Virus record (IMG/VR): IMGVR_UViG_2563366829_000009
Location: 1 to 5,018 of that record
Length of the DNA stretch: 5,018 bases
Origin: a virus
Taxonomy: Duplodnaviria > Heunggongvirae > Uroviricota > Caudoviricetes
Strand: one strand, 5' to 3'
In this document: positions 1 to 5,018 of the stretch, piece by piece
Layout of the letters: the number at the start of each line of letters is the position of its first letter
How positions within the stretch are numbered: the first letter of the stretch is position 1
Position numbers and translations under genes: made by a program
Notes under the pieces: generated by a model
Database searches by the model: none
Told to the model about the DNA's origin: nothing
What the model saw: the letters and a program-made list of their open reading frames with translations, nothing else

Positions 1-202
1 CGATAAAGCGTGACTACATCAGTGTCATGCCCAAACCAGACGGGTTAACGGCAGCAAAGAACCTTGCAGAGGCGTTCGAGCATTATAACGAATGGCATCC
101 GCATAGTGCACTGGGTTATCGCTCGCCACGGGAATATCTACGGCAGCAAGCCAGTAATGGGTTAAGTGATAACAGGTGTCTGGAAATATAGGGGCAAATC
201 CA
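1..202 (+). mobile_element. IS2-like insertion sequence, right end (partial; element continues beyond window start)
   Basis: Frame-3 translation of 3-191 gives a DDE-transposase C-terminus (...[36 protein letters not shown]) that I recognise as IS2 OrfB. The sequence after the stop (GGGGCAAATCCA, ending at 202) matches my memory of the IS2 right terminus. The minus-strand reading frame of the neighbouring gene changes character exactly at 202/203. The target-site duplication cannot be checked because the left end is outside the window. Confidence 0.78.
3..191 (+). CDS. insD: IS2-family transposase OrfB (InsD-like), C-terminal 62 codons, 5'-partial
   Basis: Open frame from the window edge to TAG at 189-191. 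The translation [62 protein letters not shown] is a typical IS3-family/IS2 transposase C-terminal tail. Confidence 0.75.
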
Positions 203-433
203 GCCGATAAGAATTGATGCTGCTGGTTTGTAAAAGAGAAGGCCGCAAAGAAAGCTGAGCATCGACAGGAGCACCCGGCGACGGATGGGGTACTCTACTG
301 CAGAGGTAACAAAAATTACCACCCCAGCCAAAGCCCCTAAAGCAACCTCCGGAGGGACACCTGCAATAACTGCAGCAAGAGAACCAAAACTAAGCAACTG
401 ATTTAATTGCTCATTTGTTACTTGAGCAGACAT
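203..433 (-). pseudogene. Small hydrophobic membrane protein gene (holin-like or lysogenic-conversion-like), N-terminal 77 codons native, truncated and fused into IS2
   Basis: ATG at 433-431 is preceded by AGGAGA (rc of 438-443) at 5-nt spacing. Residues 1-77 (MSAQVTNEQLNQLLSFGSLAAVIAGVPPEVALGALAGVVIFVTSAVEYPIRRRVLLSMLSFLCGLLFYKPAASILIG) contain two or three hydrophobic helices. Codon 78 onward (WICPYISRH..., down to 116) lies inside the IS2 terminus, so the 105-aa ORF in the track is a fusion artefact. The original C-terminus is lost or displaced. Confidence 0.55.
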
Positions 434-714
434 ACTTTCTCCTGTTTACTATCTATAAGCCAGTCAATTATTGATGACTAAACCCGCATAGCAAACCATA
501 TATGAATCATTATTGTTCCATATCATATATCTCAATAAAAGTACTAATGATTTTACAGAACGAGCCAGCAGAGTGGGGGCAGTTGTACAGGAACCATAGA
601 CTTAATTTTGTATTTAATAATGCTATGGTGTAATAAACCTGAACATGTATTTAAAATACGTACTGATTCATGATAGAATTCAAAGATAACTTTTCACCAA
701 CTCCGTTTTTGATA

Positions 715-741
715 CCCGCAATATTTTGCGGGCTTTTTTTT
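715..741 (+). terminator. Intrinsic terminator-like hairpin (CCCGCAA-TATT-TTGCGGG) followed by a T8 run, oriented for plus-strand transcription; may act bidirectionally
   Basis: 7-bp GC-rich stem 715-721/726-732 with a 4-nt loop, then T734-T741. The T-run overlaps the tailspike stop codon (rc of 740-742 = TAA). On the minus strand the hairpin is followed only by UAUCAAAAAC, so termination of the tailspike transcript here would be weak. Confidence 0.55.
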
Positions 742-3700
742 AACGTTCTTCCAGAGACTGAACCCGCTCTTTTATCTTATCCATTTCTCTGCGCTGCCAT
801 GCTGCCTCGATATAGAATAAGAGATCAGGTCTGACCCCCCATCTAGATCCTGCTGGCGTTATTTCAACGCGCTCAATGATGTCTTCTATTACCATCACTG
901 GATTATCATCATCATCAACAATGATGCTCCCGTCATTATCAGTCAGCGGCATTTCCCTTTGGCCAGTAATGACGTCATCATATACTGCGGGATAATCGTC
1001 ATAGCAAAGAAAGGCATAGCGGCATGTTGTGCTTTCTTCTTCCATGAGTCCGTGAGAAATAAGAACATCACGAAGTTGCTGCGCGATTACACCATGATGT
1101 ATCCTCGCCCCTTCTTCCCCCTTTATAGCGACAGCGTTCAGCCATTTATAAGCGATATACCTGACGTCACCCCAGGCATCCAGCAATGCTTCGTCAGGAG
1201 AGACCGGCTCTGTCTTTAATGTTCCGTCACTGGTAACCACAGGATTGGAGCCAAGATAAACTGTCGAGAACCTGTTTCCCGGACCACCAAGAGCATTTAC
1301 ATTATCAAGATAAGGTTTAACATCTCCGTTCTCAAAAAGATGTTCGAGTGCGTTATATACCGCGCGACGTGGAGTACTGCTTCCGGAACCATGCAACGTT
1401 ATCATTGCACCATCTGCTGAAGACGTTGTTTCACCGCCGCTAACGATTAATCTCTGAGCGGTAACATCATCAGACGGTACTTTCTTCGCAATAATGGCGT
1501 AATTACCCTCAAGTTTGACTTCCGCGCGAACTTGTCCTGATGTACCTGCATGGACAGTCAGTGACTGGACGGCAACATCATCTGTGAAATCAACGGGTAC
1601 AGGAACCGTCCTCACGCCTGACGTCGACATAAAAGTAGGAAGCGTTCTGTTAGGAGTGGCTCCGTAGACAAAATCCCTTGAAACAAATTCTTCCTGTTTA
1701 ATTTTCACCCTGAAACAATACAAATCAGCCGGGTGACCATCGTGAACATAAGGATATTTTCTGTTGTTATCCCCTATGCTCCATGGGTTTAGAAAGTCTT
1801 CCCCACCGAAAATGTAGTACAGCCAGTTGTCTTTGATACAAACTGAACCAACACCAACCGCAGAGTTAACTATTCCGCCCTGATAAATCTGATCAGTAAC
1901 ATTAACCCACTCTACATTATCCAGACTCCACTCATTGACGTTAACTCTGGTCATAAATGTTCTTGGATAATTTCCTGCATAACGGTTATCAGGTTCTCCT
2001 CCTTCCCACTCACCAAATGCGCGCTCACTGCCAAAAATAATCAGCTCATCGCCAACTTTGGCAAAAGGAAGGTTTGAGTGATGAACATTATTTGGGAAGC
2101 GAAGAGAATTCCATGATGTACCTAAATCAGAGCTTCTGTGCAATGAACTACCGGGTTGAGTACTTAATGTCCCCCTGGTCGTCAGATACAGAATGCCATC
2201 ATAATATTTTACACATGGCTCAGATGCATTCGCCTCATATTCTACAGGTATGCGTCTGCGAACAAAGCTACCAGGAGAACCGAAAGCATCAGAGAAATAG
2301 AGTATCCCAAGCTCGCGTGGACCAATATCACCATTATGGTAGCCAACAGCAAAACTGTTATCGCTAATCGTCGCAAAACTGTGAATCTCAGTAACAGGAG
2401 TGCTTCCGTCAACAAAAGAAGGAATAGTTCCAAGACTGGTTTTTCTCCATGGTGACGAGTGAAATGATGTGCCAAAACTCCAGTATCTACCCTCGTTATT
2501 CTGATCCACATCCTGGGTATTTTGCGTCGTAACTGTAAAGGTATTTTTATCAATAACAGTAGTCACCGTCATATTCCCGGTAACACCTGTAACACCAGAG
2601 TTTGAGAAGTTGACAAAATCACCAGCAAATAATCCGTGATCAGTAATGCGAATATAAGCGACTTGCTGATTTGCTGCTTTCGTTATACCACCATAAACGC
2701 GAAGGCTGCGACTCATTGGGCGATCCCACAACTCTGCAACCTGCAGTTTATTTCCTCTCACGGTCCGCGTCTCAATTACAGCAAAAAGGCGATTTCTGAC
2801 AACCCCCATACTCATGCAGTGATAGTTAACTGTGGGATAGTTTTCATGTAAATCTGTAAGCCATTCCGGCGTTGTCCAGGTCTTCCCGTCATCTCCTGAG
2901 CGAACCCATGCAACATGGAGGTTATTTACACCATGGCGGTCTCCAGCCATAAAAGGCGCATAGATGACATTGTCATATACAAACGTTTTATCCTGCGTCC
3001 AGGCGTTGTACCACGGTGTATCTGTAATTTTAAATAACTCTCCCTGGATAAAATCTTCAGAAGCATAAAAAAGAGGCTGGCCCGGTATTCTCTCAAATAA
3101 AAAACGAGCATTTTTAAATCGACTGACATCCGGAAGAGTTGATACTTTAAAAGTAAGCCCTAATCCGTCAATTTTATAACCTGGAGATGAGGCTTCAAGG
3201 CACGCGCTTATTGCAGTGGAATCGTCATTTATACCATCACCAACAGCTCCAAAATCTTTGGGGCTAATAGCATCACGCATTTTATCCTGGAACGTTCGGT
3301 ACACAGCCCCAGAACCATACTGAATAAACCAACCAAAACCACCAACAACTCCGGCGATTGCAGCATCGACATAATTACGCATTGAGCGATTATTTACAGC
3401 GTCCTGCTCAAATGATGGATCTGCAAGGTTAGAAATTTTGTTTTGCTTTGCATCGTAATATTTTGCAAGCAAAGATGGTTTCATCAATGCACGTCTGAAC
3501 CACCCAAAACATTGCTGGATCAGCATCGTCAGGTAGTCAAAGGCATCTTCATGCACTTCGGGGAAAAATTTTCCCTGATTGCGAAGGTCTGTGTCCTGCA
3601 CTACATCAAGCACACGATCTATCGTAATTCGCCATCCAGTAGCAAGCGGAGACGGAAGAACCACAGAACCGCCACTATAAGTGCCCGCCCCAGTTACCGT

Positions 3701-3859
3701 ATAACCGGTATCCAGGACCAATTCTGTTACGTTCCCGTTCAGGTCAGACACCTGAACAACCAGGTCTGATTTTCTGAAAATTCGAAAAGTATACGGAAAC
3801 GATGTCGTAACGCCGTTACCGGTGTATTCGTTGTGGTCAACTTCGGTTGAGACCGTCAT
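740..3859 (-). CDS. Phage tailspike protein, endosialidase-like (endo-N-acetylneuraminidase family candidate) with conserved N-terminal virion-anchor domain and C-terminal intramolecular chaperone domain
   Basis: Intact 1039-codon ORF. ATG at 3859-3857 with GGAGA (rc of 3866-3870) 7 nt upstream. N-terminus MTVSTEVDHNEYTGNGVTTSFPYTFRIF is a conserved tailspike particle-binding module, recalled as epsilon15-like. Two Asp-box (S-x-D-x-G-x-T/S-W) motifs: SGDDGKTW (aa 321-328, nt 2876-2899) and SSDLGTSW (aa 576-583, nt 2111-2134). The blocks VNYHCMSMGV, ITKAANQ and KYYDGILYLTTRGT resemble endosialidases of K1 coliphages as I recall them. C-terminal 162 aa carry the Ser-Lys dyad spacing (S877...K882) and ARIHHGVIAQQ typical of self-cleaving chaperone domains. 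Confidence 0.8.
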   Translation of the reverse strand: MTVSTEVDHNEYTGNGVTTSFPYTFRIFRKSDLVVQVSDLNGNVTELVLDTGYTVTGAGTYSGGSVVLPSPLATGWRITIDRVLDVVQDTDLRNQGKFFPEVHEDAFDYLTMLIQQCFGWFRRALMKPSLLAKYYDAKQNKISNLADPSFEQDAVNNRSMRNYVDAAIAGVVGGFGWFIQYGSGAVYRTFQDKMRDAISPKDFGAVGDGINDDSTAISACLEASSPGYKIDGLGLTFKVSTLPDVSRFKNARFLFERIPGQPLFYASEDFIQGELFKITDTPWYNAWTQDKTFVYDNVIYAPFMAGDRHGVNNLHVAWVRSGDDGKTWTTPEWLTDLHENYPTVNYHCMSMGVVRNRLFAVIETRTVRGNKLQVAELWDRPMSRSLRVYGGITKAANQQVAYIRITDHGLFAGDFVNFSNSGVTGVTGNMTVTTVIDKNTFTVTTQNTQDVDQNNEGRYWSFGTSFHSSPWRKTSLGTIPSFVDGSTPVTEIHSFATISDNSFAVGYHNGDIGPRELGILYFSDAFGSPGSFVRRRIPVEYEANASEPCVKYYDGILYLTTRGTLSTQPGSSLHRSSDLGTSWNSLRFPNNVHHSNLPFAKVGDELIIFGSERAFGEWEGGEPDNRYAGNYPRTFMTRVNVNEWSLDNVEWVNVTDQIYQGGIVNSAVGVGSVCIKDNWLYYIFGGEDFLNPWSIGDNNRKYPYVHDGHPADLYCFRVKIKQEEFVSRDFVYGATPNRTLPTFMSTSGVRTVPVPVDFTDDVAVQSLTVHAGTSGQVRAEVKLEGNYAIIAKKVPSDDVTAQRLIVSGGETTSSADGAMITLHGSGSSTPRRAVYNALEHLFENGDVKPYLDNVNALGGPGNRFSTVYLGSNPVVTSDGTLKTEPVSPDEALLDAWGDVRYIAYKWLNAVAIKGEEGARIHHGVIAQQLRDVLISHGLMEEESTTCRYAFLCYDDYPAVYDDVITGQREMPLTDNDGSIIVDDDDNPVMVIEDIIERVEITPAGSRWGVRPDLLFYIEAAWQRREMDKIKERVQSLEER
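743..1231 (-). other. C-terminal intramolecular chaperone / autoproteolytic domain (peptidase S74-like) of the tailspike; predicted self-cleavage between Ser877 and Asp878
   Basis: Sequence ...GSNPVVTS|DGTLKTEP... with Ser877 (codon 1229-1231) and Lys882 (codon 1214-1216) five residues apart, followed by DAWGDVRYIAYKWLNAVAIKGEEGARIHHGVIAQQLRDV. This matches the established Ser/Lys dyad architecture of the C-terminal chaperone domains of endosialidases and related tail fibres. Confidence 0.65.
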
Positions 3860-4054
3860 GTTAAATCTCCAGATAGTCGCAGCACCCGTTGCGCCGCATA
3901 TCTGGTTATTCTATTACCTGAAAAACCATATATGGATAAAAAGACTATAAATACCAATAGATATTACCTTTCGGGTAATTTGCAAAACGTGCTGGATAGC
4001 AAACAAATTATTTGTTACTGTATAAACATACAGTTATTGCATGGAGAAGATAAG
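3860..4054. promoter_or_regulatory. AT-rich divergent intergenic region between the tailspike gene (minus) and the small ORF (plus); contains a palindrome and candidate promoter elements
   Basis: 195 bp between two divergent start codons, each with a good RBS. Contains palindrome ATTACC-TTTCG-GGTAAT (3963-3979) immediately followed by the self-complementary hexamer TTGCAA (3980-3985), and TATAAA at 4021-4026 preceded by TG at 4019-4020. No hexamer pair with canonical 17-bp spacing was found, so the promoter assignment is tentative. Confidence 0.4.
3963..3979. repeat. Palindrome ATTACC-N5-GGTAAT (candidate operator or small hairpin), copy A
   Basis: Perfect 6-bp arms with a 5-nt spacer. The same half-site recurs at 3914-3919, 4321-4326 (within an inverted GGTAATTGCAAA motif) and as TTTACC-N5-GGTAAA at 4343-4359. 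Confidence 0.45.
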
Positions 4055-4312
4055 ATGCAGCAGTATCACTATCCACTGGAAGACGGATTTACCGAAAGGA
4101 TTCACACGCCGGGAGGCGTCAGGTCACTGGTGGAGGGATCGCACTTGATGAAATTACTCCGGGATCTCGATAAGGATGGATTTAATGTCGATGGCCCACT
4201 TGCCGAACTGACTGCACTGATTAACTACGTCACCAGCTCACAGATGTCTATGCAGGATCTGCAAACACATCTCGACTATTGTGCCGAACAATTACGAAAA
4301 CAAACCAGATAA
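4055..4312 (+). CDS. Hypothetical small acidic protein (85 aa), function unknown
   Basis: ATG at 4055 preceded by GGAG (4043-4046) at 8-nt spacing; stop TAA at 4310-4312. The ORF track start at 3932 adds 41 low-complexity codons from the AT-rich promoter region with no RBS, so the shorter start is preferred. Product MQQYHYPLEDGFTERIHTPGGVRSLVEGSHLMKLLRDLDKDGFNVDGPLAELTALINYVTSSQMSMQDLQTHLDYCAEQLRKQTR has about 14 D/E against 8 K/R and no hydrophobic segment; I do not recognise a family. Confidence 0.5.
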   Translation: MQQYHYPLEDGFTERIHTPGGVRSLVEGSHLMKLLRDLDKDGFNVDGPLAELTALINYVTSSQMSMQDLQTHLDYCAEQLRKQTR

Positions 4313-4330
4313 GGTTTGCAATTACCAAAT

Positions 4331-4374
4331 GGAGTGCTTATATTTACCTTTGCGGTAAATTTACATCGCACTCC
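4331..4374. repeat. Nested inverted repeat: GGAGTGC (4331-4337) / GCACTCC (4368-4374) enclosing palindrome TTTACC-TTTGC-GGTAAA (4343-4359), copy C of the ATTACC/GGTAAT-type motif
   Basis: Read directly from the sequence; lies 19-60 nt downstream of the small-ORF stop codon. Confidence 0.45.
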
Positions 4375-4385
4375 TCTTGTGCCAT

Positions 4386-4437
4386 AGTAATCGGGCACTG
4401 GCAAAATCCAGTGCCGGGATTGGTCTCCCGGATTACT
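4386..4437 (+). other. Compound stem-loop / imperfect long palindrome (candidate structured RNA element or protein-binding site)
   Basis: AGTAATC (4386-4392) pairs with GATTACT (4431-4437). Inside it is a perfect 8-bp hairpin GGCACTGG-CAAAAT-CCAGTGCC (4394-4415) and a second short hairpin GGGA-TTGGTC-TCCC (4416-4429). Confidence 0.35.
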
Positions 4438-4452
4438 ACAGAGGCACATATG

Positions 4453-4471
4453 CCGCATAAGCGGTTTTTTT
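4453..4471 (+). terminator. Weak intrinsic-terminator candidate (CCGC-ATAA-GCGG followed by T7) downstream of the small ORF
   Basis: 4-bp GC stem 4453-4456/4461-4464 followed by T4465-T4471. The stem is short, so confidence is low; it may act together with the upstream compound hairpin. Confidence 0.3.
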
Positions 4472-4566
4472 ATGTGTAAAGCGCACCTATTCTATGGTGG
4501 GCTGTGTGGGGGCACCGAAAGGTGCGCCGGGTTCCTTTGTAGCCGGTAAGACCAACTCTGCACAGT

Positions 4567-4599
4567 TCACCACCATCTGATTGGTCTCAGCGGTGGTGA
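4567..4599. repeat. Inverted repeat TCACCACC-N17-GGTGGTGA upstream of the antirepressor start (candidate operator)
   Basis: 8-bp perfect arms at 4567-4574 and 4592-4599. A second overlapping inverted repeat AGACCAA (4549-4555) / TTGGTCT (4581-4587) is also present. Located 27-60 nt upstream of ATG 4626. Confidence 0.4.
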
Positions 4600-4625
4600 T
4601 TAACCTAACTACAAAGGTGATCGCT

Positions 4626-4793
4626 ATGAATACCAAACCTTCCATCTTTTCCTTTGAGTCATCCTGCCAGATCCGTATGTTCATGATTGACGGAGAACCT
4701 TGGTTTGTCACCAAAGATGTGTGCAATGCTTTGAATATTGATGTTACACAAGCGAGAAAACTTGATAAAAAAGGCTGGAACAAAAAGGGGCTG
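4626..4793 (+). pseudogene. Bro-N-domain phage antirepressor-like gene, N-terminal 56 codons only; truncated by IS3-family insertion
   Basis: ATG 4626 preceded by AAGGTG (4614-4619) at 6-nt spacing. Translation MNTKPSIFSFESSCQIRMFMIDGEPWFVTKDVCNALNIDVTQARKLDKK... fits the Bro-N / antirepressor N-terminal pattern (F-x-F...IR...DGEPWF-x-x-KDV...L). The frame runs straight into the IS terminus TGAACCGCCCC at 4794, whose first three bases supply the stop codon. Confidence 0.6.
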
Positions 4794-5018
4794 TGAACCG
4801 CCCCGGGTTTCCTGGAGAGTGTTTTATCTGTGAACTCAGGCTGCCAGATCATCGTTTCCGATGGAAGCATAATAAGCTTTTTCTGCTTCTGCCGGAGGAG
4901 TATGGCCCAGCCTTTCCAGCAATCGTCGATTGTTATACCAGTCCACCCACGTGAGTGTGGCCAGTTCCACTTCTGCACGGTTTTTCCAGCTCTTACGGTG
5001 TATTACCTCCGCTTTGTA
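4794..5018 (-). mobile_element. IS3-family insertion sequence (IS629/IS3411-like), terminal inverted repeat and 3' end of transposase; element continues beyond window end
   Basis: Terminus TGAACCGCCCCGGGTTTCCTGGAGAG at 4794 is a characteristic IS3-family end (TG...CA). The minus-strand frame 5018-4836 encodes a DDE-transposase C-terminus. The target-site duplication cannot be checked within the window. Confidence 0.75.
4836..5018 (-). CDS. IS3-family transposase OrfB, C-terminal 60 codons, 5'-partial
   Basis: Reverse-complement translation YKAEVIHRKSWKNRAEVELATLTWVDWYNNRRLLERLGHTPPAEAEKAYYASIGNDDLAA* is in frame with the window edge; stop TGA is rc of 4836-4838. It is absent from the ORF track only because it has no in-window start codon. 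Confidence 0.8.
   Translation of the reverse strand, partial: YKAEVIHRKSWKNRAEVELATLTWVDWYNNRRLLERLGHTPPAEAEKAYYASIGNDDLAA

Follow-up and report, generated by a model that had tools for sequence, protein, structure and literature searches.

An intact K1 endosialidase tailspike gene between two insertion sequences in a decaying epsilon15-like prophage of Escherichia coli

The whole stretch of DNA analysed (the window, 5,018 nt) is draft sequence of a K1-genotype E. coli, assembled from short reads and scaffolded, and corresponds to a single contig, the reverse complement of positions 8842–13859 of scaffold KE137271.1 (GCA_000408745.1, here L006). It holds the tailspike and the lysis end of a Uetakevirus (epsilon15/phiV10-like) prophage located between guaA and yfgI, and its features are listed in Table 1. 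In the nearest complete genome, that of strain MS 196-1 (2 SNPs over bases 1–4794), the integrase adjoins guaA and the DUF2514 gene adjoins yfgI. The gene order (antirepressor, small ORF, tailspike, holin, holin, endolysin, DUF2514 protein, attachment site and integrase) is throughout that of vB_EcoP_ZX5 (Uetakevirus; MW722083; PMC9782041), with 96–99% DNA identity across the shared order and with the same holin and BRO-N antirepressor. The prophages of AF14 (6 SNPs over 4592 bp when compared with the window) and APEC O1 harbour the same module, and in both of them the virion-gene side, to which the examination was confined, is free of interruptions.

Table 1. Features of the window (positions in nt; strand relative to the sequence as presented)
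Feature	Position	Strand	Details and basis
IS2, right-hand 202 nt	1..202	+	96% identical to K-12 IS2A positions 1130-1331; contig begins inside element
IS2 target-site duplication copy, GCCGA (5 bp)	203..207	.	MS 196-1 vs AF14 junction comparison
Holin (putative), 5' fragment, 77/134 codons, first lysis-cassette gene	203..433	-	Pfam PF16931 Phage_holin_8; PHROG 198 holin
AT-rich spacer, tailspike to lysis genes	434..739	.	Sequence scan
Endosialidase (endo-N-acetylneuraminidase) tailspike, intact, 1039 aa	740..3859	-	Pfam, PDB alignment
Divergent intergenic region, tailspike/orf85	3860..4054	.	Second copy of CCATATATGG-containing 15-nt motif at 3923-3937
orf85, intact, 85 aa	4055..4312	+	Identical to WP_001188252.1; PHROG 450
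Promoter-like site (TTGCAA, 17 nt, TATATT)	4316..4344	+	Consensus match only; 5' of RNA genes
isrK-like small RNA with own terminator	4395..4471	+	Rfam RF01394, 74.7 bits (gathering score 50)
C4-type antisense RNA	4490..4577	+	Rfam RF01695, 78.6 bits (gathering score 45), full-length match
BRO-N antirepressor, 5' fragment, 56/230 codons	4626..4793	+	Pfam Bro-N; PHROG 130 anti-repressor Ant for intact protein
IS629/IS1203, right-end 225 nt	4794..5018	-	Inverted repeat TGAACCGCCCCGGG... from 4794; transposase C-terminus; contig ends inside element

The left-hand IS piece encodes the C-terminus of the OrfB/InsD transposase (stop codon at 189–191, Pfam rve_3 match), and its terminal inverted repeat ends ...GGGGCAAATCCA at base 202. 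A full IS2 copy of 1331 bp, 97.7% identical to IS2A, occupies the same site in MS 196-1, where the junction reads ...CTATGCCGA|IS2|GCCGATAAG... while the uninterrupted holin of AF14 reads CTATGCCGATAAG. The 3' part of the holin gene was found past IS2; AF14, APEC O1 and ZX5 have the gene intact, at 405 bp. Among complete E. coli genomes the holin::IS2 junction occurs in MS 196-1 only. The spacer that follows contains a hairpin with a T-run (715–732), terminator-like on the plus strand, and a 15-nt motif at 493–507 that recurs upstream of the tailspike.

At the other end, bases 4794–5018 are 99.1% identical to an O157 copy annotated as "IS3-like element IS1203 family transposase", 99.6% identical to a third IS of the prophage in MS 196-1 and 100% identical to an IS within the tailspike gene of 23CRST038. 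Bases 4791–4793 are one copy of a 3-bp target-site duplication, CTG, and on the far side of the scaffold gap the sequence ...GGCGGTTCA|CTG|TATTCAATAC is followed by the remainder of the BRO-N gene. L006 shows both flanks of this insertion and the sister assembly L005 shows the far one; the junction was found in no complete E. coli genome. An earlier note, made from the window alone, had proposed that IS ends of two different types cut the flanking phage genes and leave the tailspike and orf85 intact. The cut genes and the intact pair were confirmed, with sharper boundaries; IS2 and IS629 are indeed different elements, although the RefSeq annotation places both transposases in the IS3 family.

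Runs of N adjoin the contig on both sides in the scaffold, and beyond them lie the opposite IS ends, the second target copies (GCCGA and CTG) and the remainder of each cut gene. The window thus holds only IS ends since the contig is bounded by N-runs and the assembler broke in multicopy IS. The tailspike appears isolated because each end of the contig lies some two hundred bases within an unresolved IS, and the island-like look of the segment is partly a matter of assembly breaks in repeats. Other draft assemblies with an identical tailspike have contigs of 11.6–11.8 kb that end within the same IS2 and the third IS629. The IS2 interval in the scaffold is 1337 bp against a true IS2 length of 1331 bp. 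A single IS629 measures 1310 bp, whereas the gap on the BRO-N side is represented by 3785 N in L006 and by 655 N in L005; more than one element could occupy this gap.

Since both flanks of the segment are IS ends, and contig ends in repeats are common sites of misassembly, the segment might be taken for a composite or pseudo-composite transposon moving the depolymerase gene, or its junctions for assembly chimeras. Such a reading is hardly credible: the two IS differ and each carries its own matching target-site duplication, the halves of each interrupted gene directly flank its IS, the segment is in its native position and order when compared with ZX5, AF14 and APEC O1, and one junction is confirmed in a closed genome (MS 196-1) while the other is observed in two assemblies. 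The clean duplications, GCCGA for IS2 and CTG for IS629, instead point to two simple transpositions and not to a composite transposon, as the earlier note had already held, or to a deletion relic.

The tailspike matched the Pfam families End_N_terminal, End_beta_propel, End_beta_barrel, End_tail_spike and Peptidase_S74, and comprises an N-terminal virion adaptor (about aa 1–200), a catalytic beta-propeller with a beta-barrel insert, a stalk and a C-terminal intramolecular chaperone domain. It is 62% identical to endoNF of phage K1F (PDB 1V0E, 3GVL and 3GW6) and has the same domain architecture from aa 205 to the C-terminus, with 1V0E/3GVL aligning to aa 205–876 and 3GW6 to aa 757–1038. Residues E547, R562 and R613 align with the catalytic E581, R596 and R647 of endoNF, and the serine of the chaperone cleavage site is conserved, whereas K1F is lytic and its N-terminal adaptor is T7-like. 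The protein is very probably the normal receptor-destroying enzyme of the phage for the polysialic-acid K1 capsule, an ordinary phage tailspike. The K1 capsule genes (kps/neu cluster) are present in MS 196-1, among them that for the alpha-2,8-polysialyltransferase.

A closer relative of the catalytic part is the tailspike of CUS-3, the P22-like K1 prophage of E. coli RS218, with 95% protein identity over aa 193–1039 (the catalytic and C-terminal chaperone parts). CUS-3 is, like the phage of the window, temperate and resident in K1 strains; it integrates at argW and carries neuO. Its N-terminal ~190 residues are unrelated, however, and its backbone is P22-like and not epsilon15-like. Since aa 193–1039 are shared but neither the adaptor nor the backbone is, the catalytic module must have been exchanged horizontally, with the junction near aa 193. 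Among the relatives named for ZX5 (phiV10, phiv142-3 and epsilon15), phiV10 and epsilon15 combine the same backbone with different tailspikes, of O157 and Salmonella O-antigen specificity, respectively (PMC9782041).

The small gene orf85 is 42% identical to aa 149–222 of the neighbouring BRO-N protein and also matches the C-terminus of PHROG 1760 (anti-repressor). It is a paralogue of the C-terminal domain of the BRO-N antirepressor that stands alone. Homologues with 58–100% identity were found in ZX5, phiV10, epsilon15, SPN1S, Tyrion and Klebsiella phages. It belongs to the conserved backbone of all epsilon15-like phages irrespective of the tailspike they carry, and in every phage of the genus it adjoins the exchangeable tailspike. 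Between orf85 and the antirepressor gene lie two small RNA genes (4395–4577) that were absent from the list of the earlier reader; a match to the c4-a1b1 target (RF03163, 4382–4434, 39.9 bits, below the gathering score) overlaps the isrK-like RNA. The arrangement resembles the immI module of P1/P7 (C4 antisense RNA, icd and ant) and IsrK-AnrP of Salmonella Gifsy-1, in that the C4 and isrK matches, both full-length, are located directly 5' of the antirepressor gene and a promoter-like site precedes the RNA genes. It differs in that the antirepressor is a BRO-N protein, here cut by IS629. The C4-type RNA is a putative immI-type regulator of antirepressor synthesis, as judged by these matches.

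ZX5 is a viable temperate phage that integrates at the 3' end of guaA, the same site as the prophage of the window (PMC9782041). Its tailspike and orf85 are 99.5% and 100% identical at the protein level, and the DNA is about 96% identical over bases 203–4793. ZX5 is complete, in contrast to the prophage studied here, whose holin and antirepressor genes are interrupted by IS2 and IS629, respectively, and to its sister genomes, in which at least 8 kb of tail genes are absent. This loss was deduced in MS 196-1 because the third IS629, which lacks a target-site duplication, is flanked by the connector gene, broken off at codon 117, and by the gene of the last ejection protein, of which the C-terminal 627 aa remain. 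The deletion is seen in MS 196-1, in L005 and in the 11.6–11.8 kb contigs, while the region is N in L006. The genome is IS-rich: the IS-derived sequence of the window has matches at 38 places in MS 196-1, whereas the median over the genomes compared is 7. The proposal of a decaying prophage in an IS-rich genome was thus borne out.

Three IS events in a prophage of ~36 kb compare with roughly 0.25 expected from the genome-wide density of both IS (a rough estimate), so that some non-randomness is likely, whether the targets are permissive or induction and lysis were selected against. In the latter case the insertions would have been favoured because they disable functions lethal to the host, namely induction through the antirepressor, lysis through the holin and the making of virions, and the tailspike would have been spared only as harmless. 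All three IS-linked lesions lie in genes for induction, lysis or virion assembly. Overexpression of the BRO-N homologue of ZX5 (ORF4) promoted the lytic cycle, and spontaneous induction of ZX5 lysogens at about 10^7 PFU/mL also counts in favour (PMC9782041). There are only three events, however, and a phage genome consists mostly of such genes, so that an insertion anywhere would seem functional. IS are readily tolerated in prophages and islands, the pheV island of MS 196-1 being IS-filled as well, and the same IS type has also struck the harmless tailspike in 23CRST038. Host selection of this kind is unlikely, and it adds a selective gloss to the best explanation without contradicting it. A further point in its favour is that the lesions fit the general pattern of defective prophages that Bobay et al. 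reportedly described in 2014.

The earlier note had further suggested that the intact depolymerase might serve a domesticated capsule-modifying or phage-defence function, the host keeping the endosialidase, possibly together with orf85, to trim or remodel its own K1 capsule or to exclude K1-specific phages once the prophage was crippled. A full-length reading frame with catalytic residues and C-terminal chaperone intact, inside a prophage that has lost its antirepressor, one holin and (in the sister genomes) tail genes, would agree with this, as would the identical tailspike protein in 38 blocks of a public collection. However, the gene shows 0 nucleotide differences to MS 196-1 and 1–2 to AF14, IAI39 and GN02050 (an uninterrupted lysis and virion-gene side was seen for AF14, the one of these three whose wider prophage context was covered), against 10 (5 aa) to the free phage ZX5, so that intactness needs no selection and, as the note itself had allowed, probably reflects recent insertion. 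The branch that follows the inactivation of the prophage has gained no substitutions from which selection could be read. The family-wide dN/dS of 0.09–0.35 derives from comparisons that include viable-phage and uninterrupted-prophage copies and is what a working phage tailspike gives.

A close relative also carries a damaged copy, an outcome that had been named as refuting domestication: in 23CRST038 an IS629-type element interrupts a 99.8%-identical tailspike in the part encoding the C-terminal chaperone. In A33 the gene is annotated as frameshifted, which a sequencing error may explain. Both neuA and neuE of the K1 cluster in MS 196-1 are annotated as frameshifted and, if this is real, the enzyme would lack a substrate in its own cell. 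A consensus scan found no sigma-70-like promoter upstream of the tailspike on its coding (minus) strand in the divergent intergenic region, and the place of orf85 in the backbone of all epsilon15-like phages also speaks against a host role. Domestication is accordingly regarded as very unlikely.

The locus is thus very probably part of a decaying epsilon15-like prophage with two recent, independent and simple IS insertions, in which the K1 tailspike is an undecayed remnant and not a retained function. From the directly observed element identities, junctions, target-site duplications, contig boundaries, synteny, deletion and sequence identities, we infer that the insertions are recent, that inducibility and lysis have been lost and that the tailspike is neutral. 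IS2 would have entered the first holin gene and IS629/IS1203 the BRO-N antirepressor gene in separate recent transpositions, and the assembler would have failed to resolve both repeats, the contig ending inside each IS. The tailspike and orf85 would be intact simply as no IS chanced to land there and point mutations have not yet had time to build up. With antirepressor and holin knocked out the prophage would be defective in the lineage of the window, and in the sister genomes the third IS629 is associated with the deletion of tail and ejection genes.

IS-riddled cryptic prophages are familiar from E. coli and Shigella, such as DLP12, Rac and Qin in K-12 and the IS629-disrupted prophages of O157. 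The remnant described here is like them in the multicopy IS3-family elements in lysis, regulatory and structural genes, in the IS-associated deletion and in some late genes left intact by chance, but it is much younger, its surviving genes being essentially identical to those of ZX5 and of uninterrupted prophage copies. There is no sign of an adoption of the tailspike by the host, and the finding is an ordinary one of a kind already known.

The ORF listing and the domain searches of the window gave the layout collected in the table. The earlier note had described an intact tailspike and a small ORF of 85 aa (orf85) between two IS ends, and this held, since the tailspike carries the full endosialidase domain set and both flanking genes, a holin and a BRO-N antirepressor, are cut. 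NCBIfam returned no matches for orf85, the BRO-N protein, the holin or the tailspike, and a scan for long repeats, direct or inverted, revealed none that connect one end of the window with the other. Just beyond the tailspike stop codon lies a strong hairpin with a T-run, oriented as a plus-strand terminator; the genes on either side are both on the minus strand, and an A-run before the hairpin means that it may act both ways. A 15-nt motif with the palindrome CCATATATGG inside appears twice, 60–74 nt upstream of the holin start and 64–78 nt upstream of the tailspike start (both minus strand), and may be a late promoter or a regulator site common to both genes. Chance alone would give about 0.5 such pairs in 5 kb, so the pair may also be a coincidence.

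Coordinates of the features in the window and in related loci
Sequence	Feature	Positions	Strand	Remark
Window	Integrase-core (rve_3) transposase C-terminus, then IS end	1-202		Pfam
Window	Phage_holin_8 holin, first 77 codons	203-433	minus	
Window	15-nt motif	493-507		AAACCATATATGAAT
Window	Hairpin with T-run	715-732		
Window	1039-aa tailspike, all five endosialidase Pfam domains	740-3859	minus	
Window	15-nt motif	3923-3937		AAACCATATATGGAT
Window	orf85, 85 aa	4055-4312	plus	
Window	Variable cargo slot	about 4313-4335		empty
Window	Promoter-like site	4316-4344		
Window	Predicted control region	4382-4577		
Window	isrK-like sRNA	4395-4471	plus	
Window	C4 antisense RNA	4490-4577	plus	
Window	BRO-N protein, first 56 codons	4626-4793	plus	
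Window	Second IS end with transposase C-terminus	4794-5018	minus	
KE137271.1 locus (L006)	Window	8842-13859		reverse complement
KE137271.1 locus (L006)	Gap at BRO-N insertion	5057-8841		3785 N
Sister assembly (L005)	Gap at BRO-N insertion	8445-9099		655 N
MS 196-1 (L001)	BRO-N gene	24626-25318		
MS 196-1 (L001)	Accessory region	28018-31780		
MS 196-1 (L001)	Region of third IS629	29907-33441		
MS 196-1 (L001)	Third IS629	31780-33089		
MS 196-1 (L028)	K1 kps/neu cluster	834-851 kb of record		
23CRST038 (L015, NZ_AP045810.1)	Tailspike with IS element	2038-6470		
A33 (L021)	Tailspike, annotated frameshifted	538-3650		
L015	Cargo slot	6946-7674		
L016	Cargo slot	5633-6361		
L017	Cargo slot	5635-6574		
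L019	Cargo slot	4133-4861		
L020	Cargo slot	4133-4861		

The left element is IS2. Its 202 nt in the window share 96% identity with the terminal 202 nt of K-12 IS2A, and a complete copy (1331 bp, 97.7% identity, annotated with a programmed frameshift) occupies the identical site in MS 196-1, the nearest complete genome. IS2, of the IS3 family, is a 1331-bp element with its own terminal repeats, orfA and orfB joined by a programmed frameshift and a 5-bp target-site duplication; all of this was found here, with length and frameshift taken from the MS 196-1 copy as the window holds only the last 202 nt. Comparison with the intact gene revealed GCCGA on both sides of the element and one copy in the uninterrupted holin. 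The right element is IS629/IS1203, with 99.1% identity across 225 nt to a copy from O157 that carries the annotation IS1203. Such elements, likewise of the IS3 family, are recognised by terminal inverted repeats, close identity to named copies and a 3-bp target-site duplication. The terminal inverted repeat begins TGAACCGCCCCGGG, and both element ends are seen across the scaffold gap, in which more than one element may lie. On its far side the sequence reads GGCGGTTCA, CTG and TATTCAATAC, followed by the rest of the BRO-N gene, while the intact gene reads GGGGCTGTATTC at the insertion point with CTG in single copy, so that CTG is the 3-bp duplication, present on both sides of the element.

The matching duplications at each IS show that both events were simple transpositions in which no flanking DNA was lost. 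The target-site duplications that the earlier note had proposed to look for were thus recovered, and its view that the structure is not a classical composite transposon stands; its statement that the elements are of different types is right as far as the elements go (IS2 and IS629), but they belong to one family, both being annotated in RefSeq as IS3-family transposases. In a composite transposon the cargo lies between two copies of the same IS, with one target-site duplication around the whole unit. Here the elements differ, each has its own duplication and the cargo lies in native phage synteny, by which a composite transposon or mobile island is effectively excluded. The same applies to chimeric assembly at the junctions, as the holin::IS2 junction is present in a closed genome and the BRO-N::IS629 insertion was seen from both sides and in two assemblies. 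An exact match to the junction of the latter was found neither in the genome contig collection nor in any complete E. coli genome.

When searching public assemblies for the exact tailspike protein, the window was traced to scaffold KE137271.1 of GCA_000408745.1, where it lies in reverse complement with N runs directly adjoining both sides. The IS2 interval of the scaffold is 1337 bp, against the true 1331 bp of IS2, and the IS629 interval is 4186 bp, against 838 bp in the sister assembly GCA_000408725.1; gap lengths at the BRO-N insertion are unreliable, being 3785 N and 655 N against 1310 bp for one IS629. Other drafts with an identical tailspike have contigs of 11.6–11.8 kb, which begin within the same IS2, end within another IS629 and have BRO-N intact, and it is the one additional IS629 in the strain of the window that leaves a contig of only 5 kb. 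The tailspike thus looks isolated because the assembler breaks at multicopy repeats, together with two real insertions. Among 38 collection blocks with an identical tailspike, the longest carrying contig is just 2–5 kb in 21, which would fit many more isolates with IS-caused breaks on both sides, as in the window.

The prophage lies between guaA (integrase side) and yfgI (lysis side), and in MS 196-1 the integrase adjoins guaA. Its gene order and sequence are those of vB_EcoP_ZX5, a Uetakevirus, with 96–99% DNA identity in collinear blocks. ZX5 integrates at the 3' end of guaA and induces spontaneously; its ORF7 is an endosialidase-type tailspike and its ORF4 a BRO-N antirepressor, overexpression of which favours the lytic cycle (PMC9782041). 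Backbone synteny, identity and integration at the 3' end of guaA were all found, as in a Uetakevirus prophage at this site. In strains AF14 and APEC O1 the same module is present with the virion genes uninterrupted. MS 196-1 shares the IS2 insertion, and two SNPs separate it from the window across bases 1–4794.

MS 196-1 also carries a third IS629, with TTG at one border and CTG at the other, so that there is no target-site duplication. On one side of it the connector gene breaks off at codon 117, and on the other lies the part of a divergent last ejection protein gene that encodes the C-terminal 627 aa. At least 8 kb has been lost between the two, including the genes for the tail protein, the gp14-like core protein and the transglycosylase, and by sequence comparison this element marks an IS-associated deletion of at least that size. 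In the sister assembly of the source of the window, the equivalent contig stops at the same third-IS629 end. The divergent ejection protein shows only 22–28% identity to its AF14 and ZX5 counterparts, and neither AF14 nor ZX5 matches the accessory region beside the element at the DNA level. In the MS 196-1 genome the IS-derived parts of the window have 38 matching places, against a median of 7 across genomes, and the pheV island of this strain is dense with IS. The description of a decaying prophage in an IS-rich genome was therefore correct, the genome being of K1 type, with IS-linked lesions, IS-dense surroundings and the deletion in MS 196-1. IS629 also recurs as an agent of decay in this prophage.

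To characterise the tailspike, its sequence was compared with known endosialidases. PF12217 (E 1.7e-232), PF12195, PF12218 and PF12219 are all full length. An endoN-type enzyme (GH58) has a six-bladed catalytic beta-propeller with an inserted beta-barrel, an N-terminal extension and a tailspike stalk, and this fold was recovered, with PDB 1V0E/3GVL aligned over aa 205–876. Residues E547, R562 and R613 align with E581, R596 and R647 of endoNF, which we take, after Stummeyer et al. 2005, to be its catalytic residues. The C-terminal chaperone was identified by PF13884 (Peptidase_S74) at aa 877–937 and by PDB 3GW6 aligned over aa 757–1038, with the cleavage-site serine S877 conserved within NPVVTSDG. 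From 62% identity to endoNF and 95% to the CUS-3 enzyme, the tailspike is predicted to cleave alpha-2,8-polysialic acid. A mosaic joint was seen at about aa 193: residues 193–1039 share 95% identity with the tailspike of CUS-3, a P22-like prophage, whereas residues 1–209 are similar to the N-terminal adaptors found on other podovirus tailspikes (PDB Dpo31/Dpo36, Klebsiella phages). CUS-3 thus shares the catalytic and chaperone part with the tailspike of the window but has a P22-like backbone, unlike the epsilon15-like one found here, which is evidence that the endosialidase module has been exchanged between the two backbones.

The earlier note had raised domestication of the depolymerase, with recent insertion as its alternative. 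According to the domestication reading the endosialidase was retained and expressed for the benefit of the host after IS629 and IS2 had disabled the prophage, shedding or thinning the cell's own polysialic-acid capsule or removing the receptor to blunt adsorption of K1 phages, and selection would have favoured the IS insertions in antirepressor and holin as steps in taming the prophage. We consider this very improbable, and no positive support for it was found. At the nucleotide level the tailspike gene shows no difference from its MS 196-1 counterpart, 1–2 differences from AF14, IAI39 and GN02050 and 10 from ZX5, as the alternative of recent insertion would have it. Among 12 tailspike sequences, including free phage ZX5 and uninterrupted prophage copies, there were 44 synonymous and 22 non-synonymous polymorphic sites, with pairwise dN/dS of 0.09–0.35. 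The proposed dN/dS analysis yielded only family-wide values, which reflect the purifying selection that is normal for a phage tailspike in working order and are uninformative on the remnant. The remnant branch carries no substitutions, with zero synonymous differences from its nearest relatives.

The tailspike is also broken in a close relative, the outcome that had been set against domestication. In 23CRST038, with a 99.8% identical tailspike, an IS629/IS1203-type element lies at about nt 2916–2921, in the C-terminal chaperone region, and splits off the last ~68 codons. Across 225 nt this element shows 100% identity with the right-hand IS end of the window. In A33 both tailspike and Bro-N are annotated as frameshifted, though the tailspike alignment, with seven single-base gaps, looks more like long-read indel error than real decay. 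At least one inactivated copy (23CRST038) was thus found.

Regarding the capsule, MS 196-1 has the K1 kps/neu cluster including the polysialyltransferase gene (neuD, neuB, neuC, neuS and kps genes). Frameshifts are annotated in its neuA and neuE, and kpsT and neuD are separated by an IS1; the strain may lack a capsule, or its assembly may contain indel errors, iucD being likewise annotated as frameshifted.

The small ORF does not belong to a depolymerase module. It is conserved in every epsilon15-like phage examined and is found beside the tailspike slot in ZX5, phiV10, epsilon15, SPN1S, Tyrion and Klebsiella relatives with 58–100% identity, whatever the tailspike type. A Pfam search of orf85 gave nothing meaningful, but there are matches to PHROG 450 and to the C-terminus of an antirepressor PHROG, and the protein shows 42% identity to residues 149–222 of the neighbouring BRO-N antirepressor as encoded in MS 196-1. 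As judged from these alignments, orf85 is a backbone gene of the genus and a stand-alone paralogue of the antirepressor C-terminal domain, at times annotated as anti-repressor. In some relatives the slot directly after it is occupied by a 729-bp hypothetical gene, and in one by genes for a YafO toxin and its partner, all of them opposite in strand; the slot, empty in the window, resembles a hotspot for morons or accessory genes.

Downstream of orf85 an isrK-like sRNA and a C4 antisense RNA, both above the Rfam gathering thresholds (RF01695, C4: 78.6 bits against a gathering score of 45), had been missed by the earlier note. A promoter-like site precedes both RNA genes, and the C4-type RNA lies upstream of and co-oriented with the antirepressor, as in P1-type immI. 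Of target sites with which C4 would pair to block antirepressor translation, only a sub-threshold c4-a1b1 match (39.9 bits against 46.7) was found within the region. This region, together with the promoter-like site, is predicted to be a P1 immI-type control region for the BRO-N antirepressor cut by IS629. It is likely that orf85 takes part in an immI-like antirepressor circuit with isrK, the C4 RNA and the BRO-N gene, where it may modulate the antirepressor. In ZX5 a 37-aa "ash family protein" ORF is annotated over the C4 region, probably a mis-call of the RNA gene.

Taken together, two recent and independent IS insertions would have struck an already degenerating prophage, here viewed through a draft-assembly contig, and the tailspike and orf85 would be intact by chance and youth, a reading that we hold to be highly probable. 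A selective variant, by which loss of induction and lysis functions was favoured, has a low probability and would have to be read from three events only. All components are already known (endosialidase tailspikes, Uetakevirus prophages at guaA, IS2, IS629 and C4/IsrK RNAs) and the finding is an ordinary one.

Three practical lessons follow. IS fragments at both ends of such a window may just mark the ends of a draft-assembly contig, and target-site duplications recovered across scaffold gaps tell simple insertions from deletions and composite transposons. Finally, a depolymerase left intact in a broken prophage cannot count as evidence for domestication when its sequence is still identical to that carried by a viable phage. 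As a young prophage remnant the region is a textbook case, and it matters little beyond annotation.

Follow-up and report, generated by a model that had tools for sequence, protein, structure and literature searches.

The gene considered here has its closest described counterparts in the phages epsilon15 (gp23), phiV10 (gp27) and SPN1S (SPN1S_0026), whose products show 91.8–92.5% amino acid identity to the intact protein over all 134 residues (91.8% for gp23 and 92.5% for gp27). In these phages the orthologue opens the lysis cassette, overlaps a Phage_holin_3_7 gene and has a GH19 endolysin and embedded spanins downstream. The copy that we study differs in that it is cut after codon 77, its leader has diverged and the slot on its tailspike side is without a conversion gene. 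Closer still is an intact allele, WP_001276090.1 (K1 E. coli IHE3034, APEC O1, IAI39; phage vB_EcoP_ZX5, where the protein is 100% identical), with 99–100% DNA identity over positions 203-739; endosialidase tailspike and 306-bp spacer are shared as well, and the gene there is uninterrupted and encodes 134 amino acids.

Class I holins such as lambda S105 are small inner-membrane proteins with about three membrane segments; their cytoplasmic loop is basic and their C-terminal tail charged. The intact gp23-type protein has the same layout, and its gene likewise opens a cassette that also encodes a soluble endolysin and spanins; the protein differs from S105 in showing no sequence relationship and no dual-start motif, in being paired always with a second membrane protein and in that its function is putative. 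The P1 LydA/LydB and P2 Y/LysA pairs are two-gene holin/antiholin systems where, as in the present case, the endolysin gene is preceded or flanked by a pair of neighbouring genes for small membrane proteins. Their proteins belong to families other than PF16931 and PF05449, the two considered here; one PF16931 relative does follow gpL and gpX, precisely where P2 has its lysis genes.

The window, by which we mean the whole 5,018-nucleotide stretch of DNA that was analysed, is the reverse complement of positions 2416-7433 of L031 (E. coli assembly GCA_000408745.1) and is the right-hand end of a prophage. Its features are listed in Table 1. The prophage is epsilon15-like (genus Uetakevirus), is integrated beside yfgI and recognises the K1 capsule through its endosialidase tailspike, in which Pfam finds all four endosialidase domains (End_N_terminal, End_beta_propel, End_beta_barrel and End_tail_spike) together with the Peptidase_S74 chaperone; positions 769-3161 of the window are 99.3% identical to the CUS-3 endosialidase.

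Table 1. Features of the window, with positions counted from its first letter.
Feature	Positions	Strand	Remarks
IS2 right end	1-202	+	Last 54 transposase codons (27-191) and right inverted repeat ending at 202
Target-site duplication GCCGA, one copy	203-207		5 bp
gp23-type putative holin gene, codons 1-77 of 134	203-433	-	Phage_holin_8; first gene of lysis cassette
Fused ORF, 105 aa	116-433	-	77 holin residues and 28 residues from the IS2 end
Ribosome-binding site AGGAG	439-443	-	5 nt upstream of ATG; read from sequence
Lysis-cassette leader	434-508	-	Homologous among epsilon15-like phages; CATATATGGTTT at 504->493 and stem-loop
Distal AT-rich spacer	509-714		31% GC; without credible ORF; fills variable slot
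Promoter-like site TTTAAA-18-TAGAAT, TG before -10 hexamer	650-679	+	Putative; points at terminator
Intrinsic-terminator hairpin (715-732) and T-run	715-740	+	Opposes tailspike and lysis genes
Endosialidase tailspike, 1039 aa	740-3859	-	Upstream neighbour of lysis cassette
Divergent regulatory region	3860-4054
85-aa ORF	4055-4312
Two Rfam-recognised small RNAs	4382-4577
Bro-N antirepressor gene	4626-4796		Cut by second IS3-family element
Second IS3-family element	~4794 to window end		Interrupts antirepressor gene

We assign the ORF at 433-203 to the 5' 57% of the first lysis-cassette gene of an epsilon15-like prophage, with a probability of roughly 0.82. Against PF16931 (Phage_holin_8; cut-off 26.4 bits) the fragment present in the window scores 33.9 bits and the restored 134-residue protein 45 bits, and both match phrog_198, labelled 'holin', with E values of 9.4e-25 and 5.6e-41, respectively. 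The fragment is 99.6% identical in DNA to intact alleles annotated 'putative holin'. By tblastn, 36 records of epsilon15-like phages, and of no others, yielded full-length orthologues of 131–134 residues that are 82–100% identical, and the 131–134-residue form is carried by at least 1000 contigs, so codon 77 is not near the natural end of the gene. The gene belongs to the core of the genus Uetakevirus. The family is small: clustering at 50% leaves 58 representatives, and many of these are fragments. PF16931 is matched by each of the 23 full-length relatives that were aligned, even where identity falls to 23%, and three hydrophobic blocks and a hydrophilic tail are common to all of them; the shared features are an LGAFAGAxxFVxSAxE block, a basic loop, an SFxxGxL block, a third hydrophobic block and a DNP...K.GG tail. 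This full-length architecture (117–134 residues, three blocks, C-terminal tail) is present in the intact allele and is missing from the copy in the window, which stops at residue 77 inside block 2 and is thus a truncated (pseudogene) member of the family. Searches of Pfam, PHROGs and NCBIfam returned no match to GtrA, acyltransferase or Wzy/O-antigen families or to the epsilon15 gp22 inhibitor, the holin family being the only one found; in NCBIfam the two holin-like proteins of the cassette and the endolysin are without a model. The word 'holin' is used here as a family label combined with a position, and the activity that it names is putative. In most database records the gp23-type protein is entered as a 'membrane protein', with the name 'holin' kept for the product of the second gene.

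These results bear out much of an earlier note on this DNA, written from the sequence alone. It had described an ORF with a ribosome-binding site of its own (ATG at 433-431 and AGGAG at 443-439, minus strand) next to a tailspike gene, encoding a small membrane protein whose C-terminus is removed by IS2 after codon 77, and had proposed looking for the uninterrupted allele in related genomes and predicting the membrane segments of the restored protein. The junction does lie at 202/203, after codon 77 of 134; the uninterrupted allele is found in relatives; and the family that the restored protein matches is a membrane (holin) family rather than a non-membrane one. Of the two functions that the note had offered, lysis gene is favoured by family and position, while lysogenic-conversion factor finds no counterpart among the conversion families.

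In every intact relative the order of genes is tailspike, a variable interval, the gp23-type gene, the Phage_holin_3_7 gene, the GH19 endolysin and the spanins, as read in IHE3034, IAI39, ZX5, epsilon15, phiV10 and others. The spanins comprise a DUF2514/Rz-like i-spanin with an embedded lipoprotein o-spanin (lipobox LALAGC), and beyond them lie an attachment site and an integrase gene in phage genomes, or attR and then yfgI in lysogens. The comparison with epsilon15-like phages that the note had called for therefore places the gene at the head of the lysis cassette. The stop codon of this first gene and the start codon of the Phage_holin_3_7 (PF05449) gene overlap (ATGGTAACGCATGA). Apart from the spanins, the two holin-like proteins are the only membrane proteins of the cassette. 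The endolysin has no hydrophobic N-terminus (maximum 19-residue Kyte-Doolittle mean of 0.57) and no signal or SAR segment; because it is soluble and without an N-terminal hydrophobic segment, it would need a hole in the inner membrane in order to reach the cell wall. ZX5 is a viable temperate phage in which the segment is 99.6% identical; when the phage repressor is overexpressed, its transcripts for holin and endolysin drop by more than 99.9% (PMC9782041).

The pairing of the two membrane-protein genes extends well beyond close relatives. Pairs of PF16931 and PF05449 genes recur at 35–38% identity, and in the two distant PF16931 members whose context was inspected, one from a tailspike phage with a sulfatase gene in the slot and the other the P2-like case mentioned above, the PF05449 gene comes immediately next. 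A position at the head of the cassette followed by a PF05449 gene is accordingly what we find in intact and distant relatives alike, and the conserved unit is the PF16931+PF05449 pair rather than one gene by itself.

The element that interrupts the gene is IS2. Positions 1-202 align with the right end of the curated K-12 IS2A (E. coli K-12 NC_000913.3, 381260-382590, 1331 bp), the match stopping exactly at 202 (...GGGGCAAATCCA), and the terminal inverted repeat and the C-terminus of the IS2 transposase are both in the window, the latter with an rve_3 integrase-core match in Pfam (E 4.3e-9). By itself the window holds one IS2 end and one copy of the target duplication; the second flank comes from E. 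coli MS 196-1 and from the source assembly. In MS 196-1 the same insert is 1331 bp long with GCCGA at both flanks, and in the source assembly TCGGC (read on the gene strand) is found on both sides of the insert, beyond which the gene continues into its 3' part without loss of sequence. In IHE3034, where the allele is uninterrupted, GCCGA occurs once and the DNA reads ...ctatGCCGAtaagaattg... across the site. The event is a simple insertion with a 5-bp target duplication, and the element of about 1331 bp with its 5-bp direct repeats, seen in MS 196-1 and the source assembly, has the size, duplication and right inverted repeat (matching K-12 IS2A) of known IS2 insertions of the IS3 family. It differs from K-12 IS2A by about 4% in sequence over the last 202 bp, and in L031 the insert counts 1337 bp as against 1331 bp. 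Since the insertion is simple, precise excision of IS2 would restore the holin gene.

The reading frame of the broken gene continues into IS2, giving a fused ORF of 105 residues, and exactly this fusion protein is on record as EOW45193.1 from E. coli KTE130. Several 'partial' entries of the holin protein with 76–77 residues, located at contig ends, are on record as well. Among the matches listed from 5426 complete E. coli genomes, MS 196-1 is the only one that reaches into 1-202, and there PGAP annotates two fragments as 'putative holin, incomplete' on either side of an IS3-family transposase. The fragment is thus already annotated in RefSeq, along with the other part of the gene and the insertion sequence, and the disruption is a real if ordinary case of IS-mediated prophage decay. 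Two further truncated members of the family break within 3 nt of the IS2 site. In one (L023) the gene is joined to another located 4.6 kb away in the same prophage, which implies a rearrangement or an assembly chimera, and in the other (L024), from a non-E. coli sample, it is joined to an unrelated integrase-bearing element. An insertion hotspot at codons 77-78 was considered and set aside, three junctions of different kinds being too few for such a claim.

The intact product is predicted to be an inner-membrane protein of 134 residues with three hydrophobic blocks, at approximately residues 16-46, 54-85 (with K69-P70 in the middle of the block) and 93-115 by hydropathy, with RRR in the loop at 51-53 and charges in the C-terminal tail at 117-134. 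AlphaFold2 places helices at 7-24, 28-44, 50-66, 68-79 and 89-119 with modest confidence (mean pLDDT 65.7), so the chain may span the membrane three or four times, and the IS2 break falls inside the fourth of these helices and the second hydrophobic block. A three-span arrangement with the N-terminus outside and the C-terminus inside, where the basic loop and the tail are cytoplasmic as in class I holins, is what we infer. Three spans are predicted by the annotators of epsilon15 and phiV10, too. In terms of structure the features of a holin are present, namely a small membrane protein with a charged C-terminus, encoded beside an endolysin that has no export signal. Our search of the literature found no experiment on any PF16931 or PF05449 member, including the gp23- and gp24-type proteins; a paper on the UE-M6 holin was rejected as functional evidence, that holin being of class II and unrelated.

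Because the stop and start codons of the two genes overlap, both membrane proteins would be made together, and most likely they form one holin system. When the lytic cycle ends, such a system would open the inner membrane and so give the signal-less endolysin access to the cell wall. The system could be a two-subunit holin or a holin with a timing partner, and the first protein would accordingly be co-holin or timing partner; hole formation and the division of labour between the two are in this sense proposals drawn from family, topology and gene order.

A more specific assignment, to which we give a minority share of our belief, is that the gp23-type protein is an antiholin or timing regulator of the Phage_holin_3_7 holin, in which case its loss would alter the timing of lysis, probably making it earlier, while lysis itself would still take place. 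The gp23-type and Phage_holin_3_7 genes always form an overlapping pair, annotators usually name only the second of them 'holin', and neither gene has a dual-start motif, which makes a separate regulator plausible. Yet it is the first protein that Pfam and PHROGs place among the holins and whose three hydrophobic blocks and charged C-terminal tail resemble those of class I holins, and nothing found here tells the two roles apart. In either case IS2 also cuts the second gene off from the promoter and ends its translational coupling.

Whichever role the first protein plays in the holin system, the insertion costs it half of block 2 and everything beyond, namely block 3 (the last membrane helix) and the charged tail, and adds 28 unrelated residues. 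The PF05449, GH19 and DUF2514 genes are intact beyond IS2 in the source assembly, outside the window; these remaining lysis genes are now 1.33 kb from the leader, with translational coupling lost, and transcription toward them would cross IS2 antisense to the transposase genes. With the holin truncated and the remaining lysis genes split from both leader and coupling, the prophage is predicted to be lysis-defective, including a presumed polar effect on the downstream genes. Read-through from IS2 could still express those genes, and the second holin-like protein might suffice for lysis on its own. A second insertion sequence, located in the antirepressor gene, shows that the prophage is decaying.

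The upstream region is composed of two quite different parts. Its 306 bp (434-739) have a GC content of 33.0%, compared with 44.5% for the whole window, 44.7% for the tailspike gene and 48% for the ORF itself, in agreement with the AT-richness reported in the earlier note. The proximal 75 bp are the conserved leader, and the distal ~230 bp (509-739) have 31% GC. In alignments of the upstream regions of five, then ten, epsilon15-like phages, homology starts about 75 nt before the ATG, at CCATATATGGTTT (505-493, minus strand). The motif CATATATGGTTT that is included here also occurs about 76 nt before the tailspike ATG in the window, in epsilon15 and in phiV10, and in ZX5 and epsilon15 it recurs before the head operon, the tailspike, gp23 and a few early genes, with counts of 11 and 8 where shuffled sequences give 3.5 and 2.9, respectively. 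This pattern suggests a transcription signal that may provide the lysis cassette with a promoter or activator site of its own. Between motif and ribosome-binding site a stem-loop can form, for which covariation is weak (25-pair consensus, 4 compensatory changes, covariation term -0.17). The annotators of epsilon15 marked an RNase III site at the position of this stem-loop. Relative to other epsilon15-like phages, the leader in the window has a stronger AGGAG and does not contain the short ATG-led upstream ORF of most relatives.

The distal part is of another nature. It was detected in 3 phage records and in 72 E. coli genomes out of 5426, and nowhere else; in each of them it lies beside an endosialidase tailspike. 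None of its ORFs exceeds 43 residues and none has a ribosome-binding site; the longest (43 residues, 502-633, plus strand) was rejected for this reason, and an ORF at 670-834 was discarded as running through the terminator into the tailspike gene. In relatives the interval between tailspike and gp23-type gene is occupied by a Wzy-like polymerase and an alpha-polymerase inhibitor in epsilon15 (31% GC), an O-acetyltransferase in phiV10, TL-2011b, Tyrion and PAS61, gtrABC in BUCT554, acetylase fragments and gtrA in SPN1S, and short unknown ORFs in phiv142-3 and a Klebsiella prophage. To judge from gene content, this interval is the accessory-gene slot of the genus for receptor modification and is empty in K1-type phages, and the distal 230 bp are filler in the empty slot, ending in a terminator that faces the opposite way. 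The idea that the spacer is left over from a conversion gene of some other phage, or from the neuO region of CUS-3, was considered and rejected: DNA similarity is confined to K1-type Uetakevirus copies, and homology to CUS-3 ends at window position 769.

The terminator hairpin is the sole terminator-like site detected and is on the plus strand only (fold -15 kcal/mol, z -3.9); among strains its stem is kept while the loop flips between TATT and AATA. It is predicted to stop plus-strand transcripts before they enter the tailspike gene in antisense, and its orientation fits the opposite-strand conversion genes of relatives, which converge on the tailspike. One may ask whether the spacer is instead a functional unit, that is, either the source of a plus-strand RNA of ~55 nt (from the promoter-like site at 650-679 to the terminator at 715-740) or the stump of a deleted conversion operon, and this we consider improbable. 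The lone terminator does suit the plus strand, as expected for conversion genes that run on the opposite strand as in epsilon15, phiV10, Tyrion, BUCT554 and SPN1S, the promoter-like site, which has an extended -10, precedes the hairpin by 35 nt and could define such an RNA, the stem persists despite the flip of the loop, and the GC content is that of the epsilon15 conversion genes. On the other hand, promoter-like sites are only about twice as frequent as expected in such AT-rich DNA (5 found in 150-900 against 2.4), so that chance is a possible explanation; a search of 203-739 against Rfam gave no family at E<=1, with matches at 4382-4577 only; the overall RNA structure of the spacer is not above that of shuffled controls on either strand (z -1.2 and 0.07); and DNA similarity to the slot content of any other phage is not detectable. 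The promoter-like site is invariant in 8 copies, as is nearly all of the spacer, and with copies 98–100% identical such conservation is uninformative.

We return, then, to the reading of the ORF as a lysis gene and of the distal spacer as an empty slot, which settles how much of the AT-rich module described in the earlier note can be kept. The AT-richness holds for the spacer, of which only the distal 230 bp are specific to this phage type and the proximal 75 bp are the conserved leader, and fails for the gene, which, with 48% GC, core status in Uetakevirus and 91.8% identity to epsilon15 gp23, does not belong to a separately acquired cassette. The intuition of a conversion gene was nearly right as to place, since the interval between tailspike and gp23 is where relatives hold their O-antigen conversion genes; these genes lie in the slot on the tailspike side, which is empty here. 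That the prophage expresses the gp23-type gene itself for lysogenic conversion or to modify surface polysaccharide is extremely improbable, for even though it lies downstream of the tailspike with conversion genes of relatives nearby, and the epsilon15 alpha-polymerase inhibitor is a small membrane protein as well, it is present in each of these relatives in addition to their conversion genes, is translationally coupled to lysis genes, matches none of the GtrA, acyltransferase or Wzy families and is conserved at 82–100% identity among phages whose receptors are unrelated (Salmonella, E. coli O157/O146 and Klebsiella O-antigens; the K1 capsule), which argues against a receptor-specific modifier. 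Presence that varies with receptor specificity, the behaviour of a 'moron', is seen for the genes between the gp23-type gene and the tailspike and not for the gp23-type gene.

The reading of the locus is therefore corrected: the ORF serves lysis and not conversion, and the AT-rich DNA, which lies outside the gene's module, represents an accessory-gene slot that is empty. The predicted failure to lyse the K1 host is of relevance to the induction of such prophages and to the sourcing of K1-specific phage or endosialidase. The widely copied 'putative holin' label has only position and topology as its basis, and the family that carries it always travels with a second membrane protein. Two broader and doubtful propositions, which we put forward as speculations, are that Phage_holin_8 and Phage_holin_3_7 constitute an obligate two-component holin or holin/antiholin module, so far uncharacterised, and that the K1 slot has retained or evolved a prophage-expressed plus-strand unit at 650-740 (the ~55-nt RNA). 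Such a module would, on the evidence of gene order, span epsilon15-like podoviruses and P2-like myoviruses, and if the module reading is true the IS2 knock-out, beside isogenic intact K1 prophages, would be a ready-made test of the first partner.

The tailspike of this prophage is a composite, its N-terminal ∼166 residues being of the epsilon15 type while the catalytic and chaperone parts (window 769-3161) share 99.3% identity with the endosialidase of CUS-3, a P22-like phage. The receptor-binding module has thus been exchanged recently, the partners being podoviruses of unrelated lineages with K1 strains as hosts. In a distant relative of the phage type (L017 1338-2834) the slot between the tailspike gene and the holin-like pair is occupied by a gene of the sulfatase family, encoded on the opposite strand; among the enterobacterial members no such gene was seen as slot content.

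Genome-wide in both the intact K1 phage vB_EcoP_ZX5 and epsilon15, the motif CATATRTGGTTT is commoner than in shuffled sequences and lies ∼50-76 nt 5' of head operon, tailspike gene and lysis cassette alike, with a −10-like hexamer (TAGAAT, TATGAT or TATAAT) 3' of it. We regard the motif as a candidate for a late promoter or an activator site in this genus. Its positions in the window are listed in the table together with those of the features around the antirepressor gene.

Coordinates in the window of the recurrent motif and of features at the antirepressor locus
Feature	Position	Strand	Basis or remark
Motif CATATRTGGTTT	3926-3935 and 493-505		
c4-a1b1 target element	4382-4434	+	Rfam, sub-threshold
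isrK	4395-4471	+	Rfam, 74.7 bits, above gathering score
C4 antisense RNA	4490-4577	+	Rfam, 78.6 bits, above gathering score
Bro-N antirepressor gene	4626-4796	+	interrupted after 56 codons
Second IS3-family element	about 4794-5018		
Transposase C-terminus of that element	4836-4970	-	

Alignment of the region preceding gp23, the putative holin gene, establishes that most epsilon15-like phages have a strong ribosome-binding site, AAGGGGG, and a short out-of-frame ORF led by ATG (MHSKRW...) that lies just 5' of the gp23 start and overlaps it, the gp23 start itself being served by a weaker site, GGTGG. In contrast, the K1-type leader of the window lacks the upstream ATG and carries AGGAG instead. 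Two further members of the Phage_holin_8 family, of different alleles, are also truncated (L023 3190-3341 and L024 250-1083, after residues 78 and 77), in each case no more than 3 nt from the IS2 insertion site. One of these junctions joins a gene from elsewhere in its own prophage, 4.6 kb distant, and the other an unrelated integrase-bearing element; chance, artefacts of assembly or a fragile site could lie behind such near-identical break points.

The element in the antirepressor gene, which we take to be IS629/IS1203-like, arrived in a separate event. The two insertions are sequential, because E. coli MS 196-1 carries that of IS2 without the one in the antirepressor gene. As a separate observation, in E. 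coli IAI39 an IS3-family element bearing a group II intron (ltrA) has itself disrupted the host gene yfgI, which adjoins the corresponding end of this prophage (L002 1091-5214).

Two copies of the palindrome TTACC-N5-GGTAA, where 0.01 would be expected by chance, are found at 3964-3978 and 4344-4358, the former coinciding in position with a repressor binding site annotated 5' of the tailspike gene in the epsilon15 record, and both are probably operators of the prophage repressor. The isrK, C4 and c4-a1b1 matches are located directly 5' of the Bro-N antirepressor gene, a placement suggesting that antirepressor synthesis in the epsilon15-like prophage is under antisense control like that of P1/P7 immI.

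Follow-up and report, generated by a model that had tools for sequence, protein, structure and literature searches.

The long minus-strand open reading frame (ORF) of the window (the whole 5,018-nt stretch analysed here, from whose first letter the tailspike coordinates are counted) very probably codes for the receptor-destroying tailspike of a temperate podovirus of the epsilon15-like type (Uetakevirus), specific for the K1 capsule and integrated at the 3' end of guaA, and it would by now be a remnant that is intact through the recency of the damage; judged from the sequence, we gave this reading a probability of roughly 0.88. The tailspike is real but ordinary and already known, since a protein of the same length (1039 aa) with 99.5% amino acid identity (5 aa and 10 nt differences) has been published as ORF7 of phage vB_EcoP_ZX5 (QTH80017.1, MW722083), and the gene was found in 72 of 5,426 complete E. 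coli genomes. An initial annotation of this DNA had described a chimeric tailspike suggestive of a swap of receptor-binding modules. The anchor, GH58 and chaperone parts it named are all there, but the combination is not unusual, being the regular spike of the K1-specific branch of epsilon15-like temperate phages.

The tailspike gene lies intact in an IS-damaged prophage

Translation of the window showed an uninterrupted tailspike ORF with an ATG start, one terminal stop and a GGAG Shine-Dalgarno sequence 7 nt upstream of the ATG, confirming the intact 1039-aa ORF described at the outset. The gene and its surroundings were mapped as follows.

1-202 (+): right end of an IS2-type (IS3-family) element, in the holin gene; 5-bp target duplication GCCGA at 203-207
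203-433 (-): 5' fragment (77 codons) of a class-8 holin gene, IS-truncated; Phage_holin_8 (Pfam), phrog_198
715-732 (+): GC-rich hairpin immediately past the tailspike stop codon, with a T-run on the plus strand
740-3859 (-): complete tailspike ORF, 1039 aa plus stop; stop codon at 740-742
4626-4794 (+): first 56 codons of a BRO-N antirepressor gene, cut by the second IS after codon 56
4795-5018 (-): end of a second IS3-family element, with the transposase C-terminus on the minus strand

The left element is presumably IS2, going by its terminal repeats and the C-terminus of InsD. With its T-run on the plus strand, the hairpin looks like a terminator that would stop transcripts running towards the tailspike gene from the opposite direction. 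An NCBIfam search assigned no family to the tailspike protein. In three sampled E. coli genomes, two matching places were seen for the tailspike gene.

The genetic context is epsilon15-like, with a divergent gp19-like gene, which epsilon15-type phages also carry upstream of the tailspike, and with the lysis cassette at the prophage end by yfgI, on the guaA side. In ZX5, the neighbours are the same, with a gp19-like gene on the upstream side and with membrane protein/holin, endolysin and DUF2514 genes downstream, and the guaA integration site is shared; window positions 203-4629 were 98.5% identical to ZX5, classified as Uetakevirus. ZX5 was isolated as a temperate Uetakevirus that forms plaques on an O87:H52:K1 host and integrates at guaA (Pathogens 2022, PMC9782041), and its authors already named an N-terminal tail-fibre domain, an endosialidase middle and a chaperone C-terminus in the protein (PMC9782041). 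The prophage of the window differs from ZX5 by the IS elements it carries in the holin and antirepressor genes that flank the tailspike.

Two IS insertions had been claimed for the window, and both were borne out by their junctions, one in the holin gene (1-202) and the other in the BRO-N antirepressor gene (4795-5018). The prophage is disabled, with IS elements in these two genes. The closest genome was E. coli MS 196-1, with 99.96% identity over 4794 nt and a tailspike ORF (WP_000218905.1) identical to that of the window; its holin gene is annotated as partial, and a block of about 11 kb with tail and ejection genes, present in ZX5 and AF14, is missing from it; in ZX5, the tail, connector and ejection genes lie at 28.3-39.4 kb. 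The AF14 prophage is IS-free, and its structural and lysis genes were intact in the stretch read. The same chromosomal position, adjoining yfgI, is occupied in MS 196-1, AF14 and APEC E18055 (O2:K1:H7). A search of 5,426 complete E. coli genomes did not find the right-hand IS junction (4794/4795), which MS 196-1 lacks as well.

Given the IS elements in the holin and antirepressor genes and the loss of the tail block in MS 196-1, the tailspike gene is most likely a remnant, intact but of no use at present, the tail-gene deletion being known from MS 196-1 alone; in that strain, the tailspike is probably an unused remnant. In a lysogen, the tailspike may be expressed from its own promoter. Alternatively, the strain could still release infective, K1-specific virions from a functional prophage, with the tailspike in use on them. 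The intact ORF, Shine-Dalgarno sequence and upstream region would all suit such a phage, as would the existence of the near-identical IS-free prophage in AF14 and the spontaneous induction of ZX5, which reached 10^7 PFU/mL (PMC9782041). However, within the window itself, IS elements break up the antirepressor gene and one of two holin-type genes, and the tail and ejection genes are missing from a genome as close as MS 196-1, which makes a functional prophage unlikely.

Intactness of the gene needs no selection

The tailspike ORF differed by 0 nt from MS 196-1, by 2 nt from AF14 and by 10 nt from ZX5. The initial annotation had read the survival of the gene as a hint of selection or of recent acquisition. 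With 0-2 nt separating the ORF from related prophage copies, too little time has passed since the IS damage for the gene to decay, so that no selection is needed to account for an intact gene. The hint of selection did not hold up, as the ORF is identical in MS 196-1 and only 2 nt off in the IS-free AF14, and selection for retention was rejected as unsupported. "Recent" fits the IS damage rather than the acquisition.

It also seems quite improbable that a prophage without tail genes and with impaired lysis keeps and expresses the gene for the sake of a K1-lineage host, through trimming or shedding of polysialic acid or interference with K1 phages; if true, this would make it a domesticated phage depolymerase. 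Slightly less credible still is the idea that the prophage is dead and its enzyme domesticated, preserved by selection for a benefit to the host, for example by remodelling or shedding the capsule or by protecting against other K1 phages. One long gene is indeed intact between the two IS insertions, and pN/pS was 0.14-0.29 across more distant copies, a range to be expected anyway from purifying selection during its time as a functioning phage gene. However, the few nucleotide differences, those from the IS-free AF14 included, leave no time in which neutral decay could be observed; the enzyme is without a signal peptide, phage lysis being its sole export route; and the K1 biosynthesis locus of MS 196-1 carries IS1 after kpsT, with neuA and neuE annotated as frameshifted, so the polysialic-acid substrate may be absent.

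The catalytic region is a GH58 endosialidase

By homology, the tailspike is a genuine GH58 endosialidase with a sialidase beta-propeller. The domains, motifs and residues that carry this assignment are listed below, the three catalytic residues being placed by alignment to endoNF.

3047-3247 (-): End_N_terminal, endosialidase N-terminal extension (aa 205-271; PF12218, E = 5.8e-32)
1697-3046 (-): End_beta_propel, six-bladed beta-propeller catalytic domain, GH58 (aa 272-721; PF12217, E = 1.7e-232)
2465-2713 (-): End_beta_barrel, inserted within the propeller (aa 383-465; PF12195, E = 3.2e-46)
1232-1696 (-): End_tail_spike, stalk domain (aa 722-876; PF12219, E = 8.4e-78)
2876-2899 (-): Asp box 1, SGDDGKTW (aa 321-328)
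2111-2134 (-): Asp box 2, SSDLGTSW (aa 576-583)
2219-2221 (-): E547, equivalent of the endoNF catalytic Glu581
2174-2176 (-): R562, equivalent of endoNF Arg596
2021-2023 (-): R613, equivalent of endoNF Arg647

All four endosialidase Pfam domains were thus present in the tailspike protein together with Peptidase_S74, and the sequence blocks earlier associated with K1-capsule endosialidases matched far beyond chance, as the propeller E value indicates. The propeller covered the PF12217 profile in full (1-367) and aligned to the endoNF crystal chains 1v0e/3gvl with E = 0; the best structural matches were to this fold and not to a beta-helix, and neither of the computational outcomes that the initial annotation had named as refuting it was obtained. 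Compared with endoNF (gp17 of K1F; 1v0e, 3gvl, 3gw6), the tailspike showed 65.7% identity over aa 205-876 (665 aligned residues) and a 7-aa insertion, FVDGSTP (aa 482-488). With such identity to a crystal structure and near identity to the published ZX5 protein, the question of what the protein is was taken as settled. The endoNF stalk residues R837, S848 and Q853, which we take to bind polysialic acid, align to R803, S814 and M819 in the tailspike, a correspondence given no weight in the assignment.

The two Asp boxes lay exactly where they had been placed before and were the sole matches to [ST]xDxGxx[WFY] in the whole tailspike protein. A search by alignment for the catalytic residues of endoNF, a triad named as Glu581/Arg596/Arg647 in a secondary paper (PMC2955717), found them conserved as E547, R562 and R613, in the conserved contexts SEPC, TRGT and SERA. 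The catalytic, stalk and chaperone domains are as in SiaK1 of the P22-like prophage CUS-3 (Lederbergvirus; CP000711), whose siaK1 record cites directly assayed endosialidase activity. Over aa 233-1030, there were 12 aa differences from this active enzyme, none at catalytic or cleavage residues. The proposal of a right-handed beta-helix depolymerase, or of an inactive lectin resembling endosialidases, for the central region found no support, its lone beta-helix-like feature being a short GDGxxDD motif at the joint described below, and it is effectively refuted by the sequence, in which the match to the endosialidase propeller is full-length, the catalytic Glu/Arg/Arg are all present and the catalytic positions are unchanged from the active CUS-3 enzyme.

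An epsilon15-type anchor is joined to the endosialidase

The gene is a mosaic of a lineage-specific anchor and an endosialidase cassette, which meet at a conserved DFGxxGDGxxDD motif.

3272-3859 (-): anchor and neck, virion-attachment module of the epsilon15/Uetakevirus type (aa 1-196)
3162-3263 (-): joint of about 100 nt, holding the DFGAVGDGINDD motif (about aa 199-232); gap between the blastn matches

An epsilon15-like origin had been suspected for roughly the first 160 aa, and aa 1-165 proved to be 70.9% identical to epsilon15 gp20 (E = 9e-69). Over aa 1-199, the identity to the phiv142-3 tailspike was 97.5%, with the likeness stopping at about aa 196, and phrog_1640 and phrog_5662 also matched this N-terminal module. 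The anchor is common to the tailspikes of epsilon15 (gp20), phiV10, phiv142-3 and SPN1S, whereas their receptor-binding parts are O-antigen-specific and unrelated to the endosialidase, with 10-30% identity beyond aa 200. In contrast, CUS-3 has a P22-type head-binding N-terminus that the window tailspike is without (0-26% identity over aa 1-200), and the K1F N-terminus is T7 gp17-like, with 20% identity to the tailspike. At threshold, Pfam did not recognise the anchor, the sole match being Phage_T7_tail with 16.1 bits against a cutoff of 25.2. The ZX5 paper labels the N-terminus of its tailspike "T7-like" (PMC9782041), a label that we did not endorse, as the Phage_T7_tail match is sub-threshold.

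A structural counterpart of the anchor was found in Dpo31, the tailspike of the marine podovirus Carin-1 (28lx/28mg), whose solved domains (chain 1-214) were matched by tailspike aa 1-209 with E = 3e-35. In cryo-EM, the D1 beta-sandwich of Dpo31 contacts the virion base (Acta Cryst D 2026, PMC13317679); a coiled-coil D2 follows D1, and the C-terminal domain is shed (PMC13317679). Dpo31 differs from the window tailspike in catalytic domain and host, while the N-terminal region aligns.

In blastn comparisons, the joint DNA matched neither the phiv142-3 anchor lineage nor CUS-3. Among phage records, it was present in ZX5 and Phi05 fragments only, and the GDG-motif stretch alone matched other pectin-lyase-fold tail fibres. 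Elsewhere in E. coli genomes, the same anchor was fused to GH28-related, SGNH/GDSL hydrolase or beta-helix modules.

The chaperone domain and the proposed mode of action

A self-cleaving chaperone domain had been proposed for the C-terminus, and both the domain homology and a Ser/Lys dyad in place agree with it, the cleavage itself being predicted.

743-1231 (-): intramolecular chaperone / autoproteolysis domain (aa 877-1039)
1214-1216 (-): K882, partner in the cleavage predicted before S877 by alignment to K1F

Peptidase_S74 (PF13884) matched aa 877-937 (E = 1.7e-10) and PDB 3gw6 matched over aa 757-1038 (E = 3.2e-93). The domain was 53.2% identical to the chaperone domain of endoNF, with the S911/K916 cleavage residues kept as well as E581/R596/R647; S911, K916 and G956 of K1F aligned to S877, K882 and G923 of the tailspike, and the mature/CTD boundary in the K1F record is 910/911. 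The Ser-Lys dyad of the chaperone domain is described in a paper on MYRF (PMC3742443). In the alignment, the tailspike has D878 where endoNF has N912, a residue reported to be essential. A functional MYRF domain has Asp at the endoNF-N912 position, where it is required for processing (PMC3742443), and the D878 position is not among the aa differences between the tailspike and the CUS-3 enzyme.

From homology to endoNF and CUS-3, we infer trimerisation, cleavage, virion attachment and substrate specificity. The C-terminal chaperone domain would guide three chains into a trimer and would then cut itself off before S877 via the S877/K882 dyad. Anchor and neck at the N-terminus (aa 1 to about 196) would fix the mature trimer to the tail, and the propeller active sites (E547, R562, R613) would cleave alpha-2,8-polysialic acid, so that the phage could tunnel through the K1 capsule.

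The endosialidase cassette was exchanged with CUS-3-type prophages

Most of the ORF downstream of the joint corresponds to one block shared with CUS-3.

769-3161 (-): cassette of 2393 nt (ORF nt 699-3091), 99.29% identical (17 mismatches) to CUS-3 siaK1

Given this identity over ORF nt 699-3091, the cassette core has evidently been exchanged very recently with CUS-3-type prophages. The flanks of the cassette are unrelated to CUS-3, the DNA match not extending upstream of ORF nt 699, and the last 10-14 aa of the tailspike differ from those of CUS-3. Downstream of its spike, CUS-3 carries neuO with AAGACTC repeats, whereas the window has the holin gene there; neither a heptad tract, with up to 2 mismatches allowed, nor a tandem repeat of this kind turned up in a search of the window for poly-AAGACTC. 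The crossovers of the exchange fall within End_N_terminal (about aa 233) and in the last chaperone helix (about aa 1025-1030), off the domain borders. The joint may be seen as a stub of about 100 nt from an older endosialidase allele, left after the exchange, which is better supported than the domesticated-depolymerase reading.

Cassette exchange of this kind has been on record since 2006, and K1 endosialidase tailspikes with modular anchors are a standard illustration of how host range evolves when cassettes are swapped, known from work on K1F, K1E and CUS-3. As a discovery, the tailspike carries little weight; precisely this epsilon15-type version had already been isolated, sequenced and described. 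It serves as a worked example in two respects, with one anchor carrying endosialidase, GH28-related, SGNH/GDSL hydrolase and beta-helix modules across E. coli, and with two unrelated prophage genera sharing a 2.4-kb core at 99.3% identity. In practical terms, it would provide a further endosialidase source for K1 detection or decapsulation.

Domain architecture and catalytic residues of the tailspike

The tailspike gene occupies most of the window, and a GGAG stands 7 nt 5' of its ATG. All four endosialidase-specific domains were found in the ORF by Pfam in canonical order.

Tailspike ORF and its Pfam domains
740-3859, (-): tailspike ORF, 1039 codons, ATG start, single terminal stop
aa 205-271: End_N_terminal
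aa 272-721: End_beta_propel, E = 1.7e-232
aa 383-465: End_beta_barrel, an insertion
aa 722-876: End_tail_spike
from aa 877: Peptidase_S74

The two Asp boxes reported in the initial annotation were present, SGDDGKTW at aa 321-328 and SSDLGTSW at aa 576-583, and the protein held no further match to the Asp-box pattern. When compared with solved structures, aa 205-876 aligned over their whole length to endoNF, gp17 of coliphage K1F (1v0e, 3gvl; E = 0), and aa 757-1038 matched the endoNF chaperone domain (3gw6, E = 3.2e-93); K1F gp17 and the ORF product share 65.7% identity in the catalytic and stalk region and 53.2% in the chaperone domain. The active-site residues of endoNF are Glu581, Arg596 and Arg647 (PMC2955717), and the alignment gave E547, R562 and R613 as their counterparts, with conserved contexts. 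In the K1F record the boundary between the mature protein and the C-terminal domain lies at residue 910/911, and S877, K882 and G923 of the ORF aligned with endoNF S911, K916 and G956. The Ser-Lys dyad mechanism has been set out, and the Asp that replaces endoNF N912 in the ORF is likewise found in a functional MYRF domain (PMC3742443).

Neither a beta-helix fold nor a loss of catalytic residues, either of which would have spoken against the proposed endosialidase, was found, and the ORF showed the features of GH58 endosialidases and, apart from the Asp at the N912 position, of the S74 chaperone domain that sequence can test. Its product is predicted to work like endoNF and SiaK1, the endosialidase of the P22-like prophage CUS-3. 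The structural interpretation first offered for the tailspike (endosialidase-like catalytic region, self-cleaving chaperone domain and epsilon15-like anchor) was correct.

An epsilon15-type anchor joined to a CUS-3-like endosialidase

The anchor had been proposed to be epsilon15-like, and aa 1-165 were indeed 70.9% identical to epsilon15 gp20; for the spikes of phiV10, SPN1S and further Uetakeviruses the identity was 67-70%. The spike of the Uetakevirus phiv142-3 reached 97.5% over aa 1-199, whereas its receptor-binding part was unrelated. The N-terminal region also matched the N-terminal domains of Dpo31, a solved marine podovirus spike (E = 3e-35), in which a coiled-coil neck comes after a D1 beta-sandwich that touches the base of the virion (PMC13317679). 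The ORF is a Uetakevirus-type spike. A neuO gene or AAGACTC tract, looked for downstream of the spike gene, was absent, unlike in CUS-3, and a CUS-3-type identity for the ORF was ruled out by this absence of neuO and the different anchor.

DNA comparison placed window 3264-4600, which holds the anchor and the upstream genes, in the phiv142-3 lineage (95.2%), and window 769-3161 (ORF nt 699-3091, aa 233-1030) showed 99.29% identity to the CUS-3 endosialidase gene (L004 2623-5015). Over these 2393 nt there were 17 mismatches; 12 aa changes resulted, and no functional residue was affected. The flanks of the stretch were unrelated between the epsilon15-like prophage and P22-like CUS-3. The joint at 3162-3263 (~100 nt) matched neither the phiv142-3 lineage nor CUS-3 in DNA; among phage records it was confined to sequences of the phage vB_EcoP_ZX5 (ZX5) type, except for the short part encoding DFGAVGDGINDD, which is also present in pectin-lyase-fold tail fibres. 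Neither crossover coincided with a domain border: one lay inside End_N_terminal, at about aa 233, and the other close to the chaperone domain's end, at about aa 1025-1030.

In other E. coli genomes the same anchor, encoded by ORF nt 1 to about 582-627, was combined with GH28-related, SGNH/GDSL hydrolase or beta-helix modules, and many others carried a CUS-3-type spike alone. Three sampled genomes with the full-length spike gene had a second matching place, which might be a co-resident CUS-3-type prophage. Cassette swapping in K1 phages has been known since Stummeyer et al. 2006 (review: PMC5380687), and the mosaic of the ORF is an instance of this pattern.

Relatives and distribution

ORF7 of ZX5 was 99.5% identical to the ORF (5 aa and 10 nt different), and window 203-4629 was 98.5% identical to the ZX5 genome. 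ZX5 is a viable temperate podovirus of Uetakevirus, isolated on an O87:H52:K1 strain and integrating at the guaA 3' end, and its ORF7 has been described as a three-part protein, with a tail-fibre domain at the N-terminus, an endosialidase in the middle and a chaperone at the C-terminus (PMC9782041). The nearest genome was that of E. coli MS 196-1, to which window 1-4794 was 99.96% identical; the ORF is identical there and carries the annotation endosialidase beta-propeller domain protein (WP_000218905.1). The spike is already known as a RefSeq protein and a published phage protein, and the novelty implied earlier was not supported.

The full-length spike gene was found in 72 of 5,426 complete E. 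coli genomes, including an O2:K1:H7 APEC strain; all copies were chromosomal, and those listed among the 72 were 99-100% identical to the spike gene. It was adjoined by yfgI in all three genomes inspected. Some carriers matched the prophage in two pieces because of an extra 729-nt gene; in APEC E18055 (L007 7133-7861) this hypothetical gene lies between the gp19-like and BRO-N genes and is encoded by the opposite strand.

IS insertions and the state of the prophage

Both IS insertions noted in the initial annotation were present, one at each window end, interrupting one holin-type gene and the antirepressor gene.

IS ends in the window
1-202: IS3-family element end, in holin gene; 5-bp target duplication GCCGA at 203-207
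4795-5018: second IS3-family element end; BRO-N antirepressor gene cut after 56 codons

The element at 1-202 we take to be IS2, from its terminal repeats and the InsD C-terminus. The end at 4795-5018 was 99.6% identical (1 mismatch/226) to an IS3-family copy at the edge of a tail deletion in MS 196-1 (L001 31780-33090), and was inverted relative to the spike gene when compared with that copy. None of the 5,426 complete E. coli genomes contained junction 4794/4795, which may have arisen by a new insertion, or by inversion or deletion, mediated by IS elements, of the 8 kb that separate the two sites.

Compared with ZX5 (28.3-39.6 kb; L002 28308-39565) and the IS-free AF14 prophage (L008 25140-37496), the MS 196-1 prophage (L001 25341-33090) lacked ~11 kb, with an IS3-family element at the edge of the deletion. 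The missing block held a tail protein, part of the connector gene, an SLT-domain protein, a T7 gp14-like core protein and other ejection proteins; without tail genes, a spike made there would therefore find no tail to bind. An accessory-gene segment was inverted, and ~2.5 kb (L001 29251-31787), including a truncated hypothetical gene, had no match in ZX5 or AF14. With two IS-interrupted genes in the window and such a loss in its relative, the description of an otherwise decaying prophage was fitting.

Other features of the window

Features on the plus strand
4055-4312, (+): 85-aa gene divergent from the spike gene, phrog_450, unknown function
4395-4471, (+): isrK Hfq-binding RNA (Rfam, 74.7 bits)
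4490-4577, (+): C4 antisense RNA (Rfam, 78.6 bits)

The two RNAs stand in tandem (4395-4577) directly upstream of the truncated antirepressor gene, and a terminator-like hairpin at 4452-4465 is consistent with the isrK 3' end. The arrangement resembles the c4-ant immunity (immI) control region of the P1/P7 type, here within an epsilon15-like prophage. The 85-aa gene lies in the part of the window matching the epsilon15 gp19 region (74% DNA identity) and weakly matched the C-terminal part of an anti-repressor family; in epsilon15, repressor and IHF binding sites are annotated in the intergenic region beside gp19. A longer 126-aa ORF begins at 3932 but is probably unused, as annotations place the start at 4055.

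The tailspike stop and the holin gene are separated by a 306-bp AT-rich spacer (434-739, GC about 0.35). A strong hairpin at 715-732 (+) abuts the stop codon, and its T-run is on the plus strand, which would make the hairpin a terminator of transcripts that converge on the spike gene. Epsilon15 has at this position a converging O-antigen-ligase-family gene and then a serotype-conversion gene, whereas the spacer has no annotated plus-strand gene; the hairpin may therefore be a relic of a lost moron, or part of a small unannotated transcript.

Selection on the spike gene and the K1 capsule locus

The intact ORF had been read as a hint of selection. Its distance was 0 nt to the MS 196-1 copy and 2 nt to the IS-free AF14 copy, so its intactness carries no selection signal and the hint was not supported; by these distances, the ORF has gained essentially no mutations since the IS damage.

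MS 196-1 (L010, 834-851 kb) has a K1 (polysialic acid) capsule locus beside the pheV island, with neuD, neuB, neuA, neuC, neuE and neuS between the kps export genes. An IS1 separates kpsT from neuD, and the annotation marks neuA and neuE as frameshifted. MS 196-1 may no longer make the polysialic-acid substrate; the locus could be decaying in an IS-rich lineage, or the frameshifts could be assembly errors.

Against more distant copies of the ORF, pN/pS was 0.14-0.29, and these low values are the trace of the spike gene's past as a working phage gene.

Follow-up and report, generated by a model that had tools for sequence, protein, structure and literature searches.

A prophage endosialidase tailspike with a predicted self-releasing C-terminal chaperone of the S74 family

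The window, by which we mean the whole 5,018-nucleotide stretch of DNA that was analysed, encodes on its minus strand an intact protein of 1039 residues that is very probably an endosialidase tailspike degrading the K1 capsule (polysialic acid) and belonging to a temperate phage of the epsilon15-like (Uetakevirus) type. With the same high confidence, which attaches to this explanation taken as a whole, the last 163 residues of the protein (S877–R1039) are predicted to be an S74 intramolecular chaperone that releases itself from the spike after the trimer has folded. The prediction rests on the register of a Ser–Lys dyad, Ser877 and Lys882, with the corresponding residues of the phage K1F endosialidase, on the retention of the accessory residues of the K1F mechanism, and on the conservation of these positions in distant viral relatives. 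The tailspike is a typical representative of a family that has been characterised well, and the finding is correct but ordinary and already known: the mechanism was worked out in phage K1F, and the domains that make up ORF7, the corresponding protein of phage vB_EcoP_ZX5, have been published.

Identity and domain architecture of the tailspike

The translation of the tailspike frame, taken from the list of open reading frames, is 100% identical to RefSeq WP_000218905.1. With ORF7 of the temperate Escherichia phage vB_EcoP_ZX5 (Uetakevirus; QTH80017.1) it shares 99.5% identity, all 1039 residues being aligned, and none of the five substitutions between the two falls at the cleavage site. PHROG 1171, a family of tail spike proteins, matches over the full length of the protein (E 0). 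NCBIfam profiles gave no match to the tailspike or to the small neighbouring ORFs, their matches being confined to two IS transposase fragments. A plus-strand ORF at 959–1219 and other short ORFs lying within the tailspike gene were rejected as spurious, as the minus frame is fully accounted for by homology. The coordinates of the gene, its domains, the residues discussed below and the flanking elements are collected in Table 1.

Table 1. Features of the window, with conservation counted over 55 aligned chaperone-region sequences
Feature	Coordinates	Strand	Description and evidence	Conservation
IS2 end	1–202		Splits holin gene (203–433, minus strand)	
GC-rich hairpin	715–732	.	Directly past tailspike stop codon; T-run on plus strand only (terminator scan, sequence)	
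Complete endosialidase tailspike gene	740–3859	-	1039 codons plus TAA stop at 740–742	
N-terminal virion-attachment (adapter) module, aa 1–204	3248–3859	-	PHROG and PDB matches	
Mature endosialidase body, aa 205–876 (predicted boundary)	1232–3247	-	Pfam and PDB matches	
C-terminal intramolecular chaperone domain (peptidase S74), aa 877–1039, 163 aa, about 18.6 kDa	743–1231	-	PF13884, 3GW6	
Asp852 codon	1304–1306	-	Aligned with K1F D886 and T5 pb1 D1239; putative sensor-arginine partner (PMC4690869)	54/55
Arg863 codon	1271–1273	-	Aligned with K1F R897; putative oxyanion-stabilising neighbour-chain Arg (PMC8326128, PMC3742443, PMC4690869)	54/55
Thr876 codon	1232–1234	-	Aligned with K1F T910 (PMC3828593, PMC4690869)	54/55
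Ser877 codon AGT	1229–1231	-	Predicted nucleophile; aligned with K1F S911; PF13884 position 1	54/55
Asp878			Asp or Asn at this position	55/55 (Asp 50/55)
Lys882 codon AAG	1214–1216	-	Predicted general base; aligned with K1F K916	55/55
Gly923 codon	1091–1093	-	Within ARIHHGVIAQQ; aligned with K1F G956	55/55
IS3-family element end	4793–5018		Cuts BRO-N anti-repressor gene	

The N-terminal module is common to many unrelated families of tail fibres and tailspikes. PHROG families 5662, 1640 and others match residues 1–166 or 1–204 of the tailspike only, the Dpo31/Dpo36 tailspikes of the PDB match residues 1–209 (E 3e-35), and identity to the N-termini of the CUS-3 and K1F proteins is only 18–21%. 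The body that follows has the parts specific to bacteriophage endosialidases (endo-N-acetylneuraminidase, GH58), namely an N-terminal extension, a six-bladed β-propeller with an inserted β-barrel, and a β-helical stalk that ends at Thr876. These parts correspond to the Pfam families End_N_terminal (PF12218, residues 205–271), End_beta_propel (PF12217, residues 272–721, E 1.7e-232, 771 bits), End_beta_barrel (PF12195, residues 383–465, inserted within the propeller) and End_tail_spike (PF12219, residues 722–876), all of which score far above their cut-offs. The mature K1F structures 1V0E and 3GVL match residues 205–876 (E 0), their chains stopping at the residue (T910) that aligns with Thr876, and PDB entry 4HIZ also matches the tailspike (E 9e-271). 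In the full-length alignment, K1F residues E581, R596 and R647, reportedly assigned to the active site of that enzyme (endoNF) in its 2005 structure paper, fall opposite E547, R562 and R613. The S74 domain forms the extreme C-terminus: it begins at residue 877, directly behind the last residue of End_tail_spike (876), and the ORF closes at residue 1039. The published description of ZX5 lists for ORF7 a T7-like N-terminus, an endosialidase and an “intramolecular chaperone of endosialidase” (PMC9782041).

Register of the predicted cleavage site

Nucleotides 1231 to 1214, read on the minus strand, are AGT GAC GGA ACA TTA AAG and encode S-D-G-T-L-K. The preliminary description had singled out this motif at 1214–1231 as a predicted self-cleavage site formed by Ser877 and Lys882, placed in front of a 162-residue domain containing ARIHHGVIAQQ, and its coordinates, residue numbers and letters are all correct; Ser877 is followed by 162 residues, and residue 918 is the first of ARIHHGVIAQQ. 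It had also named the lack of a match to an S74/chaperone profile as one ground for rejecting the proposal. Pfam PF13884 (Peptidase_S74, “chaperone of endosialidase”) matches residues 877–937 with 41.4 bits (E 1.7e-10) against a cut-off of 22 bits; the match takes in positions 1–57 of the 58 in the profile, and position 1 falls on Ser877.

The alignment with K1F gives the same register. The structure 3GW6, a pre-cleavage K1F fragment carrying S911A, aligns with tailspike residues 757–1038 (E about 1e-94). Opposite Ser877 stands K1F residue 911, which is Ala in the 3GW6 mutant and Ser in the K1F genome sequence, and Lys882 stands opposite K916. In the sequence of K1F gp17, taken from its genome record, S911, K916, R897, D886 and T910 were confirmed to be the residues named in the literature. 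A full-length alignment pairs these with S877, K882, R863, D852 and T876 of the tailspike, respectively, and pairs G956 with G923 and N912 with D878; the last of these, Asn to Asp, is the sole difference between the two proteins among the mechanism residues. With the dyad aligned and R897, D886, T910 and G956 all kept, the earlier assignment of Ser877 and Lys882 as a predicted S74 self-cleavage dyad is supported. Matches to the chaperone region extend to the GA-1 neck appendage chaperone (3GUD) and to the tail-protein chains 9VVR, 7Y5S and 6EU4, and in the distant solved tail proteins 9VVR and 7Y5S an S-D-x3-K sequence lies in register with the site.

The spacing of the two residues is not in itself informative. 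A bare S-x4-K occurs five times in the tailspike against about 2.35 occurrences expected from composition; being commoner than expected rather than rare, the motif alone carries no weight without the alignment, and motif statistics were for this reason dropped as stand-alone evidence. The longer form TS[DN]xxxK is present a single time. What lifts the site above chance is its register, with Ser877 falling both on position 1 of PF13884 and on K1F residue 911.

Relationship to known S74 proteins

Among close relatives, SiaK1 of CUS-3, a P22-like prophage of E. coli K1 RS218, is the one that was mapped residue by residue. The GenBank record of this enzyme carries direct-assay evidence for endo-α-sialidase activity. 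SiaK1 is 97% identical to the tailspike over residues 205–876 and 92% identical over the chaperone domain, and the sequence flanking the site, VVTSDGTLKTEPV, is identical in the two proteins. Its N-terminal attachment module, in contrast, is unrelated (18.5% identity) and of P22 type, and the final 14 residues of its chaperone domain differ from those of the tailspike here, accounting for 10 of the 13 differences in that domain. These differences at the N-terminus and in the last 14 residues indicate recombination joints.

K1F endoNF (gp17), a peptidase S74 in MEROPS and Pfam, shares its architecture with the tailspike from residue 205 to the end, with identities of 65.7% for the catalytic and stalk part and 53% for the chaperone domain. 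The two proteins differ at Asp878 (Asn912 in K1F), in the chaperone tentacle, which is eight residues longer here, in a seven-residue propeller insertion found here (aa 482–488), and in the N-terminal module. It is from the chaperone-domain identities to K1F and CUS-3 that cleavage of this protein is inferred.

Further afield, the L-shaped tail fibre pb1 of T5, the neck appendage gp12 of Bacillus phage GA-1 (3GUD), the K5 lyases and the eukaryotic MYRF/MrfA have, as here, a Ser where the domain begins and a Lys five residues further on. Their cleavage depends on trimerisation and their passenger domains are unrelated; MYRF differs further in having neither the requirement for a stalk arginine nor the long tentacle (PMC8326128, PMC3742443).

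Proposed mechanism of chaperone release

In K1F, S911 and K916 form a Ser–Lys dyad, and R897 of the triple β-helix is also required (PMC8326128). As this arginine belongs to the triple β-helix, cleavage takes place only once the trimer is correctly folded (PMC8326128, PMC3742443); the arginine stabilises the oxyanion and acts as a folding sensor (PMC3742443). K916 serves as the general base on the hydroxyl of S911, which attacks the neighbouring peptide bond, and hydrogen bonding of T910 with N912 kinks the chain (PMC3828593). N912 and G956 have been reported to be essential for chaperone function, and MYRF has an Asp at the position of N912 (PMC3742443). Asp878 of the tailspike, though a different residue, is most likely equivalent to N912, Asp being the majority residue at this position in the alignment.

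By homology with K1F, we propose a model in which the chaperone domains would bring three chains together and nucleate the folding of the β-helical stalk. In the folded stalk, Arg863 of a neighbouring chain, together with Asp852, would be positioned beside the kinked Thr876–Ser877 bond. Lys882 would then deprotonate the hydroxyl of Ser877, allowing it to attack the adjacent peptide bond and free the chaperone, so that the virion would keep a mature and kinetically stable trimer of chains 1–876, each of about 97 kDa, while a fragment of about 18.6 kDa would be set free. The preliminary description had called the chaperone disposable. This would hold for the virion only; homology indicates that the spike depends on the domain to fold and to trimerise.

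Position of the scissile bond

The cut had been drawn between the Ser and the Asp of the TSD sequence, giving a mature spike of 877 residues and a chaperone encoded by nucleotides 743–1228. A 2007 JBC abstract is said to describe the domain as cleaved off “after” the conserved serine, which would count for that bond. Mass spectrometry of Dictyostelium MrfA points the same way, its C-terminal fragment starting at D768, one residue past the Ser; the same source, however, ascribes this start to exopeptidase trimming and places the K1F cut immediately N-terminal of S911 (PMC3828593). In the model of the phi29 appendage the mature protein ends with the Ser (PMC4690869). The phi29 model and the MrfA fragment leave some ambiguity about the exact bond in the S74 literature. 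In T5 pb1 the scissile bond is named as Thr1263–Ser1264, with the Ser departing with the chaperone as in K1F, and Ser density is absent from both the mature T5 fibre and the K1F spike (PMC4690869). The deposited mature K1F chains stop at T910, and in chemical terms it is natural for a serine hydroxyl to attack the peptide bond that precedes it.

Release by the same dyad through a cut between Ser877 and Asp878, leaving an 877-residue spike and a 162-residue fragment, is therefore unlikely. From the homologous proteins, the cut most likely falls between Thr876 and Ser877, one residue short of where it had been drawn. Since the literature places the cut N-terminal of the serine, the likely products are residues 1–876 and 877–1039, which would make the mature spike 876 residues long and assign nucleotides 743–1231 to the chaperone. 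The computed masses, derived from the 877/162 split by shifting one Ser residue, are about 97.07 kDa for residues 1–876 and about 18.63 kDa for residues 877–1039.

Conservation among viral relatives

IMG/VR was scanned with an alignment of three chaperone domains, yielding 80 loci with 54 distinct sequences that are 36–100% identical. The patterns used in the scan, LDAWGDV and [RH]YI[AM]Y[KQ]W, both lie downstream of the cleavage site, so that the site itself was free of selection by the search. Conservation was counted over 55 aligned sequences, namely the 54 relatives and the protein of the window (Table 1). T-S-[D/N]-x3-K is invariant in 54 of the 55, and the three positions between 878 and 882 vary freely. 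One sequence (L078), with Ala in place of the Ser, was considered as a natural non-cleaving variant and rejected: it has a frame shift just upstream and the segment from the Arg to the Thr-Ser is missing, and either the gene is broken or the assembly is in error. Values of dN/dS for the chaperone domain against close IMG/VR relatives range from 0.4 to 1.4 and are uninformative, with only 1–27 substitutions per pair and, in CUS-3, most of the differences crowded at the recombination joint; the argument from conservation rests instead on relatives of 36–60% identity.

These relatives bear on whether the site is used at all. No direct evidence was found that the C-terminal domain stays on the mature spike uncleaved, or is removed by a host protease, and all that could be cited for either is the change from K1F Asn912 to Asp878. 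Such an outcome is very improbable: all residues of the published autocatalytic mechanism are present, homologous domains as far off as those of MYRF and MrfA cleave themselves (PMC8326128, PMC3742443, PMC3828593), and the mechanism residues are conserved down to 36% identity, which would be unexpected were the site unused.

Consequences for annotation and expression

The main value of the analysis lies in correct annotation, that is, in a predicted processed boundary at Thr876 and in the design of S877A and K882A variants for expression work. A recombinant enzyme made from this gene is predicted to shed its last 163 residues, and a C-terminal tag would be lost with them. Either substitution, S877A or K882A, would be expected to yield an uncleaved precursor that, by analogy with K1F, should be less stable. 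Endosialidases are polysialic-acid reagents and candidate anti-K1 agents, and for these uses the processed boundary, probably Thr876, is of practical use.

Prophage context

The tailspike gene lies within an epsilon15-like (Uetakevirus) prophage adjoining yfgI. It is surrounded by genes for holins and an endolysin, by a small hypothetical gene and by BRO-N/anti-repressor genes, in the order of phage vB_EcoP_ZX5; there too, holins and endolysin lie to one side of the tailspike gene, and to its other side lie a small hypothetical protein and an anti-repressor. Unlike in ZX5, IS elements have inserted on either side of the prophage copy, in the holin and BRO-N genes, without entering the tailspike ORF. 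Given these insertions in neighbouring genes, the protein may never be made here.

It is accordingly possible, though in our view doubtful, that the site is intact but idle, the tailspike being a passenger gene in a decaying, IS-ridden prophage of a strain in which no tailspike matures. The holin gene is split by the end of an IS2, the BRO-N anti-repressor gene is cut by that of an IS3-family element, and in E. coli MS 196-1, the closest genome, another IS3-family copy interrupts a large hypothetical-protein gene of the same prophage. The tailspike ORF is nevertheless complete and identical to a RefSeq protein, and it shares 99.5% identity with its counterpart in ZX5, an inducible phage isolated as virions. 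Moreover, the IS insertions are missing at these positions in most other matching genomes and are hence recent. An idle site would in any case bear on expression only and does not conflict with the self-release mechanism proposed for Ser877 and Lys882.

The state of the prophage also allows the notion that the gene has been retained in it for the benefit of the host, for instance through self-trimming of its own K1 capsule or exclusion of other K1 phages, with release at Ser877 as the activation step. This is highly improbable and finds no support in the analysis: the ORF matches that of a functional phage exactly or almost exactly, and the insertions appear to be recent. Over positions 1–4794 the window is 99.96% identical to the chromosome of E. 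coli MS 196-1, and 71 complete E. coli genomes, an O2:K1:H7 strain among them, contain 80% or more of its sequence.

Mosaicism of the tailspike gene

Comparison with the CUS-3 endosialidase revealed that the tailspike gene is a mosaic, with joints within window positions 740-785 and about 3160-3859. DNA similarity to the endosialidase of phage CUS-3 is limited to nt 699-3091 of the tailspike gene, and CUS-3 carries another type of N-terminal attachment module. At the opposite end of the protein, the terminal helix of the chaperone closes with 14 residues unlike those of CUS-3, which places one recombination joint inside the domain predicted to be released at Ser877.

Two insertions distinguish the protein from the K1F endosialidase. 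The first, 7 extra residues (FVDGSTP; aa 482-488, window 2396-2416, - strand), lies in the beta-propeller, while the second, 8 extra residues in the DDNPVMVI region (aa 984-991, window 884-907, - strand), lies in the chaperone, forms part of the segment aligned with the K1F "tentacle" and is also present in CUS-3 and ZX5.

Among the 55 aligned sequences, only the IMG/VR relative L078 carries Ala at the serine column. In L078, the Arg...Thr-Ser segment is absent and the tail-fibre frame shifts immediately upstream of the chaperone domain (about 1380-1560 of that locus). A pseudogene or an assembly error is the probable explanation of L078, rather than a natural non-cleaving variant.

Flanking genes, repeats and insertion sequences

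Features adjoining the tailspike gene
Feature	Window position	Strand	Remark
IS2 3' end	1 to ~202		contains TnpB C-terminus, ORF 27-191 (+)
Phage holin gene remnant	203-433	-	N-terminal part only; adjoins tailspike
Hairpin CCCGCAATATTTTGCGGG and T-run	715-742		T-run follows hairpin on + strand and overlaps tailspike stop codon
Small ORF	3932-4312	+	divergent from tailspike start
BRO-N/anti-repressor gene	within 4581-5018	+	broken at 4793-4794 by IS3-family element end

The orientation of the hairpin at the tailspike stop codon fits a terminator of + strand transcription; on the tailspike strand (-), an A-run precedes the stem and no U-tract follows it. The holin gene is interrupted at about position 202 by the IS2 3' end (window 1-433), and its second half is found past the IS in the closest genome, E. 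coli MS 196-1 (L001).

The small ORF, for which RefSeq gives a hypothetical protein of 85 aa at window 4055-4312, matches PHROG 450, a family of unknown function, and weakly matches the C-terminal portion of an anti-repressor family. Window 4344-4628, which lies upstream of the BRO-N gene and extends into its start, recurs at another site of the prophage as an inverted copy with 81% identity (L001 23959-24244), which has a Rha-family pseudogene and an ORF6N-domain gene in its vicinity. The two copies may represent a regulatory or leader region that is repeated among anti-repressor-type genes.

The IS3-family insertion in the BRO-N gene is not present in MS 196-1; in that genome the same prophage carries an IS of this type at another site (L001 26834-28090), with 99.6% identity over 226 nt to the element end in the window.

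Follow-up and report, generated by a model that had tools for sequence, protein, structure and literature searches.

Genes and RNA elements of the locus

The window, by which we mean the whole stretch of 5,018 nucleotides analysed here, represents part of an epsilon15-like (Uetakevirus) prophage of E. coli, cut by IS elements. A 36-kb sister prophage in E. coli MS 196-1, which shows about two mismatches relative to positions 1-4794 of the window, is free of the IS insertion in the Bro-N gene. The small open reading frame at 4055-4312 (+ strand) encodes a protein of 85 aa that matched chain E of PDB entry 5D50, 'Anti-repressor protein' (E=4.1e-47), as well as phrog_450, and the SPC32N homologue of this protein is annotated as ant. 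Judged by this homology, the reading frame is an antirepressor gene of the SPC32H type, ant, and the Rep protein is the predicted binding partner of its product. The sister prophage encodes an HTH protein with homology to SPC32H Rep (5D50_A, E=3.5e-42), the rep locus lying outside the 5-kb window, and, divergently from rep, a small Cro-like protein of 76 aa, which matches phrog_35 'transcriptional repressor'. In addition, the prophage encodes further small regulators, including a PerC-family activator and an AlpA-like HTH protein. An initial sequence-only reading of the window had considered the 85-aa protein itself as a possible binder of the palindromes described below. This is not likely, and the protein was rejected as a DNA-binding regulator because the match to 5D50_E identifies it as Ant, which binds Rep; SPC32H Ant targets the repressor protein, not the operator DNA (PMC9638917).

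A LexA (SOS) box that is conserved in all relatives is located upstream of ant at 4018-4033 (unstranded; CTGTATAAACATACAG, CTGT-N8-ACAG) and overlaps a candidate ant promoter consisting of TGGATA (3993-3998), a 17-bp spacer and TACTGT (4016-4021). In SPC32N the box is altered to ...AAAG, a change that we take to be the known constitutive-Ant mutation of Kim and Ryu from 2013. The same authors reportedly found that an antirepressor, and not RecA-stimulated cleavage, inactivates the SPC32H-type repressor.

Downstream of ant, the window contains an isrK-type sRNA with its terminator (4395-4471, + strand; Rfam RF01394, 74.7 bits compared to a gathering score of 50), followed by a C4 antisense RNA (4490-4577, + strand; Rfam RF01695, 78.6 bits compared to a gathering score of 45), so that both members of the module, in this order, exceed the Rfam gathering thresholds. 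The isrK element includes a b1 box (4418-4427) and an a1 box (4436-4444), C4 carries the loops a' (CCUUUGUAG, 4534-4542) and b' (AGACCAA, 4549-4555), and a second C4 target (4579-4617, + strand) is composed of a b2 box (GATTGGTCTC, 4579-4588) and an a2 box (CTACAAAGG, 4609-4617). Seven bases of the b boxes (GATTGGTCTC at 4418 and 4579) are complementary to AGACCAA at 4549-4555, and CCTTTGTAG at 4534-4542 is complementary to both a boxes, CTACAGAGG (4436) and CTACAAAGG (4609), the second of which, a2, overlaps AAAGGTGA, the ribosome-binding site of the Bro-N gene. This pairing of C4 with its targets was derived from direct complementarity of the loops, ViennaRNA duplexfold having returned a long duplex that could not be interpreted. 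The 10-bp repeat GATTGGTCTC, which had been noticed at 4418-4427 and 4579-4588 in connection with the operator motifs, is indeed present at both positions, but as the b1/b2 target of C4 it is set aside as a protein site. The module ends with the 5' part of a Bro-N antirepressor gene (4626-4794, + strand; Pfam Bro-N at the cut-off), which is cut by an IS3-family insertion at 4795, the breakpoint being defined by comparison with the intact sister prophage. The intact Bro-N protein has an Ant-like C-terminal domain that is 42% identical to Ant, and it matches antirepressor families in PHROGs.

Two palindromes and the family to which they belong

Two palindromes of 17 bp lie on either side of ant. 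The first, putative operator 1 (3963-3979, unstranded), reads ATTACC-TTTCG-GGTAAT (ATTACCTTTCGGGTAAT) and is located in the divergent tailspike/ant intergenic region, while the second, putative operator 2 (4343-4359, unstranded), reads TTTACC-TTTGC-GGTAAA (TTTACCTTTGCGGTAAA) and directly abuts the -35 element of the candidate isrK promoter. Both had been proposed from sequence at these positions and were confirmed as exact matches far above chance, since TTACC-N5-GGTAA with at most one mismatch was found twice in the window compared to 0.13 expected, and none of 200 shuffles reached two. On a position weight matrix made from 37 independent sites, operators 1 and 2 score 23.1 and 23.0 bits, respectively, well above the shuffled background, in which the 95th percentile of the best score per window is 10.2. 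Of 74 symmetrised sites, 70 have A or T at the middle position of the spacer. As had also been claimed, the half-site hexamer ATTACC as such occurs above chance, with eight copies in the window relative to 2.75 expected (1 of 200 shuffles reached eight), and four of these copies fall within 3912-4374.

The two palindromes had originally been grouped with additional half-sites and with TTGCAA motifs into one candidate operator set, and it is only the palindromes that stand. For these the operator reading is right in kind, since they behave like sites of a dyad-symmetric DNA-binding regulator and are members of the phage-wide, intergenic and rep-centred family described below. The first ATTACC is present, at 3913-3918 rather than 3914-3919, and TTTGCAATTACC is present at 4315-4326, but the weight-matrix scan excludes both as half-operators: the isolated ATTACC at 3913 reaches -1.9 bits, and the ATTACC at 4321 is outside the twelve best-scoring positions of the window, the remaining positions all being below -1.9 bits. 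Because these scores are low compared to the 23 bits of the palindromes, the isolated copies are not considered sites, and the conserved block around ATTACC 3913 more plausibly represents the spacer and -10 element of a leftward tailspike promoter (TCCATA-17-TAGAAT). TTGCAA was likewise dropped as an enriched motif, its frequency (three observed compared to 2.4 expected, with 94 of 200 shuffles reaching three) matching the shuffled background. The TTGCAA copy at 3980 is a moderately conserved -35-like hexamer beside operator 1, and no convincing conserved -10 partner for it was found on either strand.

When all interrupted palindromes with 5-mer arms and spacers of N0 to N10 were counted without bias in each genome, TTACC-N5-GGTAA ranked first in all three genomes enumerated. 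The sister prophage of 36 kb has 13 exact copies, SPC32N has 10 and VB_ST_E15 has 11, where about 0.037 would be expected in each. Allowing one mismatch, the total for the E. coli prophage is 16 sites, whereas about 19 kb of flanking chromosome yielded a single one-mismatch match. All ten exact sites of SPC32N are intergenic, compared to an intergenic share of 6.8% of its genome. Three sites are found upstream and three downstream of SPC32N rep, a pattern that is alike in the E. coli prophage, and five to six sites lie within about 900 bp of rep. Centre-to-centre spacings of 17-18 bp and 62 bp recur among the sites. The proximal site of the PL-like promoter, like that of the replication promoter, lies directly against the -10 element and over the start point, and a distal site is found 62 bp away, a classical layout for a repressor. 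Across six genera the TTACC/GGTAA half-sites are invariant and the spacer length is fixed, while the spacers themselves vary (TTTCG, TTTCA, TTACA, TTGCG, CTTAA and others).

Operator 1 keeps a constant distance to the ant ATG (-91/-92) in about 65 distinct upstream sequences. Its position is equally constant in Salmonella, Citrobacter, Erwinia, Pseudocitrobacter and Scandinavium; the cross-genus footprint was obtained from a GTDB genome scan with Ant (5 loci). In an alignment of nine sequences from six genera, operator 1 is one of five conserved islands. Phylogenetic conservation favoured the palindromes, whose positions are kept across the six genera. Measured from the predicted start points, operator 1 is centred at about -57 for ant and about -70 for the tailspike gene, and it overlaps neither of the best-conserved candidate core promoters of these genes. 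Its effect there may be repression, an auxiliary role or even activation, and we can only infer which promoter it controls.

In epsilon15-like loci, 66 of 66 isrK copies have operator 2 at a constant distance of 50 nt upstream. The site is lacking in ant loci that have no isrK, and it does not precede isrK in VT2-Sakai, APSE-7 and Ayreon either, which are phages with other repressors. The right-hand site goes with the isrK-C4-Bro-N module, not with the small reading frame. The bracketing of this reading frame by sites, which had been taken as a meaningful arrangement, is real in the window but incidental, since ant loci without isrK have the upstream site only. A promoter scan placed a candidate isrK promoter, P_b, immediately downstream of operator 2 (4360-4388, + strand; -35 TTTACA at 4360-4365, 17-bp spacer, TG-extended -10 CATAGT at 4383-4388). 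Its predicted start at about 4395 equals the isrK 5' end, its elements are conserved in 34 distinct contexts, and its -10 element lines up with the TATAGT that precedes isrK in APSE-7. In Gifsy-1, isrK has its own promoter, which drives the whole operon (PMC4825925). The same scan gave a candidate upstream promoter, P_a (4316-4344, + strand; TTGCAA-17-TATATT), the -10 element of which abuts operator 2 in a layout as at the PL-like and replication promoters of the prophage. P_a is less secure than P_b because it is conserved in E. coli ant-adjacent copies only. A class-II-type activator would also fit the location of operator 2, the centre of which is near -44 of the isrK promoter.

Candidate ligands and proposed wiring

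The distribution of the sites around rep and at the early promoters suggests that the palindromes are, with a probability of roughly 80%, operators of the epsilon15/SPC32H-type Rep, the immunity repressor of the prophage itself. Rep reportedly binds palindromic sites as a tetramer (PMC9638917); we infer from sequence that it is the binder here and that its binding is repressive. The Cro-like protein probably shares the Rep sites. In a full-text search of the literature, which was made without the primary Rep and epsilon15 genome papers, no statement of an operator sequence was found.

It appears unlikely that another phage regulator, i.e. the 76-aa Cro-like protein alone, the PerC-family protein or the AlpA-like HTH protein, binds these sites, mainly for activation or the lytic programme. 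The presence of several further small regulators in the prophage, the match of the Cro-like protein to the phrog_35 repressors and the location of operators 1 and 2 upstream of or adjacent to -35 elements, a typical place for activators, are consistent with such a role, but the density of sites is highest on both sides of rep, the start points of early promoters are covered by proximal sites in the manner of a repressor, and it is Rep that has been documented on palindromic operators (PMC9638917). Moreover, since a repressor and a Cro-like protein usually have their operators in common, this explanation is largely a refinement of binding by Rep.

We consider it very unlikely that the palindromes work as RNA hairpins that, for example, terminate, stabilise or direct the processing of the ant, isrK or tailspike transcripts, instead of as DNA bound by a protein. 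Folding did place operator 2 at the tip of an extended hairpin (GGAGTGC ... GCACTCC, 4331-4374, unstranded), the 44 nt of which are predicted to fold stably on either strand (+ strand, -17.6 kcal/mol, z = -5.3; - strand, -20.2 kcal/mol, z = -7.0). Its arms pair over a perfect 18 bp in O157 typing phage 9, and it is located just past the ant stop codon, a likely place for a terminator. Site 1 alone, however, is weak (-5 kcal/mol, z = -1.3), so that the regulatory-RNA hairpins envisaged in the sequence-only reading fall away for site 1 and are only a secondary possibility for site 2. As rho-independent terminators both palindromes were ruled out, because the terminator scan reported neither of them and neither is followed by a U-tract, the site 2 hairpin being followed by UCUUGUG. 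In addition, isrK copies that are not beside ant keep operator 2 but lack the outer left arm of the hairpin, which indicates that the long hairpin is specific to this junction and not a property of the motif. Covariation support for the site 2 hairpin, seen in the differing outer arms of Citrobacter and Erwinia, was weakened by the isrK copies with other left flanks. Across the family, sites are found upstream of promoters in both orientations, and the outermost position of the 17-mer shows no covariation and is not kept complementary (e.g., GTTACC...GGTAAT and ATTACC...GGTAAC), which argues for protein recognition over base pairing. Finally, a chance pile-up of an AT-rich hexamer in AT-rich intergenic DNA, with which the AT-rich region and the individually unremarkable ATTACC (3913, 4321) and TTGCAA hexamers would agree, is refuted for the two full palindromes by their excess over shuffled windows (two compared to 0.13 expected, reached in 0 of 200 shuffles), the 13 prophage copies (0.037 expected) and the conserved positions across six genera, and it stands only for the extra half-sites.

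If Rep is the ligand, approximately 13-16 Rep sites would be positioned at the head of most transcription units of the prophage, with operator 1 between the divergent tailspike and ant genes and operator 2 overlapping the -10 element and start of P_a and abutting the -35 element of the conserved isrK promoter. In the lysogen, Rep on these operators would silence the tailspike and/or ant unit together with the second antirepressor module, while LexA, through its box at 4018-4033, and the C4 antisense RNA would represent independent extra locks on the two antirepressors. Upon SOS induction, Ant would be made, Rep would be removed and both operators would be de-repressed. Tentatively, Rep may in this way directly gate both of its antirepressors, ant by way of operator 1 and the isrK-C4-Bro-N/Ant fusion by way of operator 2, in a toggle over LexA and C4, perhaps with looping, or else activate isrK. 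In the former case, Rep and the antirepressors would constitute a double-negative (toggle) loop layered on LexA and C4 control, and, with 380 bp or about 36 helical turns between the two operators, one Rep tetramer might hold both at once and loop out the ant gene. In the latter case, Rep sitting at about -44 would turn on the isrK promoter and thereby keep up C4 RNA in lysogens.

Comparison with known immunity systems

The proposed operator wiring at the two antirepressor modules is ordinary phage immunity and no new system, and the kind of mechanism is already known. What the sites provide is a testable consensus, A-TTACC-N5-GGTAA-T with A/T at the centre, for the operators of the immunity repressor in epsilon15-like (Uetakevirus) prophages. 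Such prophages are frequently met in E. coli and Salmonella, and their tailspikes include serotype-converting and capsule-specific ones; the consensus can be used in annotation and in the prediction of immunity groups and induction behaviour. The closest parallel is the Rep/Ant/LexA switch of SPC32H/SPC32N, with which the window prophage shares an Ant that is about 88% identical, a homologous Rep (E=3.5e-42), the gene order of tailspike followed by ant on the opposite strand, a LexA box in the same place and TTACC-N5-GGTAA at -91 from the ant ATG. In contrast to SPC32H/SPC32N, the prophage resides in E. coli, has an endosialidase tailspike, carries the additional isrK-C4-Bro-N module with an operator of its own downstream of ant, and has been damaged by IS3-family insertions.

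The second module resembles immI of P1/P7, which comprises the C1-controlled operator Op51, the c4 antisense RNA, icd and ant, as well as isrK-orf45-anrP of Gifsy-1. In all of these the C4 antisense RNA is on the same transcript as its targets, a and b boxes are duplicated and the second pair masks the antirepressor gene's ribosome-binding site, there is a leader of the isrK type that includes a terminator, and a promoter lies immediately upstream with a site for the main repressor, which in the window is a candidate. A mobile isrK-C4-antirepressor cassette thus appears to have been fitted with the host phage's own operator, in parallel to C1 and Op51 at P1 immI. Unlike P1 immI, where the C1 operator is asymmetric and 17 bp long, the window has a symmetric palindrome of the epsilon15 type, and, differing from both P1/P7 and Gifsy-1, its antirepressor is a Bro-N domain fused to an Ant-like Rep-binding domain and is truncated.

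A dozen or more scattered sites for one repressor, heading many transcription units beyond a single immunity region, are likewise known for C1 of P1 and for the 'stoperators' of gp71 in mycobacteriophage L5. The repressor sites of P1 and L5 are asymmetric, and L5 stoperators are found within transcription units and depend on orientation, whereas the epsilon15-type sites are symmetric and intergenic. Similar to OR/OL of lambda, the sites are dyad-symmetric over 17 bp with conserved half-sites and a variable centre, occur as pairs or triplets around the repressor gene and over the -10 element and start of early promoters, and are probably common to the repressor and a Cro-like protein. In contrast to lambda, the half-site sequence is another one, the spacings are 17-18 bp and 62 bp, sites are also present at late, tailspike and antirepressor units, and the SPC32H-type repressor owes its inactivation to an antirepressor instead of to RecA-stimulated cleavage (PMC9638917).

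Distribution of the TTACC-N5-GGTAA palindrome and its likely binder

By sequence comparison, the window (5018 bp) represents part of an epsilon15-like (genus Uetakevirus) E. coli prophage, and its positions 1-4794 show only about 2 base differences from the prophage beside guaA in E. coli MS 196-1. The prophage is probably K1-capsule specific, since its 1039-aa tailspike gene (740-3859, minus strand) carries the RefSeq annotation endosialidase. Next to the tailspike gene, on the other strand, comes a small gene, an order common to the Salmonella phages SPC32N and VB_ST_E15 and also found in the E. coli phages PAS61, HEMP4 and O157 typing phage 9. This small gene, an 85-aa ORF (4055-4312), is a homologue of the crystallised SPC32H antirepressor Ant (PDB 5D50 chain E, E=4.1e-47), and its SPC32N counterpart is annotated as ant. 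IS3-family elements lie at both ends; the left one (1-190, ending near 190) splits a putative holin gene (116-433, minus strand), and the right one, from 4795, interrupts a Bro-N gene.

A whole-genome scan of relatives demonstrated that TTACC-N5-GGTAA is not confined to the region of the window. When all interrupted palindromes of 5-mers with a spacer between 0 and 10 bp long were enumerated, this motif ranked first by a wide margin: the 36-kb sister prophage (the intact, near-identical relative in MS 196-1) has 13 copies, SPC32N 10 and VB_ST_E15 11, compared to about 0.037 expected in each. All 10 exact sites of SPC32N are intergenic (the intergenic share of this genome is 6.8%). Sites are most closely packed near rep: in SPC32N three lie upstream of the gene and another three separate it from the early-left operon, and those of the E. 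coli prophage are arranged likewise. Further copies were found 5' of the replication genes, the terminase gene, the head operon and accessory modules, and the integrase gene is likewise preceded by a site with one mismatch. About 19 kb of flanking chromosome contained a single hit, again with one mismatch. At the PL-like and replication promoters the proximal site adjoins the -10 element and spans the start point, and the distal site lies 62 bp upstream. Among the compared loci, pairs 62 bp apart from centre to centre occur in L007 (NZ_CP146681.1 1384296-1384374 and 1387394-1387472) and in L002 (2642-2720 and 5010-5164), and other pairs are spaced by 17-18 bp. In the replication-side promoter, the operator spacer contains the Shine-Dalgarno sequence of the gene. 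Such an arrangement would fit a tetramer that binds cooperatively or by looping.

The prophage encodes a helix-turn-helix protein homologous to SPC32H Rep (5D50_A, E=3.5e-42), a repressor summarized in a later paper as a tetramer that binds palindromic sites and is dismantled by tetrameric Ant (PMC9638917). Taken together with the distribution of the motif and the promoter layout, this homology and this description suggest that TTACC-N5-GGTAA is best read as the putative operator of Rep, which a divergently encoded 76-aa Cro-like protein (phrog_35) probably uses as well. That a phage regulator other than Rep binds the palindromes is unlikely, since both the rep-centred distribution and the layout spanning promoter start points favour Rep.

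The two palindromes of the window

The sequence-only reading had correctly placed the two full palindromes, ATTACCTTTCGGGTAAT at 3963-3979 (site 1, operator 1) and TTTACCTTTGCGGTAAA at 4343-4359 (site 2, operator 2), and had offered hairpins in a regulatory RNA as one explanation for them. This explanation is not supported for site 1, which folds weakly (-5 kcal/mol, z = -1.3), and neither palindrome was called as a terminator. Site 2, in turn, forms the tip of a stable 44-nt hairpin at 4331-4374 (GGAGTGC...GCACTCC; -17.6 kcal/mol as RNA; z = -5.3 and -7.0 for the plus and minus strands, respectively), the arms of which pair perfectly over 18 bp in O157 typing phage 9. However, the outer left arm is missing in isrK copies that do not adjoin ant, indicating that the hairpin is a feature of the ant-isrK junction and not a property of the motif; it could be the 3' end of ant or a terminator, or a by-product of palindrome symmetrisation. 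A chance origin of the two full palindromes is excluded, as two matches to TTACC-N5-GGTAA with at most one mismatch occur in the window compared to 0.13 expected, a number reached in 0 of 200 shuffles.

A weight matrix derived from 37 sites in related genomes, both window sites being left out, gave each full palindrome a score of 23 bits. The smaller elements of the proposed operator set fared differently. The bare hexamer ATTACC is indeed over-represented in the window (8 observed, 2.75 expected), and the first isolated copy exists, one base away from the position reported, at 3913-3918; as a site it scored only -1.9, and the copy at 4321 fell outside the twelve best positions of the window. 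TTGCAA showed no enrichment. In phylogenetic footprinting, site 1 was retained across ant loci and site 2 across isrK-bearing epsilon15-like loci.

Site 1 between the ant and tailspike genes

In virtually all of the roughly 65 different sequences that precede ant, site 1 lies at -91/-92 relative to the ATG; the only departures are two contigs that are truncated and one locus interrupted by an IS. Its occurrence extends to Citrobacter braakii, C. werkmanii, Candidatus Erwinia dacicola, Pseudocitrobacter faecalis and Scandinavium. An alignment of nine sequences shows five conserved islands, of which site 1 is one, with invariant half-sites and a 5-bp spacer that is free to vary. The remaining islands are the tailspike ribosome-binding site and start, TCTATTACC...TATATGRAT, TGCTGGATA, and a LexA box together with the ribosome-binding site of ant that comes after it. 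The near-consensus LexA (SOS) box CTGTATAAACATACAG (4018-4033) is kept in all relatives, across six genera, and overlaps the best-conserved core promoter candidate for ant, TGGATA-17-TACTGT (3993-3998 and 4016-4021). In SPC32N the box reads ...AAAG (CAG>AAG change), and Kim and Ryu reportedly found in 2013 that this mutation renders Ant constitutive. In the IMG/VR locus L015 an IS is inserted within the box.

A candidate dedicated tailspike promoter, TCCATA-17-TAGAAT, is found on the minus strand within the conserved block 3908-3938 (TCTATTACC...TATATGRAT), which also accounts for the conserved ATTACC at 3913. A G+C-rich stretch, in part palindromic in the Salmonella relatives, lies between this block and the start of the tailspike gene. 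Relatives without the isrK module (L002 19014-19064, L004 1953-1997) carry a G+C-rich hairpin 3' of ant, which on the minus strand is a typical intrinsic terminator closing the structural operon, implying that the tailspike gene is not simply transcribed by late-operon read-through. Relative to the candidate promoters, operator 1 is centred at about -57 for ant and about -70 for the tailspike gene, a position resembling that of the distal operators of the phage's early promoters. A weak leftward promoter with TTGCAA as -35 and operator 1 as spacer is possible. Operator 1 may govern the ant unit, the tailspike unit or both, and its effect may be repressing, auxiliary or even activating.

Site 2, the isrK module and known systems

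Site 2 is missing from ant loci without the isrK module (SPC32N, PAS61 and many more) and was found in every locus with it. In epsilon15-like loci it accompanies 66 of 66 isrK copies (65 exact) at a constant 50 nt, a count that takes in a second, convergent isrK-C4 copy of the sister prophage, and this linkage holds in 34 different sequence contexts, among which there are at least three unrelated left flanks. The palindrome was not found at the isrK/C4 modules of the unrelated phages VT2-Sakai, APSE-7 and Ayreon, whose homology to the window starts at about the isrK 5' end. Because site 2 tracks the isrK module and not ant, we assign it, as a putative operator in epsilon15-like phages, to the isrK promoter rather than pairing it with site 1, and the bracketing of the small ORF, initially regarded as meaningful, is thus incidental.

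The candidate isrK promoter consists of TTTACA (4360-4365), directly after operator 2, a 17-bp spacer and a TG-extended CATAGT (4383-4388), which aligns with TATAGT 5' of isrK in APSE-7; its predicted start at about 4395 is the first base of the isrK model. An upstream promoter-like element, TTGCAA-17-TATATT (4316-4344), is conserved only in E. coli, and its -10 adjoins operator 2, as at the early promoters. The second isrK-C4 copy of the sister prophage (L006 25148-25334, minus strand, and 25371-25387), located before an ORF6N/Rha-type module, has an identical operator and TTTACA promoter cassette. Such isrK-C4 copies recur in many IMG/VR relatives beside differing left flanks, pointing to a mobile operator-promoter-isrK-C4 cassette.

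Rfam models identified isrK at 4395-4471 (74.7 bits) and C4 antisense RNA at 4490-4577 (78.6 bits). The C4 loops, CCUUUGUAG (4534-4542) and AGACCAA (4549-4555), are complementary to two box sets, GATTGGTCTC with CTACAGAGG within isrK and GATTGGTCTC with CTACAAAGG just 5' of and across the ribosome-binding site of the Bro-N gene (4626). The 10-bp repeat GATTGGTCTC, previously listed alongside the operator motifs, was confirmed at 4418 and 4579, but since both copies are complementary to a C4 loop it represents the b1/b2 target that C4 recognizes; P1 immI and the Gifsy-1 isrK operon (PMC4825925) are organized in this way. The Bro-N gene (4626-4794) is interrupted after codon 56 by the IS3-family insertion. 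The intact copy in the sister prophage (L006 20767-21459) encodes a Bro-N domain fused to a C-terminal domain 42% identical to Ant, so that the locus encodes two tandem antirepressors. It would originally have had two Rep-directed antirepressors under separate controls, LexA versus C4 RNA and operator 2, the second of which was destroyed by the IS in the window.

Rep bound at operator 2 would block the upstream TTGCAA-17-TATATT promoter and very probably also the isrK promoter, which would silence the isrK-C4-Bro-N operon, much as C1 acts via Op51 to silence its operon in P1 immI. A putative Rep operator at both antirepressor modules implies that Rep and its antirepressors negatively control one another. 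This arrangement, together with an explicit operator consensus for epsilon15-like phages, may be of modest novelty. All components of the locus are of known kinds, namely an SPC32H-type Rep/Ant/LexA switch, a P1/Gifsy-type isrK-C4 antisense module, and genome-dispersed dyad-symmetric repressor operators similar to those of C1 in P1.

Follow-up and report, generated by a model that had tools for sequence, protein, structure and literature searches.

A probable LexA-gated antirepressor gene beside the endosialidase tailspike of an E. coli epsilon15-like prophage

What is the role of the short open reading frame (ORF) that stands next to the tailspike gene in this phage DNA, and how is it controlled? 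Within the window, i.e. the whole stretch of 5,018 nucleotides analysed here, the ORF runs on the + strand from an ATG at 4055 to a TAA at 4310-4312 and encodes 85 amino acids (ORF listing). An initial annotation of the same DNA had given it this placement and length (4055-4312, + strand, 85 aa), called it an orphan and preferred for it a role in anti-defence or host takeover. We propose, with a high degree of confidence, that it is the LexA-gated antirepressor gene ant of an E. coli epsilon15-like prophage, coupling induction to DNA damage.

The good ribosome binding site mentioned in the initial annotation is present: GGAG at 4043-4046 lies 8 nt 5' of the ATG, at the head of a predicted Shine-Dalgarno sequence GGAGAAG (4043..4049, + strand, 5-8 nt before the ATG), and CATGGAGA is kept in 7 of the 10 phages compared. 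The gene is divergent from that of the tailspike, a 1039-aa gene at 740-3859 on the - strand, and its product is mildly acidic (pI 5.39, 12 D+E versus 8 K+R, net charge about -4) and hydrophilic, with no hydrophobic segment (GRAVY -0.57), also as first described. A longer version of 126 aa, starting at an ATG at 3932, was rejected. Its N-terminal extension would span the operator and the LexA box described below, and it is taken as non-coding because epsilon15, Tyrion and BUCT554 have an in-frame stop 6 codons 5' of the homologous ATG.

Identity and conservation of the ant product

When Ant was compared with all PDB chains (phmmer), a single match was obtained, to chain E of entry 5D50, ‘Anti-repressor protein’ (E 4.1e-47). 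Residues 2-84 align to residues 3-85 of this 86-residue chain with about 88% identity. Chain E is the Ant of Salmonella phages SPC32H and SPC32N (Uetakevirus; Kim and Ryu 2013, J Virol; Kim et al. 2016, PNAS), so that ~88% identity holds over 83 of the 85 residues, for proteins of 85 aa here and 86 aa there. SPC32H Ant has been studied experimentally, whereas the E. coli protein is known here from its sequence. Ant also falls in phrog_450 (PHROG search, E 9e-48), and residues 27-75 weakly match the C-terminal part of phrog_1760, ‘anti-repressor’. We thus assign 4055..4312 (stop included, + strand) to ant, a small antirepressor gene orthologous to that of SPC32H, on the basis of 5D50_E, phrog_450 and the selection data given below. 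The orphan label and the absence of any recognisable motif reported at first were both wrong, since a homologue with a solved structure exists (PDB 5D50).

The gene is widespread. Homologues were found by tblastn in 35 phage records among 50,697, and the ant-bearing phages examined are all Uetakevirus (epsilon15-like) podophages, with Escherichia, Salmonella, Enterobacter or Klebsiella hosts. Phage ZX5 encodes an Ant 100% identical to that of the window. Of 5426 complete genomes of E. coli, 529 carry the ant segment 3950-4320. A protein search returned 136 clusters, almost all of 85-86 aa and all from Enterobacterales; these are named ‘hypothetical’ at NCBI, and ‘Anti-repressor protein’ in some UniRef entries. 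In GenBank, the label ‘ant: anti-repressor protein’ is found in SPC32H and SPC32N, and ‘hypothetical protein’ in most other phage records, including phiV10, TL-2011b, epsilon15 and ZX5.

Domain models do not recognise this family. No Pfam domain was found in any of the 136 clusters, and scans of Ant itself against Pfam (E up to 1) and NCBIfam gave no significant family; a sub-threshold Pfam match to DUF724 was discarded as chance. Bro-N, P22_AR_N and ANT (KilAC) domains were looked for in Pfam at E up to 1, and none was found. The same holds for ribbon-helix-helix (RHH) and helix-turn-helix (HTH) domains, with no match in Pfam (E up to 1), NCBIfam or PHROG, in agreement with the initial reading of the N-terminus.

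The divergent arrangement of ant and tailspike is also found in SPC32H, phiV10, TL-2011b, epsilon15, Tyrion, BUCT554, BUCT711 and Klebsiella phages; the synteny that had been suggested as a check is therefore the same in the Uetakeviruses examined. Conservation and selection were examined as well. Over 83 aligned codons, the dN/dS of ant was 0.056-0.064 (dS 1.4-2.3) against SPC32H, epsilon15, Tyrion and BUCT554, with a dS of about 1.4-1.6 for the first three, and 0.04-0.16 among other pairs; values across the genus were 0.04-0.10. Length and start codon are conserved across homologues. The ORF at 4055-4312 is a genuine gene under strong purifying selection. Its kind, its mechanism and a crystal structure have all been published for the SPC32H protein, an orthologue of 88% identity from a phage of this genus.

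LexA box, candidate promoter and repressor operators

The key regulatory signal, overlooked in the initial annotation, is a LexA (SOS) box, TACTGTATAAACATACAGTT, at 4016..4035 on the + strand. It is the only CTGT-N8-ACAG of the window, for 0.07 expected, and 17 of its 20 positions fit the E. coli consensus TACTG(TA)5CAGTA. Its offset of -39 relative to the ant ATG is conserved in 7 of the 10 Uetakevirus loci compared; boxes at -39 with 16-18 of 20 consensus positions are found in SPC32H, TL-2011b, phiV10, epsilon15, Tyrion and BUCT554. In three Klebsiella phages the box at about -40 from the ATG reads ATATGTATATATATACAGTA, with the left CTG gone and the right half canonical; in these phages, repression by LexA may be less strong or otherwise changed.

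Comparison of SPC32H with SPC32N bears on the function of the box. The two phages have two base differences within the 7.2 kb compared, one of which, a C to A change, falls in the homologous box and turns its right-hand CAG into AAG. This pair reportedly differs in ant expression, and is said to have led Kim and Ryu to the discovery of Ant in 2013. The base change supports a role of the box as a LexA site.

Upstream, the block TGCTGGATAG (3990-3999) is invariant in 7 phages of E. coli, Salmonella and Enterobacter while its flanks vary, and it lies 17 nt 5' of TACTGT. This suggests a candidate ant promoter at 3993..4021 on the + strand, with TGGATA (3993-3998) as -35, a 17-nt spacer, and TACTGT (4016-4021) as a -10 placed inside the LexA box. 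As a simple sigma-70 consensus scan called no promoter at this place, we infer it from the conserved block and the spacing. Transcription would then start at about 4028, and the start at about 4030 proposed initially is probably right. Given this inferred overlap between the box and the core promoter, LexA would block transcription of ant.

The initial annotation also described repeated palindromes framing the gene, and these are well above chance: TTACC-N5-GGTAA is present twice in the window, where chance would give 0.01 copies, and in 200 shuffles a count of two was never attained. One copy (ATTACC-TTTCG-GGTAAT, 3963..3979, no strand assigned; core TTACCTTTCGGGTAA at 3964-3978) is found in the interval that separates ant from the tailspike gene. 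The other (TTTACC-TTTGC-GGTAAA, 4343..4359, likewise without strand; core TTACCTTTGCGGTAA at 4344-4358) directly adjoins the -10 hexamer of a promoter-like site downstream of ant, and is also present at the matching place in phiV10, Tyrion and OXA245phi3.2. Genome-wide, ZX5 and SPC32H, each of about 39 kb, have 10 copies apiece for 0.01 expected, and no shuffle of ZX5 out of 100 attained that number. Every one of them is intergenic according to the gene tables of ZX5 and SPC32H. In SPC32H, two tandem copies lie between rep and a divergent cro-like gene and three directly downstream of rep; the remaining ones stand in front of the small terminase gene, head genes, a post-replication gene block and the tailspike. 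In the GenBank record of epsilon15, the copy between the tailspike gene and gp19 (ATTACCTTACAGGTAAT), homologous to the first one of the window, is annotated as a protein_bind site, ‘repressor’.

From these intergenic copies and the epsilon15 annotation, the framing palindromes are identified as operators of the phage repressor, neither terminators nor specific to ant. A terminator function was considered and rejected, the palindromes having AT-rich stems of 5-6 bp and no T-run, and their copies preceding transcription units genome-wide. Near the first palindrome, a sigma-70 promoter for the tailspike was sought on the minus strand by scan and by reading, and no convincing -10 was seen. Since operators lie in the immunity region and also precede terminase, head and tailspike genes, a single repressor may control a large number of transcription units directly, by analogy with C1 of P1.

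The prophage and the genes around ant

The tailspike gene (740..3859, - strand) combines an epsilon15-type N-terminal adaptor, a complete K1 endosialidase and a C-terminal chaperone domain (Pfam: End_beta_propel, 1.7e-232; End_tail_spike; Peptidase_S74). The window is E. coli chromosomal DNA. Positions 1-4794 are 100% identical to a prophage of E. coli MS 196-1 inserted between guaA and yfgI, and the closest phage is vB_EcoP_ZX5, a Uetakevirus with the same 3120-nt endosialidase tailspike gene. The element is a K1-capsule-specific Uetakevirus prophage. At least 80% of the window is covered in 71 complete E. coli genomes, among them an O2:K1:H7 APEC strain.

Immediately downstream of ant, and not separated from it by a terminator, comes a second antirepressor module resembling the immI region of P1 (4316-4796). 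It is headed by the promoter-like site mentioned above (4316-4344, + strand; TTGCAA at 4316-4321, 17 nt, TATATT at 4339-4344). Then follow, all on the + strand, an isrK / c4-a1b1 leader with a terminator (4382-4471), a C4 antisense RNA (4490-4577), and the 5' portion of a gene for a BRO-N antirepressor (4626..4796; Bro-N E 2e-05; phrogs ‘anti-repressor Ant’). In Rfam, isrK scored 74.7 bits (gathering score 50) and C4 78.6 bits (gathering score 45), while c4-a1b1, at 39.9 bits, remained below its gathering score of 46.7. The C4 loop CCTTTGTAG (4532-4540) is complementary to CTACAAAGG (4609-4617) at the ribosome binding site of the BRO-N gene, and GATTGGTCTC is present at both 4418 and 4579; this complementarity and this repeat match the scheme of a/b targets in P1 c4. 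A short CDS of ZX5 annotated ‘ash family protein’ (1779-1892) lies about where the C4 RNA maps (window ~4490-4620), and it may be a mis-annotated RNA gene.

The same parts, i.e. an operator-bearing promoter, an a1/b1 leader, a C4 RNA and an antirepressor gene, are found in the P1/P7 immI region (c4-icd-ant) and in isrK-anrP of Gifsy-1. The small Ant is a neighbour of this P1-like module and no part of the P1 system. In SPC32H, epsilon15, TL-2011b and BUCT554, a terminator hairpin directly follows ant and the c4/BRO-N module is absent from that place. As ant occurs in these four phages without the module directly downstream, its function should be independent of it.

Both ends of the window are occupied by IS3-family elements (1-202 and 4795-5018), and an ORF extends over 116-433 on the - strand. 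The left element is IS2-like (TnpB C-terminus, E 4.7e-33) and interrupts the holin gene near 203. The right one, in which a family scan detected a transposase fragment (4839-4970, - strand), cuts the BRO-N gene at about 4794; intact versions of 230-231 aa exist in MS 196-1 and ZX5. Because the holin and BRO-N antirepressor genes are interrupted, the prophage of the window is judged to be defective; ant itself and the region controlling it are undamaged. The MS 196-1 prophage has an additional IS in a structural gene. Induction of the element studied here might yield no phage, Ant then derepressing no more than a defective element, and ant could be vestigial in it.

Proposed induction circuit and competing explanations

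A 194-aa repressor, Rep (WP_000836293.1), is encoded, outside the region corresponding to the 5-kb window, in both ZX5 and the MS 196-1 prophage. ZX5 Rep (13182-13766) matches chain A of 5D50, ‘Repressor’, with an E value of 4e-42, and shares 42% identity with Rep of SPC32H (33739-34335). Between the E. coli and the Salmonella phages, Ant is thus 88% identical, Rep only 42%, and both have TTACC/GGTAA as half-sites in their operators. This unequal conservation possibly reflects a conserved docking surface or an extra partner. With Rep at 42% and Ant at 88%, a cognate interaction of the two proteins in E. coli is an assumption of the model.

The general scheme, given in a review that cites Kim and Ryu 2013 (PMC7380047), is that an antirepressor is synthesised in the SOS response once LexA has cleaved itself, and that this antirepressor blocks the lytic repressor through a protein-protein interaction. 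For the E. coli element, we observe directly that Ant is an orthologue, that the LexA box and the synteny are conserved, that ant is under purifying selection, that the operators are there, and that the nearest complete genomes encode a Rep homologue. Work on SPC32H adds, by analogy, that ant expression would be SOS-induced, that Ant would bind Rep, and that derepression would follow. In an undamaged lysogen, LexA sitting on 4016-4035 would keep ant silent. Upon DNA damage, activated RecA would promote self-cleavage of LexA, transcription of ant would start at about 4028, and the protein would be made. Ant, which forms a tetramer in SPC32H, would then bind Rep, itself presumably not cleaved by RecA, and break the DNA-binding Rep tetramer into dimers. 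Rep would leave its ATTACC-N5-GGTAAT operators all over the genome, and lytic genes would be switched on.

The resemblance to SPC32H extends to the whole locus: in both, ant is divergent from the tailspike gene and has a LexA box at -39, the same ribosome binding site and the same operator palindrome upstream, and a Rep homologue exists in the same phage type (ZX5, MS 196-1). The differences are an E. coli K1-type host with an endosialidase tailspike, a Rep of 42% identity, and the replacement of the terminator found after ant in SPC32H by the operator-guarded isrK/c4-BRO-N antirepressor module. The authors of the SPC32H work reportedly regard its Ant as structurally distinct from antirepressors of sipho- and myoviruses. 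In our family scans (Pfam, PHROG, NCBIfam), no sequence link appeared between Ant and Tum, GfoA/GfhA or AntC; the likeness to them is one of function, the same logic being served by a LexA box and a small protein. As described in PMC3121763 and PMC7380047, Tum (phage 186), GfoA/GfhA (Gifsy-1/-3) and AntC (N15) are small LexA-repressed antirepressors acting on non-cleavable repressors, and their genes lie outside the immunity region and are repressed directly by LexA.

Sequence similarity does connect Ant with larger antirepressors. Aligned over its full length, it shares 42% identity (E 8e-16) with the last ~75 residues of ZX5 ORF4, a BRO-N protein (1078-1773), and a P22_AR_N protein of 300 aa (19221-20123) from an APEC K1 prophage matches it equally well through its C-terminus (E 3e-16); no Pfam or NCBIfam model covers this shared module. 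These alignments with the C-termini of BRO-N and P22_AR_N antirepressors indicate that Ant is a free-standing form of a domain carried by larger antirepressors. The large proteins share only this C-terminal module with Ant, and they are controlled by c4 antisense RNA or by Mnt/Arc, whereas Ant is under LexA control. In ZX5, overexpression of the BRO-N protein ORF4 moved the phage toward lysis; that study covered the BRO-N antirepressor and left the Ant ORF as ‘hypothetical’ (PMC9782041).

In the phiV10/ZX5 branch, the ant terminator known from SPC32H and epsilon15 is lost and ant runs into the isrK/c4-BRO-N module guarded by a Rep operator; the C-terminal domain of the BRO-N protein is a paralogue of Ant. 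One could imagine from this a two-tier, feed-forward induction, in which SOS-made Ant acts before a BRO-N antirepressor with an Ant-like C-terminus, but we hold it to be rather unlikely. In such a circuit, Ant would titrate Rep and, together with read-through from the ant promoter, open the second promoter; the larger antirepressor, with the same Rep-binding module, would then lock the lytic decision. If this were true, the contrast between 88% identity for Ant and 42% for Rep would mean a shared docking surface, and crosstalk between heteroimmune Uetakeviruses.

How does the assignment of ant as a LexA-gated antirepressor gene stand against other explanations? The anti-defence or host-takeover role preferred in the initial annotation would make of Ant an acidic DNA mimic, such as an anti-restriction protein, expressed early from its place near the tailspike. 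Small size, mild acidity (pI 5.39, net ~-4) and the lack of a Pfam or NCBIfam family fit such a role, but DNA-mimic anti-restriction proteins of the Ocr or ArdA type are strongly acidic, with a pI of about 4, and the acidity of Ant is far below theirs. In Pfam and PHROG, antirepressor groups were the only families matched. Ant is moreover 88% identical to a protein crystallised with a phage repressor, its module forms the C-terminus of larger antirepressors, and the LexA box upstream is a signal of SOS control, not of early expression in infection. An orthologue of SPC32H Ant that is only mildly acidic is very improbably an anti-defence protein; the ‘regulators, anti-repressor controllers’ listed among the other options of that annotation included the right one. 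We give just as little credit to a Mnt/Arc-like DNA-binding protein regulating the isrK/c4-BRO-N module from the position held by mnt in P22 immI. The location of ant directly 5' of an immI-like module and next to an operator-like palindrome would be explained, but that palindrome is a repressor operator found genome-wide, SPC32H, epsilon15, TL-2011b and BUCT554 have ant with no c4/BRO-N module directly downstream, and Ant has no RHH or HTH match at E up to 1.

That the ORF is a chance one without product is the least credible proposal of all and is refuted by its conservation: its small size alone would speak for it, against a dN/dS of ~0.06 at dS >1, the conserved length and start codon, and a crystallised homologue. 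A more serious question is whether the Ant orthologue still drives induction here, or is a retained relic, either neutral or acting in trans on other repressors of Uetakevirus type. The IS3-family elements interrupting the holin and BRO-N antirepressor genes, and the further IS in a structural gene of MS 196-1, would fit a relic, and antirepressor crosstalk in trans between prophages is documented in Salmonella (PMC3121763). Against it, neither the ORF nor its ribosome binding site, LexA box or operator shows any damage, all of them being the same as in ZX5, a viable phage, and the nearest genome has an undamaged Rep gene. We regard this state as possible though on the doubtful side. It concerns the present condition of the element in its host and leaves the identity of the gene unchanged, that is, an ant orthologue.

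The value of assigning this ORF to ant is one of annotation and raises no new biological question. Its product, WP_001188252.1, is called ‘hypothetical’ in nearly all the E. coli genomes and phage records examined, and lysis-lysogeny control of ZX5 had been studied without it (PMC9782041). The identity of Ant also accounts for the palindromes around its gene. As a LexA-gated antirepressor, Ant accounts for the likely coupling of phiV10/ZX5-type E. coli prophages to the SOS response, including those of K1 strains and of the O157:H7 host of phiV10.

Follow-up and report, generated by a model that had tools for sequence, protein, structure and literature searches.

A predicted IsrK-type small RNA gene ahead of a C4 RNA gene and an antirepressor gene in a Uetakevirus-like prophage of Escherichia coli

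Results

Genomic setting

The window, meaning here the whole stretch of 5,018 nucleotides that was analysed, was recognized as part of an E. coli chromosome with a Uetakevirus (epsilon15/phiV10-like) prophage. Positions 3860-4795 are 90-97% identical to phiV10, TL-2011b and their relatives, are 100% identical to E. coli MS 196-1, and match 543 of the 5426 complete E. coli genomes (~10%). The features identified are collected in Table 1. A small ORF of 85 aa (4055-4312) lies upstream of the stem-loop element that is the subject of this study, which is found 75-160 nt past the stop codon of that ORF; the C4 antisense RNA gene and the antirepressor gene ant follow. E. coli MS 196-1 has an intact ant gene (230 aa), while the window sequence diverges after 4794 and is 100% IS629 from 4796 onward. 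Since ant is cut by IS629, the module in the window is left without an intact protein output in cis. No RNA gene is annotated at the element in phiV10, TL-2011b, MS 196-1 or the other matching records.

Table 1. Features of the element and its surroundings, in coordinates of the window
Feature	Positions	Strand	Sequence or remark	Basis
Endosialidase tailspike ORF	740-3859	-		
Palindromic operator-like site	4344-4358	.	TTACC-N5-GGTAA; immediately 5' of the sRNA promoter's -35	Exact pattern match
Sigma-70 promoter of the sRNA (predicted)	4360-4388	+	TTTACA 4360-4365, 17-nt spacer, CATAGT 4383-4388; TG before the -10	Promoter scan
Compound palindrome, 52 nt	4386-4437	+	Outer stem AGTAATC / GATTACT	DNA-level inverted repeat
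IsrK-type sRNA, 77 nt (predicted)	4395-4471	+	Equivalent of the a1/b1 leader of the C4-ant operon	Rfam RF01394
Hairpin 1	4395-4414	+	GCACTGG / CCAGTGC, loop CAAAAT	Co-variation in relatives
Hairpin 2	4415-4430	+	CGGGA / TCCCG around loop TTGGTC; shows site a1 in the loop	Fold and Rfam
Site a1	4418-4427	+	GATTGGTCTC; in the loop of hairpin 2	10-mer identical to a2; complementary to AGACCAA of C4
Site b1	4435-4444	+	ACTACAGAGG; single-stranded linker	90% identical to b2 (9/10)
Intrinsic terminator (predicted)	4452-4471	+	GCCGC-ATAA-GCGGT, then T7	Terminator-like score in scan
C4 antisense RNA gene	4490-4577	+	Predicted mature RNA ~4496-4574 (aligned to the 77-nt P1 c4)	Rfam RF01695
C4 segment b'	4534-4542	+	CCTTTGTAG; hairpin loop	P1 homology
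C4 segment a'	4549-4555	+	AGACCAA; single-stranded	P1 homology
Site a2	4579-4588	+	GATTGGTCTC; putative C4 target in the ant leader	10-mer identical to a1
Site b2	4608-4617	+	ACTACAAAGG; putative C4 target over the ant Shine-Dalgarno sequence	9/9 positions complementary to 4534-4542
ant, 5' fragment (Bro-N antirepressor)	4626-4794	+		Pfam Bro-N; PHROG 'anti-repressor Ant'

Identity and fold of the element

An Rfam scan of the whole window matched 4395-4471 (+) to isrK (RF01394) over positions 1-77 of the 77 in the model, with 74.7 bits against a cut-off of 50 and E = 3e-15. A full-length match above the cut-off makes the element a member of a curated sRNA family. The same scan gave a c4-a1b1 (RF03163) match at 4382-4434 (+) which overlaps the isrK match and, with 39.9 bits, stays under its cut-off of 46.7; the first 13 positions of that model align with the promoter -10 and discriminator, which differ in the window. 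The layout of isrK, in which two hairpins at the 5' end and a single-stranded linker precede a rho-independent terminator, was recovered by the minimum free energy (MFE) fold of 4395-4471 and by the terminator scan, and its genomic setting, upstream of a C4-like RNA (4490-4577) and a Bro-N antirepressor (from 4626), is likewise present. Judged from its sequence, the cluster of stem-loops belongs to the family as an ordinary member, being an E. coli prophage copy of a known sRNA (IsrK of Salmonella and the "a1/b1" leader of P1).

A preliminary description of this DNA had listed an outer stem, an 8-bp hairpin, a second hairpin and a terminator hairpin with its T7 run, all of which were recovered in place, and had considered the whole more elaborate than a plain terminator and perhaps a small RNA. 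Both of these opinions proved essentially right. As one perfect 8-bp repeat, hairpin 1 reads GGCACTGG / CCAGTGCC at 4394-4401 / 4408-4415. The 86 nt of 4386-4471 fold with an MFE of -33.3 kcal/mol against -21.4 +/- 3.0 kcal/mol for shuffled sequences (z = -3.95), and none of 200 shuffles was as good; folding and covariance search, two of the checks that had been proposed, gave a structure more stable than the shuffles and matches to isrK and C4 above their cut-offs. When the sRNA was folded in isolation, the MFE structure had the terminator formed, a1 in a loop and b1 single-stranded. A tRNA-like element was also considered and rejected, as had been expected, given that ARAGORN found no tRNA or tmRNA in the window and Rfam no tRNA match.

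Survey of relatives

Relatives were collected from viral contigs with the search pattern GCAAAATC N6 CGGG N6-10 CCCG, in which the recognition sites were left free. The pattern returned 120 stretches; 97 unique sequences among them, each having a C4-like gene no more than 215 nt away, make up the survey set. The pattern fixes the loop of hairpin 1 (CAAAAT) and the stem of hairpin 2 (CGGG/CCCG), so that conservation of these two parts, being demanded by the search, is uninformative. The relatives that were sampled pass both the isrK and the C4 cut-offs, and the sample includes a Gifsy-1-like sequence (L006) in which the order is isrK, C4, isrJ. P1 itself, also in the sample, has Rfam matches to c4-a1b1 at 3218-3270 and to C4 at 3338-3423.

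Hairpin 1 proved to be strongly co-varying. Its 35 distinct stems among the 97 unique relatives contain 97.8% canonical pairs, compared with 65% when partners are permuted, and every one of the six variable pairs shows many double changes (48-97 relatives). Around 40 cells are G-U and none is A-C; G-U being tolerated and A-C absent, the pairing is maintained on the + strand, as RNA. The terminator is similarly widespread, a run of at least five T being found in 95 of the 97 relatives, with double changes in some pairs of its stem. Measured from the base of hairpin 1 through the last T of the run, the element is 74 to 91 nt long in the relatives, with a median of 77.

Promoter, operator and outer stem

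The predicted promoter is conserved across the family. Upstream of hairpin 1, and numbered relative to its first base, a -10 element lies at -12 to -7 (T69 A95 T79 A87 G/T T96; n = 97 relatives) and a -35 element with TTG at -36 to -34 (75%, 97% and 68% of the 97 unique relatives), the family consensus being TTG / TATAGT. The annotated -10 of the P1 promoter P1c4 (formerly P51b) occupies the equivalent position. From the conserved -10 and -35, the position of P1c4 and the numbering of G28 and G31 of IsrK, which places them in the a1 loop, we infer that transcription of the sRNA starts at ~4395, at the base of hairpin 1.

The operator-like palindrome upstream of the -35 has a second copy at 3964-3978, giving two exact matches to TTACC-N5-GGTAA in the window against 0.01 expected. 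Its arms are kept, with a variable spacer, in 15 of the 97 relatives, and these constitute the Uetakevirus-like clade.

This promoter bears upon another suggestion of the preliminary description, namely that the element is the structured 3' UTR of a small ORF. According to this reading the element would be a plain terminator for the upstream 85-aa ORF, with the extra hairpins as stabilisers; it would suit the terminator scan, which recognized no other terminator-like site between the small ORF and the element, and the annotation of phiV10, where nothing but a 'putative rho-independent terminator' is noted at the homologous site. A conserved sigma-70 promoter, however, separates the small ORF from the element, and the same element precedes C4 and antirepressor genes even where the upstream genes are unrelated (sim in P1, antQ in Gifsy-1). 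That the family is tied to the downstream genes, and that a promoter follows the small ORF, argues that the element is not the 3' UTR of this ORF. Neither the full-length isrK match nor the co-variation of the a and b sites with downstream sequences described below would be explained by such a terminator, and the reading, largely refuted, is considered very improbable.

The outer stem of the 52-nt palindrome is a different matter from the inner hairpins. As an inverted repeat it extends over 11 nt (4385-4395 / 4428-4438) with 91% complementarity and a core at 4386-4392 / 4431-4437, and its 5' arm (4386-4392) overlaps the conserved -10 box and the discriminator. It is not conserved family-wide, the median duplex energy of the flanks in the relatives being -1.95 kcal/mol for own and -2.2 kcal/mol for non-self combinations, and it is strong (-8 to -9 kcal/mol) only in the GCCATAGTAATCGG clade, within which its variants (GATTACT, GGTTACT and AGTTACT) are non-compensatory. 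The notion that the outer stem belongs to the functional RNA was therefore rejected, its 5' arm being -10 and discriminator DNA and the flank complementarity being missing outside one clade. With the 5' arm inside the promoter and upstream of the start at ~4395, the outer stem probably lies outside the primary sRNA, and it could probably form only in transcripts reading in from upstream. The single compound structure that had been described exists as a palindrome in the DNA, its outer stem being clade-specific and overlapping the -10 box.

The palindrome might alternatively act as DNA, in the form of a cruciform, a recombination site or a protein-binding site; a recombination or binding site had also been proposed in the preliminary description. 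In favour of this stand the 11-nt repeat with 91% complementarity in the clade, and its overlap with the promoter, which could in principle affect promoter DNA. Nevertheless, the outer stem is missing from most relatives and varies without compensation in the clade that has it, and the G-T cells of hairpin 1 (~40, with no A-C) are compatible with pairing of + strand RNA only, which makes a DNA-level site extremely improbable.

The C4 RNA gene and its complementary sites

The C4 antisense RNA gene (RF01695, +) was matched over its full length with 78.6 bits against a cut-off of 45, and begins 19 nt downstream of the isrK match. Neither this gene at 4490-4577 nor the a1 and b1 decoy sites had been noticed in the preliminary description. 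Segments a' and b' are unpaired in the predicted fold of C4. What C4 shows of features that bear on its release by RNase P is limited to a conserved UAU|GGUGGG 5' junction and an acceptor-like outer stem.

Both segments are complementary to two sets of sites, one within the element and one in the ant leader. Site a1 forms 7 bp with a', and the local duplex energy is the same, -9.2 kcal/mol, for a':a1 and a':a2; the complementarity between a2 and C4 extends to 13 nt at 85%. For the b sites, b1:b' comprises 9 bp including one G-U pair (-12.5 kcal/mol) and b':b2 reaches -12.6 kcal/mol, the single difference between b1 and b2 being one that retains a G-U pair with b'. Site b2 contains the AAGG Shine-Dalgarno sequence, 8 nt before the ant ATG (4626). 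When a read-through RNA (4395-4640) was folded, the MFE structure contained the cis pairings a1:a' and b1:b' (-100.5 kcal/mol, z = -5.2). Duplexes of whole molecules, C4 with the sRNA or with the ant leader, gave z values of only about -1.6 to -1.7, which are uninformative because intramolecular structure is ignored in such energies. Cofolding of the sRNA with C4 and of C4 with the leader likewise gave no gain over the monomers, as expected, since kissing-loop and loop-loop contacts are not representable in standard cofolding.

An ORF of 28 codons is embedded in C4 (4494-4580) and stops 45 nt upstream of ant. No ORF was found between b2 and ant in the window, and a coupled small ORF like icd of the P1-type immI is accordingly absent from it.

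Co-variation of the a and b sites

The matches are far better within a locus than between loci. Among the 97 relatives, the mean longest exact match of a1 to C4 is 6.75 nt within a locus against 4.43 nt for non-self combinations, and that of a1 to a2 is 8.99 against 5.29 nt; the corresponding values are 6.59 against 4.56 nt for b1 with b' and 7.68 against 5.22 nt for b' with b2. At least 23 types of a1 loop were distinguished, including GGCG, GAGA, AGGA, GGAA, GGTC, AGCA, TGCA and the P1-like GACA. For each type of a1, a' and a2 change jointly, and usually b1, b' and b2 do too. Two relatives near-identical to the window (L024 and L077) carry GGCG rather than GGTC at a1, at a' and at the start of a2. 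Co-variation in homologues, which had been put forward as a further check, was thus seen in hairpin 1 and in the a and b sites alike (97 relatives). Decoy, antisense and target copies that switch jointly across many types are the signature of an RNA-encoded hetero-immunity. These data directly support the assignment to the family, the structure, the promoter signal, and the three-way complementarity together with its co-variation.

In nearly all relatives b2 abuts or overlaps a GGAG or AAGG ribosome-binding site and ends 8-14 nt before the downstream ATG. The first downstream ORF, among 88 relatives, is of an antirepressor type (ORF6N 25, Bro-N 23, P22_AR_C 16, pRha 8, AntA 3 and KilA-N 2). 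In around 24 of the 88 the first ORF is short, with 63-81 aa, and these short ORFs may be icd-like.

A further contact described for IsrK, C18:G173, corresponds to pairing of hairpin 1, by its 3' arm, with the 3' strand of C4 (PMC4825925). In the family as a whole the pairing of these two strands is favoured by a real but tiny amount (-5.99 against -5.45 kcal/mol; 1 of 5000 permutations), and the reverse control combinations gave a null result family-wide.

Discussion

Proposed function

Taken together, 4395-4471 is most probably an IsrK-type sRNA gene that doubles as 5' leader of an immI operon of the P1 type, serving as a decoy for C4 and tuning ant. Transcription from its own promoter would yield an RNA that begins at the base of hairpin 1 and presents a1 in the loop of hairpin 2 and b1 in the linker that follows. 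Whenever the intrinsic terminator is effective, an RNA of ~77 nt would result, and transcripts reading through would carry C4 and the ant mRNA, with C4 excised by RNase P as suggested by homology to P1. Segments a' and b' of C4 would then pair with a2 and b2 ahead of ant; as b2 covers the Shine-Dalgarno sequence, this pairing would block translation of Ant, and the prophage would be immune. The near-identity of a1/b1 to a2/b2 suggests that the element is a target mimic. The two sets of sites may compete for C4, a1/b1 acting in cis when part of a read-through RNA and in trans when released as the 77-nt sRNA, and the decoy would antagonise C4 and so tune Ant synthesis, while the terminator would determine how much decoy is made relative to C4 and ant mRNA. 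Specificity, that is the immunity type, would be determined by the a and b sequences. The transcription start, the processing, the direction of regulation and actual termination and read-through are assigned here by homology, and a target mimic appears to be the simplest model that fits both of the studied relatives (P1/P7 and Gifsy-1) and the anatomy of the window.

Comparison with IsrK of Gifsy-1

IsrK of Gifsy-1 resembles the element in having the same three hairpins, a length of ~77 nt, and a C4-like RNA (the STnc1160/orf45 region) and an antirepressor downstream; it has its own promoter, as is predicted for the window. Its hairpin 2 loop pairs with the a' segment of C4, as it would in the window, and the terminator is intrinsic in both, that of Gifsy-1 IsrK being leaky. 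The terminated IsrK acts in trans on the isrK-orf45-anrP read-through RNA and raises anrP translation more than 100-fold, and the pairing of IsrK has been proved by the compensatory mutations G28A/C162U and G31A/C159U (Hershko-Shalev et al. 2016, PMC4825925). If the opening base of hairpin 1 is numbered 1 in the Gifsy-1-like L006, G28:C162 and G31:C159 fall exactly on a1:a'. Hfq binding and trans-activation of an antirepressor are known from the Salmonella IsrK experiments only (PMC4825925). In lysogens of Gifsy-1, transcription of both IsrK and STnc1160 is high (PMC7067206).

The two systems differ in several respects. Activation by IsrK is explained by way of orf45, which lies upstream of anrP and is coupled to it in translation (PMC4825925), and the window has no coupling in the style of orf45-anrP. 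With the C4-embedded ORF ending 45 nt before ant, an orf45-type coupling is unlikely in the window and the details must differ; with b2 directly on the ant Shine-Dalgarno sequence, neither an icd-type nor an orf45-type coupled ORF is involved. The a/b specificity of the window (GGTC / CTACAAAGG) is not that of Gifsy-1. The host phage of the window is a Uetakevirus-like podovirus in which the module lies beside the tailspike gene and has a palindromic operator at its promoter; moreover, no antQ is seen in the window, and its ant is disrupted by an IS.

Comparison with P1/P7, P4 and P22

In P1 and P7 the C4 RNA and its target share one transcript, from which C4 is processed; C4 blocks translation at a2/b2, keeping Ant off (PMC12197685). 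The GenBank annotation of P1 (L003) was used as the reference for anatomy, with a1 at 3256-3262, b1 at 3270-3277, c4 at 3344-3420, a2 at 3424-3430, b2 at 3453-3460 and icd from 3471. The window has the same order of promoter, a1, b1, C4, a2, b2 and regulated gene, with a1 displayed by the hairpin 2 loop and b1 following closely; C4 and its target are likewise served by one promoter, and b2 lies on a ribosome-binding site, which in P1 is that of icd. The a and b sequences define hetero-immunity. In P1 the regulated gene is icd, to which ant1/ant2 are translationally coupled with Rho-dependent polarity, whereas in the window ant would appear to be regulated directly. P1 has a C1 operator and the window phage the TTACC-N5-GGTAA palindrome. 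The a1 and b1 sites and the c4 antisense RNA of P1/P7 immI were reportedly described by Citron and Schuster in 1990; the P1 annotation labels the role of a1/b1 as 'putative' only, and we know of no study in which their function was established.

CI of P4 is a further RNA of the C4 family, and its transcript also holds two sites complementary to it, seqA upstream and seqC downstream. The processed RNA of P4 causes premature transcription termination of replication genes, as opposed to translational repression of an antirepressor, and a P4-type termination control is only weakly suggested in the window. SeqA was regarded as a structural homologue of IsrK by the authors of the IsrK study (PMC4825925).

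The immI region of P22, where ant is under the control of the sar antisense RNA and of arc-mnt, is similar in that an ant gene lies beside the tailspike gene of a temperate podovirus and is partly checked by a small antisense RNA. Unlike C4, sar is a true cis-antisense RNA from the opposite strand; it has no decoy sites and no sequence or structural kinship to the element in the window.

Attenuation as an alternative or additional function

The P4 model can be extended to the element, which would then be a C4-sensing attenuator that mainly sets read-through at its own terminator. An anti-terminator helix between GGCA (4443-4446, the 3' end of b1) and UGCC (4451-4454) would overlap the 5' arm of the terminator; C4 bound to b1 would break this helix, the terminator would form, and further transcription of C4 and ant would be switched off, resulting in autoregulation. 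The position of b1 immediately 5' of the terminator is consistent with this proposal, as is the fact that attenuation was raised by the IsrK authors for STnc1160 and is the mode of action of P4 CI (PMC4825925). An alternative helix is also predicted in most relatives in spite of differing sequences (GGCG/CGCC, CGCG/CGCG, AACGC/GCGUU, AGCGC/GCGCU and here GGCA/UGCC), with a mean z of -1.76 against linker shuffles and -7.33 kcal/mol for own against -6.89 kcal/mol for non-self combinations (13 of 5000 permutations). The size of this effect is small, however, and chance pairing is high because the helices are GC-rich and often self-complementary. The alternative helix (around -5 kcal/mol) is weaker than the terminator (around -7 to -8 kcal/mol), it is the terminator that forms in the MFE fold of the isolated sRNA, and constitutive STnc1160 did not lower the effect of IsrK (PMC4825925). 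Control mainly by attenuation is thus unlikely, although it could coexist with a decoy. Of the earlier suggestion that the element is an attenuator controlling read-through into the antirepressor gene, the role in ant control stands, and attenuation itself is possible to the limited extent that the alternative-helix statistics point to it.

A circuit that combines decoy and attenuator, in which the level of C4 would exert feedback both on C4 synthesis and on the transcription of ant, with more decoy sRNA being made in the meantime, is quite unlikely. To our knowledge, such a circuit has been proposed and never demonstrated at IsrK/P1-type loci.

Implications

Rfam isrK, Rfam c4-a1b1 and the a1/b1 sites of P1 are three descriptions of a single element. 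P1 and Gifsy-1 have already revealed the mechanism, and the current understanding is unchanged by the present locus. The element in the window is a clear, previously unannotated member of IsrK / c4-a1b1, with its own a/b specificity type, a clade-specific operator and a clade-specific outer palindrome, and E. coli Uetakevirus-like prophages (relatives of phiV10 and TL-2011b) accordingly carry an unannotated IsrK/C4 RNA immunity module beside the tailspike gene. It is a lesser and unlikely possibility that copies decapitated by IS629, such as the one in the window, are retained because their RNAs alone confer immunity to phages that share their a/b type.

Putative regulatory sites, ORFs and alternative pairings around the sRNA and C4 genes

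The palindrome TTACC-N5-GGTAA occurs twice in the window, and each copy is immediately followed on its 3' side by a hexamer resembling a -35 box: TTGCAA (3980-3985) for the first copy and, for the second, TTTACA (4360-4365), which belongs to the promoter of the IsrK-type sRNA gene. Amongst the relatives surveyed it was limited to the Uetakevirus-like clade (15 of the 97 unique sequences), where the arms are constant and the spacer is variable. The palindrome is probably an operator, through which one regulator would act on the small ORF as well as on the sRNA promoter.

The small ORF in question (4055-4312) encodes 85 amino acids, is a member of phrog_450 and starts about 20 nt downstream of a perfect LexA-box-like site. 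Its product shows homology to aa 147-228, the C-terminal portion of the downstream Bro-N antirepressor. The ORF looks like a small antirepressor under SOS control, neighbouring the RNA-controlled antirepressor.

A further ORF, of 28 codons, lies where orf45 is found in the isrK locus of Salmonella; it is probably a mere side effect of the RNA sequence. Two perfect inverted repeats of 8 nt were also found flanking or within C4, the antisense RNA gene. For the read-through RNA, the minimum-energy fold contains the helix of the second repeat, whose loop encloses the C4 target site a2. Pairing within the two repeats would give alternative precursor structures, resembling structures A and B of IsrK.

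Features located in the window around the sRNA and C4 genes
Feature	Position	Strand	Remarks
IS3-family element end	within 1-433		Transposase C-terminus at 27-191, rve_3 domain
Endosialidase tailspike, complete, 1039 aa	740-3859	-	Domains: N-terminal extension, beta-propeller, beta-barrel, tailspike domain, S74 chaperone
Palindrome TTACC-N5-GGTAA, two copies	3964-3978 and 4344-4358		Chance expectation 0.01
LexA-box-like site, perfect: TACTGTATAAACATACAG	4016-4035		Chance expectation 0.04
Inverted repeat, perfect, 8 nt	4481-4488 / 4520-4527		C4-flanking sequence with one arm of C4 first hairpin
28-codon ORF (MVGCVGAPKGAPGSFVAGKTNSAQFTTI)	4494-4580		Start at conserved UAUGG, C4 5' end
Inverted repeat, perfect, 8 nt	4567-4574 / 4592-4599		C4 3' strand with downstream GGTGGTGA

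Tailspike and prophage decay

The tailspike is a K1-capsule-specific enzyme carried by an epsilon15-like prophage. At one edge of the window, the IS3-family end adjoins a holin gene on the minus strand (ORF 116-433), which is labelled incomplete by RefSeq in E. coli MS 196-1; decay has thus reached the prophage on either flank of the block formed by the tailspike and immI, the adjacent C4/antirepressor immunity region. At the other edge lies an IS629 end (4794-5018) with 100% identity to IS629 of Shigella plasmids, inserted in the antirepressor gene after approximately codon 56. This insertion has spared the sRNA and C4 genes, and an uninterrupted antirepressor gene of 230 aa is present in E. 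coli MS 196-1.

Second modules and Rfam models

The same prophage in E. coli MS 196-1 bears a paralogous second IsrK/C4 module (about 9600-9900, minus strand) of another specificity (a = GGCG, b = CTAGTAGG), downstream of which are a hypothetical gene and a gene with an ORF6N domain. Two modules per contig were also found in several viral contigs (L033, L055, L062 and L083).

In several loci the same element is matched, with overlap, by both isrK (RF01394) and c4-a1b1 (RF03163), as at 4382-4471 in the window; despite this, clan CL00128 does not include isrK. Both the overlap and the absence are a matter of curation, not of biology. The first 13 or so positions of the c4-a1b1 model fall on the promoter -10 and discriminator; in phage P1 the match runs from 3218 to 3270, and 3219-3224 is the stretch annotated as the -10.

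Follow-up and report, generated by a model that had tools for sequence, protein, structure and literature searches.

An inverted-repeat-rich leader ahead of an IS629-interrupted antirepressor gene is a probable P1/P7 immI-type control region in an E. coli prophage

What is the function of the dense inverted repeats that precede a broken antirepressor gene? This question is raised by a stretch of 5,018 nucleotides (positions 1 to 5,018 of the IMG/VR virus record IMGVR_UViG_2563366829_000009; hereafter the window), in which the antirepressor gene ant is cut short by an insertion sequence and follows a 145-nt leader (4481–4625). The original prediction compared this layout with the immI regions of P22-like phages, in which operators and an antisense RNA control the antirepressor. 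We put the probability at about 0.85 that positions 4342 to 4625 make up a P1/P7 immI-type region controlling an antirepressor operon, residing in an E. coli prophage of the Uetakevirus group and acting by the RNA-based mechanism described below. The features on which this reading is based are collected in Table 1.

Table 1. Features of the ant locus and its surroundings (positions in the window)
Feature	Positions	Strand	Basis or remark
Operator copy, LexA box and 85-aa ORF	3964–4312	+	operator copy 3964–3978; LexA box TACTGTATAAACATACAGTT 4016–4035; ORF 4055–4312
Candidate repressor operator ATTTACC-N5-GGTAAAT	4342–4360	.	core TTACC-N5-GGTAA 4344–4358; adjoins the promoter −35
σ70-like promoter TTTACA-17-CATAGT, TG upstream	4360–4388	+	consensus scan; putative activity
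IsrK-like leader RNA	4395–4471	+	Rfam RF01394 isrK and terminator
C4 antisense RNA	4490–4577	+	Rfam RF01695, fold, covariation, P1 annotation
Alternative hairpin TCACCACC/GGTGGTGA	4567–4599	+	repeat I14; in competition with the C4 closing stem for its 3' arm
Target b2 CTACAAAGG (4609–4617) and ant Shine-Dalgarno sequence	4609–4620	+	overlaps Shine-Dalgarno AAGGTGA 4614–4620
Truncated antirepressor gene ant	4626–4796	+	Bro-N type; 56 of 230 native codons retained
IS629 right end (IS3 family), inverted relative to ant	4794–5018	−	225 nt, 100% identity to IS629 ORF2 regions

The start codon of ant is the ATG at 4626, whereas its stop codon, TGA (4794–4796), comes from the insertion sequence. The fragment matched the Pfam Bro-N profile (PF02498) with 25.6 bits, a score equal to the gathering score, over profile positions 1–39 of 96, and matched the anti-repressor families of PHROG with a best E value of 2.7e-13. 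An intact allele in E. coli MS 196-1 encodes a protein of 230 aa, which matched Bro-N with 51.4 bits over profile positions 2–96; alongside these scores, the Bro-N Ant gave a PHROG 130 match with E = 3.5e-51. The intact allele is 81% identical overall to ORF4 of phage ZX5, residues 105–230 being identical, and overexpression of ORF4 shifted the phage to the lytic cycle and lowered lysogeny (PMC9782041). Both the domain match and a relative with demonstrated antirepressor activity thus place ant among the Bro-N antirepressors, and the original assignment, with 56 codons left, is upheld. Because half of the Bro-N domain and the entire C-terminal domain have been lost to IS629, Ant is almost certainly inactive here, in agreement with the earlier view.

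The insertion, correctly predicted to be of the IS3 family, was identified as IS629. It gave Pfam rve_2 and rve_3 matches and carries the terminal inverted repeat TGAACCGCCCCGGG... and the 3' end of the transposase gene orfB, and a 3-bp target duplication, CTG, is present at 4791–4793. In the source scaffold KE137271.1, the far end of the element is followed by CTG and then by the remainder of ant, so that both ends and both copies of CTG are visible. Therefore, the break in ant is a simple insertion of IS629 after codon 56 with a 3-bp duplication. An exact 34-mer across the ant::IS629 junction found no match among the GTDB species representatives, and the junction was covered by none of the complete E. 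coli genomes; two Logan contigs stop exactly at it. In addition, the holin gene is split by an IS2-type element of the IS3 family, and a sister prophage has an additional insertion sequence inside a structural gene. The host element is a decaying E. coli prophage similar to epsilon15 and phiV10 (Uetakevirus).

The three inverted repeats that had been reported in the ant leader were all located. They consist of GCGCACCT (4481–4488) and AGGTGCGC (4520–4527), flanking a GCACC-GAAA-GGTGC hairpin at 4512–4525 (I13); AGACCAA (4549–4555) and TTGGTCT (4581–4587; I5/I16); and the arms of I14 at 4567–4574 and 4592–4599. Inverted repeats are far more abundant in this leader than expected by chance: it contains 9 perfect 7-mer inverted-repeat seeds compared with 0.54 ± 0.91 in shuffled sequences, and none of 1000 dinucleotide shuffles reached 9. 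The nested pair GCGCACC/GGTGCGC is present, but its outer 5' arm (4481–4487) was kept in no homologue in the alignment. It was accordingly rejected as a true helix, and the arm probably reflects chance or an alternative pairing. Three elements had been overlooked in the first reading, namely a 17-bp closing stem (4495–4511/4556–4572), a pairing between a loop, b', and a downstream site, b2, and an IsrK-like element upstream. The repeats are RNA stems and complementarities between an antisense RNA and its targets, rather than operators. In homologous loci they covary as RNA pairs, including G-U intermediates, which is unlike DNA operators; the helices and the loop/target pairs are conserved in this manner, and the proposed role of the repeats as operators was not borne out. 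Neither a tRNA nor a tmRNA was found.

The stretch containing these stems matched the C4 antisense RNA family (RF01695) over the whole model (positions 1–87 of 87) with 78.6 bits (gathering score, 45) and E = 8e-15. From homology to the annotated C4 of P1, the mature RNA is predicted to span 4496–4574. The 17-bp closing stem encloses the hairpin at 4512–4525 and a further hairpin at 4526–4547, which bears the loop b' (CCTTTGTAG, 4534–4542), and is joined to the latter by the single-stranded segment a' (AGACCAA, 4549–4555). The 88-nt core folds with −43.6 kcal/mol (z = −4.5). Across 15 sequences, 99.3% of the cells in the C4 helices were paired, and 11 of the 27 pairs had changed on both sides; this level of pairing was reached in 0 of 500 shuffles, and slid controls gave only 35–50% paired cells. 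A long closing stem and two hairpins with compensatory changes among relatives, as in C4, are therefore present. The stem ends in ...CACCACC followed by A, as in P1, a likeness of sequence only. The alternative hairpin would expose a2 (TTGGTCT, 4581–4587) in its loop; in 15 sequences, 97.5% of its cells were paired, with three double-changed pairs (in P1 and Stx1_14040), and at most 3 of 500 shuffles scored as high.

Both a' and b' are complementary to sites downstream on the same strand, as is characteristic of C4. The b'/b2 pairing comprises 9 contiguous Watson-Crick pairs over the Shine-Dalgarno sequence of ant, with a predicted duplex energy of −12.6 kcal/mol, and a'/a2 comprises 7 pairs with a predicted −9.2 kcal/mol. 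Second copies of the targets, a1 and b1, lie upstream of C4. Among 17 loci including P1, 12 different b' loops (11 distinct pairing cores) were found, and in most of these loci the b2 of the same locus holds a perfect complement of 8–10 nt to b'. The mean length of the b'/b2 complement was 8.47 nt for cognate and 4.57 nt for non-cognate combinations; the corresponding values were 7.35 and 4.31 nt for b'/b1, and 6.9 and 4.2 nt for a'. A short match for one of the four loop/target pairs was seen in 2 of the 17 loci (b'/b2 in Kp_ST11 and a'/a2 in SfV). This covariation of loops and targets points to differing immunity specificities among the loci. Tyrion and Klebsiella phi13.3 have the same a/b sequences as the present locus, and the regulatory region shows 100% identity with its counterpart in EC.W1-9, a sequenced phage. 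All 15 homologous loci other than P1 have the order isrK, C4, ant with the same spacing, and 42% of the complete E. coli genomes have a detectable copy of the module.

The upstream copies of the targets are contained in a leader that matched the isrK family (RF01394) with 74.7 bits (gathering score, 50) over positions 1–77 of 77, including the terminator; ant starts 155 nt downstream. The leader consists of hairpin 1 (4395–4414), hairpin 2 (4415–4430), whose loop contains the decoy a1 (TTGGTCT, 4420–4426), the decoy b1 (CTACAGAGG, 4436–4444), and a Rho-independent terminator (4452–4471) at its end. The a1 sequence is identical to a2, and b1 differs from b2 in one base, which gives a G-U pair. 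The predicted energies of pairing with C4 are −9.2 kcal/mol for a'/a1 and −12.5 kcal/mol for b'/b1. A match to the c4-a1b1 family (RF03163) scored 39.9 bits, under its gathering score of 46.7. The transcript predicted from the σ70-like promoter starts at approximately 4395, which corresponds to position 1 of the IsrK model, and the −10 region of the promoter is conserved among the aligned homologues.

Adjoining this promoter, and further upstream than the repeats originally reported, the palindrome at 4344–4358 is a candidate operator on the grounds of its distribution. TTACC-N5-GGTAA occurs twice in the window compared with 0.13 expected. The ZX5 genome has 10 perfect copies (0.02 expected), all of which are intergenic and three of which surround the repressor gene, and the rest of the sister prophage has 11 copies with at most one mismatch, 9 of them perfect (0.34 expected). 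The palindrome is found at the same position in phiV10, ZX5, Tyrion, and two Klebsiella phages. The N6 spacing of the same half-sites gave nothing; N5 is the correct spacing.

Taken together with the mode of action of C4, which we carry over from the annotation of P1/P7 and from a review, these features suggest the following mechanism. The promoter next to the candidate operator would transcribe the IsrK-like leader, and most transcripts are expected to end at the leader terminator. Transcripts that read through would include C4 and then ant. C4 forms a stable RNA of three helices, which RNase P probably cuts out of the transcript, as it does in P1. The loop b' of C4 would pair with b2 over the ant Shine-Dalgarno sequence and the segment a' with a2, which precedes b2 by 28 nt; such pairing would block ribosome binding and, by analogy with P1, allow an early stop of ant transcription. 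Because a1 and b1 in the leader are near-identical copies of the targets, the free leader RNA could titrate C4 and thereby relieve repression; what has been reported of IsrK and AnrP in the Salmonella prophage Gifsy-1 would be this effect. A point change in b', for example from CCTTTGTAG to CCTTAGTAG, would be expected to derepress ant. The insertion of IS629 after codon 56 leaves both regulatory RNAs untouched.

The immI region of P1/P7 has the order Op51-P51, a1, b1, c4 RNA, a2, b2, icd, and ant1/ant2. The present locus resembles it in the order of the parts, their location on the same strand, their near-equal spacings, the three-helix fold of C4, and the structural positions of a' and b'. 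In both, the first ORF downstream has its ribosome-binding site covered by b2, and a repressor operator, a candidate one here, lies at the promoter. The a2 site starts 4 nt past the end of c4 in P1 and 7 nt past the predicted end of C4 here; in P1, b2 follows a2 by 29 nt and its end lies 10 nt ahead of the start codon, the values here being 28 nt and, to the ATG, 8 nt. On the other hand, a' and b' are AGACCAA and CCTTTGTAG here but CTGTCAA and TCACTAAC in P1, and therefore the specificity differs. No icd-like ORF is present in the 51 nt between the predicted end of C4 (4574) and the ATG of ant, and the translational coupling through icd in P1 is therefore inapplicable; icd is likewise lacking, and b2 lies on the Shine-Dalgarno sequence of ant itself, in phiV10, ZX5, Tyrion, and APSE-1. 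The locus also differs from P1 in that Ant is a 230-aa Bro-N protein instead of Ant1/Ant2, that the leader ends with a strong intrinsic terminator and hence gives an IsrK-type small RNA, and that it is carried by an integrated podovirus-type prophage instead of a plasmid prophage. The order tailspike, 85-aa ORF, isrK, C4, ant is shared with the genomes of ZX5 (ant being ORF4) and phiV10 (gp23), in which ant is intact and C4 has another specificity (a' ACGCCAA, b' CCTTTTAG). The CI RNA of P4 (seqA/seqC), likened here by description, is also a small RNA processed from the leader of the operon that it controls and pairs with repeated sites upstream and downstream, but its reported effect is the premature termination of transcription of replication genes, as opposed to the covering of an antirepressor ribosome-binding site. 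In the Gifsy-1 study, seqA is cited as structurally homologous to IsrK (PMC4825925).

[quoted passage not shown] Transferred to the present locus, their model would have the a1/b1 region pair with the C4 region in cis in an inactive fold of the read-through transcript, which the free IsrK-like RNA opens so that a small ORF is coupled into ant, with a secondary role for C4 in trans. Genetic and structural data were obtained for Gifsy-1 (PMC4825925), and the loci are alike in the full-length IsrK match with its terminator, the C4-sized element at the same distance, and the antirepressor gene that follows; in both, the antirepressor gene is probably reached by transcripts that read through from the leader promoter. 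Furthermore, the minimum-energy fold of 4389–4640 pairs 4416–4450 with 4531–4557 in cis, and the duplex of the C4 loops with the a1/b1 region is predicted to be more stable than that with a2/b2 (−29.4 versus −24.4 kcal/mol). However, the 28-codon ORF that begins within C4 at ATG 4494 ends at 4580, 45 nt before the ATG of ant, and its length and frame are unconserved; coupling of the orf45 type is therefore unlikely here. In addition, the overlap of b2 with the Shine-Dalgarno sequence and the covariation of a' and b' with the downstream sites fit a C4 acting in trans and are left unexplained by a purely cis model. No antQ gene was present in the sequence examined. We regard the Gifsy-1-type control as unlikely to be the principal mode here, though it is compatible with C4 acting in trans.

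The remaining readings take the repeats as something other than parts of C4. In favour of a region like P22 immI (ant, arc, mnt, and sar RNA) are the downstream antirepressor gene and the density of the inverted repeats; as in P22, the antirepressor appears to be under tight extra control including an antisense RNA. In P22, however, the RNA that crosses the ant leader is made from the other strand and two ribbon-helix-helix repressors act on operators, and neither was found here. There was no Rfam sar match at E ≤ 1, and no ORF of the Arc/Mnt ribbon-helix-helix kind; the 85-aa ORF and its neighbours lack such a Pfam match. A minus-strand promoter and terminator pair, sought because it would indicate an antisense RNA over 4480–4625, was absent across the leader in a scan of 3800–5018, and the minus-strand RNA was rejected. 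One weak promoter-like site was seen on that strand at 4711–4683, but no minus-strand terminator exists in 4288–4787, and promoter-like sites are not enriched over shuffles (4 versus 2.1 ± 1.6). Since the repeats also covary as RNA pairs with G-U intermediates, which would be unexpected of protein operators, a P22-type region is very improbable; the immI-like control by an antisense RNA that was originally envisaged holds, with C4 as that RNA, but not its P22 form. Still less probable is a small protein, with the repeats incidental. Related records carry an 'ash family protein' or 'hypothetical protein', GenBank/PGAP called ORFs in ZX5, VT2-Sakai, and some E. coli genomes, and the ATG at 4494 does open a frame. 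A protein-coding reading of the C4 stretch was rejected because the ORF ranges among homologues from 8 aa to over 100 aa, with loss of the frame after about 13 residues; moreover, the nucleotide changes are compensatory for the helices. The P1/P7 immI-type reading is thus preferred.

It may further be asked, tentatively, whether IsrK itself belongs to the C4 system. The IsrK RNA might be the a1/b1 decoy of that system; the terminated leader would then act as an anti-antisense RNA by titrating C4, and the stable STnc1160/'orf45' RNA of Gifsy-1 would be a homologue of C4. We consider this somewhat less probable than its opposite. The Gifsy-1 paper makes no mention of phage P1, Citron, or RNase P, and its model is without C4 (PMC4825925). 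Constitutive STnc1160 strengthened the toxicity of IsrK (PMC4825925), a result that does not fit a simple decoy model. Rfam places isrK outside the C4 clan.

It had also been suggested that loss of the antirepressor could lock the prophage in the repressed state. Upstream of the leader, the intact 85-aa ORF is a paralogue of Ant residues 149–222, that is, of the C-terminal domain, and has a strong LexA box in front of it. Because this LexA-boxed paralogue is intact, and because of the split holin gene and the further insertion in the sister prophage, the lock is doubtful. In this strain, IS629 has cost the prophage its Ant; the regulatory RNAs and the LexA-boxed small paralogue are retained.

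The element is of a known and already described kind, an ordinary instance of its family, and holds no surprise for a specialist in phage RNA. The main value of the finding lies in annotation, since apparent operators or an 'ash family' or hypothetical ORF are replaced by two curated RNA families and a switch of the P1 antirepressor type. The locus places this switch in epsilon15/phiV10-like prophages with several loop/target specificities, and suggests that the accounts of Salmonella IsrK and P1 C4 concern one module. If the tentative view of IsrK is true, more than 40% of complete E. coli genomes would carry a three-part RNA switch, composed of the C4 repressor, the IsrK sponge, and the ant mRNA, in many private specificities. 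In the present prophage the switch would then be intact without its protein output, and it could persist as an RNA-only means of immunity or cross-talk towards phages that share its a/b sequences, such as Tyrion and Klebsiella phi13.3.

The inverted repeats upstream of the antirepressor gene ant belong for the most part to a C4 RNA, a same-strand antisense RNA of the P1/P7 immI type. An Rfam scan of the whole window returned full-length matches to C4 and isrK that exceed the curated gathering thresholds (GA), and a sub-threshold match to c4-a1b1 (Table). The predicted fold of the 88-nt C4 stretch (−43.6 kcal/mol, z = −4.5) is that of the family: a closing stem of 17 bp and two hairpins, the first of GNRA type and the second with a loop of 12 nt. 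Positions 4481 to 4625 hold 9 perfect 7-mer inverted-repeat seeds, compared with 0.54 expected from dinucleotide shuffles, and the three inverted repeats of the original prediction were all present where it had placed them. The hairpin GCACC-GAAA-GGTGC is helix 2 of C4, AGACCAA is its single-stranded segment a' with TTGGTCT as the downstream target a2, and TCACCACC is the 3' arm of its closing stem with GGTGGTGA as a conserved complement downstream. The last two are predicted to be able to form an alternative hairpin with a2 in the loop. The outer arm GCGCACC (4481-4487) of the first repeat is conserved in no relative and is best taken as chance. The C4 closing stem, the b'/b2 pair, the a1 and b1 copies and the intrinsic terminator had been overlooked.

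Features of the window and of the ant control region
Feature	Position	Strand	Remarks
IS2-type IS3-family end	1-203		splits holin gene
Holin gene	116-433	minus	interrupted by IS2-type IS3-family end
K1 endosialidase tailspike	740-3859	minus	1039 aa, Peptidase_S74 chaperone domain
LexA box TACTGTATAAACATACAGTT	4016-4035		17/20 to consensus, none expected by chance; 20 nt before ATG of 85-aa ORF
85-aa ORF	4055-4312
Palindrome ATTTACC-N5-GGTAAAT	4342-4360		abuts promoter −35; candidate operator
Promoter TTTACA-17-CATAGT	4360-4388		predicted start ~4395, position 1 of IsrK model
c4-a1b1	4382-4434		Rfam, sub-threshold, 39.9 bits (GA 46.7)
isrK	4395-4471		Rfam, full-length, 74.7 bits (GA 50)
a1	4420-4426		in hairpin loop
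b1	4436-4444		upstream copy of b target
Intrinsic terminator	4452-4471		closes leader
C4 antisense RNA	4490-4577		Rfam, full-length, 78.6 bits (GA 45)
b' CCTTTGTAG	4534-4542		pairs with b2
b2 CTACAAAGG	4609-4617		overlaps Shine-Dalgarno AAGGTGA, eight bases before ATG

For comparison, 16 loci were fetched from phiV10, ZX5, Tyrion, two Klebsiella phages, APSE-1, a Yersinia phage, several Stx phages, SfV, a Salmonella phage and P1. Both isrK and C4 scored above threshold in all 15 non-P1 loci, identically ordered and spaced and with an antirepressor gene downstream. Annotation in the P1 record, based on experiment, covers Oc4, the promoters, a1, b1, c4, a2, b2, icd and ant, and the parts lie at almost equal relative distances in the window. 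In a 15-sequence alignment, 99.3% of the cells in the three C4 helices were paired, and 11 of 27 pairs were changed on both sides, a count matched in none of 500 shuffles; only 35-50% of cells paired when partners were shifted by 1-3 columns. For the alternative hairpin, 97.5% of cells were paired and three pairs were altered on both sides. The loops were the most informative: among 17 loci, the b' loops had 12 different sequences with 11 distinct pairing cores, most of them perfectly complementary over 8-10 nt to the b2 and b1 of their own locus, and the a' segment behaved likewise. The mean cognate complement was 8.47, 7.35 and 6.9 nt, compared with 4.2-4.6 nt for non-cognate combinations. 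Such covariation of loop and target is expected when the specificity of an antisense RNA co-evolves with its targets, and P1/P7 heteroimmunity is a case in point (review, PMC12197685). The a/b sequences of the window are common to Tyrion and Klebsiella phage ST512-KPC3phi13.3 and not to phiV10 or ZX5.

Judged from sequence comparison, conservation over the C4 stretch is that of an RNA, not of a protein. An ORF from ATG 4494 within C4 was rejected as a gene, having no conserved length or frame; some records label it 'ash family protein' or 'hypothetical'. Public gene calls over C4 ('ash family protein', 'hypothetical protein', 'immunity region') were seen in three fetched sequences (L011 930-1043, L008 863-1036 and L009 425-1261) and in E. 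coli records, and are probably spurious, caused by the conserved ATGGTGGG with which C4 begins at its 5' end.

Transcription from the predicted promoter would start at about 4395, with most transcripts ending at the leader terminator as an IsrK-like RNA, and read-through would yield C4 and ant. C4 would then, by analogy with P1, be excised from the transcript and base-pair via a' with a2 and via b' with b2 (predicted duplexes, −9.2 and −12.6 kcal/mol), which would hide the ant ribosome-binding site. The leader copies a1 and b1 are predicted to bind C4 with nearly equal energies (−9.2 and −12.5 kcal/mol); therefore, the leader can compete for C4, and we put the possibility that it acts as such a decoy at somewhat under even odds. 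The Gifsy-1 experiments fit this mechanism, since anrP is driven by the isrK promoter, an ~80-nt RNA is processed out of the read-through transcript, and anrP translation rises >100-fold with IsrK in trans (PMC4825925). To account for the results, their authors invoked a structural switch together with an upstream ORF and made no mention of C4 (PMC4825925). In the window, the upstream ORF stops 45 nt before ant, and coupling is therefore unlikely there. The decoy and structural-switch views are not mutually exclusive.

The core of the palindrome at the promoter, TTACC-N5-GGTAA, occurs twice in the window (3964-3978 and 4344-4358; 0.13 expected), at the equivalent position in five related phages, and ten times in the 39.6-kb ZX5 genome (0.02 expected). 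When checked against the annotation, 10 of 10 ZX5 copies were intergenic, three of them around the repressor gene; another fetched sequence, L018, had 11 sites. Copies are scattered through epsilon15/phiV10-like genomes; in ZX5, several flank repressor/cro-like genes or precede early and late operons. This dispersal looks like the P1-style scattered operators of one repressor, and we take the palindrome as a candidate operator for the main repressor of the prophage, corresponding to Op51 in P1.

As predicted, the ORF from ATG 4626 has exactly 56 codons before the IS; all are native, because the intact 230-aa allele of the E. coli MS 196-1 prophage reads ...KKGLYSIQ.... The fragment is of Bro-N type, reaching the Pfam gathering score (25.6 bits) over profile positions 1-39 of 96, and also matches PHROG anti-repressor families; the intact allele recovered by this comparison matches the whole profile (51.4 bits). 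The inferred IS3-family insertion was borne out, the 225 nt from 4794 being 100% identical to IS629. Past the assembly gap, the source scaffold continues with the IS629 left end, CTG and the other 524 nt of ant (one mismatch to MS 196-1), indicating simple transposition with a 3-bp CTG duplication (4791-4793). The IS629 terminus supplies the TGA stop codon. Residues 57-230 are lost, so that the Bro-N domain (Pfam envelope 16-106) is halved and the C-terminal part is missing altogether. The intact product is 81% identical to ZX5 ORF4 (residues 105-230 identical), overexpression of which cut ZX5 lysogeny a thousand-fold (PMC9782041). The truncated Ant is therefore almost certainly inactive, as had been proposed. 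Upstream, the control RNAs are intact and match those of EC.W1-9, a sequenced phage, at 100% identity; the insertion is a strain-level mutation. Two contigs from unrelated runs (SRR19487670 and SRR31216198) stop exactly at ...GGGGCTGT (L020 6169 and L021 2081), the last base common to the intact and IS629-bearing alleles, which points to this insertion, or to a branch point there, in other strains.

The window has the gene content of an epsilon15/phiV10-like (Uetakevirus) prophage, and the order tailspike, 85-aa ORF, leader, ant is common to phiV10, ZX5, Tyrion and others. Positions 1-4794 differ from the MS 196-1 chromosomal prophage at two bases only. The window corresponds exactly to a contig of scaffold KE137271.1 (GCA_000408745.1), with N runs on both sides beginning within IS elements; as a draft-assembly contig, it ends in the IS2-type element inside the holin gene and in IS629 inside ant. 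In the MS 196-1 prophage, the holin gene is interrupted by the same IS, and a further IS3-family element lies in a structural gene (L019 816-1375, 6394-10178). The prophage is already damaged and decaying. The tailspike gene codes for a complete endosialidase of the K1 type, with End_N_terminal, beta-propeller, beta-barrel, tail-spike and S74 chaperone domains, on an epsilon15-like N-terminal adaptor; relatives carry other depolymerases in place of this module, namely phiV10 (875 aa) and one of the contigs ending at the ant/IS629 junction (L020; 709 aa, pectate-lyase type). The interval from the 85-aa ORF to the isrK promoter is only 68 nt in the window, whereas EC.W1-9 (PP445227.1, 27869-29006) has ~1.1 kb and TL-2011b roughly 0.8 kb of extra DNA there, which may be an inserted cargo gene.

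The 85-aa ORF is intact in the window and resembles Ant residues 149-222 (42% identity, E = 6e-16), and phiV10, ZX5 and Tyrion have conserved the LexA box ahead of it. Its protein family is PHROG 450 ('unknown function'); relatives bear the name 'Anti-repressor protein' in a few UniRef entries. The ORF is a reasonable candidate for a small antirepressor under SOS/LexA control. The main repressor of the MS 196-1 prophage has an HTH domain, and a LexA-like peptidase domain (Peptidase_S24) was not found in it. A microcin that damages DNA acts as an inducer of Uetakevirus prophages (bioRxiv 10.64898/2026.05.26.727859). On account of this Ant-like ORF, its conserved LexA box, the repressor and the microcin induction, we doubt that loss of Ant locks the prophage in the repressed state, as had been suggested; the prophage is in any case already IS-damaged.

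The window locus is an ordinary instance of known RNA families, both curated in Rfam. These families were reportedly described in P1/P7 work in 1990. Descriptions also appeared in 2010 (PMC2864571) and 2016 (PMC4825925). C4-like sequences similar to that of the window occur in 2267 of 5426 complete E. coli genomes, in up to five copies per genome. The dispersed candidate operator palindromes and the LexA-boxed 85-aa ORF paralogous to the Ant C-terminus are mildly new, and may already be in print. A link between IsrK and C4 was not found in the accessible literature, and the reading that IsrK may be the a1/b1 element of the C4 system is likewise mildly new.
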